Under the pieces are notes generated by a model. The model was not told the DNA's origin. It saw nothing but the letters and a program-made list of their open reading frames with translations, and ran no database searches. Position numbers and translations under genes: made by a program. Below, piece by piece: positions 1-64,000 of a stretch of 64,000 bases of DNA (its first letter is position 1; every line of letters starts with the position of its first letter). The DNA comes from Erysipelothrix sp. (GTDB taxonomy: Bacteria > Bacillota_I > Bacilli_A > Erysipelotrichales > Erysipelotrichaceae): assembly GCA_012841625.1 (NCBI GenBank), contig DUUI01000043.1:5151-69150 (forward strand), written 5' to 3'.

Positions 1-2
1 AA

Positions 3-116
3 GACTTTAAAGAAGCAATACTCTTAGGTCAACAATTAGCCAAAGAATCAACATTAGTCATAACCGGTTCTTTATACTTTATAAGTGAGGTACGAGATGG
101 ATACAATTTGGATTAG
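3..116 (+). CDS. folC: 3' end of a folylpolyglutamate synthase-type (Mur ligase family) gene; partial, begins upstream of the window
   Basis: Frame 3 reads ...STLVITGSLYFISEVRDGYNLD* with stop TAG at 114-116. The ITGSLYxxxEVR tail is typical of FolC C-termini. Confidence 0.5.
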   Translation, partial: DFKEAILLGQQLAKESTLVITGSLYFISEVRDGYNLD

Positions 117-909
117 TCAAGTAATCATCGGAGTCGTCTTGGCTCTATTAGGAGTCTATGTTTTTAAAAGATACCCATTCGAGCTATCAACCAAAACAAT
201 GGTCCAAGTAGCTCTATTAATGGTCATCGCCGTTTTATTAGGCTCATGGTTTAAACTAGACTTACCACTGCTAGGACCAAACAGCTTTGAAATAAAATTT
301 GATACCCTACCAATCATGTTCATTGGAATCCTATTTGGACCAGGCTGGGGTTTTATTGCCGGCTTTATGGTCGACATGATTCAATTACTCTTAGCACCAA
401 CCGCCTTTCCATTCCTAGGATTTACCTTTAACTTAGTACTCACAGGAGTCGTCGCAGGAATAACATTCAAACAACCAAAACCATCTAATTTAAATCTATA
501 TACCCGCTTTACACAATCAATCGTTCTAATCATGCTAGTCATCTCTGTTGGCCTTGTCATCTTTGTCGATCAGTTTAGAGTCAGCGGCGAAATGATTCAA
601 TTAGAATTTTGGACAAAACTCTTAGTCAGCATAGGATTAATGATTGTCGGAATTTTACTCGTCATAATTGTTGAAAAAACAAAAGACTCAACCTTTAGTT
701 CACGATACATGAGAGTCGTCATTTTATGTGAAATTGTTATTCAAATGATTTTAACATCACTCTGGTTAACAATCTTATTCAATATCCCATTCTGGTTATC
801 ACTAATCCCACGAGTCATTGAAGGAATCTTCATGATATTGATACTCCACGGCGTTGGTTTAATGCTAGCAAAAGGTGTCTTTAATCAAGAGCTATTTAAG
901 AATAATTAG
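97..909 (+). CDS. Polytopic membrane protein, ECF-transporter S-component-like (possible folate uptake component given its linkage to folC)
   Basis: About 8 hydrophobic segments. The LPIMFIGILFGPGWGFIAGFMVDMIQ motif resembles ECF S components. ATG 97 follows GAGG (88-91); the track start GTG 85 is the alternative. The gene overlaps the folC 3' end. Confidence 0.4.
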   Translation: MDTIWISQVIIGVVLALLGVYVFKRYPFELSTKTMVQVALLMVIAVLLGSWFKLDLPLLGPNSFEIKFDTLPIMFIGILFGPGWGFIAGFMVDMIQLLLAPTAFPFLGFTFNLVLTGVVAGITFKQPKPSNLNLYTRFTQSIVLIMLVISVGLVIFVDQFRVSGEMIQLEFWTKLLVSIGLMIVGILLVIIVEKTKDSTFSSRYMRVVILCEIVIQMILTSLWLTILFNIPFWLSLIPRVIEGIFMILILHGVGLMLAKGVFNQELFKNN

Positions 910-936
910 TCATAAAATGTATAGAGTTTGTTAAGA

Positions 937-969
937 AAGGCTTGATTTGATAGAAAAGAAAGCCTTTTC
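937..969 (+). terminator. Rho-independent terminator after the S-component-like gene
   Basis: AAGGCTT (937-943) pairs with AAGCCTT (960-966), followed by TT. Confidence 0.5.
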
Positions 970-971
970 AT

Positions 972-979
972 TGTATAAT
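972..979 (+). promoter_or_regulatory. Extended -10 element (TGTATAAT) of the glg operon promoter
   Basis: TGTATAAT lies about 33 nt upstream of the glgC ATG. RBS AAAGGAG at 1000-1006. Confidence 0.4.
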
Positions 980-1011
980 GGAATTAACTAAAAAGTGAAA
1001 GGAGTAATTGA

Positions 1012-2136
1012 ATGTTACAACAAGAAATGGTAGCAATGATTCTCGCTGGAGGTCGTGGGACACGACTTCATAATTTAACTGAGAAAGTTGCGAAACCTGC
1101 AGTAAGTTTCGGTGGAAAGTATCGAATTGTTGATTTCGCCTTGAGTAATTGCGCAAACTCTGACGTTGATGTTGTAGGAGTTTTAACGCAATATGAGAGT
1201 ATTTTCTTAAACTCTTATGTTGCATTAGGAGGACGCTGGGGCCTAGACGCCAGAGACTCAGGTGTCTTTGTTTTACCACCACGTGAGAAAGAGGAAGGCT
1301 TTGGTTTATACCGCGGAACAGCCGACGCAATAGGGCAAAACATTGATTTTATCGATCAACAAAACCCTGAGTACGTACTCATTTTATCAGGAGATCATAT
1401 CTACAAAATGGATTATTCTTGGATGTTAGCTGAACACAAAAAATCCAAAGCAGAAGCAACCATTGCGGTATTAGAAGTACCACTAAAAGAAGCTTCAAGA
1501 TTTGGGATTATGAACACAGATGAGAATGACCGAATAATTGAATTTGAAGAGAAACCACCAAAACCCAAAAGTAATTTGGCATCAATGGGAATTTACATCT
1601 TTAATTGGCAATCATTGCGCAAAGCACTAATTGCCGATGAAAGAAAAGAAGACTCAAGTCACGACTTTGGAAAGGACATCATTCCATCATTCTTAAATGA
1701 AGGCAAGAAGCTTCAAGCCTATCGTTTCCAAGGGTATTGGAAAGATGTAGGAACAATAGATTCACTTTGGGAAGCAAATATGGATTTATTAGACCCTAAG
1801 AGCGGCATCAATATACGTGATGAAGACTGGAAGATTTACACAGAAGACAAAACTCTTCCACCACATGTCATTACAGAAACTGGTCGCATTAAATCAGCAC
1901 TCGTAAACCAAGGAAGTGTTGTTGCCGGTTCAGTTGAACATTCTGTTATTTTTAATGGAGTAGAAATTGAGGAAGGTGCAGTTGTCAAAGATTCAGTTAT
2001 CTTAGCCAATGTAACCATCAAAAAAGGCGCTAAAATTAATCGTTGCATCATTATGGAAGATTTAACGATACCAGAAGGTGACTACGGTTCACCTAAATCA
2101 GATAATATTGAATTAATCAGTGAGGGAGGCAAATAA
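1012..2136 (+). CDS. glgC: Glucose-1-phosphate adenylyltransferase, catalytic subunit
   Basis: N-terminal [39 protein letters not shown] signature. 374 aa, with a left-handed beta-helix C-terminus. Confidence 0.92.
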
Positions 2137-3248
2137 TGGCACGCGCAATGGGAATTGTTGCCTTTGAAGGCGATAATATTTATGTCGAAGGACTCAGTAA
2201 ACATCGTCCATTTATGTCCATATCATTTTTAGGGCGTTATCGTTTGATTGACTTTGCGATATCAAATTTCACAAATTCAAAGGTAGACGATATTCATATT
2301 TATGTAAAAGAAAAACCACGCTCAGTCTATGAGCATGTCGGAACAGGACGTCACTATAATGTAAACTCTAAACATGGACGCTTAAGAGTAATGTATGGTG
2401 AAGAAGAAATGTCCTCAGCTGTCTATAACACTGATATACGCGCTTATCTTCAAAATGAAAGCTTCATTTGGGAAAATAAGAATGAGTATGTCATCATCGC
2501 ACCAACCCATTTTGTTTATTTGCAAAACTTTACAGAAGTTATGGATAAACACATTGAATCAGGCGCCGATGTCACAGTTTTATACAAGAGCAGCAAAAAC
2601 GCCAAAGATGAATTTGTCGGAGCAGACACGCTAACTCTAGATCGCTCAAAACGAATCACTGGATTTGGTGTCAATCGCGGACAAGCCAATCAACGCAATG
2701 TATCTCTTGAATGCTATGTCATGAAGAAAACTACATTCTTTGAATTATTAAGGAAAGCAGAACAAACAAGCGCTATCTACTGGTTCAAAGACATTCTTGA
2801 GGAGTCAGTCTATGACTATAAGATGCAAGCCTATCAAGTAGGCGGTCAAGTATTAAGCGTAACCGATCTAAAATCTTACTACAATACACATATGGCACTC
2901 TTAGATCCAAAACGCTCAGACTTATTCAATACGAATTGGCCAATCTATACTCGAACCAATGACTCACCTCCAACAATTTACACAGAAACAGCCAATGTGA
3001 CTCAATCATCCATTGCCAACGGAACAGTCATTAAAGGTAAAGTCATAAACTCAGTTGTAGGCCGTAATGTTATTGTTGAACCAGGAGCCATTGTTGAAGA
3101 CAGCATCATCTTACCAAGTGCATATATTGGAGTAGGTGTTCATGTTAAATCAACAATTGTCGACCGTCATGTTCGAGTTGAAAAAACGAAAGAATTAAAC
3201 GGAACAAAGGACAACCCAATTTATATTAATCGACACGATAAAATTTAA
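2136..3248 (+). CDS. glgD: Glucose-1-phosphate adenylyltransferase, GlgD regulatory subunit
   Basis: GlgC paralog lacking the GGxGxR loop (SFLGRYRLIDFAISN). ATG overlaps the glgC stop (TAATG). This is the typical Firmicute glgC-glgD pair. Confidence 0.85.
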   Translation: MARAMGIVAFEGDNIYVEGLSKHRPFMSISFLGRYRLIDFAISNFTNSKVDDIHIYVKEKPRSVYEHVGTGRHYNVNSKHGRLRVMYGEEEMSSAVYNTDIRAYLQNESFIWENKNEYVIIAPTHFVYLQNFTEVMDKHIESGADVTVLYKSSKNAKDEFVGADTLTLDRSKRITGFGVNRGQANQRNVSLECYVMKKTTFFELLRKAEQTSAIYWFKDILEESVYDYKMQAYQVGGQVLSVTDLKSYYNTHMALLDPKRSDLFNTNWPIYTRTNDSPPTIYTETANVTQSSIANGTVIKGKVINSVVGRNVIVEPGAIVEDSIILPSAYIGVGVHVKSTIVDRHVRVEKTKELNGTKDNPIYINRHDKI

Positions 3249-3256
3249 GGAGGCCT

Positions 3257-4687
3257 ATGGAAAAGATATTATTTGTTGCAGCTGAAGGTCTACCCTATAT
3301 TAAATCAGGTGGATTAGCAGATGTTATTGGCTCACTTCCACAAGCAATTCTAAAGAAAGGCTACGATGTCAGAGTCGTTTTGCCTCTGTACAATAAAATC
3401 ATCGACAAATTTTTCGATGAATTAAAACTTGAAACATCCTTTAGAATGAAAGTAGCCAGCTTTGACCAACCAGTCCGAATATTCTCACATGTTTCAAAAG
3501 GTGTGACCTTCTACTTTGTAGAAAATCAAGGCTATTTTGAAAGAGACGGAATGTATGGTTATAGCGATGATGGCGAACGCTATGCATTTTTCCAACACGT
3601 AGTTTATTTTATGATGAATGATTTGAAATATTACCCAGACATTATTCATTCTCATGATTGGCATTCCGGAATGATGGCCGTTCTAGGACGTCACAAATAC
3701 GGACTACAGAATAAAGAAATTGCGAAAGCTAGACATTACTTTACAATTCACAACCTATTATTCCAGGGGAATTTTCCAAGCAGTTTAATTGTTGATCAAT
3801 TTGATTTGCCATATTCACTCTATGAAGATGGTTCCCTAAGATTCCATGACGGTTTATCATTTATGAAAGCAGCAATTGTCTACAGCGATAAGATTAATAC
3901 AGTATCAAATACTTATGCACATGAAATTTTAGGTGAAGCATTTGGTGAAGGGATGCAAGACATCTTACGCTTACGTGAACATGATTTATGGGGTATTGTT
4001 AACGGAATTGATATCGAATCTCAAAACCCTGAAACTGACACAACAATTGCTCAAAACTATACCGTTAAAACATTGACTCAGAAAGAAAAAAATAAACTTG
4101 ATCTTCAAAAACAATTAGGATTAAGAGTTTCAAAAGATGTTTGTCTAGTCGGAATGGTATCACGATTAAGCTTCCAAAAAGGAGTACAACTAATCCTTCT
4201 AAAACTTAAAGACATCATGGGCTTAGATATTCAGTTAGTCATTTTAGGTACTGGGGAACAACAATATGAGTATGATTTAAGACAATCAGAAAATATGTAC
4301 AAACGTCGCATGGTCTACTATGGTGGATATTCAGATGAAATATCACGCAAAATTTATGCGGGAGCTGACATCTTCTTAATGCCATCATTATTTGAACCTT
4401 GTGGAATCTCGCAATTAATTTCAATGAGATACGGAACTCTACCAGTTGTAAGAGAAACAGGTGGTTTAAAGGATACTGTAATTCCTTATAACCAATACGA
4501 TAAGACAGGAACCGGATTTACATTTAGACATTTTAATGAAGAAGATTTCTACTATGTCTTACGCCAAGCTGTGGATCTCTATTATGAGAACCCAACAGAC
4601 TTCAAGGCATTACAGAAAAATGCTATGGCAATTGATGTGTCTTGGGACAAATCAGCTGACCTATACATTCAAATGTACAATGCTTAG
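3257..4687 (+). CDS. glgA: Glycogen synthase (ADP-glucose type)
   Basis: The N-terminus reads ILFVAAEGLPYIKSGGLADVIGSLP, matching the KSGGL motif. The C-terminal GT1 motif is PSLFEPCGISQL. 476 aa. Confidence 0.92.
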   Translation: MEKILFVAAEGLPYIKSGGLADVIGSLPQAILKKGYDVRVVLPLYNKIIDKFFDELKLETSFRMKVASFDQPVRIFSHVSKGVTFYFVENQGYFERDGMYGYSDDGERYAFFQHVVYFMMNDLKYYPDIIHSHDWHSGMMAVLGRHKYGLQNKEIAKARHYFTIHNLLFQGNFPSSLIVDQFDLPYSLYEDGSLRFHDGLSFMKAAIVYSDKINTVSNTYAHEILGEAFGEGMQDILRLREHDLWGIVNGIDIESQNPETDTTIAQNYTVKTLTQKEKNKLDLQKQLGLRVSKDVCLVGMVSRLSFQKGVQLILLKLKDIMGLDIQLVILGTGEQQYEYDLRQSENMYKRRMVYYGGYSDEISRKIYAGADIFLMPSLFEPCGISQLISMRYGTLPVVRETGGLKDTVIPYNQYDKTGTGFTFRHFNEEDFYYVLRQAVDLYYENPTDFKALQKNAMAIDVSWDKSADLYIQMYNA

Positions 4688-4692
4688 ACTAA

Positions 4693-4716
4693 GGGTCACA
4701 GATGTGACCCTTTTCT
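4693..4716 (+). terminator. glg operon terminator
   Basis: GGGTCACA-GA-TGTGACCC hairpin (4693-4710) followed by TTTTCT. Confidence 0.75.
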
Positions 4717-4720
4717 ATTG

Positions 4721-4734
4721 TGTGACCGTTTTCA
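4721..4734 (+). promoter_or_regulatory. Candidate catabolite-responsive element (cre, CcpA site) upstream of pgk
   Basis: TGTGACCGTTTTCA fits TGWNANCGNTNWCA at every constrained position. It lies about 57 nt upstream of the pgk extended -10. Confidence 0.4.
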
Positions 4735-4787
4735 TTTGAGCAAACAATCACATAATACTTAAATCAATGTAAAAGTGACCTTATTAA

Positions 4788-4796
4788 TGTTATAAT
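4788..4796 (+). promoter_or_regulatory. Extended -10 (TGTTATAAT) of the pgk-tpiA-eno promoter
   Basis: TGnTATAAT lies 27 nt upstream of the pgk ATG. RBS GAGGAGG at 4809-4815. Confidence 0.45.
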
Positions 4797-4822
4797 AAAC
4801 ACGAAAAAGAGGAGGAAATTTA

Positions 4823-6022
4823 ATGAGTAAACAAACAGTCCGCGATATCGATGTTGCAGGCAAAAAAGTCTTGGTTAGAGTTGATTTCAACGTCCCGCTC
4901 AAGGACGGTGAAGTGGCGGACGACAACAGAATTAATGCAGCTTTACCAACAATTAATTATTTATTAGAACAGAATGCGAAAATCATTCTTTTATCGCATC
5001 TAGGCAAGGTTGACCATAAAGATCCTCAAAAAACAGAGAGTGATAAGGCTAAGAATAACATGGAACCAGTCGCTGGTAAACTTCAAGAGAAGGTTGATGC
5101 TAAGGTTCATTTTTCGCCAGTTACTCGTGGGCAAGAACTTGATGATGCAGTCGCAGCTTTAAAGGATGGGGAAATATTAGTTGTTCAAAACACACGCTAT
5201 GAAGCGGGTGAAAGCAAAAACGATCCTGAATTAGCGAAGTACTGGGCATCACTTGCGGATGTTTATGTCTCAGATGCATTTGGAAGTGTTCATAGAGCAC
5301 ATGCCTCAACAGTTGGAGTCGCAGATTATTTAGACAGTGCCTCAGGTTTCTTGGTTCAAAAAGAAATTGACGCATTATCAACCGCTTTAGATAATCCAGA
5401 GCGTCCATTTGTTGCCATCTTAGGCGGAGCAAAAGTTTCTGATAAGATTGGACTCATTGAACATCTACTAGATATTGCTGATAAAGTAATTATTGGTGGT
5501 GGAATGGCTTATACATTCTATAAAGCTCAAGGACATGAAGTAGGAACGTCATTACTCGAAGCAGACAAAGTAGAAATCGCCAAAGAAATCATGGAAAAAG
5601 GAAAAGACAAACTTGTCCTGCCTGTTGATACTGTGGTAGCTAAAGAATTCAATGAAACATCTGATTCAAAAACTGTGAAGGCCTCAGAAATTCCAGCTGA
5701 TTATATGGGATTAGACATTGGTCCAGAAACAATTAAATTATTCAGAAAAGAACTTGAAGGTGCCAAGACAGTTGTTTGGAATGGCCCTATGGGCGTCTTT
5801 GAAATGGACAAATTTGCGAATGGAACATTAGAAGTTGCTAAAGCAATTGTTGAACTGCCTAATGCTAATACAATTATTGGTGGTGGTGATTCAGCAGCAG
5901 CAGCAATCAAATTAGGTTTCAAGGATGACTTTACACACATCTCTACCGGAGGCGGAGCATCAATGGAATTCTTAGAAGGAAAAGAATTACCTGGTGTCGC
6001 TGCCATTAAAGAAAGGAAATAA
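4823..6022 (+). CDS. pgk: Phosphoglycerate kinase
   Basis: [10 protein letters not shown] and [21 protein letters not shown] signatures. 399 aa. Confidence 0.95.
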
Positions 6023-6028
6023 TAAATT

Positions 6029-6769
6029 ATGCGCAAACCAATTATTGTTGGGAACTGGAAAATGAACAAACGTTCACAAGATGCAATGGAATTCGTAAAA
6101 GAAGTTGACTCAAAACTTCATGATGGAGCAGACTTCGGTATCGCTCCAGCATTCACTGCACTTTGGGCGGCTCAAAATGAAGCAGAAAACTTAATAGTTG
6201 CTGCACAAAATGTTCACTTTGAAGAAAGTGGAGCATTCACTGGTGAAGTCTCAATTGACATGATTAAAGAACTAGGTGTCAAATGGGTAATCTTGGGACA
6301 CAGTGAAAGACGTCAGTATTTCAATGAAACAGATGAAACTGTTAATAAGAAAGTCAAAGCTTGTTTAGCTAATGACATTACTCCAATCGTATGTGTTGGA
6401 GAAACATTAGAGGAGTTTGAAGCTGGACAAACAGAAGCAGTCGTTCGTCGTCAAACAAGAGACTGCTTAGCAGATCTTGAGGGCGATGTTAAACATGTGG
6501 TCGTTGCTTATGAACCTGTATGGGCAATTGGTACTGGAAAATCAGCAACAACTGAAATTGCACAAAATACATGTGCCTTAATTCGTGATGAATTAAAAAA
6601 TGTATTGGGCGAAGAAGCTGCTCAAGCAATTCGAATCCAATATGGTGGTAGTGTTAAACCAAATAACATTGCTGAATACTTATCTCAACCAGATGTTGAT
6701 GGAGCCTTAGTAGGCGGAGCTTCACTGAAGGTTGATTCATTCTTAGAACTAGTTAACGCAGTTAAATAA
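6029..6769 (+). CDS. tpiA: Triosephosphate isomerase
   Basis: PIIVGNWKMN, ILGHSERR, AYEPVWAIGTG and GGASL motifs. 246 aa. Confidence 0.95.
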   Translation: MRKPIIVGNWKMNKRSQDAMEFVKEVDSKLHDGADFGIAPAFTALWAAQNEAENLIVAAQNVHFEESGAFTGEVSIDMIKELGVKWVILGHSERRQYFNETDETVNKKVKACLANDITPIVCVGETLEEFEAGQTEAVVRRQTRDCLADLEGDVKHVVVAYEPVWAIGTGKSATTEIAQNTCALIRDELKNVLGEEAAQAIRIQYGGSVKPNNIAEYLSQPDVDGALVGGASLKVDSFLELVNAVK

Positions 6770-6792
6770 ACATAAAAGGAGGAAATATTTAA

Positions 6793-8082
<1,290 letters not shown>

Positions 8083-8094
8083 GTATTAAACAAT

Positions 8095-8131
8095 AGGACA
8101 TTTGGTAAAACACCGGATGTCCTCTTTTTTA
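8095..8131 (+). terminator. Terminator after eno
   Basis: AGGACAT (8095-8101) pairs with ATGTCCT (8117-8123), then CTTTTTTAT. Confidence 0.7.
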
Positions 8132-8234
8132 TTTATTTGTGAAAATCAATCGATAATAAACAAATGATAATTTATGTTGCATTTACAATAAACGTTGTTA
8201 TAATTATAACAAGTACATAAGGAAGGAGATATGT

Positions 8235-10181
8235 ATGAAAAAATTTAAGACTTTATTTACTTTGGCGCTGTTATCGTTTGTAATGATGGCATGTAGCCAA
8301 CCCGCCGACCAACCTAGTGAAGGAGAAACACCTGCAGAAAGTACTGGCACTTATACTCCAGGTGATTATGAAGTAGAAGCTACTGGCTATGCTGGAACCT
8401 TCAAGGTAGTGGTTTCTTTTGATGAAAACAGTATTACTAAGGTAGAAGTACCTGAACATGGTGAAACTGACGGAATCGGAAGTAATGTTATAAATGATTT
8501 CCCGCAAAGAATTGTTGATGAGCAAACGCTCAATATAGATGCCGTTGTTGGTGCAACCGCAACTTCTGAAGGCTTACTTGCTGCAGTTGCTCAAGCAGTA
8601 ACTGAGGCTGGTGGAGATGCTGAGGCATTGAAATCAAAAGAAGCTGCAACTGGAGATGTTGAAGCCATTGAAGAAACTGCTGATGTAGTAGTTATTGGTG
8701 GTGGCGGTGCTGGTTTATCAGCAGCTGTCTCTGCTGCTCAAGAAGGCGCAACTGTCATTCTTATTGAGAAGACTGGTGCACTTGGTGGAAACACTATCCG
8801 TGCTGGTGGACCGTATAATGCGGTTGACCCAGAGAGACAAGCGGCTGTAGATGCAGCTGACACAAACTCAATGGAAAAAATCAAAGAACTTACTGAAAAA
8901 GAAGCAATGAATCCAGAACATCAAGCGTTAATGGATGAATTAAAGGCTGATATCGAAGAATATGAAGCATCAAATAGTACATCATTATTTGATTCAATTG
9001 CACTTCATAAACTTCAAACTTATGATGGTGGAGACTATACAGGTCATTTAGACCTAATCCAAAAACTAGTAGATGAATCACTTGAAACATCACTATGGAT
9101 GGAAGCTAATGGCGTCGAATGGACAGATGATATTCAAACTGTTCCTGGTGGATTATGGCCACGAGCTCACCTACCTAAGAATGCTGCTGGTGGCGATTAC
9201 ATCGTTGCTGGTCAAACAACAGCTGAAAAACTAGGCGTTGTTATTATGATGAACACAACTGGTGAAGAACTAATTGTTAAAGATGGCCGTGTTGTTGGTG
9301 TTAAAGCAACTCAAGATGGCAATGTCCCTGTAACTTTACATGCAACCAAAGGGGTTGTAATTGCTACTGGTGGATTTGCTGCTAACGTTGAAATGAGATC
9401 AGAATATGATCCAACTTTAGTAGACACACTACCTACAACAAACACTCCAGCTGCTCAAGGTGAAGGTATCAAGATGGCTGAAGTTGTTGATGCTAGTGTA
9501 ATCGGAATGGAATTCATTCAATCACTTCCATTAGGAAATCCAACTGATGGAAGCCTAAATGCATGGATGGGTGGTTCAGGAGTTGAGTACTACTATCAAA
9601 TCAATAAAGAAGGAGAACGTTTCATGGCTGAAGATGGACGCCGTGATACAATGACTCAAGCACTTCTTGCTCAAACTGACGCATTCTCATATGTTATTTC
9701 AGGTGGTAATAACAAGATTGAATTAAATGGTGAAGGCTTTACTATTTGGGGTGACAATATCGATGAATTAGTCGAAAATGGAACTATTTTCAGAGCTGAC
9801 ACTATTGAAGAATTAGCACAACAAATTGGAATCGATCCTGCCGTTCTTAAAGAAACTCATGATCGTTTCAATGGATTTGTTGAAAGCGGATCAGATGAAG
9901 ACTTTGGTCGTACCTTATTTGGCGATCCGATTAACGAAGGTCCATACTTCGCTTCTCCACGTGTACCAACTGTTCACCATACAATGGGTGGTTTAGAAAT
10001 TAACCTAAACAGTGAAGTACTAAACTCTAGTGGTGAAGTTATCGAGGGATTATATGCTGCTGGTGAAGTTACTGGTGGTATCCATGGTAAGAACCGTCTT
10101 GGTGGTAATGCGCTTGTTGATATCCATGTATTTGGACGCGAAGCAGGCAAAAATGCTGCTAACAATGATCCTGTAGAATAA
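8235..10181 (+). CDS. Lipoprotein flavoprotein reductase: N-terminal FMN-binding (ApbE-flavinylated type) domain fused to a flavocytochrome-c-like FAD-dependent fumarate/urocanate-type reductase domain
   Basis: Signal peptide with lipobox (LLSFVMMAC|SQ). FMN_bind-type motif IDAVVGATATSEG. FAD dinucleotide fold DVVVIGGGGAGLSAAVSAAQEGA. C-terminal HHTMGGL...GLYAAGEVTGGIHGxNRLGGNAL. Confidence 0.8.
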   Translation: MKKFKTLFTLALLSFVMMACSQPADQPSEGETPAESTGTYTPGDYEVEATGYAGTFKVVVSFDENSITKVEVPEHGETDGIGSNVINDFPQRIVDEQTLNIDAVVGATATSEGLLAAVAQAVTEAGGDAEALKSKEAATGDVEAIEETADVVVIGGGGAGLSAAVSAAQEGATVILIEKTGALGGNTIRAGGPYNAVDPERQAAVDAADTNSMEKIKELTEKEAMNPEHQALMDELKADIEEYEASNSTSLFDSIALHKLQTYDGGDYTGHLDLIQKLVDESLETSLWMEANGVEWTDDIQTVPGGLWPRAHLPKNAAGGDYIVAGQTTAEKLGVVIMMNTTGEELIVKDGRVVGVKATQDGNVPVTLHATKGVVIATGGFAANVEMRSEYDPTLVDTLPTTNTPAAQGEGIKMAEVVDASVIGMEFIQSLPLGNPTDGSLNAWMGGSGVEYYYQINKEGERFMAEDGRRDTMTQALLAQTDAFSYVISGGNNKIELNGEGFTIWGDNIDELVENGTIFRADTIEELAQQIGIDPAVLKETHDRFNGFVESGSDEDFGRTLFGDPINEGPYFASPRVPTVHHTMGGLEINLNSEVLNSSGEVIEGLYAAGEVTGGIHGKNRLGGNALVDIHVFGREAGKNAANNDPVE

Positions 10182-10200
10182 AAAGAAACAAGATTTATAT

Positions 10201-10237
10201 AAAAAAATAAGTGTGGTTGCATCACACTTATTTTTTG
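10201..10237. terminator. Bidirectional terminator between convergent genes
   Basis: A-run, then ATAAGTGTG (10207-10215) pairing with CACACTTAT (10223-10231), then a T-run. Confidence 0.75.
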
Positions 10238-10273
10238 TTTTATAGGTTAGTATAGTTAGAGTTTTACAATTAT

Positions 10274-10831
10274 TTATCTAAGAGGTGCAAGTGCTTCTGT
10301 CCAAGATACTAGTTGATCTAGCATAATGTTTACACCATCTGTGTGGAGGGCTTGAGGTTTGAAGTTTACAAATCCTTCAAAGTCTGTGAATAAGCTTAGT
10401 CCAACATGTTGTCTTACGTGAGCAATTTGTAGCTCTGATAAAACTGAACGTAATTGTTCAGCTGCACGTGCTCCTAAGAAGCTTCCATAACTGACAATAC
10501 CGGCTGCTTTATTATTAAATTCAGCATAGTATAAATCGAAATAATTCTTTTGAGCGGAAGTCATACCATGGTTATATTCCGGAGTGATGAAGATATATCC
10601 ATCTGCCTCAAGAGTTTTTTCTTGAAGTTCTTTCAGTCTTGCGTACTCTTCTTCATTTCCTTCATATTCTGAGAAACGTTTGTGGAAGATTGGCATATTG
10701 TAGTCTTTTAAATCAATAATAGAATACTCAGCTTTACCATGAGTTTCTCCCATTTCTTTAATCCATTCTCCGACCTGTGGTCCAACGCGTCCGTCACGGA
10801 CTGATCCAATTACGATTGCTATTTTTTTCAT
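10274..10831 (-). CDS. NAD(P)H-dependent FMN reductase family oxidoreductase
   Basis: N-terminus KKIAIVIGSVRDGRVGPQV and the motif FITPEYNHGMTSAQKN are typical of the NADPH-dependent FMN reductase fold. 185 aa. Confidence 0.8.
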   Translation of the reverse strand: MKKIAIVIGSVRDGRVGPQVGEWIKEMGETHGKAEYSIIDLKDYNMPIFHKRFSEYEGNEEEYARLKELQEKTLEADGYIFITPEYNHGMTSAQKNYFDLYYAEFNNKAAGIVSYGSFLGARAAEQLRSVLSELQIAHVRQHVGLSLFTDFEGFVNFKPQALHTDGVNIMLDQLVSWTEALAPLR

Positions 10832-10925
10832 TTCTTTATGTGTCTCCTTTTATCTTGAGTCTCTTTCAACTCGGTATACAAAATATATCATTTCGAATTA
10901 GTAATGTCATGTGATATGCTCACAA

Positions 10926-10952
10926 ATAAAAAAAGAGTGAGAAACCTCACTC
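10926..10952 (-). terminator. Terminator of the nrdDG / small-membrane-protein unit
   Basis: On the minus strand: GAGTGAG-gtttc-CTCACTC followed by TTTTTTT. The hairpin overlaps the stop codon. Confidence 0.7.
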
Positions 10953-11198
10953 CTTGTCCTTCCTTAGAGCATTCATTAGCCATGTAATCAGACTTCCTAA
11001 GATATAACTTAAGAAGATAACGACAACTAATGGTGCTTGTATCTTAGCAAATAATAAGTTAACTTCAACTTGATTGAAGTTTAACATCATGAATACTAGG
11101 ATGAAGATAATTAGAATAATTAGTAATATTTGTTTAAACGTTATATATGTCTCTTTTTTGGGTTCTTCAACAGCAATAGGTTTATTTTCAGTCTCCAT
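10947..11198 (-). CDS. Small membrane protein, LapA/DUF1049-like
   Basis: 83 aa with two TM helices flanking FNQVEVNLLFAKIQAPL; basic C-terminus. Confidence 0.5.
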   Translation of the reverse strand: METENKPIAVEEPKKETYITFKQILLIILIIFILVFMMLNFNQVEVNLLFAKIQAPLVVVIFLSYILGSLITWLMNALRKDKE

Positions 11199-11234
11199 TT
11201 GTCATCCCTCTCTTTGAAAACATTATAACATAAG

Positions 11235-11762
11235 CTAAATGTAGAGTTGATACTTTTCAACTTTTGTTTTCTGAGGTTTCTGATACAGAATTATTCTATT
11301 CTGCTTCAAACTTTTTTGAACATCAATAACACGTTGATTACTCGATCCTTTATAATCCAATGCCAATGATCTTTTGCTTAAAATAAATCGCCCATCAACA
11401 ACAACATCTAATTGTTTTAAGAACTCTTTTTTAAGTGGATCTTTAAGTAAATCATCAAATAAATAACCGGTATAAGACCAGAGATTATAATCATTTTCTC
11501 TAAGTTCTTTAGCAATTATGCCACAGGCTTTTGCTTGTTCAAATGGTTCACCACCTGAGAACGTAACAGATTTATTAGAAGACTCAAGAAATTGTTGAAT
11601 AATCTCTTGAGTCGATTTAATATCTCCCGCATCGACTGACCATGTTTCTGGATTATGACATCCTGGGCAATGGTGTGAGCATCCTTGAACAAACAATGTA
11701 TTTCTTAAGCCTGGGCCATCTACGATACTATCGTAGGTGATTGAGGCTATCCGAATATCCAT
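11235..11762 (-). CDS. nrdG: Anaerobic ribonucleoside-triphosphate reductase activating protein (radical SAM)
   Basis: VDGPGLRNTLFVQGCSHHCPGCHNPETW cluster motif. Its start abuts the nrdD stop (TAAATG). Confidence 0.9.
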   Translation of the reverse strand: MDIRIASITYDSIVDGPGLRNTLFVQGCSHHCPGCHNPETWSVDAGDIKSTQEIIQQFLESSNKSVTFSGGEPFEQAKACGIIAKELRENDYNLWSYTGYLFDDLLKDPLKKEFLKQLDVVVDGRFILSKRSLALDYKGSSNQRVIDVQKSLKQNRIILYQKPQKTKVEKYQLYI

Positions 11763-14123
11763 TTACTTAACGTTATGCTTAACGCGATCTTTTTCTTCGT
11801 TTTGTTTTGCGTTATTGAAACGATCAACTGTTCCAACTAGGTATCCAGTAATGCGTCTAATTCTTTCAATATGTTCATCAGCTGGACGACCACATTGTGG
11901 ACATTCATCATTAATGATTCCTGTATAACCACAAACAGCATCGCGATCGACTGGGTGGTTGATTGCTCCATAACCAATTCCAGCTTTCTTCATCGTTCTG
12001 ACAACTTCCATAAAGGCTTCAACATTATTTGAAGTGTCTCCATCTAGTTCTACATATGAGATATGACCCGCATTAGTTAATGCATGGTAAGGAGCTTCTT
12101 TATAAAGTTTGTCATGAGCTGAGATTTCATAATAAACAGGAATATGGAATGAATTTGTATAATACTCGCGATCTGTAATACCTTCTATGTTACCAAAGAT
12201 TGATTTATCAATTTGAACAAAGCGACCAGATAGACCTTCTGCCGGAGTCGCAATTAATGAGAAGTTTAATTGTGTTTCATCTTTAAACTCATCAATTCGA
12301 TTCTTCATATGATTCACAATTTCAAGACCTTTTTGTTGTGCTTGATCACTTTCGCCATGGTGAACACCCATCATCGATTTTAAGCATTCAGCAAGTCCAA
12401 TGAATCCACAAGTTAAAGTACCAGTTTTTAAGACTTCTCTTAATTCATCATTAGCTCCAAGATTTTTAGAATTCTTCCAAACACCTTGGCCCATTAAGAA
12501 TGGGAAGTTATAGACTTTCTTATTCGCTTGAATTTCAAAACGTGCTAACAATTGATCCCTAACAAGTTCTAGCAAATCATCCAACTCATTATAGAAACCA
12601 TCCCAATCAGGTTTATCATTTAATAAGAGACCATGTTTTATACCTAAACGAGGTAAATTAATTGAAGTAAACGATAAGTTACCACGCCCTGTCACCACTT
12701 CATTAGTAGGATCAGTTACATCACCAATAACACGTGTTCTACACCCCATATAGGTAATCTCAGTATTGAAGTTACCAGGTTTATAGTAAGGAATATTAAA
12801 TGGTGCATCAATAAACGAGAAATTAGGGAATAAGCGCTTCGCACTTACTTCACATGAAAGTTTAAATAAATCATAGTTAGGATCTTCTTCAAAATAACTC
12901 ACACCCTCTTTAATCTTAAAGATAGAAATAGGGAAGATAGGAGTTTCACCTTTACCTAAACCAGCATCTAAAGCTAGTAAGTAATTCTTAGTCACCATAC
13001 GACCTTCAGGTGATACATCAGTACCAAAGTTAATTGAACTAAAAGGCACTTGAGCACCAGCACGTGAATGCATCGTGTTTAAGTTATGAATAAATGCTTC
13101 CATCGCTTGGTAAGTAATACGATTTGTCTTAGCCATCGCAATCTCTTTAGCTTTGGTAAACAAATCTAAATGAGAAGGGAAGTCTTCATGAACACCTGAT
13201 AAGTCAAAATCAATGGTTGTTAAATCATCAACTTTACTAACCAATAACTCCATATTTAAATCAACATCATTTAAGGATACTTGATCAGAAATAATTTGTT
13301 TGAACTGGCGCTTAAATGTATTAAGAACCCCAGGGGCCATATAATAATCAAAGGCAGGAATTGATTGTCCACCATGTTGATCATTTTGATTTGACTGAAT
13401 CGCAATCGCAGCCAAAGCGGTATAAGCCATAATATCTTTTGGTTTTCTTAAATGGCCATGGCCTGTTGAGAAACCATTCTTAAACAATGCTTCTAAATCA
13501 ATTTGACTACAAGTAGTTGTACCCATTGGTAAGAAATCCATGTCATGAATATGAATTTGTCCTGAGTCATGAGCTGCTGCATGAGTTGGCTCAACTAAAT
13601 ATGATTTAGAAAACTCCTTGGCAATAGTACTTCCATATTGAAGCATCATGCCCATAGCACCATCGCCATTAATGTTTGCGTTCTCACGCTTAGAATCTTC
13701 CTCAGCTGCATCCTTAATAGTTAATTGTTCAATCGCCTTAAGGAATTTGTGTTGCTTCGAGAAAAACACACGACGACTTTCATTGCGTCTTAATCGATAC
13801 TGTGAAAATGATTCATACACATCATCATACCCCTGTTTTAAAAGTTGTTTTTCGATGATGTCTTGAATTTCCTCGATCGCAATCTGTGGAGATTCTTTAA
13901 CTTGTACCTCAATTTGTTCCATAACCTTTAAGAAAACAAAATGGGAATCGGCAGCGCTGTAATCGCTATTTGTTATACTATCAAAGCCTTTCTTAATCGC
14001 AACTGCGATTTTCTCTGGCTGGAAAGTGTCCTTTTTATTATTTCTTTTTACTATCACTATTTCAGATTGGTCAAAATCATGAAATATAGGACTGCGATAT
14101 TCTTCATTTTGGTGTAAACTCAT
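11763..14123 (-). CDS. nrdD: Anaerobic ribonucleoside-triphosphate reductase (class III, glycyl radical), with N-terminal ATP-cone
   Basis: ATP-cone VIVKRNNKKDTFQPEKI. C-terminal Zn ribbon CGYTG...CPQCG. Glycyl radical motif RRITGYLVG. 786 aa. Confidence 0.93.
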   Translation of the reverse strand: MSLHQNEEYRSPIFHDFDQSEIVIVKRNNKKDTFQPEKIAVAIKKGFDSITNSDYSAADSHFVFLKVMEQIEVQVKESPQIAIEEIQDIIEKQLLKQGYDDVYESFSQYRLRRNESRRVFFSKQHKFLKAIEQLTIKDAAEEDSKRENANINGDGAMGMMLQYGSTIAKEFSKSYLVEPTHAAAHDSGQIHIHDMDFLPMGTTTCSQIDLEALFKNGFSTGHGHLRKPKDIMAYTALAAIAIQSNQNDQHGGQSIPAFDYYMAPGVLNTFKRQFKQIISDQVSLNDVDLNMELLVSKVDDLTTIDFDLSGVHEDFPSHLDLFTKAKEIAMAKTNRITYQAMEAFIHNLNTMHSRAGAQVPFSSINFGTDVSPEGRMVTKNYLLALDAGLGKGETPIFPISIFKIKEGVSYFEEDPNYDLFKLSCEVSAKRLFPNFSFIDAPFNIPYYKPGNFNTEITYMGCRTRVIGDVTDPTNEVVTGRGNLSFTSINLPRLGIKHGLLLNDKPDWDGFYNELDDLLELVRDQLLARFEIQANKKVYNFPFLMGQGVWKNSKNLGANDELREVLKTGTLTCGFIGLAECLKSMMGVHHGESDQAQQKGLEIVNHMKNRIDEFKDETQLNFSLIATPAEGLSGRFVQIDKSIFGNIEGITDREYYTNSFHIPVYYEISAHDKLYKEAPYHALTNAGHISYVELDGDTSNNVEAFMEVVRTMKKAGIGYGAINHPVDRDAVCGYTGIINDECPQCGRPADEHIERIRRITGYLVGTVDRFNNAKQNEEKDRVKHNVK

Positions 14124-14447
14124 TTCTTTTCCCCTTTCATGTATGCCCTTTTATGATAGGACAATTCATCACCTCTTTCAATAAAAATTACAAAAATTAC
14201 AAATATAACATTAATAAAACAACGTATAACATTAAACACAATCAAAGAAAATGGTTTCATCAAAAAACGTCAATATAATAATAGTGATTTATGCCATCTA
14301 CACCAGATCACAACAAACCTCCTTGTTTGTTAATCAAGTTACTTATAAAGCTTTAAACATTTACATATATTTCTCATTAAATTCCTCCCAAGATATGTAT
14401 AAGTTTATCGTTTTATGATATGATTAAACCAAATAAGGGGTGAATAT

Positions 14448-14663
14448 ATGATAATAATTAGACTAGACCGAGTTATGGCCGATCGTAAGATGACACTTCG
14501 AAAGCTTGCGATGGAAGTAGGAATCTCAGAAGTGAACCTATCAAGATTGAAAACAGGAGCCGTTAAATCGATTCGATTTGACACACTAAACAAACTGTGT
14601 AAGGTACTAGATTGTCATCCAAAAGATATTCTTGAGTTCAGATGGGATGATGAGGATTTATGA
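14448..14663 (+). CDS. Small XRE/Cro-type helix-turn-helix regulator (YozG-like)
   Basis: 71 aa. MTLRKLAMEVGISEVNLSRLKTGAVKSIRFDTLNKLCKVLDC is a canonical HTH_XRE. RBS AAGGGGTG upstream. Confidence 0.8.
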   Translation: MIIIRLDRVMADRKMTLRKLAMEVGISEVNLSRLKTGAVKSIRFDTLNKLCKVLDCHPKDILEFRWDDEDL

Positions 14664-15130
14664 CCAAGAAAGTGGTATCAATTTGTAATGGTAAACTAAT
14701 TCCATTACGGATGGTGAGTGACAAAATCTTTTCTCAAAGGTTAGCAGGAGATGGGATTGGCATTGTACCATATGATTCAAAGTTTGTATCACCAGTTGAT
14801 GGCGTCGTAAAAATAATGATGAAGGGCGGCCATTCAATGGTAATTGAACAAGAAGATGGAGCAAACATAATGGTTCACATCGGTATTCAAACTGTTAACT
14901 TGAATGGTGCTGGAATCACTAGTCACATCAAGAAAGGTCAGAAGGTAAAAGTTGGAGACCTACTAGCAGAGATTGATTTAGAATTTATGCAATCAAGAAA
15001 AATTGATTTAACTAGTGTCGTCTTAGTAATGGATCCACGGGATGTAAAAAATCTTACGACCAATGATCGAGGATCAGCTGCATCAGGTAGAACAGTAATT
15101 ATTGAATACGAAGGGGTTGTAACGAAATAG
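14660..15130 (+). CDS. Stand-alone PTS EIIA(Glc)-family (Crr-like) domain protein
   Basis: GDGIGIVP...PVDGVV...GHSMVIE...IMVHIGIQTVNLNG matches the EIIA-Glc core with both His residues. ATGA overlap with the XRE gene. Confidence 0.8.
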   Translation: MTKKVVSICNGKLIPLRMVSDKIFSQRLAGDGIGIVPYDSKFVSPVDGVVKIMMKGGHSMVIEQEDGANIMVHIGIQTVNLNGAGITSHIKKGQKVKVGDLLAEIDLEFMQSRKIDLTSVVLVMDPRDVKNLTTNDRGSAASGRTVIIEYEGVVTK

Positions 15131-15151
15131 AAAGTTAAATTAACTCTCTAT

Positions 15152-15173
15152 GGAGCTGCGGCTCCTTTTCTTT
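15152..15173 (+). terminator. Terminator after the EIIA gene
   Basis: GGAGC-tgcg-GCTCC then TTTTCTTT. Confidence 0.65.
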
Positions 15174-15284
15174 ACTGTATGGTTACTTATGATTCTCACT
15201 TCCTGATTTCTTTTACCAAGTCATAGAATTGAAAAGGATAATACCAAGGATAGAGACTCAGCAACTTCAGGTACAAGGATTGAA

Positions 15285-15311
15285 ATAGAGTAGAAAAAAC
15301 TACTCTATTTT
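15285..15311 (+). terminator. Orphan terminator-like hairpin with no annotated gene upstream
   Basis: ATAGAGTAG (15285-15293) pairs with CTACTCTAT (15300-15308), then TTT. It lies about 110 nt after the previous terminator. Confidence 0.4.
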
Positions 15312-15335
15312 AATGATTGAGTGTTTATTAAAAGA

Positions 15336-15349
15336 TGATAACGCTACCA
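15336..15349 (+). promoter_or_regulatory. Candidate cre (CcpA) site upstream of the pfl promoter
   Basis: TGATAACGCTACCA matches TGWNANCGNTNWCA with one mismatch (position 12). It lies 14 nt upstream of the -35. Confidence 0.35.
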
Positions 15350-15362
15350 TAGATAATAATGC

Positions 15363-15391
15363 TTGAATATTCCAAATAGGTGACTTACAAT
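15363..15391 (+). promoter_or_regulatory. SigA-type promoter of the pfl operon
   Basis: TTGAAT (15363-15368), 17 nt spacer, TACAAT (15386-15391). RBS GGAGGTG before ATG 15423. Confidence 0.5.
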
Positions 15392-15422
15392 AAGTTAGCC
15401 GTACGTAACTTGGAGGTGCGCG

Positions 15423-16139
15423 ATGATTGGAAGAATACACTCAATGGAATCATTTGGAACAGTAGATGGGCCTGGTGTTCGTTTTGTGCTGTTTCTACAA
15501 GGTTGCCCTCTAAGATGCTTATACTGTCACAATCCAGACTCTTGGAATGCTGAAGCAGGAAAAGAAATGACCAGTGACCAAATCGTAACAGAAGTCATGA
15601 AATACAAATCATATATAAAAAACGGAGGAATCACAATCAGTGGTGGTGAACCCCTCCAACAAATAGATTTTGTGATTGAAGTCTTTACGAAATTAAAAGA
15701 ATTAGGAATACACACAGCAGTTGATACTTCTGGTGCACTATTCAATCAATTCACTGAAAAAGTATACGATCGATTATTAGAAGTGACAGACTTATTCTTA
15801 TTGGATTTAAAACATATTAATTCCGATAAACATGAAGAATTAACAAAAGTTAAGAATGAAAACATTCTAAACTTCGCCAGATATCTTAGCGATAAGAAAC
15901 ATCCAGTATGGATCAGACATGTTCTTGTTCCAGGATATACTGATGACCTTAAGGATCTGACAGAATTAAGACAATTTATTGACACCTTAGAAAATGTAGA
16001 AAAAGTAGAAATACTTCCCTACCATGTCATGGGCGTTAATAAATACAAACAAATGGGGTTAACCTATCCACTCGAAGGCTTAGAACCACCAACACAACAA
16101 AGTATTTCCCAAGCATATGATATCGTGGTGAAACAATGA
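15423..16139 (+). CDS. pflA: Pyruvate formate-lyase activating enzyme (radical SAM)
   Basis: ESFGTVDGPGVRFVLFLQGCPLRCLYCHNPDSW plus GGITISGGEP. 238 aa. Confidence 0.92.
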   Translation: MIGRIHSMESFGTVDGPGVRFVLFLQGCPLRCLYCHNPDSWNAEAGKEMTSDQIVTEVMKYKSYIKNGGITISGGEPLQQIDFVIEVFTKLKELGIHTAVDTSGALFNQFTEKVYDRLLEVTDLFLLDLKHINSDKHEELTKVKNENILNFARYLSDKKHPVWIRHVLVPGYTDDLKDLTELRQFIDTLENVEKVEILPYHVMGVNKYKQMGLTYPLEGLEPPTQQSISQAYDIVVKQ

Positions 16140-16411
16140 AAAAAATAGCATTAATACAAACCGACAGCTGTGTCAGCTGTATCAGTCTAGAACATGAAGT
16201 CCTCTCAGTCATGGATAAATTCAAAGAAGTAAGTTTATCCGTCTACAGAACACAGGAAGAGGCACAAGAAATTGTCGATAAATACCAGGTCGAAAAACTA
16301 CCCAGCCTACTTCTCTTAGATAATGATCAATTATTAGGACAAGTAACAGGGTACCAACCTGCATTTATATTAGAAGTTTGGTTAGAAAATTTATTAAAGG
16401 AAGGAAGATAA
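16136..16411 (+). CDS. Thioredoxin-fold protein with CxxC motif
   Basis: 91 aa. [13 protein letters not shown] (C-V-S-C), then a KLPSLLLL cis-Pro-like element and a G near the C-terminus. ATGA overlap with pflA; its stop is 1 nt before the pflB GTG. Confidence 0.6.
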
Positions 16412-16412
16412 A

Positions 16413-18404
16413 GTGAAACAGTATCAGGGATTCAACGAAGGAAAATGGGTTAAAGAAATTGACGTCAGAGATTTTATCATTCAGAACTATACTCTTTATG
16501 AAGGAAATGATGAATTCTTAGAAGGCCCAACAGAAGCAACAAATCAATTATGGAAACAAGTAACAGAACTTAACAAACAAGAAACAGAAGCAGGCGGAGT
16601 ACTAGACGCCGACACATCCTTAGTCTCAACCGTAAGCTCACACGCAGCAGGTTACCTAAATCAAGACTTAGAAAAAATTGTAGGCTTCCAAACAGATAAA
16701 CCATTCAAACGCTCACTCCAACCATTTGGAGGCATTAGAATGTCAGAACTAGCACTTGAGGCTTATGGATTTAAATTAGACGAAGAAGTAAAACACATCT
16801 TTACTGACTACAGAAAAACCCATAACCAAGGTGTTTTCGATGCTTACACAGATGAAATTAAAGCAGCACGACGCACAGGCGTTATTACCGGACTACCGGA
16901 TGCTTATGGACGCGGACGAATTATAGGAGACTACCGCCGAGTAGCACTATACGGAATAGATAAACTAATTGAAGAAAAGCAACACGATTTAAGAATGCGA
17001 AATGGTGTCATGGACGCCGACACAATCCGTGACCGCGAAGAAATCAGTGAACAAATTCGTGCTCTAAAAGATTTAAAGACTATGGCAGCATCATACGGAA
17101 TTGATATATCACAACCAGCCAACAATGCACAAGAAGCCATTCAATTTACATACTTTGGATATCTAGGAGCCATTAAACAACAAAATGGAGCCGCCATGAG
17201 CTTAGGCCGTGTCTCAACATTCCTAGATATTTATATCGAAAGAGATCTAAAAAACGGAACTCTAACAGAGTCACAAGCTCAAGAACTAATCGACCACTTC
17301 GTGATGAAGCTACGCTTAGTTAAATTCATGAGAACTCCAGACTATAATGATTTATTCAGCGGAGATCCAACATGGGTCACCGAATCAATCGGAGGAGTCG
17401 GACTAGATGGAAGACCTCTTGTCACTAAAAACTCATTCAGATTCCTACATACTCTATATAATTTAGGACCAGCTCCAGAACCAAACCTAACTGTTCTATG
17501 GTCAACACAACTACCGCACGAATTCAAGAAATTCTGTGCCAAAGTTTCAATCGAAACATCATCAATTCAATATGAAAACGATGACTTAATGAGAATCGAT
17601 ATGGGAGACGACTACGGAATCGCATGCTGTGTTTCACCACTTAAGATTGGTAAAGATATGCAATTCTTTGGTGCACGCGCAAACCTTGCTAAAGCATTGT
17701 TATACGCAATCAACGGCGGAAAAGACGAAAAATCAAAAGCACAAGTTGCTCCAATGTTTGCTCCAATCACATCAGAAGTTCTAGACTTTGATGAGGTTAT
17801 GGTTAAATATGATCAAGTCCTAGACTGGTTAGCACGAGTTTATACAAGTGCACTAAATATTATTCACTACATGCACGATAAATATTCATATGAATCACTT
17901 CAAATGAGTTTACACGATAGTGACGTCAGACGCTTCTTTGCGACAGGAATCGCAGGACTATCAGTCGTTGCCGATTCATTATCAGCTATTAAATACGCAA
18001 AAGTTAAACCAATCTACGAAGATGGTCTAGCCATTGATTTTGAGATTGAAGGAGAATATCCTCAATACGGAAATAATGATGACCGAGTCGATGAATTAGC
18101 TGTAGATTTAGTCAAGAGATTCATGGATAAAATTCGTAAACAACCAACATATCGCGAATCAATTCAAACCATGTCAGTTCTAACCATTACATCGAATGTT
18201 GTCTATGGTAAGAAAACAGGCGCAACTCCAGACGGACGAAAAGCCGGAGTCGCATTTGCCCCAGGAGCCAATCCAATGCATGGACGCGATAAAACTGGAG
18301 CCTTAGCATCACTTGAATCAGTCAGTAAATTACCATTTGAACATGCTAGAGATGGAATTTCAAACACCTTCTCAATTGTTCCAGATTCATTAGGAAAGGA
18401 GTAA
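16413..18404 (+). CDS. pflB: Pyruvate formate-lyase, large fragment; ends immediately before the glycyl-radical domain
   Basis: [26 protein letters not shown] N-terminus. Catalytic GIACCVSP (Cys-Cys). Ends ...[13 protein letters not shown] where full-length PFLs continue. GTG start after RBS AAGGAAGG. Confidence 0.9.
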
Positions 18405-18408
18405 TCAG

Positions 18409-18642
18409 ATGTCTAGTAAAGTAGAAAACTTAGTTACACTCATTGATGGGTACGTTGAAAATGGAGGTCATCACTTAAATGTGAACGTCTTTGACAAAAA
18501 GACACTCCTAGATGCTCAACAACATCCAGAAAAATATCCACAACTAACAATTCGTGTTTCAGGTTATGCCGTTAACTTCAATAAACTTACAAAAGAACAA
18601 CAAGATGAAGTTATCGCCAGAACAATGCATGAATCAGTCTAA
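18409..18642 (+). CDS. Autonomous glycyl-radical domain protein (PFL C-terminal domain, GrcA/YfiD-like)
   Basis: 77 aa with [10 protein letters not shown]...[26 protein letters not shown], containing the RVSGYAV glycyl radical motif. ATG lies 7 nt after AGGAG embedded in the last pflB codons, in the +1 frame. Confidence 0.8.
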
Positions 18643-18657
18643 TTAAACAAATGAAAA

Positions 18658-18683
18658 GAGAGCTAGAATTAGCCCTCTTTTTT
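18658..18683. terminator. Bidirectional terminator between the pfl operon and the cupin gene
   Basis: GAGAGCTA-gaat-TAGCCCTC (one mismatch) flanked by AAAA and TTTTTT. Confidence 0.65.
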
Positions 18684-19104
18684 AGTGTTCATTAGGATCA
18701 TTGATTGCATCTTCATGAGTAACATGAACAGTTCCAGGTAAATGATCAGGACCTGCATATAAAGCATAAAGTTTCAAAGGTTCATCACCAATATTGATAA
18801 CATTATGCCACATATCAGCTGGTACCATAATCGCAAAGTCATCTTCAACCTCGACCTCAAAATCTAAGTTATCTTCAGAAGGACCCATCTGGCATAATCC
18901 TTTACCACTCTCAATTCTCAAAAACTGGTCAATTCCATGATGAACCTCTAATCCAATATCATCCCCAGGCTGAATGCTCATTAAAGTTAATTGCATCTTC
19001 TCACCTGTCCAAACAGTTGTCCTGTAATTGTTATTATCTTGAGTCCAAGAATCAATATTCTCAACAACTGGCTTCTTACCTCTATCTGTAAAATCAAATG
19101 ACAT
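18682..19104 (-). CDS. Cupin domain protein
   Basis: The cupin metal motif is GLEVHHGIDQFLRIESG. A second motif, MVPADMWHNVIN, follows it. The start was refined to MSFDF (ATG 19104), preceded by AGGAGG at 9 nt; the track start 19143 lacks an RBS. Confidence 0.75.
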   Translation of the reverse strand: MSFDFTDRGKKPVVENIDSWTQDNNNYRTTVWTGEKMQLTLMSIQPGDDIGLEVHHGIDQFLRIESGKGLCQMGPSEDNLDFEVEVEDDFAIMVPADMWHNVINIGDEPLKLYALYAGPDHLPGTVHVTHEDAINDPNEH

Positions 19105-19131
19105 AATAAATGTCCTCCTTCGTTCAATAGA

Positions 19132-19164
19132 ATTATAGCACAATTGATAATGATAATCATTATT
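19132..19164 (-). promoter_or_regulatory. Cupin-gene promoter (extended -10 TGCTATAAT) overlapped by a Fur box
   Basis: The minus strand reads TGCTATAAT at 19132-19140. On the plus strand, 19146-19164 reads GATAATGATAATCATTATT. That matches the classical Fur box GATAATGATAATCATTATC at 18 of 19 positions and covers the spacer and -35. Confidence 0.6.
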
Positions 19165-19244
19165 AATCGGTTAACCCTAAATATTTGCTATAAGTGTGTA
19201 AAAATGATATAATTCTAACGCGTAAAACTTGAAAGGAGACAACT

Positions 19245-19469
19245 ATGTTTCTAGATATCTTATTATTAATTGTTTCCGCTATGATGATTATCCTATCATT
19301 ACTACAAAGCGGTAAATCTGAAGGACTAAGTAGTGCTTTTACTGGTGGTAGTGGATCAAACTTATTTGCTCAAACAAAAGAACGTGGACCAGAAAAAGTA
19401 TTATCTCAAGTGACAATGGTCGTTGGGGTTGCCTACTTTGTGCTCGCGATTTTAACTCGACTTTTATAA
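19245..19469 (+). CDS. secG: Preprotein translocase subunit SecG
   Basis: 74 aa, two TM helices, central LLQSGKSEGLSSAFTGG motif. Conserved secG-rnr-smpB order. Confidence 0.85.
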   Translation: MFLDILLLIVSAMMIILSLLQSGKSEGLSSAFTGGSGSNLFAQTKERGPEKVLSQVTMVVGVAYFVLAILTRLL

Positions 19470-19492
19470 TTGACTAATTAAAAATCTAAGAG

Positions 19493-19517
19493 GAAGCTAT
19501 CTAAGCTTCTTTTTTTA
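19493..19517 (+). terminator. Terminator or attenuator after secG
   Basis: GAAGCT-atcta-AGCTTC followed by TTTTTTT. Confidence 0.6.
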
Positions 19518-19567
19518 TATCCATGAGCTAACTATGATAAAATTAAGAGTATAGAAAGGGGCTAATT

Positions 19568-21712
19568 ATGTTACCAGAGATAATTGAGTTTCTAAAACAA
19601 ATCAAGCACCAACAACAATGGACACAAGAGGATTGGATCAGAGAACTCCCTGTAGAAAATGTTGAAAAATTTAAAGAACAATTAGAAGAACTAAAACAAA
19701 AAGGAATCATTAAAACAAACAGCCTAGGCCAGCTTGTTCACAAGAAAGGTGAGTTTTATCTAGGTATTTTATCAATTGCCAGTAAAGATTTCGGATTTGT
19801 CGATATAGACAACCATGACGGAATCTACATCAATGCAAAAAATTTCAACGGTGCCATGGACGACGACGAAGTCTTTATCCATGTCTACCCATCAAGTGAC
19901 GGCCGAAGTGAAGGCGAAGTTCTAGAAATCTTAAGACGAGGCCAAACACATATCGTCGGAACACTTTACCAAGATAAAGATGAATTTGTCTTCAAAGCAT
20001 ACGACTCAAAATACACCAGCCCAATCACTTACACAAACCCACATAATCTTAAATTAAAATCAGGCCAAAGAGTTATTGGTATCATCACTCAATATGAGCC
20101 AATAGAAATAGAACTAGCAGAAATCCTAGGCCTACATAATGAACCGGGAGTAGATGTCCTAACCATCCTATACCAATATGATATACGACTAGGCTTTGAT
20201 GCTGAAGAATTAAAACAAGCCAAAGCCATTAAACAAGAAATCAGTGTCAGTGATTATCCAAACCGACGAGATTTAACGAATGAAATTATCTTCACCATTG
20301 ATGGCGAAGACACAAAAGATATAGATGACGCCATCAGTATCGAGAAAACAGATAAGGGCTATCGATTAGGAGTCCATATTGCGGATGTCAGTCACTATGT
20401 CACAGAAAATTCACCAATAGACATTCAAGCCAGAGAACGCGGAACATCAGTCTATGTCGTAGACAGAGTCGTACCAATGTTGCCAGTCGAATTAAGTAAT
20501 GGAATATGTTCCCTAAACCCTCATGTCAATCGACTAGCCATGTCAGTCTTTATTGATTTAGACGAATTTGGATCAATCGTTGAGTACGAGTTCTTTGAAT
20601 CAGTGATACAATCAAAACAACGACTCGATTACCGTGAAGTCAATCGATTCTTTGAAAATCCAAAAGACATGGTTTATATCCAAGAAAATATTAAAGAAAA
20701 GTTATTAACCATGAGAGAAGTCTCAGACTTATTACGGATGCAACGAGAAGCCTTGGGAGCCATTGAATTTGAAACCTCTGAAAGTGAATTCTTAGTGGAC
20801 GCCAACGGAAATGTACTGGATATAAAAGAGCGCGAAAGAGGACGTGGAGAAATGATGATTGAAGACTTTATGGTAGCAGCAAACCAAGCCGCCGCAAGTC
20901 TCTTTGATAACGGTAATATCCCAACTCTTTACCGTGTCCATGAAAAGCCGCCTCATTCCCGAATGCAATCATTATCAATGACTCTAAGAATACTAGGATA
21001 TCGTTTAAAAGGATCGCTAGAAAATATTTATCCAGCTGACATTCAACGAGTCTTATACCATTTTAGAAACGAACCAACCTTCCATGTTGTTAGTAATTTA
21101 GTCCTTAGATCAATGGCCAAAGCGAAATACCATCCAGAAAATTTAGGTCATTTTGGCCTAGGCTTAAAGAATTATTTACACTTTACATCACCAATACGTC
21201 GATATCCAGACCTAATTGTGCACCGTAATTTAAAGAAATATTTCTTAGATGGACACTTCGACAGAATGGATATAAGTGAAGATGAGTCACTCATGGTCGA
21301 ACTAGGCATTCTAACATCTAACAAAGAACGCAATGCTGAAGAAGCTGAACGTGATGTCGAAAAAATGAAAAAAGCTCAATACATGAAACAGTTTGTAGGC
21401 AAGAAATTTAAAGGTATTATTTCAGGCGTAACAAAGTTTGGACTCTTTGTTGAATTACCCAATACAGTCGAAGGGCTTGTCCATATATCAAGTATGAACG
21501 ATTATTACTATTATGATGAAGCCAAGATGCAACTCTATGGTAAGGGCAATAGAATGTCATTTAATTTAGGTCAAGAAGTAAAAATTCGCATCATATCAGT
21601 TGATGAAACTGAACATGAAATTAATTTTGAACTTCTAGATGACAAAAATGGAAAAGATAAAAATGGTGACGAAAAGAGAAGAAAACGTCGTAAAACAAAG
21701 AATAGAAAATGA
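19568..21712 (+). CDS. rnr: Ribonuclease R (RNB family 3'-5' exoribonuclease, C-terminal S1 domain and basic tail)
   Basis: The RNB motif is IFTIDGEDTKDIDDAISIE. A further motif is HFGLGLKNYLHFTSPIRRYPDLIVHR. The S1 domain contains GIISGVTKFGLFVEL. The C-terminus has a Lys/Arg tail. 714 aa. Confidence 0.92.
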   Translation: MLPEIIEFLKQIKHQQQWTQEDWIRELPVENVEKFKEQLEELKQKGIIKTNSLGQLVHKKGEFYLGILSIASKDFGFVDIDNHDGIYINAKNFNGAMDDDEVFIHVYPSSDGRSEGEVLEILRRGQTHIVGTLYQDKDEFVFKAYDSKYTSPITYTNPHNLKLKSGQRVIGIITQYEPIEIELAEILGLHNEPGVDVLTILYQYDIRLGFDAEELKQAKAIKQEISVSDYPNRRDLTNEIIFTIDGEDTKDIDDAISIEKTDKGYRLGVHIADVSHYVTENSPIDIQARERGTSVYVVDRVVPMLPVELSNGICSLNPHVNRLAMSVFIDLDEFGSIVEYEFFESVIQSKQRLDYREVNRFFENPKDMVYIQENIKEKLLTMREVSDLLRMQREALGAIEFETSESEFLVDANGNVLDIKERERGRGEMMIEDFMVAANQAAASLFDNGNIPTLYRVHEKPPHSRMQSLSMTLRILGYRLKGSLENIYPADIQRVLYHFRNEPTFHVVSNLVLRSMAKAKYHPENLGHFGLGLKNYLHFTSPIRRYPDLIVHRNLKKYFLDGHFDRMDISEDESLMVELGILTSNKERNAEEAERDVEKMKKAQYMKQFVGKKFKGIISGVTKFGLFVELPNTVEGLVHISSMNDYYYYDEAKMQLYGKGNRMSFNLGQEVKIRIISVDETEHEINFELLDDKNGKDKNGDEKRRKRRKTKNRK

Positions 21713-21725
21713 GAGTGAATAAAGA

Positions 21726-22181
21726 TTGAGTGAACAAATTAAAGTAATAGCCAACAATAGAAAAGCCCATCATGATTATTTCATCAACGATAAATATGAA
21801 TGTGGCATTGTTTTAACAGGAACAGAAATCAAAAGTATTCGACTAGGAAGAGTCAACTTAAAAGAATCATATGTCCAAATAAAAAACAATGAAGTCTTTA
21901 TTATTGGCATGCACATTGCGATATACGAGCAAGGGAATCAGTTTAATCATGATGAAACAAGAACAAGAAAATTATTGTTGCATCGTCATGAAATAAGAAA
22001 AATAGATAAGGAAGTCTCCCAAAAAGGAATGACCCTTGTTCCTTTAAGGTTATACATCAAAAATGGTAAAGCAAAAGTCGAAATTGGAGTCGCCAAAGGA
22101 AAGAAACTTTATGACAAACGAGAGACTGAGAAAGAAAGAGACATCCAGCGCGATTTGCAGAAAGAATACAAGTTACGATAA
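21726..22181 (+). CDS. smpB: SsrA-binding protein SmpB
   Basis: IANNRKAHHDYFI...GIVLTGTEIKSIR...LLLHRHEI motifs. TTG start. 151 aa. Confidence 0.92.
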   Translation: MSEQIKVIANNRKAHHDYFINDKYECGIVLTGTEIKSIRLGRVNLKESYVQIKNNEVFIIGMHIAIYEQGNQFNHDETRTRKLLLHRHEIRKIDKEVSQKGMTLVPLRLYIKNGKAKVEIGVAKGKKLYDKRETEKERDIQRDLQKEYKLR

Positions 22182-22193
22182 CAATAATTAAAA

Positions 22194-22224
22194 AAGACTG
22201 ATATTTGTTTCAGTCTTTATTTTG
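22194..22224 (+). terminator. Terminator after smpB
   Basis: AGACTGA (22195-22201) pairs with TCAGTCT (22210-22216), then TTTATTTT. Confidence 0.7.
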
Positions 22225-22268
22225 ATTAAAATTATTTCTTTTTCATAAAAAAAGTTTATTATTTAGAT

Positions 22269-23531
22269 ATGAAGAAGATTAGTAAAATTCTCGCCATTTT
22301 TCTCTTAGTCAGCTGTTCGAGCAGCCAGGAAGTTATAGAGACAAAGAGTTTTGATAATACTCAGGTTATAATCCAAGAGGATGATAATCTTTTAGTCACG
22401 CAAGAAGAAATCATCCAAGAAGCAGAACCTAAAGAAGTACAAGAAGTGTATCTAGTAACAAAAGATTTCTTTAACAACGAAACAGAAAGGGAGTTAATAA
22501 GAGAGGAAGTCATCACAGAAGGACAACCACAAATAAAGAAAGTTGGAACAAAAGAAATCAAGAGAATCACTATACTCATAATAGATAAAGAACTTGAAGT
22601 CATTTACCAAGAAGATCCAACCCTTGAATTTGAAGAAGAACAAGTTATAGAAGTAGGGGTCTTAGGAAGAAAAAGAGTCACAACTGAGGAAGTCTATATC
22701 AAAGGTGTCCTACAATCATCAACAGAAGTTAAAACAGACGAATTAACAAAAGCAGAACCAAGAATTATAAGTACCAATACTTTAGAACCTGAAACACCAC
22801 CAGCCCCACCAGCCCCACCAGGCCCACCAGGCCCTATTGTGGATGTGGATGACTATGACAACACTGACTTAAGTTGGTGGTACATCCCTGATTCACCAAA
22901 AGCTAGAATCTCAAATGAAGTTGCCAATCTTATAAGTGAGTTCAATGTTATATGGCAAGTACCAACCAGTGAAAACATTGTCTATCTTACTTTTGATGAG
23001 GGGTATGAATATGGCAATAATACAAGCTCAATTCTAGACACTCTAGCACAGAAAAATGTACTATCAACCTTCTTTGTGACAGGGTCCTATGTCGATAATA
23101 ATCCAGCACTAGTTGCGCGAATGATCAATGAAGGCCATCAAGTTGCCAACCATACAATCAATCATTATCGAGCCGCCCCAACAATCGCTGAAAGTAGACA
23201 AAAATATATCGATGATGTTAAAGACTTAGAACCAAAAGTTCCACAACTAGTTAAGCTACATCGACCTCCAGAAGGAGGATATTCCCAACAATCACTCGCC
23301 ATCCTAGATGAATTAGGGTATACAACCGTCTTTTGGAGCTTTGCCTACAGAGATTGGTTAACCGATAATCAACCTGACCCAAATGAAGCATTCAACACTA
23401 TTATTAATAATTTACATCCAGGAAGTATTTTACTACTCCATGCAGTAAGTGATACTAATACTGAAATACTCGGTGATGTTATTGATGAAATAAGAAACCA
23501 AGGCTATCAAATCAACCAATTACAACCATAA
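22269..23531 (+). CDS. Lipoprotein with G5-like repeats, a Pro-rich linker and a NodB-type polysaccharide deacetylase domain (PdaA-like)
   Basis: Lipobox LLVSC|SS. Linker PETPPAPPAPPGPPGP. NodB motifs VYLTFDEGYE, HQVANHTINH and LLLHAVS. Confidence 0.8.
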   Translation: MKKISKILAIFLLVSCSSSQEVIETKSFDNTQVIIQEDDNLLVTQEEIIQEAEPKEVQEVYLVTKDFFNNETERELIREEVITEGQPQIKKVGTKEIKRITILIIDKELEVIYQEDPTLEFEEEQVIEVGVLGRKRVTTEEVYIKGVLQSSTEVKTDELTKAEPRIISTNTLEPETPPAPPAPPGPPGPIVDVDDYDNTDLSWWYIPDSPKARISNEVANLISEFNVIWQVPTSENIVYLTFDEGYEYGNNTSSILDTLAQKNVLSTFFVTGSYVDNNPALVARMINEGHQVANHTINHYRAAPTIAESRQKYIDDVKDLEPKVPQLVKLHRPPEGGYSQQSLAILDELGYTTVFWSFAYRDWLTDNQPDPNEAFNTIINNLHPGSILLLHAVSDTNTEILGDVIDEIRNQGYQINQLQP

Positions 23532-23562
23532 GAAAAGGGGCTATAATCACATAGCCCCTTTA
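23531..23562. terminator. Bidirectional terminator between convergent genes
   Basis: GGGGCTAT (23537-23544) pairs with ATAGCCCC (23551-23558). TTTTCTT follows on the minus strand. Confidence 0.65.
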
Positions 23563-23592
23563 AATCCTCAGAAAATATTGGTTTATTATTTA

Positions 23593-25521
23593 TTACCAGC
23601 CGCCTGAGCCGCCTCCACCAAAGCCACCACCTGAGAAGCCGCCTCCGCCACCACCGAAGCTACCACCACCAAAGCCTCCGCCTCCTGAACCCTTAGGTGC
23701 AGGAACAGAAGTCATTGAGCGTTCAGTCCGATGCATCATGTTATTAAGGTTATTAGTATAATAAATTGGTGAGAACGTTGACCCAGTATATCCTTGTGGA
23801 GCAGGCATCGCAATACCTTCAAATTTCTTACTCCAGACATCTGAAATACCAAGTACATATGCATATGGTAAAACATCATAGAAGTAGGTCGGATTATCAT
23901 GAACTAAAAGTTCTAGTCTTTCCTTATCGGCCTCTTCAATAAAGGTTCTTAACCCTAAAATATTACCCAGTTTTTGTCGAGCATATTTTGTTCTTTGTCC
24001 CATATTAATCGTTGCGATGACTATAATGAAATACAACACAATCGCAATAAATGCTCTAAAATCAAGCGCACCAAAGATATGCATTAAGACAAAATAGATA
24101 GCCACGAAAATAGCCGTTGTAACAAGAGATAAGATGATATCAACAATCTTCTTGCCCTTAGACTGAATTGTGTAGTCCTTATACAGTAATGTTTGAATAA
24201 TCGCAAAGAACTCAGCAATAAAGAAAGTGATAACAGCCGCAAACAGTCCATAATTTGTAATGAAAAAGCGGTTATAAACAATCAGACCAACAAAAACAGC
24301 CATCAATAGACCAGCCAATATATGACTAAACACTTTAAAAGTATTAGATTTAGCATTCCATAAACGTCGATCTTTATTCTTAAAATAATGAGTTAAACCA
24401 GTCGTCGCAAATGAAACCTGATCATAAAACTTATTCTCTAATTCACTTGTTGTTACCTCAGTCCGATTTTTGAAAATATCATCAAAGAATCGTGCTTCAT
24501 AAGAAACAACATCCTCAGGCAACTCTTTTAACTTAGTCAATTTCATATTGTCTTCACTAACTTCTTCAATATGTAAATATCCCTTAGAAGCCCATTCAAC
24601 AATTAAAGATAAGACCTCTTTAGTAGACGCTCCATCATTATAAATATAACCAACCATAGCACTCGATAAATCCTTAGGTGCTTCATGCTCAATTGTAATA
24701 ACAATGTCTCCATCACGCCCGTGACGGATAAACCAATAAAAACTTACAAGGGCACCAATCCCCAAAGCACCAATCCCAACCATAGTATAGTCTGGTCGCT
24801 CTGGATAATTAAAATACCCAGGCTCAACATCAACCTGAGCAGTAATGCCCACACCTCTTGGTAAGCCATCGACGCTATGTCCCTTAATGACTTGGTTGTT
24901 TTCAAAAGTATAGTCAACATACTCATTATCTAAAGAATAGTAATATCCAGAATGTATGTATAGCGGATTAGTCACAGGCTTAGGAAGAGTTACCTCAAAA
25001 GTAACATTCTTGGTGTCTACCTCATGACCAGTTCCCACAATATTCCAGTAAAACATCTCTAAATCTTTATAGTCTAAATCATATGTCTGAACTTCATAGT
25101 AATACTCATATCTCATAGGTCCTGTTACATATATATCAGGATCCCCAAAGCGTAATCTTAAAACACCATTTTCAATGGTTGAAATATCTAAGTCTTCATT
25201 TGATTTATTCTGAATGTTACTAACCTTCCAATAATACGCTTTCTCAGTAGGATAATTGGTCTCAGGATCAGTAAAAGTCATCTCATACCTTTGAGGTAAA
25301 AAGACTTGAATCCCATGTAAACGATTATTGAACTGAGCATCAATTACAGTATTAATCTTTACTAACCCAGTTTCAGTCACATCAATTTTTACGTCCATAT
25401 TCTCATAGTAAAGAGAGACATAGTTATATCGATCTAAATCCCCAGTAGCCTGAGTCTGTACTTGACTAAAGCCAAAGAGAATCGCAATTAAAAGAAAGAG
25501 GGACGATAATTTTTTAATCAA
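23593..25521 (-). CDS. DUF2207-type membrane protein with signal peptide, extracytoplasmic N-domain, several TM helices and a Gly-rich C-terminal tail
   Basis: 642 aa. The architecture and the terminal PAPKGSGGGGFGGGSFGGGGGGFSGGGFGGGGSGGW are typical of DUF2207. Sits downstream of lemA. Confidence 0.7.
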   Translation of the reverse strand: MIKKLSSLFLLIAILFGFSQVQTQATGDLDRYNYVSLYYENMDVKIDVTETGLVKINTVIDAQFNNRLHGIQVFLPQRYEMTFTDPETNYPTEKAYYWKVSNIQNKSNEDLDISTIENGVLRLRFGDPDIYVTGPMRYEYYYEVQTYDLDYKDLEMFYWNIVGTGHEVDTKNVTFEVTLPKPVTNPLYIHSGYYYSLDNEYVDYTFENNQVIKGHSVDGLPRGVGITAQVDVEPGYFNYPERPDYTMVGIGALGIGALVSFYWFIRHGRDGDIVITIEHEAPKDLSSAMVGYIYNDGASTKEVLSLIVEWASKGYLHIEEVSEDNMKLTKLKELPEDVVSYEARFFDDIFKNRTEVTTSELENKFYDQVSFATTGLTHYFKNKDRRLWNAKSNTFKVFSHILAGLLMAVFVGLIVYNRFFITNYGLFAAVITFFIAEFFAIIQTLLYKDYTIQSKGKKIVDIILSLVTTAIFVAIYFVLMHIFGALDFRAFIAIVLYFIIVIATINMGQRTKYARQKLGNILGLRTFIEEADKERLELLVHDNPTYFYDVLPYAYVLGISDVWSKKFEGIAMPAPQGYTGSTFSPIYYTNNLNNMMHRTERSMTSVPAPKGSGGGGFGGGSFGGGGGGFSGGGFGGGGSGGW

Positions 25522-25535
25522 TGGGCAGGTCCTCC

Positions 25536-25565
25536 TTTTTTTAAAAAGGGATGCATGCCATCCCT
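25536..25565 (-). terminator. Internal terminator/attenuator between lemA and the DUF2207 gene
   Basis: The minus strand reads AGGGATG-gcatg-CATCCCT then TTTTTAAAAAAA. The AGGAGG RBS of the DUF2207 gene follows immediately. Confidence 0.55.
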
Positions 25566-25567
25566 AT

Positions 25568-26149
25568 TTATTCAAAACTTACTTCAGGTCTAGTGCGAGC
25601 TGCTTCTTCTGTAACAACAAATAATTCTGCAGGTTTAAATCCAGTTAATCCCGCAACAATATTACTTGGAATTGATTCAATCTTAATATTGTAATTTTTA
25701 ACAGTCGCATTGTAGAATTTACGGTAATTCGCAATTTCACCTTCAAGACCAGATAATTCAGTCATTAATTGTTGGAATTGAGTATCCGCTTTTAAATTAG
25801 GATATTGCTCAACAACAACCATTAAACGAGACAGAGCTGAATTTAATTCATTACTAGCTGCCATTTTTTCTTCTGGCGAATTAGCAGTCATGCCCAAGTT
25901 ACGAGCCCGAATAACGTTCTCCAAAGTTTCTTTTTCATGTGCTGCATAACCTTTAACAGTCGCAACTAAGTTTGGAATTAAATCAAAACGTTTTTGTAAA
26001 TACACATCCACAGTTGAGAAAGCCTCCTCAACAGCAGTACGTAAGCGAACGAGTGAGTTGTAAGTCATAATGAACCACAGTACTAGAACGACTAGGACCG
26101 CAACAACAATCATCCACCCTTGAATATTGAAATTAGATAATAACATCAT
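25568..26149 (-). CDS. lemA: LemA family protein
   Basis: N-terminal TM helix then YNSLVRLRTAVEEAFSTVDVYLQKRFDLIPNLV and YNATVKNYN motifs. 193 aa. Confidence 0.85.
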   Translation of the reverse strand: MMLLSNFNIQGWMIVVAVLVVLVLWFIMTYNSLVRLRTAVEEAFSTVDVYLQKRFDLIPNLVATVKGYAAHEKETLENVIRARNLGMTANSPEEKMAASNELNSALSRLMVVVEQYPNLKADTQFQQLMTELSGLEGEIANYRKFYNATVKNYNIKIESIPSNIVAGLTGFKPAELFVVTEEAARTRPEVSFE

Positions 26150-26204
26150 AAAGTTATCCTCCTATTAGTTTTATTATATCTATTTATCAGACATTTAACA
26201 ATTC

Positions 26205-26918
26205 TTACACTGTTATAAATTGGTTAATATAGGCTAAAAAATCATCATAAGTTCCAACATGATCAGCCTGATAGGCTCCATTCGACCTATCAATTAAGTG
26301 ATCAGTAATTAAATAGGTCTCAAAACCAAGCTCCTTAGACACTAAATCCTCCTGAGCATCATTACCAATCATAATTGAATTATGCGGATCAATTTTAAAC
26401 TTATCCACCATTTCCTCAAAGTATTTTACATTAGGCTTACAGTAATGATAGTCTTCATATGTTGTGATTTCCTCAAATAATTCAGGATCAAGACCAGCCC
26501 ACTTAACACGAGACACACTCGCCAACTTAGGAAACAAGGGATTTGTCGCAATCAGTAAACGATGTCCACTTTCCTTAAGCTTCTTCATAACATCATTAAG
26601 ACCCTCAACTGTTCGAGTATGTGCTCTGTTTTCTTGAAATTCTTCTTCATAGAAAACCTCAAAACGCTCATATAATTTAATCCCAGTATAATCAATCATA
26701 GAATCAAAAGTTTGCCAGAATGCTTGTTCATTCGTTCTAGAACCATCATTATTAACCATCGCCATTGTCCCAGCTAAGAACGCCCCTTGAGCTTTTTCTA
26801 AATCTAATTCCAATTCATTAAATATCTTAGCCACACCATTAAAATAGTTCTTCATAAAACTATTCATATCCAATGGTAATAAGGTTCCATCCAAATCAAA
26901 TAAAAATGTTTTGTGCAT
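26205..26918 (-). CDS. HAD-superfamily hydrolase
   Basis: FLFDLDGTLL (DxDGT motif I), LIATNP (motif II) and IGNDAQEDL (motif IV). 237 aa. Confidence 0.8.
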   Translation of the reverse strand: MHKTFLFDLDGTLLPLDMNSFMKNYFNGVAKIFNELELDLEKAQGAFLAGTMAMVNNDGSRTNEQAFWQTFDSMIDYTGIKLYERFEVFYEEEFQENRAHTRTVEGLNDVMKKLKESGHRLLIATNPLFPKLASVSRVKWAGLDPELFEEITTYEDYHYCKPNVKYFEEMVDKFKIDPHNSIMIGNDAQEDLVSKELGFETYLITDHLIDRSNGAYQADHVGTYDDFLAYINQFITV

Positions 26919-27082
26919 TGATTTCTCTCCTCCAACTACCTAATTTTAACACTTTAATAGTAATTTTTGGTTAATTATCATTGAAAATTTTTCAATACAA
27001 CTGAGAACTGTTGTAAATATGTTAGTTTAGATAAATTAGAATTCCCAACTAACCAATTAATCGTATCGAAGAAGATGCAAAA

Positions 27083-27727
27083 GTGTCTACCAAGAAAACA
27101 TTAAAACGATTTTCGCTAAGATATCTGTTCTTTCGCACTGATGAGATAAACATAAGGATGCTATCAAAGGCATCTTTTTGTTATACTAATGCTATGTTAA
27201 GAGAAGCGATAAAAAATGATAATGAAGGAAAAGAACCCATTTATCAATTTAATAAAAAATCTAAGATTTTAATCATAGGACAAGCTCCTGGGCCAAAAAC
27301 AGAAATCCCTTTTAGAGATAAAAGTGGTGATCGATTAAAAGAATGGTTAGGCGTCACTGAACAACAGTTTAGAACTGAGTTCTCTATTTTACCGATGGAC
27401 TTCTATTATCCAGGACCCGCCAAAACAGGTGATAAACCACCAAGAAAAGACTTTGCTGATAAATGGCATCCACAGTTTTTAAGTGAGATGAAAGAGTTAA
27501 AGCTTATCTTATTAATTGGAACGTATGCTCAAAAACACTACTTGAAAAAAGCAATGAAAAAGAACTTAACTCAAACTGTCAAAAATTATCAAGAATATTT
27601 ACCGTACTATTTTCCCTTAGTTCATCCATCACCATTAAACTTTCGATGGCTTAATCGAAATCCATGGTTTGAAAAAGAAGTCATACCAGAGCTACAAGCA
27701 ATGGTTAGAAAGATATTAGAGATATGA
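27083..27727 (+). CDS. Uracil-DNA glycosylase superfamily protein; start uncertain (ATG 27158 or 27194 are alternatives to GTG 27083)
   Basis: ILIIGQAPGP... and ...LVHPSPLNFRW are UDG-superfamily motifs A and B. No convincing RBS at any candidate start. Confidence 0.65.
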   Translation: MSTKKTLKRFSLRYLFFRTDEINIRMLSKASFCYTNAMLREAIKNDNEGKEPIYQFNKKSKILIIGQAPGPKTEIPFRDKSGDRLKEWLGVTEQQFRTEFSILPMDFYYPGPAKTGDKPPRKDFADKWHPQFLSEMKELKLILLIGTYAQKHYLKKAMKKNLTQTVKNYQEYLPYYFPLVHPSPLNFRWLNRNPWFEKEVIPELQAMVRKILEI

Positions 27728-28869
27728 AAATACTCGTGATAGGTGGTGGACCAGCAGGTTTAATGGCTGCTAAACAAGCATTCTTAAAAGGACATGATGT
27801 CTGTATTGTAGATTCTCAAGAAAAACTTGGCAAGAAACTATTAATGACGGGCAACACACGTTGTAATATAACAAACAATAAAGAACTAAATGAATTTATG
27901 AAACAATGCTCAAAATCAACTCGATTTCTTTATTCATCGCTCTCTGAATTTGGTCCAAAAGAAATCATTGAATTTTTCAATGAACACAACTGTCCATTAG
28001 TCCCAGAAGATTATGATCGAATGTTTCCACAAAGCCAAAAAGCCACCGATATTTTGAATGTACTATTAACAGAGTCAGTCAAAACTGAATTAAATACAAA
28101 AGTAGAAAGACTAAACATAAAAGATCATACAATCGAATCAATAACAACTAATAAAGGAGAGCTAACAGCAGACCATTATATCCTAGCAACTGGAGGTAAA
28201 AGTTTTCCAGTCTCAGGAAGTGATGGTAGTGGTTATAAATTATTACAATCTGTTGGTCACACCATCACTGACTTAGTTGGCATAGAAACAGGTCTACACT
28301 CTATCAATACGCGCCCTTTACAAGGACTCTCATTAAAAGATGTAACCATTAAAGTGAGGGTAAAAAACAAAGTAAAAACAACCGAAATAGGTGATGTATT
28401 ATTCACTCATTTTGGTTTAAGTGGCCCAGGAATTTTAAAGATAAGTGAAACAGTCGTTGAACATCTTAAACATCCTGTATCCATTACTCTATCGTTACAA
28501 CAAGTTGATTTATCAACAGGCAGTTTAACCAAAAAACTAAAAGCAATCTACCCAAATCGTTTTGTTGATGAACTATTAAAAGACTATGATGAAAAACCAT
28601 TAGAACAAACATCAAATTATGATAAGGAAATAATCAGAACGATATACCTAAATCCTACATATAAAATTACAGGGGTTCAACCAATAGAGAAAGCTTTTGT
28701 CACAAAAGGCGGTGTAGCAACAAAAGACATTGATCCTATAACGATGAAATCTAAACTAATTCACAATTTAAGTATCTGTGGTGAAGTCTTGGATTGTCAT
28801 GGATCAGTTGGTGGTTATAACCTTACCTTAGCCCTTAGTAGCGGGTATACTGCTGGTCGTAAAATATAA
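27724..28869 (+). CDS. HI0933/BaiN-like NAD(P)/FAD-dependent flavoprotein
   Basis: KILVIGGGPAGLMAA dinucleotide fold, TGNTRCNITN, and C-terminal CGEVLDCHGSVGGYNLTLALSSG. ATGA overlap with the upstream gene. Confidence 0.8.
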   Translation: MKILVIGGGPAGLMAAKQAFLKGHDVCIVDSQEKLGKKLLMTGNTRCNITNNKELNEFMKQCSKSTRFLYSSLSEFGPKEIIEFFNEHNCPLVPEDYDRMFPQSQKATDILNVLLTESVKTELNTKVERLNIKDHTIESITTNKGELTADHYILATGGKSFPVSGSDGSGYKLLQSVGHTITDLVGIETGLHSINTRPLQGLSLKDVTIKVRVKNKVKTTEIGDVLFTHFGLSGPGILKISETVVEHLKHPVSITLSLQQVDLSTGSLTKKLKAIYPNRFVDELLKDYDEKPLEQTSNYDKEIIRTIYLNPTYKITGVQPIEKAFVTKGGVATKDIDPITMKSKLIHNLSICGEVLDCHGSVGGYNLTLALSSGYTAGRKI

Positions 28870-28872
28870 GAA

Positions 28873-28899
28873 AACCCACCAAATGGTGGGTTGTTTTTA
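28873..28899 (+). terminator. Terminator after the flavoprotein gene
   Basis: AACCCACC-aaat-GGTGGGTT then GTTTTTAT. Confidence 0.75.
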
Positions 28900-28904
28900 T
28901 AGTA

Positions 28905-28992
28905 TGGCGGACAGTGTGAGATTTGAACTCACGGAAGCTTTCACTTCGCCACCTTTCCAAGATGGTGCCTTAAGCCGCTCGGCCAACTGTCC
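28905..28992 (-). tRNA. tRNA-Ser (anticodon GGA), class II with long variable arm, CCA encoded
   Basis: Reverse complement is GGACAGTTGGCCGAGCGGCTTAAGGCACCATCTTGGAAAGGTGGCGAAGTGAAAGCTTCCGTGAGTTCAAATCTCACACTGTCCGCCA. Anticodon stem CCATC/GGTGG, loop TTGGAAA. Confidence 0.9.
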
Positions 28993-29099
28993 AAAGCTTG
29001 TTCATTATAACAATCTTTATGGGTACTTTCAATTGTTACAATATTGTCATCAAACAAACTTCTTTGACCTGTTATAATAACCTTAAGGGAGATAAAACT

Positions 29100-30299
29100 A
29101 TGAAACACATGATAAAGTGCTTAGTCGTTATACTGCTAGTAGCCTGTACTCCAGTAAGTTCTGAACCACTCAGTGAAATAGAAATAAGCTCTGATCATAA
29201 TATATTTAGAATTACTCTTCAATCAGAGATACATGACTCATTATGGGACTTTGCTGACAAGGTCGATTTACTTTCAGTCAATGAAAATTCAGTTTATTCG
29301 CCGATGAGCCTATATTCAGCTCTTAGTATGTTATTAGTAGCAACTTCAGGGCAATCCAAAGATCAATTATTAGAATTCTTAAATTTGAAAGACACAAGTG
29401 GTCTGGCTGATTTATTTAGGATGCATAATTATCAAGATGATGACCAAACCATTTTGAATATTAATTCAGTTTGGTTACATAATGCTGTCACAAATTTTGA
29501 TGAGTCGATTATTGATGAGCTAAAAGATGATTATCTAACAAGCAGCCACAGCATTGATTTTTCTAACTCAGATGCAGCAGGAAAAGAAATATCTGAGTAT
29601 ATCAGTCAACAGACTAATGGTTTCTTAACACCTAGGTTTACACCAAGAGAAGATACAGAAGTTATGTTGTTAAACACACTCTATTTTGCGATGAATTGGA
29701 ACCCCCACTTTTATAAAACACAGTCAATTAATTTTAAAGATGTCGGATTGGTGGATGCAGTAAAAACGACCATGGAAACAAGTCAATATTATGAAAACGA
29801 GACAGAACAAGCAGTAATAAAACATTATCAAGGACAAGGAAGTATGATCTTTATTCGACCAAAAAATGGTCTTAATTTGATTGAGCCCAAGAGGCAGATT
29901 TTAGACCATCTGCTTGATAGTGAACAACTCTATGAAGTATCTTTAATAATGCCAGAAATAGAAGTTGAATCAACATATGATGATTTAAAAGATACATTGT
30001 TTGAACTTGGTTTAGACAAGGTCTTAACTGATGATATTAGTCAATCTGAAATTAGTTTCTATGAAGATTCCTTTAAAACAAAGAATATCATTAGTTCAAT
30101 TGTTCAAGGCGCAAAAATAAAAGTAGACAAAGAAGGAACAACAGCCGGAGCCTATACAGCGATAGAAGCCCCAACCTCAGGTTCGCCTCAAGAGTTAGTA
30201 AAAGCTGAAATGGTTCTCGATGTTCCATATCAATTGATTGTCTTAGGTCCCCAAAACACCCCATTATTTGTTGTTAATGTAATCAATCCTACTCAATAG
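29100..30299 (+). CDS. Serpin-family protein, predicted lipoprotein
   Basis: The start was refined to MKHMIKCLVVILLVAC|TP after RBS AAGGGAG. The serpin N-terminal motif is NSVYSPMSLYSALSMLLVATSGQSKDQL. The hinge / reactive-centre loop reads KEGTTAGAYTAIEAP. 399 aa. Confidence 0.8.
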   Translation: MKHMIKCLVVILLVACTPVSSEPLSEIEISSDHNIFRITLQSEIHDSLWDFADKVDLLSVNENSVYSPMSLYSALSMLLVATSGQSKDQLLEFLNLKDTSGLADLFRMHNYQDDDQTILNINSVWLHNAVTNFDESIIDELKDDYLTSSHSIDFSNSDAAGKEISEYISQQTNGFLTPRFTPREDTEVMLLNTLYFAMNWNPHFYKTQSINFKDVGLVDAVKTTMETSQYYENETEQAVIKHYQGQGSMIFIRPKNGLNLIEPKRQILDHLLDSEQLYEVSLIMPEIEVESTYDDLKDTLFELGLDKVLTDDISQSEISFYEDSFKTKNIISSIVQGAKIKVDKEGTTAGAYTAIEAPTSGSPQELVKAEMVLDVPYQLIVLGPQNTPLFVVNVINPTQ

Positions 30300-30307
30300 A
30301 AAAAGAA

Positions 30308-30349
30308 AACGACCCAATCTACTTTACGATATGAGTCGTTTTTTGTTTT
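30308..30349. terminator. Terminator between convergent genes
   Basis: AACGACCCA (30308-30316) pairs with TGAGTCGTT (30332-30340), then TTTTTG. Confidence 0.55.
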
Positions 30350-30359
30350 CCAGGTTTCT

Positions 30360-31289
30360 CTACGAACATTCTTCATAAGTTTTCAATAATTCGATAAATT
30401 CATCCTCATTAAGAATTATGACATGTTTTAGATGTAGAGCTGTTTGGTATTTTTTAGAAAAATTATTTTGTCGTCCAACAATTAGGACATTAGTATTTGA
30501 GTGTATTTGATTACTAACAACCCCGCGACGATTAACAACTTCTTGAGCGGCTTGTTTTCTTGAGAAAGATTTAAGGCGACCCGTAAAGGTAACATTTTTC
30601 TTATAAAAGAAATTCTCCTTAGAGTATGTTCTAGTGAGTGGAACGAGATGCTCCACCTGTGTTCTGCTGTTGTTAGACTGTTTAATCGTTAATGTTTTAA
30701 GAAATTCAAGTTCTTGAGGTGAGAGCCTATCTTTCATTCTTTGATAAATGAGATGAGTATTCTCACAATCACCTAAAGCCCTATGTTTAGTTGCTTCATA
30801 GCCAAAAAACTGTGATAAGTTTGACAGAGAATAAGATCTCATTTTAGGCAATGTTCTTCGGGCAAGTCTCAATGTATCAATGAAATCATTAGATAATGGA
30901 GGTTGATTTAATTCTTCATGATAATCGTATAAGAAATTAATATCAAAGTGAACATTGTGTCCAATTAAAATATCATCACCAATAAACTGTCTAAATTTAG
31001 GATACACAGAATCAATATTTGGAGCATCTAATACCATTTTGTTGGTGATATTATGAATACTCATTGTATAGGTATCAATCGGACTTGACGGTTTGACTAA
31101 AGAATCGAAGTAATCAATGATTTGATTGTTTCTTACTTTGATCGCACTTATTTCGATGACTTCACCATATTTACGTCCATTGCTAGATGTCTCAATATCA
31201 ATAACTGTATAGTCACTTTTTAAGTCTAAGGTATTCGAGCCTTTAAAAGGTCTTTTAGGTGTCTTGGACTGAGCTTGAGAGTAAGACAT
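30360..31289 (-). CDS. DEDDh (DnaQ-like) 3'-5' exonuclease fused to a C-terminal BRCT domain
   Basis: Exo I is YTVIDIETS. Exo II is [11 protein letters not shown]. Exo III is HRALGDCE. The BRCT-like C-terminus is [43 protein letters not shown] 31289 (the track starts at TTG 31295). Confidence 0.75.
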
Positions 31290-32223
31290 AATCAACAGAT
31301 CTAAGCGAATCTAAATCCTTGCCGCCTGCATAAGAGATTGAAGATTGAAGATCTTGCTTCATTTCATTAAGGGTATGACTGATATCACCTTTTTGGACGA
31401 CAAGTTCCTTCTTACCTTCAACATTAGTATATTCACCCTTTTGATATTCAGATGCAGAGCCATAGTATTCTTTATAGGTGATACCATCGATATCAACTTC
31501 TTTACCAGGTGATTGTTTATGACCAGAGAACAGTGAACCAACCATAACCATCGTTGCTCCCATGCGAATACTCTTAGCAATATCCCCATTACTACGAATG
31601 CCACCATCAGCAATGATTGGTTTACGAGCAGCTTTAGAGCACCATCTCACCGCAGCTAATTGCCAGCCTCCAGTCCCAAAGCCAGTTTTTAGTTTAGTGA
31701 TACAGACTTTACCAGGACCAACACCTACTTTAGTTGCATCAGCTCCAGCATTCTCTAATTCTCGTACTGCTTCAGGTGTCGCAACATTGCCTGCAATAAC
31801 AAAGACTTCTGGTAAATGTTCTTTAATATACTTAACCATCTTAATAACATATTCAGAATGCCCATGAGCAATATCTATTGTGATATATTCCGGGATATTG
31901 TTAGTTTCTTTTAGTGAATCGATAAAGCCGTATTCTTCATCTTTAATACCAACCGAGATACTAGCGATTAATCCGCGATTATGCATACGCTTAATGAAGT
32001 CAAAGCGATCTTCAGGATTAAAGCGATGCATAACATAAAAATAATTATTCTCAGCAAAATAGATGGCTAGATCCTCATCAATTATAGTTTCCATATTGGC
32101 TGGGACGACTGGTAAATCAAAAGTATGATTACCAAACTTTACACTTGTATCACATTCTTTTCTGCTTTTAACAACACATTTTGCAGGGATTAGTAACACA
32201 TCATCATAATCAAATACACGCAT
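31255..32223 (-). CDS. guaC: GMP reductase
   Basis: [17 protein letters not shown]-terminus. IMPDH/GMPR barrel motifs [16 protein letters not shown] and [14 protein letters not shown]. 322 aa, with no CBS insert. Confidence 0.88.
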
Positions 32224-32253
32224 GTTTAAAATTCTCCTTTACAACTTATGAAT

Positions 32254-32297
32254 ATAACACGAAAGAGTTATTATTTCCACATCTGTTCTTTGTATTT
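32254..32297. promoter_or_regulatory. Possible PurR operator (inverted PurBox pair) upstream of guaC
   Basis: ATAACACGAAAGAG (32254-32267), 16 nt gap, TGTTCTTTGTATTT (32284-32297). The first half carries the ACACGAA core of the B. subtilis PurBox; the second half is weak. Confidence 0.25.
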
Positions 32298-32324
32298 TGA
32301 AAATGAATTAGGTATTATGTATTT

Positions 32325-34598
32325 ATGAAACAATTTGAAGGATGGCTAGTCCGATTAGTTTACGAAGATAAAGTCACAGGGTATCGTATTTATGCGGTAG
32401 ACAGCGATGATGCTTCTTTAATGCGTAACAAATATTTAAACATCACAGTTAAAGGACATCTACCAGAGCTGAAAAAGAATGAAGTGTATACCTTTATTTT
32501 AAGTGAGCCTGTTGTTGAAGATTTAAAATTTGGCCCATCCTACGATAATGTTGTTATTTTATTAAAGATGCCAGAATCTTTAGATGATACAGAAAGTTTT
32601 CTAAAAACGCTAATAGGTAAGACCAGAGCTAAATCGTTAATCTCAGTTTATCCTAATATTATTGAATTAATTCTTGAAGACAGAGAAGATGAAATAGATT
32701 TAAACTTAGTAAAAGGCGTTAAAGAGAAAACATACTCTAAAATTCGTAAGAAAGTGTTAGAAAACTTTAAGTACTTTAATATTATTAGTCATTTTGGGGA
32801 CGTCTTTTCACTCAATGTCATTATGAAACTGTTTGATGAATTTCATAATGAAGCACAAGTATTAGAACAACTCAAAGCAGATCCCTATCGAGCGCTTTGT
32901 GCATTAGATCGGATTGGCTTTAAGCGAGCTGACCAGTTAATTTTAAAAACAATTGAAGTTGATTTACAAGAGAATCGAGAACCCCGATTTGATGCTAATA
33001 TCAAAGAATCTAAAGAGAGATTAATCTTTTATATTCAATACTTACTAGAGAGTTTATCGGGTCATACATATTATTACTTGAATATTATTGAGAAAGAGTG
33101 TGAAGAGTTATTACCAGAAGCATTTCATCATTTTGATGACGCAATCCAAGACTCACTATTACATGTGGACCAAGATCGAATTGCACTAAGTGAAGTGTAT
33201 GAACTTGAACAATGGATTGGTGAGCGTTTAAATGATGCGAATACTATGATTAGTAATTTAAGTGATGATGAACCTTATGAAGGCTATCGATATCAAGAAG
33301 AGATTACTTTGGATGATAATCAATTAAGTTTATTACCATTAGTGACAAATCATCAAATCTCGTGTTTATTTGGGGTTGCTGGTTCAGGCAAGACGACAAT
33401 CCTTAAGGCATTACTAGACTTGATGAAAGATCGTAATAAGCTTGTCTATTTATCGAGTCCAACAGGAAGAGCGGCCAATATTTTATCTGAAAAGACACAG
33501 TACCCTGCTAAAACAATCCATATGATGCTAGGTGTAACAAAGGATGGCTTTACTTATCATGAAAAGAATCAACTACCTGCTGATTTAGTAGTTGTCGATG
33601 AAGCGAGTATGCTCGATTTATTATTGTTTAAATCACTGTTACAAGCGATTAATTTTAGAACGACTAAATTATTATTAGTAGGCGATCCTCAACAATTACC
33701 AAGTGTCGGTTTTGGGAATGTATTCGAAGATTTAAGATTATCACATTTACCTAAATTAGAAATTAATAAATGTTATCGAACATCTGGTGGGATTTTAAAT
33801 GCGGCTACATTAATTAGAGAACAGCAGCTTCATATTCCACAAAGTAATCGTTTTAGTATTGTTACAGATGAATCAGCTTATTATTTTTACCACACGGATG
33901 ATATGGACAATTTGAATAATTTCATTTTGTATTTAATTGATAATTGTATAGAGACATGGGAGTATTCACTAGACGATATCCTAGTTATTTCACCAGTGAA
34001 TGAGCATCCACAGGGTGGAGCTTTAGAGCTTAATATGATGATTCAAGAGAAATATAATGGCGCCTCTATTGGCTTTGAACAAACTATTTTTGTTAAAAAT
34101 AAAAAGCGAGACATATTCTTTAGGCTTAATGATCACATCTTAAATACAAAAAATGATTATAAAGCGATGGCCTTAACAAATTCTGAGTTTGAGTTTTTAA
34201 GAAATTACACCTCATCTTCATTTGAAGGCTTTGAAGATTTAAGACATGATATGGTGTTTATTGCTAATGGTGAGATAGGTATTATTGAAATGATTTTTGA
34301 TGAGTTTATTGTCATTAGTTTTAACGATCAAAAAATCCTTAAGCCTAAAGATGAATTGAGTTCTTATCAATTAGGGTATGCGATTACAACCCATAAATCA
34401 CAGGGGTCTGAAGCGTCTTGTGTGATTACTTTGTCTACAGTCAATTTCTCTTATATGATTAATTGTAATCATATGTATGTTGGCGTAACTCGTGCTCAGA
34501 AACATTGTTTACATGTTGGGACTGCTTATACGGTTAATTCTAAGGTAAAATTTAGAGAGAATAAAATGCGTCGAACTTTCTTATCAGAGCTTATTTAG
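32325..34598 (+). CDS. recD2: RecD2-type (YrrC-like) SF1B ATP-dependent DNA helicase
   Basis: Walker A is GVAGSGKTT. Walker B is VVDEASML. Other helicase motifs are LLLVGDPQQLPSVG and GYAITTHKSQGSE. The N-terminal region is RecD2-like. 757 aa. Confidence 0.85.
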   Translation: MKQFEGWLVRLVYEDKVTGYRIYAVDSDDASLMRNKYLNITVKGHLPELKKNEVYTFILSEPVVEDLKFGPSYDNVVILLKMPESLDDTESFLKTLIGKTRAKSLISVYPNIIELILEDREDEIDLNLVKGVKEKTYSKIRKKVLENFKYFNIISHFGDVFSLNVIMKLFDEFHNEAQVLEQLKADPYRALCALDRIGFKRADQLILKTIEVDLQENREPRFDANIKESKERLIFYIQYLLESLSGHTYYYLNIIEKECEELLPEAFHHFDDAIQDSLLHVDQDRIALSEVYELEQWIGERLNDANTMISNLSDDEPYEGYRYQEEITLDDNQLSLLPLVTNHQISCLFGVAGSGKTTILKALLDLMKDRNKLVYLSSPTGRAANILSEKTQYPAKTIHMMLGVTKDGFTYHEKNQLPADLVVVDEASMLDLLLFKSLLQAINFRTTKLLLVGDPQQLPSVGFGNVFEDLRLSHLPKLEINKCYRTSGGILNAATLIREQQLHIPQSNRFSIVTDESAYYFYHTDDMDNLNNFILYLIDNCIETWEYSLDDILVISPVNEHPQGGALELNMMIQEKYNGASIGFEQTIFVKNKKRDIFFRLNDHILNTKNDYKAMALTNSEFEFLRNYTSSSFEGFEDLRHDMVFIANGEIGIIEMIFDEFIVISFNDQKILKPKDELSSYQLGYAITTHKSQGSEASCVITLSTVNFSYMINCNHMYVGVTRAQKHCLHVGTAYTVNSKVKFRENKMRRTFLSELI

Positions 34599-34881
34599 GA
34601 AAGTTCTTTTTCTTATAGATAAAGAAATAATCGATTATCCAAGCAGCCAAGTAACCAATTAAAGCATAAAGGACAATGAGTGCGATTAAGAATTGCCCTA
34701 AGGCTAGAAATCCGTCTGGTTGAACGACTCTTGAATTTATATAAAAGTAAAGAGCGATTAAGACAAAAACTGCCGCAGTAATGATTGTGAATAGATTTTT
34801 ACGCTTAAAGATAAATGCGACAATAGCATAAATTAGAACACCAAATAGAGGTATTAAAATCAAAATTAGAATGTCTTGCAT
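34591..34881 (-). CDS. Small hydrophobic membrane protein (3 TM helices)
   Basis: Start refined to MQDILILIL (ATG 34881), 7 nt after AGGAG. 96 aa. Function unknown. Confidence 0.5.
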   Translation of the reverse strand: MQDILILILIPLFGVLIYAIVAFIFKRKNLFTIITAAVFVLIALYFYINSRVVQPDGFLALGQFLIALIVLYALIGYLAAWIIDYFFIYKKKNFPK

Positions 34882-34974
34882 AAAGATTCTCCTTTTGTTT
34901 ATTTTACCATTAATCATACAAATAGTTGATATTTTAGATTTGTGTAAATAAAAAAGTCCCAGCAATGTGCGGGA

Positions 34975-35904
34975 CTATTTCTTATGTTTTTCTTTGGATC
35001 GTTTATCGTTAATAATGTCCATCTCTTTTGCATCAATTAAGGTGACATTATTTTCTTTAGCCCAAGTCACACAACCTCTTAGGACTGTATTTAAAAAGAT
35101 TCGCGGAACATTTACTAATTTTTCGAGTGCTTCATCAGTGAATTTGATTTCATCATCAATCCTGTCAGCAGCAAATCTTACGCTTGAGATTGAACCTTCT
35201 CTAACTGGTAGTAATTCTGGAATGGGTCTTCTAAATTTAGTGTACCAGAAATTCTTCGAATCACGATAGCCATAATCAACTGGAACACGTGGGAAGCCAC
35301 CTGGTTTAACACCATTAATTATTGTGTTTCTATATTTAGGTTTCATTAAAATCTTATCAACACGTAGGATAAAGTGAGCTCCAAATTCTGATGTAATTCC
35401 ATTGAAATCATGATAAGGAGCAGGGTATCCATCTAAGTGTCCTGGCGCATCATCTTGAGCATTGTCTAGTTCGCGCATCCATGTACATTCCATGACTTGA
35501 AATGCTTCTGTAACGACTTGTGGGTATAGAGTGTCTGGATCTTCTTTAGCACAGTGTCCATCTTCTAATGTAAATAAAGTATCTTTCATTTTTTCTTCTG
35601 AAGTATCTCCTGGGAATCCCATTCTAACGGCTTCTTTAAAATACTTACGCTCATCGCTAATAAAGTTAATTGAACATTTTTCATTTCGTAAAATGTTTTG
35701 TGCAGTATTTGAAGAGTTACGACAAAGTAATAACATCGCATAGTAATCTTTACCTGCAACATAATAAGGTTGTACTAATGAATAAGGACCTAGAGTGGTC
35801 TTATTGTCTTGGGTTAATGTACCAATCATAACAACTGGCATTGGAAAGAAGAGAGATGTTTGGTAGAAGTTATCTACAATTCTTAGGTTTTCATAATGGC
35901 TCAT
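34975..35904 (-). CDS. Flavin-reductase-like (FMN-binding split-barrel) protein with a C-terminal domain resembling the PCP-reductase (protochlorophyllide reductase 57 kDa subunit C-terminal) fold
   Basis: The N-terminus reads FFPMPVVMIGTLTQDNKTTLGPYS...INFISD and is flavin-reductase-like. The C-terminus reads KFTDEALEKLVNVPRIFLNTVLRGCVTWAKENNVTLIDAKEM. 309 aa. Confidence 0.45.
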   Translation of the reverse strand: MSHYENLRIVDNFYQTSLFFPMPVVMIGTLTQDNKTTLGPYSLVQPYYVAGKDYYAMLLLCRNSSNTAQNILRNEKCSINFISDERKYFKEAVRMGFPGDTSEEKMKDTLFTLEDGHCAKEDPDTLYPQVVTEAFQVMECTWMRELDNAQDDAPGHLDGYPAPYHDFNGITSEFGAHFILRVDKILMKPKYRNTIINGVKPGGFPRVPVDYGYRDSKNFWYTKFRRPIPELLPVREGSISSVRFAADRIDDEIKFTDEALEKLVNVPRIFLNTVLRGCVTWAKENNVTLIDAKEMDIINDKRSKEKHKK

Positions 35905-36025
35905 GTCAAAGACTCCTTTTCTATCAAGATTATTAGCTATATAATATCATCCATTTTATACTACGCCAAAAAAATCACAAGAAATAATTAGTATATAATA
36001 GTAGTAATCCTAAGGAGTAGAATTT

Positions 36026-36565
36026 ATGAAGCTAGTATTAATATTTGGGAGTGGTGCTGTTGGAAAAATGACTGTTGGTCAAGAATTAGCTAAGCAAACG
36101 AATTATCGTTTATTTCATAATCATGTCATGATTGAACCTGTGATTGAGACATTAGGGTATTATGATGCCACATTAGTTACAGAGTTAAGAATGACTCTCT
36201 TCAAATATGTTGTTAAGACAAATCTGGAAGGTCTCATCTTTACGTGTATCTGGGCATTTGATGAACCATCAGATTGGACAACTATTCAAAAAGTAGTTGA
36301 ATTATTTGATGAGACTTATTATATTGAATTAATTGCTGATCAAGAAACACGATTAAAAAGAAATGAATCGAGTAATCGAATTAAGCATAAGCCATCTAAA
36401 AGGGATATTAACTTTTCAAAGCAATTAATCTTACGTGAAGATTCAAAATATCGATTAGTGAGTCATGAAGGTGAGTTAACTTTTAAGAATTATCTGCGCA
36501 TTGATAATACAGACAAAGAGCCTGAGGTAGTTGCGAGTTTGATCAAAGAAAGGTTTAGGCTTTAG
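36026..36565 (+). CDS. P-loop NTPase/kinase-like protein
   Basis: LIFGSGAVGKMTVGQELA Walker A at the N-terminus. 179 aa. No further specific motifs recognised. Confidence 0.55.
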   Translation: MKLVLIFGSGAVGKMTVGQELAKQTNYRLFHNHVMIEPVIETLGYYDATLVTELRMTLFKYVVKTNLEGLIFTCIWAFDEPSDWTTIQKVVELFDETYYIELIADQETRLKRNESSNRIKHKPSKRDINFSKQLILREDSKYRLVSHEGELTFKNYLRIDNTDKEPEVVASLIKERFRL

Positions 36566-36577
36566 TTTTTTCAAAAG

Positions 36578-36606
36578 AAAAGCTCCTCTTATTCAAGGAG
36601 CTTTTT
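36578..36606. terminator. Bidirectional terminator
   Basis: AAAAGCTCC (36578-36586) pairs with GGAGCTTTT (36597-36605). Confidence 0.7.
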
Positions 36607-36617
36607 GAGTAATTTTA

Positions 36618-37451
36618 TTATGGCAATCCAACAGCTGAATTAATGTTGGTAAGAGTACCACTGTCTTGTATCATTTCAAAATATAGTTCATTGATATCAA
36701 ATCCCATCATTTTGAGTAGGGCTGTATCTCCATTTAAATCTAAGCGAAGTCGTTTAATATATTTTTCGTCATTGCTGATATTCATGGTTAGAGAAATAAA
36801 ATCATCTCCTAAGAATAAAAACGTCATCGATTGATCTTCATCCAAATTGTCTTTTAATGAGTTTCTCATAAATTCTTTAAAAGAAATTGTGACTTCTGTG
36901 GTTGGTTCAGAGTCAATCATTACCGTCTCTGGATTGATTTCAAGTTCTTCAACATCGGTTAAAATTGATTTAATCATTGTATTGTAGGATGAAAACCATT
37001 CGTCAGATTCCATAATCTCAGTTAATGATATTTCCTCTTCTTTATCCCAAGATTTTGTTTCATAATCATAGTGATAGGCAGAAAGTATATCACCATCAGC
37101 TTTGAAGTAAACTGTTTGTTTTTCATCTTCAGGATCAATATCATCCATATTAGATTCAATGGTTGAATCGACAAAGAATTCAAGATGAGGCTCATTAATT
37201 ACTTGGATGCTTGAAGCCATTTTCATATAGATATCTTCAAACTCTTCCTCTGAATCAGTTAACGCATTAGCATTTACTTGTCCATCCATGACAAGATTAA
37301 TTGTGTATTCTCCAGACTCTTCAACATTAAAATCTGTCTCATAATTTTTTAGGGTAGTCATTACTACAGATTCTGTCAATGGTTCGGTTTTTTGGGAACA
37401 TCCTGCTAATAAGAGGATGGCTGTTAGTAATATTGTTAGTCGTTTTTTCAT
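36618..37451 (-). CDS. Acidic lipoprotein of unknown function
   Basis: Lipobox LLLAGC|SQ. 277 aa, Asp/Glu-rich. RBS GGAGGG. No catalytic motifs recognised. Confidence 0.6.
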   Translation of the reverse strand: MKKRLTILLTAILLLAGCSQKTEPLTESVVMTTLKNYETDFNVEESGEYTINLVMDGQVNANALTDSEEEFEDIYMKMASSIQVINEPHLEFFVDSTIESNMDDIDPEDEKQTVYFKADGDILSAYHYDYETKSWDKEEEISLTEIMESDEWFSSYNTMIKSILTDVEELEINPETVMIDSEPTTEVTISFKEFMRNSLKDNLDEDQSMTFLFLGDDFISLTMNISNDEKYIKRLRLDLNGDTALLKMMGFDINELYFEMIQDSGTLTNINSAVGLP

Positions 37452-37466
37452 ACTATCCCTCCATTT

Positions 37467-37553
37467 CCATTATACTATATTCTTTTCTACAGATATAACA
37501 TTGTGTCAAAACTGTCACATAAAAAAAGGTCGACTCAACAGTTTAGTCTAGAT
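37467..37553 (-). repeat. Copy A of a duplicated ~86-bp upstream element (contains a TATAAT -10)
   Basis: The first 27 nt (CCATTATACTATATTCTTTTCTACAGA) are identical to 38044-38070. Further shared blocks are TTGTGTCAAA, CACATAAAA and AGTCTAGAT. Confidence 0.8.
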
Positions 37554-37636
37554 GCACTCTAATTTATATTCAAGTAACGACTATCATCGAATAAATCACT
37601 TCCACTTTTTTATTCAATTGAAGGGCGAATGAAACT

Positions 37637-37984
37637 TTAACTTCTATCCAATTCTTTTTCTATTACCCAGTCAATTAATCTTTCAAATGTATCAAGTTGA
37701 GTTGCAACAACTCCGGGACTAAATCGTTCACGGCGTATCATATATGTTATATCAGCTAGTAGAACTTCTATATCAACATTTGGATTTGTTGAAAATTCAC
37801 GTTTTTCATGAACAGACTTATAATTTGGTGTGAAGTAATTTGATGTACACCAAAAGGTGAAAAAATTTATTATCTCCCTATTATATGAATAAGGATTTAA
37901 AAGATGTTCCTTTTCAAATCTGTACTTTACTTCTGAAGATTTCAAAAAAGCACTAAACTCAACTAAGTAATCAAATTCGCTCAT
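37637..37984 (-). CDS. Hypothetical cytoplasmic protein
   Basis: 115 aa ORF with no TM segment. Contains an IRRERFSPGVV motif. RBS GGAGGA. No family confidently recognised. Confidence 0.5.
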   Translation of the reverse strand: MSEFDYLVEFSAFLKSSEVKYRFEKEHLLNPYSYNREIINFFTFWCTSNYFTPNYKSVHEKREFSTNPNVDIEVLLADITYMIRRERFSPGVVATQLDTFERLIDWVIEKELDRS

Positions 37985-38043
37985 ATATTAATCCTCCATA
38001 GATACTTTTCAAAATTCATTAACAATAAAATGTCCCTCAATTA

Positions 38044-38128
38044 CCATTATACTATATTCTTTTCTACAGAAAAATTTGTGTCAAACCTACCACATAAAAG
38101 AAATTCAAGTCAGCAGTTAAGTCTAGAT
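38044..38128 (-). repeat. Copy B of the duplicated ~86-bp upstream element
   Basis: See copy A. Same orientation, located 60 nt upstream of the 115-aa ORF. Confidence 0.8.
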
Positions 38129-38174
38129 AGAAAACTATATCGTTCCAATTTCAGAGAAGTCATAAACAAAAACC

Positions 38175-38690
38175 TTACGTCTGTTTTTTGTTTTGACGAA
38201 AATATTGAATAATACCAAAAACACTTGCGAGGAGCATTAACAGATTCCAGGCAATCCACTTATAATCGGTATTTTCCTGTTGATGCTCATGAACATTAAA
38301 GGAGATATCACCCGCTGGTTCATCTAAGGTTAATTCATAAACCATTTCTCTGGTTGTTGTAGTAACCCCAAACGCCTTTATTTCCTCTAAATCTATATCA
38401 TGGTATTGTTGTTCAAGGCTAAATAAAGGAAAAAAGTAATTTCTTGTAAAATTAAAGAAGTTGTGATTTCCTTCAGATTCTTTAATGATCACTACAGAGA
38501 ATTGATTAAACATCTCATGATAATCAAATCGCTCTAGTACAACAGAATCCTCATCAGACAACGATAGGGCTTTTTCTTCCAATGCATTTTCTGTAATAAA
38601 CCCAAATTTAAAACGTCCTTGTCCAAAAAGAAAAGATATAACCAAAACTATTAAAACAATTACATAAAGTGTTATTGTTTTTTTCTTCAT
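38175..38690 (-). CDS. Hypothetical bitopic membrane protein (N- and C-terminal TM helices)
   Basis: 171 aa. The N-terminal TM segment is ITLYVIVLIVLVISFLF. The C-terminal TM segment is WIAWNLLMLLASVFGII. RBS AGGAGG. Confidence 0.5.
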   Translation of the reverse strand: MKKKTITLYVIVLIVLVISFLFGQGRFKFGFITENALEEKALSLSDEDSVVLERFDYHEMFNQFSVVIIKESEGNHNFFNFTRNYFFPLFSLEQQYHDIDLEEIKAFGVTTTTREMVYELTLDEPAGDISFNVHEHQQENTDYKWIAWNLLMLLASVFGIIQYFRQNKKQT

Positions 38691-38883
38691 AGGTTAAACC
38701 TCCTATTTTAGATGTTTTTAAGTTTGTTTTAAATAAATAACAGACTATTTTTAACAAATTGTGCATCATTCTCTATTACATTAAGCATATATATCTTATT
38801 ATGGATTGTCAACACATTATTGTACCACCAGATGTGTCCACCTAATTCATCTGTTGTATTAAATATACTTTGGAAAATGAATT

Positions 38884-38931
38884 AAAAAACAAAAAAGGAC
38901 ACGACTTCTGTAAAACAGAAACTATGTCCTT
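38884..38931 (-). terminator. ssrA terminator
   Basis: The minus strand has an outer stem AAGGACA...TGTCCTT and an inner stem TTCTGT-ttt-ACAGAA, followed by TTTTTGTTTTTT. Confidence 0.7.
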
Positions 38932-38946
38932 CTAATAAAGTATATT

Positions 38947-39309
38947 TGGTGGAGATGAGGGGACTCGAACCCCTGTCCAAAAAGTGTCCACATTTAGATA
39001 TCTACAGTTTAGTCAGTTATCAGTATTCACAGGCAACAAACTGACATGTTTTCTGTGAAGTCTCCAGTGAAAGTTTTCATCATCAACAACCCAGAGTATT
39101 GTTAATGCTTAGTCTTTGTTTCTTATTCGCTTTAATTGATCCAAAGACCAAATCAATCAAGCGGCATTACGTCTTAGGCTTTAATTAAGCAGCGTAAGCG
39201 AAACCGTATTGGTTATTTAATCTGTTTCCAGTTATTTTTTTGTGGTTATTAGGTAACCAATCCACTGCCATCTAAATCCAACGAAATCCTGTCGAAACCA
39301 AGCATCCCC
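38947..39309 (-). ncRNA. ssrA: tmRNA (SsrA), about 363 nt including CCA
   Basis: The minus strand begins GGGGATGCTTGGTTTCGACAGG. It ends GGACAGGGGTTCGAGTCCCCTCATCTCCACCA, a tRNA-Ala-like acceptor and T arm. The internal tag reading frame is 39185-39229: GGA AAC AGA TTA AAT AAC CAA TAC GGT TTC GCT TAC GCT GCT TAA, giving (A)GNRLNNQYGFAYAA. Confidence 0.92.
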
Positions 39310-39319
39310 GTGGAGAGTT

Positions 39320-39348
39320 ATTATAACCAATTTGTTGTCAATTTTCAA
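39320..39348 (-). promoter_or_regulatory. ssrA promoter
   Basis: The minus strand reads TTGAAA (39343-39348), 17 nt spacer, TATAAT (39320-39325). The -10 ends 10 nt before the mature 5' GGGG. Confidence 0.6.
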
Positions 39349-39361
39349 GTATAATGAAGGT

Positions 39362-40042
39362 ATGAAAAAAGGATTAACTGGAGCGCAACTTAAATGGATC
39401 GCCATGATTACCATGTTTATAGACCATATTGGGGCTGTCATTGTTCAAGGCTTAGCCTTTAATATGGGAGACGATTCTTTAATCACCCCACTCTACTGGT
39501 CACTTAGACTCATTGGCCGATTAAGTTTTCCTATCTATGCATTCTTATTAGTCGAAGGATTTAAACATACCTCCAATGTAAAGAAGTATGGGTTTAACCT
39601 TTTACTCTTTGCCCTGATCTCTGAAATACCATTTGACTTAGCCACCTCAAATTTCATCATTAATCCATCCTATCAAAATATATTCTTTACTCTATTCTTA
39701 GGATTAGTCTTAATGAGTTTAGCCAAAGACAAACCAAGATGGCTAAGTATTATAATCTTTGGAATAGGTGCTTTGATCAATGAGTATTTGTTACTCGCAG
39801 ATTATGGAGCATATGGGATAATTCTTATCGCAGGAATCTATTTACTAAGAAACTATAAAGTGACACAAAATATTTTCATCTTCAGTATCGGATTCATACA
39901 AATGGTTCAAGGTTTTTCTGTAATCTTTATTAATGCCTATAATGGCAAGCGCGGCAAACAGAACAAATATTTCTTTTACTTGTTCTATCCAATCCATTTA
40001 TTAATACTCTACTTTATTGTAAAAACATTCATTCCCATGTGA
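39362..40042 (+). CDS. TraX family membrane protein
   Basis: MKKGLTGAQLKWIAMITMFIDHIG is a typical TraX N-terminus. Polytopic. Start refined from the track TTG 39332. Confidence 0.7.
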   Translation: MKKGLTGAQLKWIAMITMFIDHIGAVIVQGLAFNMGDDSLITPLYWSLRLIGRLSFPIYAFLLVEGFKHTSNVKKYGFNLLLFALISEIPFDLATSNFIINPSYQNIFFTLFLGLVLMSLAKDKPRWLSIIIFGIGALINEYLLLADYGAYGIILIAGIYLLRNYKVTQNIFIFSIGFIQMVQGFSVIFINAYNGKRGKQNKYFFYLFYPIHLLILYFIVKTFIPM

Positions 40043-40058
40043 GAATGAATGTTTAGTA

Positions 40059-41333
40059 TTATCCAAATAAGAACCAAATTAAGACATAACCACTCAAGAC
40101 GGCAGCTAATGTATAAGGAACAGATATCTTCATAAAGGTAGCAGGTGAAACCTCATACCCTTCTTTTCTTAAAATACCAATACTTGTAATATTAGCCGAA
40201 GCACCAATCGGGGTTAAGTTACCTCCTAAAGTAGCACCTGATAGTAATCCGAAATATAAGACTGTAGGATCAACACCCATTTGAGCCGCAATCCCAGTAA
40301 CAACTGGAAGCATTGTCGCCACATAAGGAATATTATCAATAAAAGCACTCAGTATAACGGACGCAAATGTAATAATTGTGTACATCACAAAAGTACTGCT
40401 TCCCCCCATATTAACAAATAACTTGGCAATCTCCTCAATAACACCTACTTCAGAAATACCACCAATCACAACAAATAGACCAGCTAGTAATAATAAGGTA
40501 AATAAGTCTAATTCTCTTAGTACAATAATAATCGTAGTTTTAATAGAGTACTTAAATGACTGCACCAAGATACCTACAAGTAATAAAACCATACAAATGA
40601 TCCCATTTGTTAAAGGATGTTTGTTGGGAATAAATGACGCAAAGATTAAACCAAGAATTGTTATAATTAATAAAAAAGTTGGAAAGTAATCATATACTTG
40701 AGTAAATTTATCCAAATGAACTTTTTGATTATCTTTTCTAAAAACATAATACAAGACAACCGTTGCCACAATCATACTAATTTGAACAATCCAGAATAAT
40801 CCAGGTTTTCCATGATAGAAAAAGAAATCCAAGAAATCCATATCAGCATAGCCACCCAATAAGATAGAAGTTGTATCACCCACTAAAGTAGCCGCACCCT
40901 GTAAGTTAGAAGCAATCGATATCGCAATAACTGGTTTAACGGGTGAGATTCTAAGCTTCTTAGAAATAGTCACAGCCACAGGCGCAACCATTAAGACCGT
41001 TGCGACATTATCAACAAATGCTGAAATAATCCCCGCAAAGAGACTTAGAGCAATTACAACCCATTTAACATCTGGCATTTTATCTATAATAATATCAGCC
41101 AATAAAGCTGGCATCTTAGACTCAATAAACAATGCCACAATCCCCATCGTTCCGGCAATCATCATTAAGACATTAAAATCAATAGCACCTACAACCTTAT
41201 TAATAGGTAATAAGCCAAAGACAACAAACAAGACAGCCGAAGTAATTGCGACATGAGCTCGATACTTAGGTAAAGTAATCATTAGAACATATGTTAGAAC
41301 AAATATGACTAATCCTAAAACTAGTGGTGACAT
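40059..41333 (-). CDS. ArsB/NhaD-superfamily (SLC13/CitMHS-like) anion permease
   Basis: 424 aa with about 10-12 TM helices. Internal two-fold repeat with SNLQGAATLVGDTTS and GGNLTPIGASANI hairpin-like motifs. Confidence 0.6.
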   Translation of the reverse strand: MSPLVLGLVIFVLTYVLMITLPKYRAHVAITSAVLFVVFGLLPINKVVGAIDFNVLMMIAGTMGIVALFIESKMPALLADIIIDKMPDVKWVVIALSLFAGIISAFVDNVATVLMVAPVAVTISKKLRISPVKPVIAISIASNLQGAATLVGDTTSILLGGYADMDFLDFFFYHGKPGLFWIVQISMIVATVVLYYVFRKDNQKVHLDKFTQVYDYFPTFLLIITILGLIFASFIPNKHPLTNGIICMVLLLVGILVQSFKYSIKTTIIIVLRELDLFTLLLLAGLFVVIGGISEVGVIEEIAKLFVNMGGSSTFVMYTIITFASVILSAFIDNIPYVATMLPVVTGIAAQMGVDPTVLYFGLLSGATLGGNLTPIGASANITSIGILRKEGYEVSPATFMKISVPYTLAAVLSGYVLIWFLFG

Positions 41334-41384
41334 AAAAATCCCTCTCTCTTTATAACATGTCTCATTATAACGAAATTGTAAAAA

Positions 41385-41413
41385 TTGTAAAATGAATATC
41401 GATGGTTTATAAT
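41385..41413 (+). promoter_or_regulatory. SigA-type promoter of the riboswitch / P-type ATPase unit
   Basis: TTGTAA (41385-41390), 17 nt spacer, TATAAT (41408-41413). Confidence 0.55.
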
Positions 41414-41418
41414 AAAAA

Positions 41419-41528
41419 TGAAAAAGGGAGTAAAAGGCCTACGGGTTCAGGATTCGTCAATACGACCACTCATTAGGTCCGGATTCTGATTAAACATTGA
41501 GACTTTATCAAAGCGGTAAAGTTTTTTT
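41419..41528 (+). promoter_or_regulatory. yybP-ykoY-like (Mn2+) riboswitch with an intrinsic-terminator expression platform
   Basis: The 5' AAAAAGGGAGTA and 3' CATTGAGACTTTATC segments resemble the conserved yybP-ykoY ends (AAAGGGGAGUAG ... UUGAGACCUUU). The closing helix pairs 41419-41426 with 41503-41510. It competes with the terminator ACTTTA (41502-41507) / TAAAGT (41517-41522) plus T7. Confidence 0.55.
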
Positions 41529-41550
41529 ATTAACTAAAGGAGAAAATTGC

Positions 41551-44145
41551 ATGGAAAATAAAAACTGGAGCAATACTTCTGTAGAAGAGATTCTACAAGA
41601 AGTGAATACTGACACTGGACTCACCAGTCAACAAGCTCAACAAAAACTACAAACCGATGGACTCAATCAACTGGCACAAGCTGAAAAAGAAAGCTTATTG
41701 ATAAAATTTATCAACCAGTTCAAAGACGTCATGATCCTTATATTAATTGCGGCCGCCATTATCTCAGGAGTACTTGGTGAAATGGTTGACGCCTTTATTA
41801 TTTTAGCCATCGTTGTTGTTAACGCATTACTCGGTTTATATCAAGAAGGTAAGGCCGAAAACGCATTAGAAGCCCTACAAAAATTATCAGCTCCAACCTC
41901 TAAAGTAATTCGTGATTCTCAAGAGTTATCAGTTCCATCTGAAGAACTCGTAGTAGGAGACATCATTGTTTTAGAAGCAGGTGATTTAGTCAATGCTGAT
42001 TTACGCTTACTCAAAACATCTTCATTAAAGATAGAAGAAGCCTCACTCACCGGGGAATCAGTCCCAGTCGAAAAAGAAGCTGATGTTCTAGTCGGAGAAG
42101 ATAAAGCCTTGGGTGATCGTATCAATATGGCATACTCAAGTGGAAATGTCACATATGGACGTGGACTAGGAGTCGTAACTGCCACTGGTATGAATACCGA
42201 AGTCGGAAAAATTGCTACTATCTTAAGTGAAACAAAAAATCAAGAAACACCACTCCAAAAACAATTAAATGATTTAGGAAAAGTCTTAGGAATCGTTGCC
42301 ATTATTGCTGTCGTTGGAATTTTCTTAATTGGACTTTTTAATGGAAAAGAACCATTCCAAATGTTTATGACCTCCGTCTCACTGGCTGTTGCCGTCATAC
42401 CTGAATCACTTCCAACTGTTTCAACTATTGTCTTGAGTATGGGTGTCCAACGATTAGTCAAAAGAAATGCGATTGTAAGAACACTTCCATCGGTTGAAAC
42501 ATTAGGCTCAACAACCGTAATCTGTTCTGACAAAACTGGAACACTAACTCAGAATAAAATGACTGTGGTCGACTATTACAATAATGAACAACCAGTTGAT
42601 CACTTAGCCTTAGCAGGTTTCTTAGTCAATGACTCACGCTTGAACAATGAACAAAAATGGGTCGGGGATCCAACCGAAACAGCTATCAGTGCTTGGGCTG
42701 TCGACCAAGGTGTTAATTATGACCAAGCTTTAAAAGACTATAAGCGAATTGCTGAAGTACCATTTGACTCAGCACGTAAACGAATGACAACCGTTAATAT
42801 GGTTGATGGAAAAAAAATGGTCTATGTCAAGGGTGGAGTTGATGAAGTTTTAGCCATAACAACACGCTATGGATTAAATAATGAAGTACGACCTATCACT
42901 CAAGAAGACATTGATACTATCCAACAAAAAAACACTTCCATGGGCCAAGATGCACTTCGTGTCTTAGCCGTTGCCTATAAAGAAGTACAAGGTGAAGTGG
43001 AAGATGGAGATCCAAATCTAGAATCTGATCTAATCTTCTTAGGACTTGTTGGAATGATTGATCCAGCACGACCAGAAGTTAAAGAAGCCATCGCAGATTG
43101 TAAAAATGCAGGCATCCGAGCTGTCATGATTACTGGAGACCATGCTACAACTGCACAAGCAATTGGTAGAGAAATTGGGTTATTGGAAGATCATCACAGA
43201 GTCATCACAGGTGTTGATTTAGACAATATGAGTGATGAAGACCTAGCCAGAGACGTCGAAAGTATAGGGGTATATGCCCGTGTTTCTCCAGAACATAAAA
43301 TGAGAATCATCGATGCCTGGAAGAGCCATGGAAATATCGTAGCCATGACTGGTGATGGGGTTAATGATGCTCCAGCACTTAAAAAAGCTGATATCGGAGC
43401 CGCCATGGGAATTGTTGGAACTGAAGTTGCTAAAGGTGCATCTGATATGGTTCTAACAGATGATAACTTCGCCACTGTTGTTAATGCGGTTGAAGAAGGT
43501 CGTCGAATTAAAGACAATATTAAAAAAGCCATTGGATATTTACTATCATGTAATATGGGTGAACTATTTACACTATTACTTGCGACAGTTCTAAATTGGC
43601 AAATGCCTTTACTAGCAATTCATATCTTATGGATCAACTTAGTAACTGACTCACTACCTGCACTAGCATTAGGTGTTGACCCAGCCGAAGAAGATATTAT
43701 GGATCGTGAACCAGATCGTTCAAATTCATTATTCACTAAACCAATGGCTTATCGTACCTTATACCAAGGGGTTATGGTAGGAATCCTGACAACGATTGGG
43801 TTTATGGTTGGTTCAGGCTGGTTATTTGGACTAGAAGGAAATACACAATTAGGACAAACCATGGCCTTTGGTGTTTTAGGTTTCTCTCAATTAGTTCATG
43901 CATTTAATATTCACTCACCACAAGAATCAGTGTTTAAAACATTATTTAAGAATAAACAACTCATTCAAGCAGTCCTTATTAATGTCGCAATGATGTTTGC
44001 TGTTCTATTAGTTCCAGCTCTTCGAGACATTTTCAAACTAGCAGATTTAGAATTAATTCACTGGCTTATAATGTTTAGCTTAGCCTTTATGCCATGGGTA
44101 ATTGTTGAAATTATGAAGAAGCTTGGCCTAAATGGTAATGACTAA
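41551..44145 (+). CDS. P-type (P2-like, SERCA/PMR1/YloB-type) cation-transporting ATPase, candidate Ca2+/Mn2+ exporter
   Basis: The phosphorylation site is ICSDKTGTLTQNKM. The actuator motif is TGES, in ASLTGESVP. Also MITGDH and the hinge TGDGVNDAPALKKADIG. The start was refined to MENKNWS after RBS AAAGGAG. 864 aa. Confidence 0.88.
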   Translation: MENKNWSNTSVEEILQEVNTDTGLTSQQAQQKLQTDGLNQLAQAEKESLLIKFINQFKDVMILILIAAAIISGVLGEMVDAFIILAIVVVNALLGLYQEGKAENALEALQKLSAPTSKVIRDSQELSVPSEELVVGDIIVLEAGDLVNADLRLLKTSSLKIEEASLTGESVPVEKEADVLVGEDKALGDRINMAYSSGNVTYGRGLGVVTATGMNTEVGKIATILSETKNQETPLQKQLNDLGKVLGIVAIIAVVGIFLIGLFNGKEPFQMFMTSVSLAVAVIPESLPTVSTIVLSMGVQRLVKRNAIVRTLPSVETLGSTTVICSDKTGTLTQNKMTVVDYYNNEQPVDHLALAGFLVNDSRLNNEQKWVGDPTETAISAWAVDQGVNYDQALKDYKRIAEVPFDSARKRMTTVNMVDGKKMVYVKGGVDEVLAITTRYGLNNEVRPITQEDIDTIQQKNTSMGQDALRVLAVAYKEVQGEVEDGDPNLESDLIFLGLVGMIDPARPEVKEAIADCKNAGIRAVMITGDHATTAQAIGREIGLLEDHHRVITGVDLDNMSDEDLARDVESIGVYARVSPEHKMRIIDAWKSHGNIVAMTGDGVNDAPALKKADIGAAMGIVGTEVAKGASDMVLTDDNFATVVNAVEEGRRIKDNIKKAIGYLLSCNMGELFTLLLATVLNWQMPLLAIHILWINLVTDSLPALALGVDPAEEDIMDREPDRSNSLFTKPMAYRTLYQGVMVGILTTIGFMVGSGWLFGLEGNTQLGQTMAFGVLGFSQLVHAFNIHSPQESVFKTLFKNKQLIQAVLINVAMMFAVLLVPALRDIFKLADLELIHWLIMFSLAFMPWVIVEIMKKLGLNGND

Positions 44146-44179
44146 TAGTTAGAAATATCTAACTAATCAATAAAAGTTA

Positions 44180-44209
44180 TTGCAAGTTAACCTTTTGTCA
44201 TAGTATAAT
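44180..44209 (+). promoter_or_regulatory. Possible mntR promoter
   Basis: TTGCAA (44180-44185), 18 nt spacer, TATAAT (44204-44209). Confidence 0.4.
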
Positions 44210-44230
44210 AGCTATAGAAAAGAGGTGCGC

Positions 44231-44659
44231 ATGTTAAAACAAATGACTCCTTCGATAGAGGATTATTTATCGACCATTTATCGATTAGATAAAGGTGAAG
44301 GCGTTCGCTCTGTAGATGTTGCGAAAGTATTAGAGGTTTCAAAACCTAGTGTCAATCGTGCACTAAAGACGCTCTCAGAAATGAAGCTCGTTAAGCAAGA
44401 GCCCTATGGGGACATCTTTCTTACAAAATTAGGTAGAGAAACAGCCCTTGATCTCAATAAAAAGTATTCAATTCTAAGAGGATTTCTTGTTCACATGTTG
44501 GATGTTGATCCAATTGTTGCTGAAAAAGAAGCAAATCAAATGGAACATGGAATGAGCAATGACACAATAGAACGTATTGGGTTACTAATGAAATCATATT
44601 CATTAAGTGCCGAAAAATCAAAATTCAAACCAAAACTAGACGAAAATGCCATCGATTAA
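44231..44659 (+). CDS. mntR: DtxR/MntR-family metal-dependent transcriptional regulator
   Basis: MTPSIEDYLSTIYRL...VRSVDVAKVLEVSKPSVNRALKTL winged HTH plus a dimerisation/metal domain (EANQMEHGMS). ATG lies 7 nt after AGAGG. 142 aa, with no SH3-like tail. Confidence 0.8.
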   Translation: MLKQMTPSIEDYLSTIYRLDKGEGVRSVDVAKVLEVSKPSVNRALKTLSEMKLVKQEPYGDIFLTKLGRETALDLNKKYSILRGFLVHMLDVDPIVAEKEANQMEHGMSNDTIERIGLLMKSYSLSAEKSKFKPKLDENAID

Positions 44660-46023
44660 TTATCGATGGCATTTTCATTTACTAACCGAATTATTCTTAT
44701 AATAAAGAATGTTGTCAAACAGAAACTGACCACCTCAGCAAGGGGGATTGACCACCAGATATTGCTAAGGACATTTGTTTTTGATAACCCATAAGCAATG
44801 GGTAGGATGAATAATATTTGTCGACAAAATGAGATAAATAAGGAAATCGTCCCTCTTTGTAAAGCTTGAAAGACGGAACTTAAAACAATATTATACCCAG
44901 CAAATAAGAATGAGAAAGAAATAATTCGTAGTGCTGGAATTCCAATTTGAAGCATTTCTGGTGTAGCTTCAAATAAGTTAAGGAGTGTTGGGGTAAAGAA
45001 TTGGAAAATTAAAAATCCTGTAAGCGTGACGCCTATTCCTAGTTTCAAGGCAAATTTAACAGCATCTTTCATTCGATCATATTGCTTAGATCCATAGTTA
45101 TAGGAAACAATTGGTACTAAACCATTGTTTAACCCAAAGACTGGCATAAAGGCGAAACTTTGTAATCTGAAATAGGCACCCAAAACTGCTGTTGCGGCGT
45201 CTGTAAAGGCGCTTAAGATTCTATTTAAGAAAAAGACCATGACTGATGATAAAGATATTAGTAAGATTGATGGTAATCCAACCTTATAGATTCGTTTAAT
45301 AATTTCAAGTTCTGGCTTGAAAATTAATGAAGGTTTAAATTTAACATATTTATTCTTTAAACGGATAAAGGTATAAGCAAGAATCATTGCCACAACTTGA
45401 CCAATAATTGTTGCGATTGCGGCACCCTTAACGCCCATCTCAGGCACACCAAACCAACCAAAGATAAAGATAGGGTCTAAGATAATATTAATAACTGCCC
45501 CAGTAATTTGAGTAATCATTGGGTAAACTGAATAACCACTAGCAATCAGAATCCTTTCAAATGCCATTTGACCAAAGATTCCGATAGAAAAAATCGTGAC
45601 TAAGCTTAAGTAATCTTGGCCATGTTGAATAATGACTGGGTTGCTTGTTTGTGCAGCAATAATTGCTCTGGAAAAGAATATTCCTAAAATAATAAAGACA
45701 GTCCAGTTAATTAATGCTAGAAAGACAGCAGTATTGGCTGCTTTATTGGCTCGTTCAAGATTTCCTTGGCCTAATGAATAAGACAGCAAGGCGTTGGTTC
45801 CAACATTGGTTCCCACACTAATTGCACTCATTACTTGTTGAACAGGGTAAGCTAAGGATAAAGCAGTAAATGCTTCAAATGAATATCGAGAGACATAAAT
45901 ACTGTCGACGACATTATAAAGAGCTTGGGTCAACATTGAAATCATTATTGGAACTGACATTGTCAGTATTAATTTTCTAACAGACATTGTGCCTAGTTTA
46001 TGTGTTGTACTCATGATGAACAT
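44656..46023 (-). CDS. MATE-family efflux transporter
   Basis: 12-TM protein. N-terminus LGTMSVRKLILTMSVPIMISMLTQALYNVVDSIYVSR. The track ORF is over-extended to 46200; likely start is ATG 46023 or 46014. Confidence 0.8.
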   Translation of the reverse strand: MFIMSTTHKLGTMSVRKLILTMSVPIMISMLTQALYNVVDSIYVSRYSFEAFTALSLAYPVQQVMSAISVGTNVGTNALLSYSLGQGNLERANKAANTAVFLALINWTVFIILGIFFSRAIIAAQTSNPVIIQHGQDYLSLVTIFSIGIFGQMAFERILIASGYSVYPMITQITGAVINIILDPIFIFGWFGVPEMGVKGAAIATIIGQVVAMILAYTFIRLKNKYVKFKPSLIFKPELEIIKRIYKVGLPSILLISLSSVMVFFLNRILSAFTDAATAVLGAYFRLQSFAFMPVFGLNNGLVPIVSYNYGSKQYDRMKDAVKFALKLGIGVTLTGFLIFQFFTPTLLNLFEATPEMLQIGIPALRIISFSFLFAGYNIVLSSVFQALQRGTISLFISFCRQILFILPIAYGLSKTNVLSNIWWSIPLAEVVSFCLTTFFIIRIIRLVNENAIDN

Positions 46024-46056
46024 TATAACACTTCTATAACTTTCTGCGTATTGTAC

Positions 46057-46104
46057 TTGACACTTTTGTTTATTGGGTTTATTATTTATTGCGAATGATT
46101 CGCA
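46057..46104 (+). promoter_or_regulatory. znu operon promoter with a Zur-type operator
   Basis: TTGACA (46057-46062), 17 nt spacer, TATTAT (46080-46085). A perfect 7-1-7 palindrome TGCGAAT-G-ATTCGCA follows at 46090-46104. Compare the Firmicute Zur box TCGTAATnATTACGA. Confidence 0.6.
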
Positions 46105-46120
46105 TTTGCAAGGAGAACAA

Positions 46121-47002
46121 ATGAAAAAACTATTATCGATAGCCCTATTCATCTTTTTACTAGTTGGTTGCAGTTCAAATGCTCGACCTGTTAATAACAA
46201 TGAAATAAAAATCGTTACAACTATTTTCCCTATAACTGATTTAACTCAAAAAGTTACTGGAGAATCTGTCACTCAATTACTTCCAGATTCAGGTGCCAAT
46301 GCTCATACTTGGGAACCAACTCCACAAGATATTTTTCTATTAGAGGAAGCAGATGTCTTTATTTATAATGGTGCAGGTATGGAAGAATGGGTTGAAGATG
46401 TTTTAGACTCGTTAGGAAATGAAGAGTTGTTAGTGATTGAAGCATCTAAAGATGTTGCTAAGATTGATGGACATGGCCATGCTCATGCAGGAGTTGATCC
46501 TCATACTTGGTCCTCTCCAAAAACAGCTAAAACTCAACTAGAGACAATTGGACAAGCGCTAATGAGTGAGTTTGAGGATAAGGCTGATGACTATAAAAAA
46601 AACATAGAGAAGACTGTTACACTATTTGAAGAATTAGATAAGGAATATGAAACAGCGCTAAAGGATTTACCAAATAGAATTCTAGTAGTTCAACATGAGG
46701 CATATGGATACTTAACTCATGACTATGGCTTACAACAAATTGGAATTGAAGGATTAGTTCCTACTTCTGAACCAGATCCTGCTCGAATGGTTGATATTAT
46801 CAAACTCGTGAAAGAATATGATGTTAAAACAATCTTCTTTGAAGAGAATGTAAGTGATCGAGTGGCTCAAACCTTGGCCAATGAAACAGGTGCTGATACT
46901 GCAGTGCTTAATACACTCGCATTTAAAAATGAAAATAATGATGATCTAATACAAATGATGAGAAACAATCTACAAGTATTAGTGGAAGGGTTAGAGCAGT
47001 GA
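46121..47002 (+). CDS. znuA: Zinc ABC transporter substrate-binding lipoprotein (ZnuA/AdcA cluster-9 family)
   Basis: Lipobox LLVGC|SS. His-rich loop DGHGHAHAGVDPHTW. The start was refined to MKKLLSIALF after AAGGAG. Confidence 0.8.
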   Translation: MKKLLSIALFIFLLVGCSSNARPVNNNEIKIVTTIFPITDLTQKVTGESVTQLLPDSGANAHTWEPTPQDIFLLEEADVFIYNGAGMEEWVEDVLDSLGNEELLVIEASKDVAKIDGHGHAHAGVDPHTWSSPKTAKTQLETIGQALMSEFEDKADDYKKNIEKTVTLFEELDKEYETALKDLPNRILVVQHEAYGYLTHDYGLQQIGIEGLVPTSEPDPARMVDIIKLVKEYDVKTIFFEENVSDRVAQTLANETGADTAVLNTLAFKNENNDDLIQMMRNNLQVLVEGLEQ

Positions 47003-47637
47003 TAGAATTTAAAGACTTATATTTTACCTATGAGACAGATACAGTCTTAAGTAACATTAATTTTAGAATTGCATCAGGGCAGTATGTCGCCTTAATAGGT
47101 GATAATGGGGCGGGTAAAACGACCCTTTTACGCCTATTGATTGGCGAATTAAAAGCAGATAAAGGGCGTTTAAAAATTGGTGATAACTTTAAAAAGTTTG
47201 GGTATGTTCAACAAACAACTTTAAAGAATCAGATTAATTTTCCTGCCACTGTTTTAGAAGTTGTGGTGGGTAATCTATATCAAGAGATTGGATTATTTAA
47301 ATTTCCACGTAAAAAACATAAACAAAAAGCGTTGGAAACATTAAAACTTGTCAATATGGATGAGTTTAAAGATGAATTGTTAGCTGATTTATCGGGTGGT
47401 CAACAACAACGTGTTATGTTAGCAAGAGCGTTAGTTAATAATCCAGATTTTGTTATTTTTGATGAACCAACATCAGGAGTTGATCGAAAGTCGAGTGAGC
47501 ACTTCTATCAAACGATTAAAGAACTTAATGAACAAGGTCTAACGATTTTGTTAGTGACCCATAATGTGGACCATATTTATGATGATGTGAGTGATGTTTA
47601 CAAATTAATAGAAGGGCATTTGTCAAAGGTGAAATAA
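46999..47637 (+). CDS. znuC: Metal ABC transporter ATP-binding protein
   Basis: Walker A is GDNGAGKTT. The signature motif is LSGGQQQR. Walker B is VIFDEPTSG. Its start overlaps the znuA stop. Confidence 0.85.
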   Translation: MIEFKDLYFTYETDTVLSNINFRIASGQYVALIGDNGAGKTTLLRLLIGELKADKGRLKIGDNFKKFGYVQQTTLKNQINFPATVLEVVVGNLYQEIGLFKFPRKKHKQKALETLKLVNMDEFKDELLADLSGGQQQRVMLARALVNNPDFVIFDEPTSGVDRKSSEHFYQTIKELNEQGLTILLVTHNVDHIYDDVSDVYKLIEGHLSKVK

Positions 47638-48461
47638 TGTTCGAAGTATTTCAATATCCGTTCATGCAAAAAGCGTTAATCGTTGGTGCCCTGCTGGGTT
47701 TAATTGTGCCCTTAATTGGTGCGTTGATGGTTTCAAAGCGATTATCAATGATTGGTGATGCGTTGTCCCATATGTCATTAGCTGGGGTATCTATTGGTTT
47801 AATCTTTAATTTTAGTCCAGTCTTAGGAGCGTTATTAACTGGAATTATTTCTGCTTTAAGTATTGATTATATAAGATCTCGCTTGCCACAACATGCTGAG
47901 ACGAGTATTGCGGTGATAACATCGACTGGAATTGGGCTGGCAGGGTTATTGTCAGGTTTGATTCCTAATGCTGCTAATTTCAACTCGTTCTTATTTGGAA
48001 GTATAGTTGCTATTAGTAATGATGAATTATGGTTGGTAGTTATTATTGCGTTGGTTGTTTTTATTCTATTTACGCTCTTTTATAAAGAATTTTTCTTGGT
48101 GGCGATGGATGAAAAGAATGCTCGGCTACAGGGTGTTAATGTTAAAATTGTTAATTTACTGAGTTTGTTTTTAACAGCTTTAACTGTTTCAATCGCAGCT
48201 AGAACAGTGGGGGCTTTAATTATTAGTTCACTCATGGTGATTCCGGTTGTGAGTGCATTACAAATTAGTAAGTCTTACAAACAAACGGTTATCTTCTCGG
48301 TAATTTTTGGATTCATATTTACTGTTGTTGGACTTATTAGTTCTTTCTATCTTCGTCTCAAACCGGGAGGGACAATTGTTATTTTTGGTATCTTAGTGTT
48401 ATTTATGTTATTTATTTACAATGGGATTAAACGGTCTAAAATTAGAAGGAGGCATTTATGA
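47637..48461 (+). CDS. znuB: Metal ABC transporter permease (ABC-3 family)
   Basis: 274 aa with 8-9 TM helices. GDALSHMSLAGV motif is typical of ZnuB/MntB permeases. Confidence 0.8.
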   Translation: MFEVFQYPFMQKALIVGALLGLIVPLIGALMVSKRLSMIGDALSHMSLAGVSIGLIFNFSPVLGALLTGIISALSIDYIRSRLPQHAETSIAVITSTGIGLAGLLSGLIPNAANFNSFLFGSIVAISNDELWLVVIIALVVFILFTLFYKEFFLVAMDEKNARLQGVNVKIVNLLSLFLTALTVSIAARTVGALIISSLMVIPVVSALQISKSYKQTVIFSVIFGFIFTVVGLISSFYLRLKPGGTIVIFGILVLFMLFIYNGIKRSKIRRRHL

Positions 48462-48868
48462 GTAAAGATTTATTGTGGCCCAAAGAGTTAAAGAAAACAA
48501 AGCATCGCCAAAAGATTTATGACTTGCTTAAACAAGAGAATAGACCTTTGTCAATTGTTGAATTACAACAATTATTGCATGATAAAAACGAACAAATTTG
48601 GCTCTCAACAATTTATCGAGTGCTTGATTCATTCGTGTCTCATAATGTGGTTAATAAAATCAACATGTTAAATGATGATGCTGTCTATTATGAATTAAAC
48701 TTAAACCAACATGTTCATTATGCGATTTGTGTGAACTGTCGTGATGTGATTGAATTAGAACATTGTCCAATGGATATGTTTGAATCTCAATTAATTGATA
48801 AAAGCTTTAAAGTTTTTGGTCATCGGATGGAGATTTTTGGTCTTTGTCAAGACTGCCATCAAAATTAA
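48458..48868 (+). CDS. zur: Fur-family regulator, Zur by context
   Basis: The N-terminal region is KHRQKIYDLLKQ...PLSIVELQ, a winged helix. HVHYAICVNCRDVIEL and GLCQDCH supply two CxxC pairs. It is the last gene of the znu operon. Confidence 0.75.
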   Translation: MSKDLLWPKELKKTKHRQKIYDLLKQENRPLSIVELQQLLHDKNEQIWLSTIYRVLDSFVSHNVVNKINMLNDDAVYYELNLNQHVHYAICVNCRDVIELEHCPMDMFESQLIDKSFKVFGHRMEIFGLCQDCHQN

Positions 48869-50045
48869 TACTGAAGGTTACTTCCTGATTGTTGGAAGTA
48901 ACTTTTATTTTAGCGTTGTGCTTTTGGGCTATGTCTTTAGCAATGGCTAAGCCTAGACCATAACCTTCTTTGGAGCGAGACTCATCAATCCGATAAAAGC
49001 GGTCAAAGAGATGGTCTCTTTGATCTTTGTTTAAGGTGTCAGCAGGATTTGTTATGGTTAGGATATTGTTTTTTAAACTAATGGTTGTAATCGAGTTTTC
49101 ATAAGAATACTTGATGGCATTGTCTAACAATATTCGGATTAGCTTAGTGAGGCTTTCTAAATCTCCTACAATAATTGATTTTGATTCTAATTCACTTACT
49201 TCTAACTGACGTTTATGCTCGAAAAAAAGTGGTTCATAATCTAAAATAACTTGTTTCACTAAGTGGTTTAAATCAATAGTATTTCTCTCGAGTTGATAAT
49301 GTTCACTATCACCTTGAGCTAAATACAATAATTGATGGACAAGCCCACTCATACGCGTAATTTCACTTTCTTGAGATTCAATCCATTTCATTTGAGTAGA
49401 GATAGGTTGATCCATATTATTTTTTAAGATTGTCACATTATTTCCTAGAATGGTTAATGGGTTTTTAAGCTCATGGCTTGCGTCTGCGATAAATTGTTTC
49501 TGTTGTTGCATCGAATCTTCTACAGGTTTAACGAGTTTTTTTGATAAGTAGATAGTTAAGACAGTTAAGACTAAGAAACTGGCTAGAAACAATGACACTA
49601 GTGTGAAGACAAATGATCTAAATGTGTTTTGGGTAGGTCTTAGATCGATAAATGCTATTTTGGTTCTTAATGAATTTATATCTTTTTTGAATTCTACAGT
49701 GTTGTTTAATATCTTGCCCTGTACAAGTGAGCTAGATAATGCTTCATTCATTAGAGTATTGAATGTTTCTGAATCGATGTTCCAATTAGTTGATGAAGCT
49801 ATAAATTGGTCACTAATTGGTAAATATTCAGCTACAAAGGTATTAGGATGAACATTTCTGGATTGTCCAAAGATGACAGAGTCTTGGGTTGGGATATTAT
49901 AGAGGGTCCCATTTAGCGCAATTTCATTTTGGGTTGTTAATTGATAATATTCAATGAATCCAAATATAGTAAAAACGAACAATAGAGTTGTTCCTAGGAT
50001 ACTAATTAATAAGAGTTGGATATTTCGTTTTAATCTCTTAATCAT
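48807..50045 (-). CDS. Sensor histidine kinase (two TM helices, HisKA, HATPase_c), CssS-like
   Basis: The H-box is FIADASHELKNPLT. The N-box is LLDNAIKY. The G-boxes are GYGLGLAIAKDI. 412 aa. Its 3' end overlaps zur by 62 nt. Confidence 0.85.
   Translation of the reverse strand: MIKRLKRNIQLLLISILGTTLLFVFTIFGFIEYYQLTTQNEIALNGTLYNIPTQDSVIFGQSRNVHPNTFVAEYLPISDQFIASSTNWNIDSETFNTLMNEALSSSLVQGKILNNTVEFKKDINSLRTKIAFIDLRPTQNTFRSFVFTLVSLFLASFLVLTVLTIYLSKKLVKPVEDSMQQQKQFIADASHELKNPLTILGNNVTILKNNMDQPISTQMKWIESQESEITRMSGLVHQLLYLAQGDSEHYQLERNTIDLNHLVKQVILDYEPLFFEHKRQLEVSELESKSIIVGDLESLTKLIRILLDNAIKYSYENSITTISLKNNILTITNPADTLNKDQRDHLFDRFYRIDESRSKEGYGLGLAIAKDIAQKHNAKIKVTSNNQEVTFSINFDGSLDKDQKSPSDDQKL
48877..48911 (+). 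terminator. znu-zur operon terminator, embedded antisense in the 3' coding region of the histidine kinase gene
   Basis: GTTACTTCC (48877-48885) pairs with GGAAGTAAC (48894-48902), then TTTTATTTT. Confidence 0.65.
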
Positions 50046-50716
50046 TCTGACTCACCAAAATAATATCCGACTTTTCGAATTGTGTGGATGGTTGATTTTG
50101 TTTCTAAGAATTCTAGTTTTCGTCTTAAAAATGAAATATAGGCTTCAACATTATTATCTTGTGCATCTGAGTCATAACCCCACACTTTTGAAATGATTTG
50201 GTCTTTTGAGAAGACTCGTTTTGGGTTTGAGAATAAGAGTTCGAATAATTGGAACTCTTTGAGACTCAGATTCAATGTTTGAGTTTTATTTGAGAGCGTA
50301 TGATCATTTATATTGAGTGTTAAATCATCGACTTTAATTTCGTTTAATACAATCTCGCCTTTGCGTCGACTGATGGCAGAGATTCGTGCGAGTAGTTCAT
50401 TGACATCAAATGGTTTTGATAGATAATCATCAGCCCCTTGGTTTAAACCATAAATCTTATCTGTTGTTGAGTCTTTAGCGGATAAGAATATGATTGGTGT
50501 TGAGATATTTTTACTTCGTAATTGTTTGACGACTTCATAACCGTTTAATTTGGGGAGCATGACATCCATGATTATGACATCATATTGATTGCTAATGGCA
50601 TAATCAAAACCGTCAAGCCCGTCAAAGACGATATCAACGGTGTGGTGTTTGTTTTCTAAAATTTCTTTTAAAGATTGTGCTAATCTTATTTCATCTTCAA
50701 CTACTAGTATATTCAT
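50042..50716 (-). CDS. OmpR/PhoB-family response regulator, CssR-like
   Basis: The receiver domain shows ILVVEDE...IIMDVMLP...SAKD. The winged-helix C-terminus reads LSLKEFQLFELL...IHTIRKVGY. ATGA overlap with the kinase gene. Confidence 0.88.
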   Translation of the reverse strand: MNILVVEDEIRLAQSLKEILENKHHTVDIVFDGLDGFDYAISNQYDVIIMDVMLPKLNGYEVVKQLRSKNISTPIIFLSAKDSTTDKIYGLNQGADDYLSKPFDVNELLARISAISRRKGEIVLNEIKVDDLTLNINDHTLSNKTQTLNLSLKEFQLFELLFSNPKRVFSKDQIISKVWGYDSDAQDNNVEAYISFLRRKLEFLETKSTIHTIRKVGYYFGESE

Positions 50717-50739
50717 ACATTTATATTATACCAGTTACT

Positions 50740-50776
50740 TTAAAATAGTCTGAAATCTTTTTTAAGACTATTTTAA
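50740..50776. promoter_or_regulatory. 12-bp perfect inverted repeat in the response-regulator / htrA divergent intergenic region
   Basis: TTAAAATAGTCT (50740-50751), 13 nt gap, AGACTATTTTAA (50765-50776). Confidence 0.4.
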
Positions 50777-50814
50777 GAGGTTCTTGTTATGATATATGTA
50801 CGAGGAGGTTATTC

Positions 50815-51912
50815 ATGAAAAAATTTATTACAACTTTAGGCATTGTGGCGATACTTGTATTGAATGCGTTTATGGGTATTCGTTTGACTACTTTGGAAGA
50901 TGAATTAAATACTTTAAAAAATGAACAACCACAAGTGGTTGAGACTCAGCCTACGGTTACTCAAACTTCAAATATTCGGACTGTCATTGAGACAGATGTA
51001 TCAGAGATTTATAGTAAGGTTCAAAACTCTGTTGTGACAGTGATTAATAATCCTTATGGATCTGGGTCTGGTGTTATTTATAAAGTAGATGGAAATAAAT
51101 CTTTTGTTGTTACAAATCATCATGTTATTGAGGACAATCAATCTGTTGATGTGTTACTTAGTAATGGGGATAGAGTTGAAGCAGAAGTTCTTGGGAGTGA
51201 TTCATTAGCTGATATTGCGTTATTAGAAATTGAGACAGAGCATCAATTAGTGCCGATGGTATTAGGTGATAGTTCAGTTTTAAATGTTGGTGAAACAGTC
51301 TTAGCGATTGGTTCTCCGAGTGGTGAAAATTTCTCTGGTAGCTTATCAGTGGGTGTTATTTCTGGTAAGGATCGTATCATTGAGGTTGACACTGATGGTG
51401 ATCGACGTCCTGACTGGGATATGGTTTTAATTCAGACTGATGCTGCTATTAATCCTGGTAATTCGGGAGGGGCTTTGGTCAATATGGCAGGTCAATTAGT
51501 GGGTATTAATACGCTGAAACTGCTTGATATTACGGTTGAGGGGATGGGCTTTGCGAATCCTATCAATGAAGTGGTGAGTATCTTAGAACAATTAGAACAA
51601 GATGGAGAAGTGACTCGTCCATTTATTGGGATTAGTGGGTTATCGGTTGAAGATTTAATTGCTCAGAGTCGTTACTACCCTATTGATTTACCGAATGTTG
51701 AAAAGGGTGTTTATATTAGTGATGTCATGAGTAATTCACCTGCATCAAGGGCTGGAATTGAGTCAGGTGATGTAATTGTTAAATTTGATGCTCAGGAAGT
51801 GGACGACTTTAAAACATTTAGACGTTATCTTTATCAGTTTAAGATAGGTGATGAAGTGGATGTTGAGATTATTAGAGACAATGAAACACTGACATTGACT
51901 ATTAAACTATAA
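50815..51912 (+). CDS. htrA: HtrA/DegP-family serine protease (N-terminal TM anchor, trypsin-like domain, PDZ)
   Basis: Catalytic triad context: TNHHV, DIALLEI and GNSGGALVN. The PDZ domain contains GVYISDVMSNSPASRAGIESGDVIV. 365 aa. Confidence 0.9.
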   Translation: MKKFITTLGIVAILVLNAFMGIRLTTLEDELNTLKNEQPQVVETQPTVTQTSNIRTVIETDVSEIYSKVQNSVVTVINNPYGSGSGVIYKVDGNKSFVVTNHHVIEDNQSVDVLLSNGDRVEAEVLGSDSLADIALLEIETEHQLVPMVLGDSSVLNVGETVLAIGSPSGENFSGSLSVGVISGKDRIIEVDTDGDRRPDWDMVLIQTDAAINPGNSGGALVNMAGQLVGINTLKLLDITVEGMGFANPINEVVSILEQLEQDGEVTRPFIGISGLSVEDLIAQSRYYPIDLPNVEKGVYISDVMSNSPASRAGIESGDVIVKFDAQEVDDFKTFRRYLYQFKIGDEVDVEIIRDNETLTLTIKL

Positions 51913-51920
51913 TTAGTGAA

Positions 51921-51966
51921 CCTCCTTTTGTGTTAGTATAGTGTGAGCACAAAGGGAGGTTTTTTT
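51921..51966 (+). terminator. htrA terminator; its 3' arm contains the RBS of the next gene
   Basis: CCTCCTTTTGTG (51921-51932) pairs with CACAAAGGGAGG (51948-51959) in a 12-bp stem with one G-U, then T7, then ATG 51967. Confidence 0.75.
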
Positions 51967-52833
51967 ATGGATTATTTTAAGTTTCATGAGATGGAAATAT
52001 ATTGGTTAGTGGGTGGTCATACAGCCCTTGATGGTGGGGCAATGTTTGGGGTTGTTCCAAAGCCATTATGGTCTAGGAAATATCTAGTGGATGAGTTTAA
52101 TCGTATTGAAACTCCAACGGATCCTTTACTAATACGGTATCAAAATAAAAACTACTTAATTGATGCGTCGATTGGGACTAAACTTACGGATAAACAAAAG
52201 AAAAATTATGGTGTCTTAACTGAGCCAAAACTTGAGGAGAGTTTGGCTGATATTGGTTTAACTGTTAATGATATTGATTTTATTTTGATGACTCATTTTC
52301 ATTTTGATCATGCGGGTGGGTTGACGAAAATTGTTAATGATCAAATTGTTTCAACCTTTCCTAATGCGACTATCTATGTGCATCAAATTGAATGGGATGA
52401 AGTGAGAAATCCTAATATTCGCTCAAAGAACACATATTTCAGACAAAACTGGGAAGCGATTGAGCACCAAGTGAAACCTTTTTCTAATAATTTAAAAATT
52501 AAAGAATCAATCGAAATGATTCATACAGGTGGACATAGTAATGGACATTGTATTGTTAGACTGACTCAGGCGAGTGATGTAATTGTTCATATGGCTGATT
52601 TAATGGCGACTCATGCTCATCAAAATCCATTGTGGGTGATGGCATATGATGATTATCCGATTGATTCAATTCATATGAAACAGAAATATTTGATGGATGG
52701 ATATAAAAACGGTGTGATTTTTTCGTTTTATCATGATGCCTTCTATCGTTTGATTAAATGGGATAGTGATGGCAAGGAAATTGTGTATAGTTTAAAAAGA
52801 GGGGCTGAGCCTATTATAAAAGGAGTTCGTTAA
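51967..52833 (+). CDS. MBL-fold metallo-hydrolase
   Basis: The MBL motif is HFHFDHAGG. Downstream metal ligands are HTGGHSNGH and HMADL. Start refined to MDYFKF. Confidence 0.8.
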   Translation: MDYFKFHEMEIYWLVGGHTALDGGAMFGVVPKPLWSRKYLVDEFNRIETPTDPLLIRYQNKNYLIDASIGTKLTDKQKKNYGVLTEPKLEESLADIGLTVNDIDFILMTHFHFDHAGGLTKIVNDQIVSTFPNATIYVHQIEWDEVRNPNIRSKNTYFRQNWEAIEHQVKPFSNNLKIKESIEMIHTGGHSNGHCIVRLTQASDVIVHMADLMATHAHQNPLWVMAYDDYPIDSIHMKQKYLMDGYKNGVIFSFYHDAFYRLIKWDSDGKEIVYSLKRGAEPIIKGVR

Positions 52834-52853
52834 CGAACTCCTTTATTTTTTTA
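52822..52853. terminator. Bidirectional terminator shared by the MBL gene and tRNA-Arg
   Basis: GGAGTTCG-TTAA-CGAACTCC, with the gene stop codon in the loop. T-runs on both strands. Confidence 0.75.
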
Positions 52854-52854
52854 T

Positions 52855-52930
52855 TGGTGCGCCTGGCAGGGATCGAACCTGCAACCTTTTGAATCGGAAT
52901 CAAACACGCTATCCATTGCGCCACAGGCGC
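52855..52930 (-). tRNA. tRNA-Arg (anticodon CCG), CCA encoded
   Basis: Reverse complement is GCGCCTGTGGCGCAATGGATAGCGTGTTTGATTCCGATTCAAAAGGTTGCAGGTTCGATCCCTGCCAGGCGCACCA. Anticodon stem TTTGA/TCAAA, loop TTCCGAT. Confidence 0.9.
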
Positions 52931-52962
52931 AGAAAGTTGTGCTTTAACACAACTTTTGCTAA

Positions 52963-54021
52963 TTATTCGAAACTAATTTCCATCCATGAGTCAACGACAT
53001 GGAACCAAGTTTGTCCTGGATTTAGGATAATTGGTTGACCATCTGCTGTGGTGAACATGGTTGGTTCGTTGTGGTCTTCTGACTTGGTCCAGTTGATTTC
53101 TATCATTTTTCCACCTGTTAATAAATATCCAGTACCATTTCCAATTGTATGGAAGTCTTTGTGTCCAGCATTTGTATAAACAAATGAATCGGCAATTTGG
53201 ATAATAATATTGGTTGGTGTGACTGGGTATTCTGTTGTTTCATCGACCATTTCGACACCTTCGCGTAGTTTTGTATAGGTGTGAGTTGTTTCGTCATAAT
53301 TGTATTCACTATAATTCCATGTACTTTGATATGGGACATAAGCATAACTTACGTCTTCTCCCATTTCTGGAACTGTAAATTCATCATAGAATTCAAAGCG
53401 AGATGGGTACTCATCGATTAATGAAGAGTCTCTTTCTTCAACATAGTCATAGACAGCTTTTAAACTTGCGTAGGCATTATGAGGGGCAACTTTTCCGGTA
53501 TCGAAATATCGTTGTGTTGCGGTTCCTTCAACTGAGTGCCCTTCAACATCAGTGACGCCTGAACTATTGATCATGGCGTTTCCGTCGGTACTTCCACCAT
53601 AGTGTAAGTATAGAGCATTATTTTGTAGTGCTAATGAGACAAAGTTTGGTCTGGCTGATCTGATTGGGCCAATGAATAGGTCTTCTTCTTGTCTTTCAAA
53701 TAATGCGGCGTATCGTGTAAACTCGCCTTCGACTCGCATTTCAAAAATAATAGCTGCTTTTGATAGGCTTCCTTGGTTTCGTGCATCTTGATGATTGTCA
53801 ATCATGACTAGTAATGGTCGTTGATCAACGTATTCTTCATCAATTTCTAAACCAGTAAATCGTGAGACTATTTTCTCAGGCTCAGGCTCTGGTTCTGGCT
53901 CTGGCTCAGGTTCTGGTGTGGGTTCTTCTGTGACAACGTCTTCTTCTATTGGTTCTTCTTTTGGTGAAGAACAAGAAACTAATAGCAATAATGCTATTAT
54001 AATAAATAATATCTTTTTCAT
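52963..54021 (-). CDS. DUF3048-family lipoprotein with a (Pro-Glu)7 linker
   Basis: Lipobox LLLVSC|SS. RFTGLEIDEEYVDQRPLLVMIDNHQDARNQGSLSKAAIIFEMRVEGEFTRYAALF matches the DUF3048 N-domain pattern. The start was refined to MKKILF after AGAGG. Confidence 0.75.
   Translation of the reverse strand: MKKILFIIIALLLLVSCSSPKEEPIEEDVVTEEPTPEPEPEPEPEPEPEKIVSRFTGLEIDEEYVDQRPLLVMIDNHQDARNQGSLSKAAIIFEMRVEGEFTRYAALFERQEEDLFIGPIRSARPNFVSLALQNNALYLHYGGSTDGNAMINSSGVTDVEGHSVEGTATQRYFDTGKVAPHNAYASLKAVYDYVEERDSSLIDEYPSRFEFYDEFTVPEMGEDVSYAYVPYQSTWNYSEYNYDETTHTYTKLREGVEMVDETTEYPVTPTNIIIQIADSFVYTNAGHKDFHTIGNGTGYLLTGGKMIEINWTKSEDHNEPTMFTTADGQPIILNPGQTWFHVVDSWMEISFE
53875..53916 (-). repeat. Coding hexanucleotide repeat (YTCWGG x7 on the plus strand) encoding PEPEPEPEPEPEPE
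   Basis: Seven tandem 6-nt units read directly; in frame within the DUF3048 gene. Confidence 0.85.
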
Positions 54022-54094
54022 ATTTATACCTCTAATTAAGTTTACCATAAATCTTTACTTTGTTTATCTCTTTTGTTATGATATACAAGCTATT

Positions 54095-54169
54095 GGACGA
54101 TTAGCTCAGTGGGAGAGCACCTGCTTGACGTGCAGGGGGTCAGGGGTTCAAATCCCTTATCGTCCACCA
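54095..54169 (+). tRNA. tRNA-Val (anticodon GAC), CCA encoded
   Basis: GGACGATTAGCTCAGTGGGAGAGCACCTGCTTGACGTGCAGGGGGTCAGGGGTTCAAATCCCTTATCGTCCACCA. Anticodon stem CCTGC/GCAGG, loop TTGACGT. Confidence 0.9.
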
Positions 54170-54186
54170 TTTATGTAGTAAAAACT

Positions 54187-54225
54187 AAGCACTGTTTGAT
54201 GAATTCAATCAGTGCTTTTTCTTTT
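54187..54225 (+). terminator. Terminator after tRNA-Val
   Basis: AAGCACTG (54187-54194) pairs with CAGTGCTT (54210-54217), then TTTCTTTT. Confidence 0.65.
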
Positions 54226-54406
54226 GTTTGAAAGGTAACTATAAAGAAAACAAATGAGTTTGATAAAATAGTTTGAAAATATAAATTCTAGAGATAGTTA
54301 TCTGTAAGTAAATCTTTGAAAAGTGAATGTTTTGATTTTGAAACGGTAGCCAAATCAAGTGCTAGGCTCATATCCTAAATCTTTGATAAGATTAAGGGTG
54401 CATTTT

Positions 54407-57400
54407 TTATTGTTGTCTAATAGTAATTGTGCTACCCTCTTGGCTCTTATCCACTTGAATTTGATTGCTAATTCGCTCTTTTAATTCCTTAACATGAGAA
54501 ATGATACCAACAATGCGTCCATCTTGATTGATCTTTAATAGTGTTTCAATTGCCTGATCTAATGATTGTTCGTCAAGTGTACCAAACCCCTCATCAATGA
54601 ATAGAGCATCAATATGAACACCTCCATATTTTTGGCTAGTAACATCAGATAGTCCTAAGGCTAGAGCGAGCGATGCTTTAAATGTTTCACCACCCGATAG
54701 TGTTTTAACTGATCTAGATCTTGATGTGTGATTATCAAAAACTTCTAAATCTAAACCAGAAGCTCTTTGTCTGGCTAATTTATCTTCCATCACCACTAGG
54801 TAGAATCTATCTTGTGTCATTGATAAAAGTCTTTCATTGGCATACTCTAAGACTTCTTCAAAGAATGATGCCAAGACATATCGTTCAAATGATAAGTATC
54901 CGACACTGCTATCACCAGTAGCTGCTAAATATAATGGATAGATTTCTTTATGTTGGTTTAGTAGTTCTTGACTCTTACCACTCTCTTGTTCTACTTCTGT
55001 GACTGTTGCCTCATAATTTGAAAGTTGATTATTCTTTATGTTTAATTTAGTAGTATAGTTTCTGATATTATTTTCTAGTTCTAATCTTATGGTATGAGGG
55101 TTTTCGACAATTTCTTTAAGCTGGCTTAAACGATCATTTGTTCCCTTTATAAGACCAGCATTTAGATGTACTTCCTTATTATATGTTTCAATTGTTTTTA
55201 AATTAGCCTCAATATCTTCTTTAGTCACTATTCTCTCAATAACCTCAGATTCGTCAATATTCTTAGCTACTAACTCATCCTTATATATATGAGATAATTC
55301 TTCTAGTTCTATTTTTATTGTACTAGACATTTCTTCTAGGTTCTTAAGACTGGTTACTGTTTCTACTTTTTTCTTATCTAGAAGGTTCAGTTCTTGTGAT
55401 GTTTTATCTCGATTAAGTCGAGTTACTTTTATTTTATTATTAATCACTTCAACATCTTTAACTAAACTTTCTAGATCTTCAGCAGTTAGTAATACCTCAT
55501 TATTTAGAATTTTGTCAAGATTATTTATTTCTTCTAATCGATTGGATTTATTTGTTTCTTCCTTATTAATTTCTAATCGGTTATTCACTAGTTGTTCATT
55601 TAATTTATCTCTTTCTTTTTCGAGCCATTCGCCATTTGAAATAATTTGTTTTAGATGGATTATTTCATCATCTCTAACTTGTTTTTCTTTAATGAGGTGC
55701 TCTGTCTCTTTCATTAAATGATTATAGTCTTCATTAAAACTCTCTTCACTAAAACCTAAGGCTTCTAGCTTCTTGTTTTTCGATTCATTAAAAGACTTGA
55801 GTCGTTGTGAACTTTGTGCAAACTCAGATTGTTTAGTACTCTGTTCTTGTTTTAGAAGTTTAATTGATTCCTCACTTATCTCATCGGTACTTAAATGAGC
55901 TTTATAAGGATGATGTAACGATCCACAAACAGGACAGGGTTCGTTTTCATTTAAACTCTGTGCTATCACACCCGCAATCTGTTGTTGACGCAAGATTTCT
56001 CTTTGTGTTACTAGAAGATCAATTTCTTCTTTTTCTTCCTTCAATTCGTTAAATATTAATGTTTCTGAATTGATATCATCAATTGTTCTTGTAACTATCT
56101 CACTCTCATTAAGTTTCTGTTTAGAGATTAACAGTTTTTCATTTATTTCTGTCAATTCTTGTGATATCTGCTTTAGTTGTTTTTCTGCATCCTTTATTTT
56201 TTCAATTTGTACTTTCTTTTCTTGAAGTTGACGATTGGTCTCTTCAAGCTTCTCCTTACCGATTGAGATGTTTTCATCTGATTGTTTATTTAAAATAATA
56301 AGCTTCTCTTTAGCATTAGACTTTTCTAGTAAATTAGAAAACTTAAGATGCTTTTGGTTTATTTGGTTACGTTCACTTTCCCACTCTTCAATATGATTAA
56401 AATCCTTATTGATTAGTTCTAATGAATTATTAAGATTTGACAGTTCAGAATCTAGATTTAACAGTTGAGAACTCATTTCTTGTTTATCCTTTTTATTCTT
56501 ACTCAATTTTAGTTTTAGAGTGTCAATTTGATTAAGCATATTCTTTAATGCAATAATATCTTCAATCTTAGTATTCAAAACTTTTAGATTATTAATTTCT
56601 TCTCGTTTTGAATCAAGCTCTAGTTTTCTCTTTTGATATTTATGTAAATCATTCTGTAAATCGATTTGTTGAATCAGGGTGTTAAATTTCTTAGTGAGAA
56701 TATCCAATTCTTCCTGTTCTTTGTTTACTTCAGTCTTTAAGTCACTTATTTCTTCTTTTAGATAGTCTACAACTTTATCATATTGTTTACTGCCAAGATA
56801 TGAGTTAAAATCCCCATCATCAATATTTAAAACTCTTAAAAATGCGAGAATATTATTTTGACTACTTTCTAATTGTTTGGATAATTTGTCTGTTTCTAGC
56901 TTTAGTTTCTCAGTAAATATTTGGAAGTCTTGAGTTTTAAATAAATCTCTAAAGATGCCTTCTTTTTCACTTGAACCAGCGACTAATAAATCTTTAAACT
57001 CACCTTGTGGTAAAAGAACAATTTGTTTAAACTGAGTGGCTGTTAAGCCTAATATCGTATTGATTTCTGCTTGGACTTCAGTAATTTTACTTAATGCTAA
57101 ATTATCACTTGATAATCGGGCTGTTGATTCATGATTCACTATTCGCCCCCTTGTACCAATAGCCTTTTGAGCTGGATGTCGATAGACTGTATATGTTTTA
57201 TTTTTTGATTCAAATTCAAACTCTACATAGGATAAAGTTTCTTCACTCGCAAATTGAGATTTAGTTGGTTGTCCTAAAGATTTTCTATCACTACTACTTA
57301 ATTGTCCGTAGAGTGCATAAAAGATAGCATCAAAAATTGTTGTCTTACCTGATCCGGTTGGCCCTGTAATAAGAAATAGACCTTCTTGAGTAAATTGCGA

Positions 57401-57466
57401 AAAATCTATGACTACTTTATCTTTAAATGGACCAAATGCTTGTAGTTCTAATTTAATAGGTCTCAT
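54407..57466 (-). CDS. sbcC: SbcC/Rad50-family ATPase (long coiled coil with Zn hook)
   Basis: Walker A is ITGPTGSGKTT. The zinc hook is CPVCGSLHHP, at mid-protein. The signature motif is LSGGETFKASLALAL. Walker B is LFIDEGFGTLD. 1019 aa. Confidence 0.9.
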   Translation of the reverse strand: MRPIKLELQAFGPFKDKVVIDFSQFTQEGLFLITGPTGSGKTTIFDAIFYALYGQLSSSDRKSLGQPTKSQFASEETLSYVEFEFESKNKTYTVYRHPAQKAIGTRGRIVNHESTARLSSDNLALSKITEVQAEINTILGLTATQFKQIVLLPQGEFKDLLVAGSSEKEGIFRDLFKTQDFQIFTEKLKLETDKLSKQLESSQNNILAFLRVLNIDDGDFNSYLGSKQYDKVVDYLKEEISDLKTEVNKEQEELDILTKKFNTLIQQIDLQNDLHKYQKRKLELDSKREEINNLKVLNTKIEDIIALKNMLNQIDTLKLKLSKNKKDKQEMSSQLLNLDSELSNLNNSLELINKDFNHIEEWESERNQINQKHLKFSNLLEKSNAKEKLIILNKQSDENISIGKEKLEETNRQLQEKKVQIEKIKDAEKQLKQISQELTEINEKLLISKQKLNESEIVTRTIDDINSETLIFNELKEEKEEIDLLVTQREILRQQQIAGVIAQSLNENEPCPVCGSLHHPYKAHLSTDEISEESIKLLKQEQSTKQSEFAQSSQRLKSFNESKNKKLEALGFSEESFNEDYNHLMKETEHLIKEKQVRDDEIIHLKQIISNGEWLEKERDKLNEQLVNNRLEINKEETNKSNRLEEINNLDKILNNEVLLTAEDLESLVKDVEVINNKIKVTRLNRDKTSQELNLLDKKKVETVTSLKNLEEMSSTIKIELEELSHIYKDELVAKNIDESEVIERIVTKEDIEANLKTIETYNKEVHLNAGLIKGTNDRLSQLKEIVENPHTIRLELENNIRNYTTKLNIKNNQLSNYEATVTEVEQESGKSQELLNQHKEIYPLYLAATGDSSVGYLSFERYVLASFFEEVLEYANERLLSMTQDRFYLVVMEDKLARQRASGLDLEVFDNHTSRSRSVKTLSGGETFKASLALALGLSDVTSQKYGGVHIDALFIDEGFGTLDEQSLDQAIETLLKINQDGRIVGIISHVKELKERISNQIQVDKSQEGSTITIRQQ

Positions 57467-58571
57467 GGTCTACTCCCTTCATAATTTTGTTTAGTATTGC
57501 TTTTTGTGTTTCTGTAATTTTATTAGGATTACTTAGAGCGTAAAAATCTTCAAATATCTCAACAATAGATTTTGAGGTGAGTTCTTTTTGGTCAAATCTT
57601 CTTTGATGTTTGTTGAATTCAATATTTTCATAGCTTAAGCCCATTGTATATGGACTTATTGCTTTTAGACGGCTCATCGCATCTAATTGTAATTGTGTAT
57701 CGAGTAATTCATAGAACACATAGTCTTGAGTAGGTTGTTTTAGTAAATTTTCTAGAGTTCCTTTTATGACAATCATATCCTTGAGGGGTGTTAATAAATG
57801 TCTTTTTATCTGAATTTCATTATTATCTATTGTTACATCATTTATACCAATAGTATTGTTAGCTTCTGATTTTGAATACTTTAATAATGAACCAGAATAT
57901 TGTACTTTATTACTACCAATCTGATGGTGTGAATGAAGATGTCCGCAGGCCACATAATCAAAATTCTTAAATATACTAGCGTCTACATATTCAGCTGTTC
58001 CAATACTTAATGGGCGTACTGAATCTTCTTTTTCAAAGACTAACTCGTCTTTTATAAAATAACCGTGAGTAATCAGAACATTTTGTTTATTGGTAAATTC
58101 TAATTTATTAATCTCTTTAATAAAGAGATCATTAAAGGTATTTACTGATGTGTCATTCATTAGTTTTGAATATTGAAATGGTGTGATAAACGGGAATAAA
58201 TAAAAATCAGTTTCACCCATTGTTACTTTGGTTATTTCCTTTTTAAAGACTCCCTCACTGTATAGACCTTGAGCTTGTGTTAAGTAGTTTCCATATTCAA
58301 TAAAGCGAGCATTATCATGGTTACCCGAGATCAATAAGATAGGGGTCTCTGTTTCATTTAGGATTCTTTGAAATTGCTTATCGACTAATTCGAGTGCTTC
58401 AGCTGATGGATTAATTCGATCATAAAGATCACCAGCTATAATTAAACAATCATACTTGGTCTCTTTTAATAGGTTGATAATTTCATTAATTGCTGATTCT
58501 TGATTGTCTAACATAGAGAAATTGTTCACGATTTTCCCAATATGCCAGTCTGCTGTATGTAAAAAACGCAT
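57453..58571 (-). CDS. sbcD: SbcD/Mre11-family nuclease
   Basis: The phosphoesterase motifs are MRFLHTADWHIG, IIAGDLYD, SGNHD and GHLH. It overlaps sbcC by 14 nt. Confidence 0.9.
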   Translation of the reverse strand: MRFLHTADWHIGKIVNNFSMLDNQESAINEIINLLKETKYDCLIIAGDLYDRINPSAEALELVDKQFQRILNETETPILLISGNHDNARFIEYGNYLTQAQGLYSEGVFKKEITKVTMGETDFYLFPFITPFQYSKLMNDTSVNTFNDLFIKEINKLEFTNKQNVLITHGYFIKDELVFEKEDSVRPLSIGTAEYVDASIFKNFDYVACGHLHSHHQIGSNKVQYSGSLLKYSKSEANNTIGINDVTIDNNEIQIKRHLLTPLKDMIVIKGTLENLLKQPTQDYVFYELLDTQLQLDAMSRLKAISPYTMGLSYENIEFNKHQRRFDQKELTSKSIVEIFEDFYALSNPNKITETQKAILNKIMKGVDHETY

Positions 58572-58653
58572 AGTTTCACCTCATGTGTTCATTTTAGCAT
58601 ATTGAAGTACACAACAAAATATGACATAATTTACAAAATAAGGTGGACGAAGT

Positions 58654-59304
58654 GTGACTCAGAAAAATCCTGTTAAAGATTTGAATATTAAACAGAAGTT
58701 ATCCAGTTATTATTTTAAAGGCTTGTTGTCTTTAGTGTTGCTTGGTGTGCTTCTTTTAAATATTATAGTTGTCGCTGTAAATCGATTTAGAAATGTTGGT
58801 TTGGTTAAAGAACTCTCACTAGCAACTTTTGATCTTGATCCAAATTTTGAACAATCATATCGGGCATTGTCGACTGCTTTTACAATTGAGATGATTCTAT
58901 TAGTTATATTATGGATTGTCTTAATAATATATTTCGTTGCTTGGTATTTAAGAAGAGGTAAGATTAGACTTGATTCATTAGTTGTATATACATTAATTGG
59001 TGTCTTTCTTTCTTCAATATTATATTTAACCTTTTCTAGCTCAGTGAATAAAAGAGTAATTACTCTGAGTGAGCATCAGGAATGTCTTCTTGATGTGGAG
59101 TGTGAGGCTGATGAAAAAGAGTCTGAAACATATTTAATGGATTTGAGTGAATCGGTGAATCAAAACTACTTTCTTAAACAGACGAGTGTTTTGGCCTTTG
59201 CTTTCTTTACTGTCTTATCATCTTTGCAATTAGTGATTGATCGAGTCAGAAAGATTATAGTCTTCTATCGGTTGAAGAAAACGACAGGAGGTCAACATGG
59301 ATAA
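58654..59304 (+). CDS. Hypothetical polytopic membrane protein (about 4 TM helices)
   Basis: GTG start 7 nt after AGGTGG. 216 aa. Acidic loop CLLDVECEADEKESE. No family recognised. Confidence 0.5.
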   Translation: MTQKNPVKDLNIKQKLSSYYFKGLLSLVLLGVLLLNIIVVAVNRFRNVGLVKELSLATFDLDPNFEQSYRALSTAFTIEMILLVILWIVLIIYFVAWYLRRGKIRLDSLVVYTLIGVFLSSILYLTFSSSVNKRVITLSEHQECLLDVECEADEKESETYLMDLSESVNQNYFLKQTSVLAFAFFTVLSSLQLVIDRVRKIIVFYRLKKTTGGQHG

Positions 59305-59869
59305 ACCTGCTGGTATTAATCTAACTAAATTAAAACAAAAATTTGTAGAATTAAACAAAGATGGATTATATGCGACTTTGTTTCATTATTATAGTGTTAT
59401 TGTTTTTGTCTTTTTAGTTTGGATTTATTTTTCGAGTAATTTTAATAACTTGCCTGAAGTCTATGGAGCTCAACAAGCGAGTGAGTCTCAGCTTTATCAA
59501 AGTCATCATATCTTGAGAATCTTATTCTGGATTGGTATTGCCTTGTTTGTTCTGCTTCAATTAGCTTCTTTCTGGCAAAGGAAATTACATGAAACAAATT
59601 CGATTCCTATGCTAGTTTTAATCTCTGGTTATATTACTTGTGGAATCTTTATGCTCGTAAGTGCACCACTTTATAATTTCTTACGATTATACTTTACTAA
59701 TACTGATCCGTTTAAAAGATTTAGCACTCCTTTTGAAGTTCTATCTAGTTTGAATTATGAAATGTATGGATTTTTCTTAATCTTGGCTATTGCCTTATTT
59801 GGGTTTGGATTAGTCATGTTAATGCTTCGTAAGTTTAATCTACGCTTAGCAGTAATAAGACACCGATAA
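59297..59869 (+). CDS. Hypothetical polytopic membrane protein (about 4 TM helices)
   Basis: RBS GGAGG. Overlaps the upstream gene by 8 nt. 190 aa. No family recognised. Confidence 0.5.
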   Translation: MDKPAGINLTKLKQKFVELNKDGLYATLFHYYSVIVFVFLVWIYFSSNFNNLPEVYGAQQASESQLYQSHHILRILFWIGIALFVLLQLASFWQRKLHETNSIPMLVLISGYITCGIFMLVSAPLYNFLRLYFTNTDPFKRFSTPFEVLSSLNYEMYGFFLILAIALFGFGLVMLMLRKFNLRLAVIRHR

Positions 59870-61152
59870 TGTTTAAAAAATATATTAAACTACTTATTGT
59901 CCTATTACTTCTTAGTGGTTGTACATTTAAACAGAATACGTCGTCTACTGATTATTCTGAAATTTTACAACATAAGAAGACCTTTTTATTACCAGAAGAA
60001 CCACTTAATGTTGATATTTCAACTCCGACTAATGAGGAAATTGATGCTTTAGAAAGTTTTTTAGATGTTCCCAATGCTGAACTTTCTAATTCTAAAAAAG
60101 AAATTCGTGAAGATATGGAAGATCTTAAGTGGATGTTAAGTACTTTTTATGGAAGATACCTATTATATGAGGATGAGTTTAATCAAGCTTTTGATACCAT
60201 TATAGATGAAGTTCCGACCAAGGGAGCAGATCGAGCAGCTTTAACTTCCATTATTATGAAGAACTTCTCCTTTAATAAGGATTATCATTTGCTAATTGAT
60301 GGGTTTCAATCATCAATTCGATTTGATAATACATATGATTTGGATAATGAGTTCACTTTAGAAGATGATAAGGCGATTAATATAACTACAAATGAAGAAC
60401 TTGATAAAATTGATTATTTGAAACCTTTTTTGACACCAGATTTAGAAATCGTTTATCGAGAAGTCAATCGTCCAACTTCTAGAGTTAGAAATGTTCAATT
60501 CCGTTCCGATTTCAAACAATTAGATCTTGATGTTCCATACATTCATGTGGATGATTTTAGTGAGCATAACTTCGAGTTTGATGATTTTGCTAATGAGATA
60601 AATAATTCAGAAATATCTGTCATTGACTTAAGAAACAATGCTGGTGGCCAACAATACTATCCAGGGTATTGGTACACCTTACTAACCGGGCAGAAAGTCC
60701 AGTACTCGTTTGATGGATTTATGCGGACGGATCCTTCTACTACAAGTATACTTGATAACAGTATGATTACTGTTCAGTTTGGTGCTATAAAAAGAGAAAA
60801 CTATTATGAATTTGTGCCTAGTGATACGATTCATCATCAAAACGGTTTAATTATTGTGCTACAAAATTCTTATACATATTCAGCTGCTGAATTGTTAGTC
60901 GATTATTTACACCATTTGGATAATACCATTTTTATTGGAACTCCGACTAATGGAACTTTAAGTTCTAATATCTTTGGGGGTCCCTATTATCTTAAGAATT
61001 CTGGTATTGGTATTAGCTTTGGGAATTTGGTGACTAACTTTAATCCAGTATATTTTTCTGAAGAAAAAGGTTTTGAACCTGACTTATTTGTAATGGATAA
61101 CCAAATGCAAGTAGTAATTGAGGCACTTATCATGAAATTAAGCTCTAAATAG
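59869..61152 (+). CDS. Lipoprotein with an S41 (C-terminal processing peptidase)-like domain
   Basis: Lipobox LLLSGC|TF. VIDLRNNAGGQ and NSYTYSAAELLVDYL...IGTPTNG resemble the S41 DLRxNxGG and SASA(S/A)E...GxxTxGKG motifs, but the Lys position reads T. TAATG overlap with the upstream gene. Confidence 0.55.
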   Translation: MFKKYIKLLIVLLLLSGCTFKQNTSSTDYSEILQHKKTFLLPEEPLNVDISTPTNEEIDALESFLDVPNAELSNSKKEIREDMEDLKWMLSTFYGRYLLYEDEFNQAFDTIIDEVPTKGADRAALTSIIMKNFSFNKDYHLLIDGFQSSIRFDNTYDLDNEFTLEDDKAINITTNEELDKIDYLKPFLTPDLEIVYREVNRPTSRVRNVQFRSDFKQLDLDVPYIHVDDFSEHNFEFDDFANEINNSEISVIDLRNNAGGQQYYPGYWYTLLTGQKVQYSFDGFMRTDPSTTSILDNSMITVQFGAIKRENYYEFVPSDTIHHQNGLIIVLQNSYTYSAAELLVDYLHHLDNTIFIGTPTNGTLSSNIFGGPYYLKNSGIGISFGNLVTNFNPVYFSEEKGFEPDLFVMDNQMQVVIEALIMKLSSK

Positions 61153-61186
61153 GCTATAATTAGATGCAGGAGGAGATAGAAAATAT

Positions 61187-61621
61187 ATGAAAAAACAAGA
61201 ACATTATTTAAATGAACTATTAGGTTCGCTTGGTGTATTTTATATTAAATTACATCAATATCACTGGTATGTAGAGGGGCCTCGTTTCTATACACTTCAT
61301 GAAATTTTTGAAGAAATGTATGACGAAGTAACTGCAGACCTAGACGAAGTTGCTGAAAGAATGCTACAACTTAACCAAAAACCAGCATCAACTCTTAAGG
61401 AGTACCTAGAATTATCTTTTGTCAAAGAAGCTGCTTATACTGAGAAGGTGTCTGCTGAGGATATGGTTAAAGCTACATTAGAGGACTACAAATTATTTGT
61501 TGAAAAAATCAAAGAAGGATATGATCTCTTTGATGGTGATGAAGTAACTACAGATTTACTAGTTGGACTTCAAACAAAAGCTGACAAACATATTTGGATG
61601 CTTGAAGTTACTTCTAGATAA
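61187..61621 (+). CDS. dps: Dps-family DNA-protecting ferritin-like protein
   Basis: LNELLGSLGVFYIKLHQYHWYVEGPRFYTLHEIFEEMYDEV carries the Dps ferroxidase-site pattern (H..HW....F..LH..FEE.Y). 144 aa. Confidence 0.9.
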   Translation: MKKQEHYLNELLGSLGVFYIKLHQYHWYVEGPRFYTLHEIFEEMYDEVTADLDEVAERMLQLNQKPASTLKEYLELSFVKEAAYTEKVSAEDMVKATLEDYKLFVEKIKEGYDLFDGDEVTTDLLVGLQTKADKHIWMLEVTSR

Positions 61622-61644
61622 GAATTACAAATTAAAGTTAAAAA

Positions 61645-61676
61645 AAGGGTGTACGATTGAATGTACACCCTTTTAT
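61645..61676. terminator. Bidirectional terminator between dps and panT
   Basis: AAAAAA, then GGGTGTAC (61647-61654) pairing with GTACACCC (61663-61670), then TTTT. Confidence 0.75.
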
Positions 61677-61683
61677 GTTATTG

Positions 61684-62256
61684 TTATTGTCTAATAATTC
61701 GTTTTAGAGCTGCTACCACAGGGATAGAGACTAATACAGAAGCGACTGCTTCGACCAATGTATTAACCAAGATAGTGACAGCTAAGATTCCTACCAAGAA
61801 ATCCATTGCGAGATCCATGCTTTGGAATCCAAAGGCAATGAATAATGTTGTTAATGTTGCGACTGAGTGAATGAGAGATGAAACAAATGCTGTGGTACCA
61901 ACACTCATTGATTCTCTATCAAACATTCTACTAAAGATTTTATATAAAGGTGAAATTGATAATCCAAAAATCATTCTTGGAACTAAAGCAACTAGTGGAT
62001 TAACAAATAACAAATCAACTGGGGTTGCAGCTCGTGTAACTGCGACATACCAAGAGGCTAATCCAAAGGCAATGGATAAGAATAGTCCTGATCGTCCACC
62101 AAATAGGATTGCGCCAATGATAACTGGGATACTAATAATTTGAATAGCTGCTGGTCCAATTTGTATAAATCCTAGCATTGGAACTAATGATAGGACGACA
62201 ATAATAGCTGCTAATAATGCATTGTAAGTGAGTAGTTTTGTTCTGTTTGTTGTCAT
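61684..62256 (-). CDS. panT: ECF-transporter S component, pantothenate-type by context
   Basis: 190 aa with 6 TM helices. LSLVPMLGFIQIGPAAIQIISIPVIIGAILFGGRSG is S-component-like. Immediately downstream of coaX. Confidence 0.6.
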   Translation of the reverse strand: MTTNRTKLLTYNALLAAIIVVLSLVPMLGFIQIGPAAIQIISIPVIIGAILFGGRSGLFLSIAFGLASWYVAVTRAATPVDLLFVNPLVALVPRMIFGLSISPLYKIFSRMFDRESMSVGTTAFVSSLIHSVATLTTLFIAFGFQSMDLAMDFLVGILAVTILVNTLVEAVASVLVSIPVVAALKRIIRQ

Positions 62257-62258
62257 AG

Positions 62259-63008
62259 TTATAACCTTTCCAAGGCTAGATAATATAAGCCTTCATTTAA
62301 TAAGTATGGATTAAATTCATATCCATAATGGTTGTTATAGAGATTAATGTAACCACCTGTTAGTAAAATCTTGGCTGGTTCGTTGAGCTCTTTTTCAATT
62401 TGTTTGGCCATTTCGATTAAACCTAGAAATGCTCCGTGTAGGATACCTGACTGGATACACTGAATTGTACTATTTCCAATGACTTTTTCTGGAACGTCTA
62501 ATTCAATCTTTGGCAAATGCGGAATATTTTGATTTAATATTCTTGCTTGTTGAGCCACTCCGGGTTGAATGATTCCACCCAAGAACTCATGATTGTGACC
62601 AACGACTGATATTTTTGACGCGGTTCCCATATCAATAATAATGACAGGAACATCATATTGATATATTGCACCATATGCACCAGCAATAAAGTCGGCTCCT
62701 AATTCATTTGGGTTATCGAGGTGAATTTTCAAATCAGTATTGCTAGAGTTTACTGAGACTACCGGACAATGGTAGGCTGCCTTTGCACTTTCCAGGACTG
62801 TTTCTAAAATTGATGGTACTACACATGAAATCATAACGATTTCAATATTTAGATTAATGTCTTTACATAGATTATTGAAGAAATCTAAGTAAAAGTCTTT
62901 ATCATTTTCTCTGAGTGTTTCAGTTCTATTTTCAAGTACTCTTTCTTTTTCTTTATTATAAACAATCGTATAAATATGACTGTTCCCAATATCTAAAGTA
63001 CAAATCAT
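62259..63008 (-). CDS. coaX: Type III pantothenate kinase
   Basis: ASKHA-fold motifs: the N-terminus reads LDIGNSHIY, then IIIDMGTASK, then LLTGGY. 249 aa. Confidence 0.85.
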   Translation of the reverse strand: MICTLDIGNSHIYTIVYNKEKERVLENRTETLRENDKDFYLDFFNNLCKDINLNIEIVMISCVVPSILETVLESAKAAYHCPVVSVNSSNTDLKIHLDNPNELGADFIAGAYGAIYQYDVPVIIIDMGTASKISVVGHNHEFLGGIIQPGVAQQARILNQNIPHLPKIELDVPEKVIGNSTIQCIQSGILHGAFLGLIEMAKQIEKELNEPAKILLTGGYINLYNNHYGYEFNPYLLNEGLYYLALERL

Positions 63009-63515
63009 TTAAAACTCCTCCTCAGACTTTTCGCATGTTTTATGAAAGGCAATTCTTGGATCACCATTCTGTAAATAAATAATACCACATTGAGTGAACC
63101 CATGTTTGTTTAATAACCATATCATTGGCTTATTTTCCTCATGTGTGTCAATTCGTAGATTACAACATTGTTTTAAAGCCCAGTTAATTAATTCTGTTGC
63201 TGAACCCCTCTTGTTTTGTTTTGAGGCAATTCGATGAATAACTCCATATTCATCATTATTCAACCATGCTCCATCAATTTTGTTATATGTTTCATCAATT
63301 CCAATATGGTACATCATTGTTGCGACAATCTCTTCATTTTCATCTACCAAGACATATGATTGGTTTAAAGAAATATCTTTGTCAATAATTTCTTTCGAAG
63401 GATAATCATCTGACCATTGATGCGGATTGTTATTCTCTCTCATATATTTTCGAGCACGACTAAATATCTCGAGTAGCTCATTAATATCCTTTGGAGTTGT
63501 TTTTCTAACTTTCAT
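63009..63515 (-). CDS. GNAT-family N-acetyltransferase
   Basis: 168 aa. An acetyl-CoA-binding-type segment (HRIASKQNKRGSATELINWAL) is followed by HEENKPMIWLLNKHGF. It abuts coaX. Confidence 0.75.
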   Translation of the reverse strand: MKVRKTTPKDINELLEIFSRARKYMRENNNPHQWSDDYPSKEIIDKDISLNQSYVLVDENEEIVATMMYHIGIDETYNKIDGAWLNNDEYGVIHRIASKQNKRGSATELINWALKQCCNLRIDTHEENKPMIWLLNKHGFTQCGIIYLQNGDPRIAFHKTCEKSEEEF

Positions 63516-63598
63516 ATTGCCTCCTCAAAAGTTCACTTTATTATACCGTATATACTACTTTTTTTCCTGTTAGAAATTTAAAATGGTATAATAGATGC

Positions 63599-63991
63599 AT
63601 GAAATTTTTATCTGAACTTAAAAGAAGATTTTTACAGCATATGCGTGGTCGCTATGGACAAGATGAACTTAACTCTTTTCTTATGGTTTTATTTATTATC
63701 TTTGTCGTTTTATATTCTTTCATAATTAGAGAACCTTTTTTCTGGGTCTTAACAATGACTATTGGGGTTGTCATACTTTTTAGAACAAACTCGAAAAATT
63801 TCCATTCAAGACATAAAGAGAATGCGACTTATTTAGAACTTCGAAATAAACTTTTAAATAAATTCAAGCCTCAAAATCACAAAATTTATACTTGTCCTAA
63901 TTGTAAACAAAAGGTTCGAGTGCCTCGTGGTCGTGGAAAGATTGAGATTACTTGTCCTAAATGTAATCACAAATTTACAAAGAGGACTTAA
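63599..63991 (+). CDS. Small membrane protein with a C-terminal zinc ribbon
   Basis: Two TM helices, then CPNC...(17 aa)...CPKC. An extended -10 TGGTATAAT lies upstream. 130 aa. Confidence 0.55.
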   Translation: MKFLSELKRRFLQHMRGRYGQDELNSFLMVLFIIFVVLYSFIIREPFFWVLTMTIGVVILFRTNSKNFHSRHKENATYLELRNKLLNKFKPQNHKIYTCPNCKQKVRVPRGRGKIEITCPKCNHKFTKRT

Positions 63992-64000
63992 GCATGAAAA

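Follow-up and report, generated by a model that had tools for sequence, protein, structure and literature searches.

Pyruvate formate-lyase (PFL) is the founding glycyl radical enzyme (GRE) and, as currently annotated, also the most widespread (PMC13450708). In the current view, the glycyl-radical domain (GRD) is part of the catalytic chain, and free copies of this domain are emergency spare parts; only two of them, YfiD (GrcA) of E. coli and Y06I of phage T4, have been validated (PMC13450708, PMC8683613). YfiD consists of 127 amino acids and possesses a disordered N-terminus of 60 amino acids, which is needed for binding (PMC8683613, PMC13450708). It is activated by PflA, inserts into PFL that lacks a usable radical domain and rescues enzyme that was made complete and was subsequently cleaved by O2 at G734. 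The truncated E. coli variant tPFL(1-695), which is devoid of strand β10, the Gly loop and the C-terminal helix, can also be complemented in trans: once activated, tPFL with YfiD has an activity equal to that of the wild type (Andorfer et al. 2021, PMC8683613), which provides experimental proof of principle for trans complementation. The engineered tPFL binds YfiD too weakly to be measured and is activated 32-fold less (PMC8683613).

Other GREs are known in which a large subunit works together with small accessory subunits, such as benzylsuccinate synthase, an αβγ enzyme, and 4-hydroxyphenylacetate decarboxylase. In these enzymes, it is the large catalytic subunit that bears the radical glycine; the small ones are either Fe-S proteins or structural proteins (PMC13450708). 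The PFL described here resembles them in its use of a small partner but differs in that the small subunit itself carries the radical.

PFL body and radical domain encoded by two genes

In the stretch of 64,000 nucleotides of Erysipelothrix sp. DNA analyzed here (the window), which comes from a gut-type bacterium, PFL, the central enzyme of its anaerobic metabolism, is encoded by two genes, one for a catalytic body of 663 amino acids and one for a separate, radical-carrying piece of 77 amino acids. The operon is arranged in the order pflA, thioredoxin-like CxxC gene, body and small ORF, and comprises the following features:

15152..15165, + strand: terminator-like hairpin from a consensus scan, GGAGCTGCGGCTCC then TTTTCTTTAC; a pattern match only
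15363..15391, + strand: candidate promoter-like site TTGAAT-17-TACAAT from a consensus scan, 9/12 matches, 32 nt upstream of pflA
15423..16139, + strand: pflA, PFL activating enzyme, radical SAM, 238 aa, cluster motif CPLRCLYC; TIGR02493, Pfam Radical_SAM and Fer4_12
16136..16411, + strand: thioredoxin-fold protein, 91 aa, CVSC at residues 12-15, cis-Pro loop P56 and C-terminal motif; Pfam Thioredoxin_2
GTG 16413 to TAA 18402-18404, + strand: PFL catalytic body, 663 aa, catalytic pair Cys405-Cys406, without glycine loop; TIGR01255
18393..18401, + strand: Shine-Dalgarno sequence (SD) GGAAAGGAG for the small ORF, within the last three body codons, read directly from the sequence
ATG 18409 to TAA 18640-18642, + strand: free-standing GRD, 77 aa, GrcA3-type, radical glycine G52 in RVSGYAV
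18654..18681, strand not assigned: 12-bp hairpin between the small ORF and a convergent cupin gene; the scan reports the - strand

On re-reading, the coordinates of both ORFs, the gap, the SD and the AAA run given in the original prediction were exact to the base, and the loss of one A from this run (18395-18397) would indeed join both frames. The body terminates with ...SLGKE, and the bases TCAG (18405-18408) separate its stop codon from the ATG of the small ORF, whose frame is shifted by +1 with respect to that of the body. The AGGAG core of GGAAAGGAG ends 7 nt before this ATG. Upstream of the body, the thioredoxin-fold gene shares 4 nt with the end of pflA, stop codon included, and a single nucleotide separates it from the start of the body. 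The hairpin at 15152..15165, which follows an upstream PTS-EIIA gene, is likely the upstream limit of the operon, and promoter-like sites are no more numerous in this region than in shuffled sequences, which leaves the site at 15363..15391 a candidate only. On the + strand, the stem of the downstream hairpin ends in a T run; thus, this element is probably a bidirectional terminator closing the operon.

The assignment of both ORFs to PFL, as originally proposed, agrees with the profile matches. The body matches TIGR01255 (formate C-acetyltransferase) with 1100 bits (cut-off 994.2) over profile positions 1-662 of 744, and the small ORF covers positions 665-743. The Pfam Gly_radical profile is shared out between the two proteins, with positions 1-48 in body residues 615-662 and positions 52-106 in residues 3-58 of the small ORF. 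In comparison with E. coli PflB (1h16), the body stops at D677 and residues 6-76 of the small ORF align to 683-758, with G52 corresponding to G734. The small ORF is equivalent to approximately residues 678-759 of PflB, and the two pieces are complementary, with neither gap nor overlap. Their summed length of 740 amino acids compares with 741-756 in fused PFLs of Bacillaceae. The adjacent catalytic cysteines of PFL (C418/C419 in E. coli) are present in the body motif GIACCVSP, whose catalytic ACCVS, with residues A404, C405, C406 and V407, is invariant in an alignment of 25 sequences. The RVSGYAV loop, which belongs to the same chain in PFL, is found on the 77-aa protein instead, where it reads RVSGYAVNF with the glycine at residue 52. 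The cognate radical-SAM activase is encoded in the same operon; PflA matches TIGR02493 (PFLA) with 329.5 bits (cut-off 231.75) and also Pfam Radical_SAM and Fer4_12. The body shares 75% identity with full-length Geobacillus PFLs and 68% with E. coli PFL structures (TMq 0.87); the AF2 model behind the latter comparison has a pLDDT of 72 with low confidence at residues 590-663 and was used solely for the Foldseek look-up. The thioredoxin-fold protein matches Pfam Thioredoxin_2 with 35.2 bits, and its AF2 model (pLDDT 87) resembles thioredoxins with a Foldseek TM of 0.75-0.83.

Conservation of the split across species

From roughly 600 or more GTDB hits, the 80 best species loci were compared, and 79 of them are split at the same site, directly after LGK, including members of the Erysipelotrichaceae, Lachnospiraceae, Oscillospiraceae, Christensenellaceae, Amygdalobacter and others. 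Such a recurrence goes far beyond what chance would produce. A single fused ORF in orthologues would speak against a genuine split; it was looked for and found in one locus (L071), which reads ...LGKEEQGFLGEPEIDSQINNLVALLDGY..., looks like a re-fused split pair and suggests that re-fusion is tolerated. At least 75 of the 80 species loci have the body next to the GRD, within two different operon layouts, and the location of the small gene beside a PFL gene and pflA, which is our operational criterion for GrcA3 and not that of NCBI, is found in the window and in at least 75 of these loci. Two loci, L017 and L028, contain the small gene without a body within 4 kb upstream. Comparison of the junction across relatives revealed an SD-like motif at -16 to -3 in 74 of 75 homologous loci. 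The frame offset between body and small ORF is random in these 75 loci (same frame in 23, +1 in 25 and +2 in 27), the distance between the two varies between an overlap of 8 nt and a gap of 344 nt, and a third ORF lies inside the gap in some of them. The original prediction of a clean, translationally coupled split therefore stands with regard to the clean split, whereas coupling is specific to this lineage and not a general trait.

Body forms of 663-668 amino acids are kept from 100% down to 75% identity. In most loci of this short-ended architecture, homologs of the thioredoxin-like protein are encoded between pflA and the body; this distribution was read from the retrieved loci, as a word-indexed search with the protein returned only 4 relatives. 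A long-tailed body form exists beside the short-ended one, and the other operon type contains either an acidic tail rich in Cys or a third small ORF. In neighbor-joining trees of bodies and GRDs, which carry no support values, the free GRDs of both operon types appear to be placed apart from the fused GRDs of Bacillaceae, and the bodies do not appear to separate split from fused forms as the GRDs do. When 1.84 billion representatives were searched with the 77-aa ORF, most hits were metagenomic fragments 80-440 amino acids long, which say nothing on distribution.

Several processes could make a one-piece enzyme look split. A normal pflB could have been divided by a false frameshift in the AAA run, introduced during sequencing or assembly, since deletion of one A joins the frames; homopolymer errors are common, and a Dielma draft genome (L004) has an obvious extra frameshift in the body. 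However, four independent assemblies of the same species, obtained from different samples, are identical to the window at the junction and differ from it at 6-16 other sites, and the identical 77-aa protein is present on 44 contigs. The conservation of the site in other species, with variable gaps and random frame offsets, also contradicts an error, and a fused reading would drop the invariant Lys662 of LGK. Sequencing error is thus refuted by the comparative data, and we assign it virtually no probability. A decaying pseudogene, in which pflB was inactivated by a nonsense or frameshift mutation and the downstream ORF is a remnant, is given the same negligible probability. The stop codon does lie inside what E. 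coli, Bacillus and many other bacteria have as one gene, but the small ORF has a dN of 0.11-0.18 with saturated dS and a dN/dS of 0.06-0.10, and its start codon and SD are kept in all but one of the 75 loci. It starts exactly where the body stops, without indels. The body is closely similar to functional full-length PFLs and conserved in length, and neither relaxed selection (dN/dS near 1) nor scattered disabling mutations are seen in the relatives. These values indicate that both parts are under purifying selection, which is strong for the small ORF.

Recoding, by a programmed +1 frameshift or stop bypass that yields one fused 740-aa PFL, would be compatible with the window, where the ORFs are merely 4 nt apart in adjacent frames and an A-rich, slippery-looking run is found at the junction. 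It is nevertheless very improbable, as the frame relation varies at random between loci, gaps extend to 344 nt and can contain a third ORF, the small ORFs have their own ATG and SD, and the junction sequence is conserved no further than coding constraint. An intein or trans-splicing was ruled out, as no additional sequence is found at the junction, where the two pieces meet exactly. The identical assemblies, cross-species conservation, selection and the SD of the small ORF itself thus support the view that the split is purposeful and reflects neither decay nor sequencing error.

The small protein compared with GrcA and database entries

The small ORF shares with YfiD and Y06I the properties of a small free protein that carries a PFL-type GRD with RVSGYAV. 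It aligns to residues 68-126 of YfiD (6owr; E 1.3e-22), and it would, like YfiD, be activated by PflA and insert into a PFL without a usable radical domain. However, the disordered arm is absent, and within the PFL fold the protein begins 15 residues before YfiD does. It matches the GrcA model TIGR04365 with 92.4 bits (cut-off 170) and only over profile positions 67-125 of 126, which leaves it below the threshold of this model and without the N-terminal region of about 60 amino acids. The partner PFL differs as well, as its gene already ends at the position equivalent to D677. In comparison with the artificial tPFL(1-695), the natural cut is located 18 residues further upstream (677 vs 695), and the natural small subunit therefore brings an additional conserved helix.

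NCBIfam contains a family to which the small ORF probably belongs, NF038360, named "autonomous glycyl radical cofactor GrcA3". The window protein scores 155.2 bits over profile positions 3-77 of 78 and is thus 3 bits under the curated cut-off of 158; relatives from both operon types reach 154.1-170.4 bits. This name suggests a factor for repair rather than a subunit on which a GRD-less PFL depends. Furthermore, the PDB contains two solved structures of natural PFL bodies without a GRD, 38la and 38lb ("Formate acetyltransferase"). The 38la chain comprises 687 amino acids including a tag of about 21 amino acids, ends with ...SLVPNSLGKE plus one residue and shares approximately 76% identity with the window body and 94% with the body of Amygdalobacter indicium. 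38lb runs 54 amino acids past LGK, like the long-tailed body form. Neither entry yielded a small-subunit chain when searched with the 77-aa ORF, and a literature search found no paper citing them. Both are missing from the Foldseek copy of the PDB, which holds entries released up to 2026-04-08, and are therefore probably newer than this date. The original statement that the arrangement has not been described hence holds for the searchable literature, where no description of a natural PFL without its own radical domain was found, a June-2026 GRE review included; it does not hold for the databases, given NF038360, 38la and 38lb.

Alternatively, the small protein could serve as a genuine spare part, in the manner of E. 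coli GrcA/YfiD, for a full-length PFL encoded elsewhere, with the adjacent truncated body being a secondary acceptor or having another role. The NCBIfam name and the short name of the model, "rad_fix", imply repair, and E. coli GrcA also activates inactive full-length PflB in vivo, according to the citation of Kammel & Sawers 2022 in PMC13450708. The two loci in which the small gene is found apart from any body fit this idea, and the view taken here is confined to 64 kb of the genome. On the other hand, one PFL body and one GRD, and no other PFL, are encoded within the window. A body without any glycine loop needs a donor GRD whatever else the genome encodes, and the adjacency of body and GRD is maintained in two operon layouts. 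The two pieces complement each other exactly, whereas YfiD, with its disordered N-terminus, duplicates a part that PFL still has. Taken together, we consider a spare-part function unlikely.

A proposed two-polypeptide PFL

Based on the gene structure, its conservation, the selection acting on both genes and the homology of each piece, the locus likely encodes a functional PFL that obligatorily consists of two polypeptides, the radical subunit being replaceable, and both genes are likely co-transcribed with that of the activase. The 663-aa body would supply the barrel and the thiyl-radical pair Cys405/Cys406, without a glycine loop, and the GrcA3-type protein would complete the fold with the helix NLVTLIDGY, the strand HLNVNV, the RVSG52YAV loop and the C-terminal helix. 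Since the body would depend on it, the small protein would be an indispensable subunit rather than a spare part that the enzyme can do without. RVSGYAV, which is present exactly in the small ORF, is reportedly the peptide that the activating enzyme recognizes (Frey 1994, Vey 2008). PflA would abstract the hydrogen from G52, either on the free or on the docked peptide; the radical-bearing peptide would then sit in the barrel of the body, where G52• would oxidize Cys406, and catalysis would proceed as in one-piece PFL. As the engineered tPFL bound YfiD poorly, efficient assembly has to be assumed for the natural pair and would rest on other features, for instance the conserved helix at the N-terminus of GrcA3. 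The radical glycine is the site at which oxygen cleaves the chain. In the two-polypeptide enzyme, such damage would destroy only the cheap, exchangeable 77-aa subunit, and the 663-aa body would be kept.

The carriers of the split include Erysipelotrichaceae as well as abundant gut Lachnospiraceae and Oscillospiraceae. We slightly favor the wider reading that PFL is natively heteromeric in a large part of the Bacillota, with the GRD as a dissociable, separately translated subunit of about 77-80 amino acids, which PflA activates off the enzyme and which is exchanged after O2 damage. GrcA3 would then be obligate, and the lineage-specific partners, namely the thioredoxin-fold CxxC protein in the operon type of the window and the Cys-rich acidic tail or the third small ORF in the other type, would be dedicated assembly or protection factors.

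A natural two-piece PFL would also affect annotation and the metagenomic quantification of PFL, as length filters or "GrcA" labels can misread the split genes. The installation of the radical by PflA and the docking of the GRD into the barrel are open mechanistic questions. If the locus functions as proposed, it would provide a natural system in which the first step can be studied apart from the second. It would also suggest a cheap strategy for oxygen tolerance that is useful in the engineering of glycyl radical enzymes, and delivery of the glycyl radical in trans would be a normal operating mode of PFL, beyond a repair trick.

The split pyruvate formate-lyase gene pair

The catalytic body of pyruvate formate-lyase (PFL) and its glycyl-radical domain (GRD) are encoded by two adjacent open reading frames, which lie downstream of the genes for the radical-SAM activase PflA and a thioredoxin-like protein. 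The unit is predicted to be bounded by terminator-like hairpins, which were located by a pattern scan:

15152-15165: terminator-like hairpin
15423-16139, + strand: pflA, complete
16136-16411, + strand: thioredoxin-like gene that overlaps the stop of pflA and precedes the body; 91 aa with CVSC and a cis-Pro
16413-18404, + strand: PFL body, 663 aa as read from the sequence, GTG 16413 to TAA 18402-18404
18393-18401, + strand: Shine-Dalgarno (SD) sequence of the small ORF; the last body codons read GGAAAGGAG, leaving 7 nt between the AGGAG core and the ATG
18409-18642, + strand: small ORF (GRD), 77 aa, ATG 18409 to TAA 18640-18642, in the +1 frame relative to the body
18654-18681: terminator-like hairpin

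Only four bases, TCAG, separate the body stop from the ATG of the small ORF. The original prediction had placed both ORFs, the stop, the gap, the frame and the SD spacing exactly as they are found in the sequence. The body scores 1100 bits against the PFL equivalog TIGR01255 (cut-off 994.2) and covers positions 1-662 of its 744; the small ORF aligns to positions 665-743 of this model. The Pfam profile Gly_radical is divided by the junction (1-48 in the body, 52-106 in the small ORF). Comparison with E. coli PflB structures places the body C-terminus at D677 (LGKD677) and aligns residues 6-76 of the small ORF to PflB 683-758; in this alignment, G52 of the small ORF, within its RVSGYAV loop, falls on the radical site G734. 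The two products abut with nothing lost and nothing duplicated, and sum to 740 aa, compared to 741-756 aa in fused Bacillaceae PFLs. The body retains the catalytic ACCVS (C405, C406) within an intact active site but lacks the radical glycine, and the small protein provides just that C-terminal portion of the fold which the body lacks. Another glycyl radical enzyme, the anaerobic ribonucleotide reductase NrdD (11763-14123, - strand, 786 aa), is encoded on the opposite strand, 1.3 kb ahead of pflA. Its glycine loop RRITGYLVG is carried on its own chain, so only PFL appears to be split in this organism.

Distribution of the split and integrity of the junction

The top matches of the small ORF are 76-83 aa long and 79-100% identical, some of them named Dielma fastidiosa, Breznakia, Erysipelothrix sp. 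or other Erysipelotrichaceae. Among the body matches, lengths stay at 663-668 aa while identity falls from 100% to about 75%, the level at which full-length PFLs of Geobacillus and Parageobacillus (741-756 aa) first appear. When one genome per GTDB species was scanned, more than 580 small-ORF relatives came up. In 79 of the best 80 loci, the radical domain has an ORF of its own, and a PFL body broken right after LGK lies directly upstream in at least 75; two loci (L030, L056) are located at contig ends. Carriers among these 80, with MAG labels as deposited, comprise Erysipelotrichaceae, Holdemania, Anaeroplasmataceae, Coproplasma, Christensenellaceae and Amygdalobacter indicium, many Lachnospiraceae (Blautia, Dorea, Roseburia, Sellimonas, Lachnoclostridium, Enterocloster), Oscillospiraceae and relatives (Anaerofilum, Allofournierella, Ruthenibacterium, Acutalibacteraceae) and a Gastranaerophilales MAG. 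The window is a typical representative of this large group, which had so far drawn too little attention.

In an Erysipelotrichaceae and an Anaeroplasmataceae MAG (L017 and L028, match at 4001-4231), the 4 kb on either side of the GrcA3-type gene contain neither a PFL body nor pflA; some genomes thus seem to encode the small subunit away from its partner. The sole fused PFL among the best 80 is found in the Lachnospiraceae MAG SARD11_bin.042 (L071:1970-4234). Its linker ...LGKEEQGFLGEPEIDSQINNLVALLDGY... consists of a stub of the split-Lachnospiraceae body tail followed by a typical small-ORF N-terminus, which suggests a secondary re-fusion or a MAG/assembly artefact.

A sequencing error at the junction, a caveat raised in the original prediction, can be dismissed. 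The identical 77-aa protein is recorded from 44 contigs, and four independent assemblies of the same species with the synteny of the window (L005-L008, from ENA, NCBI and Logan samples) differ from it at 6-16 positions over the 2.2 kb compared, all but one in the body and none at the junction. Across 75 non-redundant split loci, the small ORF occupies frames 0, +1 and +2 relative to the body in 23, 25 and 27 cases, its spacing from the body varies between an 8-nt overlap and 344 nt, and 74 have an SD-like motif upstream of its ATG. These mixed frames, variable spacings and SDs rule out a sequencing error that recurs across genomes as well as a conserved signal for recoding; read from the sequence, they show that translation of the small ORF is initiated independently of the body. 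The separate split is hence supported by the relatives, but the tight translational coupling that had been proposed with it is lineage-specific. Decay of a formerly intact gene does not fit either: between the window and three other genera, dN of the small ORF is 0.11-0.15 and dS at least 1.4 (dN/dS 0.06-0.10), with dS saturated in more distant pairs, and the body, which keeps ACCVS, shares more than 300 invariant alignment columns across split and fused forms. Both genes are under selection. A further body frameshift near residue 612 occurs in the draft of Dielma fastidiosa GCA_001305055.1 (L004:2991-5000); the body is intact (667 aa) in three metagenome assemblies of this species (L001-L003), and the break is probably a draft-sequence error.

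Two operon architectures

Split PFL operons fall into two types. The short-ended type, to which the window belongs, contains pflA, the thioredoxin-like gene, a body ending in LGK[D/E] plus 0-4 residues and a GRD of 76-80 aa. In the long-tailed type, mainly found in Lachnospiraceae and Oscillospiraceae, the order is body, GRD, pflA, and the body carries an acidic, Cys-containing tail of 15-45 aa after LGK, for instance ...DDAILFDDITFELEPDCACCEPN... or ...DLDCSNGACASPTLFEGLD.... Such Cys-rich tails are present just upstream of position 4001 in L021, L025, L032, L034, L037, L088 and many other fetched loci, a further example being ...EPDCACCEPN....

Homologs of the thioredoxin-like protein fill the slot between pflA and body in most short-ended loci, share the CxxC, the cis-Pro loop and a GYQPEEILELWLDAK-type C-terminus, and were absent from the fetched long-tailed operons of the Lachnospiraceae type. 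The protein is modeled as a plain thioredoxin fold (pLDDT 87) and may serve in cysteine protection or as an assembly aid. In one MAG (L075:~1442-3793), the thioredoxin-like ORF continues into the PFL body in the same frame with no intervening stop, possibly a natural fusion of the two.

Gaps above 200 nt in long-tailed loci contain a third ORF, 66-84 aa in length (L020, L036, L043, L048, L059, L065, L067, L069, L074, L079, L080 and L082; about 3640-3995, gap 200-345 nt). Its start resembles the first ~25 GRD residues, e.g. MENKSVDELIAMIDGFMAEGGGHMNVRV; it lacks a glycine loop and has no NCBIfam match. Since it ends in the same motif as the body tail, DCxxGxxACxVPTLFEGLD (also given as ...SLDCAxGDxAC(K/R)VPTLFEGLD), the Cys-rich tail appears to be a module that is either attached to the body or encoded on its own. 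In neighbor-joining trees without support values, the free GRDs of both operon types form a cluster (mean identity 78.8%) that is separate from the fused Bacillaceae GRDs (70.4% and 70.8%), whereas the bodies lack such a grouping (69.9%, 71.7% and 71.2%).

Proposed mechanism and relation to known systems

In PFL, the glycyl radical generates a thiyl radical at Cys419, and O2 cuts the chain at G734. The RVSGYAV loop is recognized by PFL-AE, which also accepts peptides and free YfiD as substrates. In the split system, PflA would activate G52 of the 77-aa protein, which would dock into the body via the strand HLNVNV, the Gly loop, the C-terminal helix and an extra N-terminal helix. The latter carries the conserved motif (V/I)(D/E)NLVxLIDGY and has no counterpart in the structured portion of YfiD. 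Following oxygen damage, only the small subunit would be replaced. Truncated E. coli tPFL(1-695) together with YfiD is fully active once activated, though binding is poor (PMC8683613; PMC13450708). It is very probable that the locus encodes a functional two-polypeptide PFL; that this is the sole and obligate form in its carriers, including subunit exchange as a repair mode, is a view to which we cautiously incline.

The small protein appears to fall into NCBIfam NF038360 ("autonomous glycyl radical cofactor GrcA3"), its 155.2 bits lying just under the cut-off of 158 (orthologs of both operon types: 154-170), and remains below the cut-off of the GrcA/YfiD model (92.4 vs. 170). Several database records already have this name. 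Two natural GRD-less bodies are also contained in the PDB sequence file as 38la and 38lb, with four chains each, a ~21-residue N-terminal tag and only the label "Formate acetyltransferase" (38la_A/38lb_A). 38la shares 94% identity with the body of Amygdalobacter indicium and terminates in LGKE plus one residue, and 38lb has 54 residues after LGK and appears to be of the long-tailed type with a Cys-rich tail. A search of the PDB sequences found no small-subunit chain in either, and neither is among the entries released up to 8 April 2026 (2026-04-08) in the Foldseek copy. These entries suggest that others are already working on GRD-less PFL.

No description of a natural PFL without its own radical domain was found in the searchable literature, which mostly excludes subscription journals, and spare parts of the YfiD/GrcA type are all that a superfamily review of June-2026 brings up in this respect (PMC13450708). 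The presumption that the arrangement was undescribed provisionally holds for these papers, but not for the small-protein family, which has a name. For the time being, the parts are catalogued in databases, while the biology of a PFL that is unable to carry its own radical is apparently undescribed. In contrast to the known pairing of PFL with a free glycyl-radical protein, the radical domain is here genetically removed from the enzyme. The two-piece PFL would be of note to specialists and accessible to experiments.
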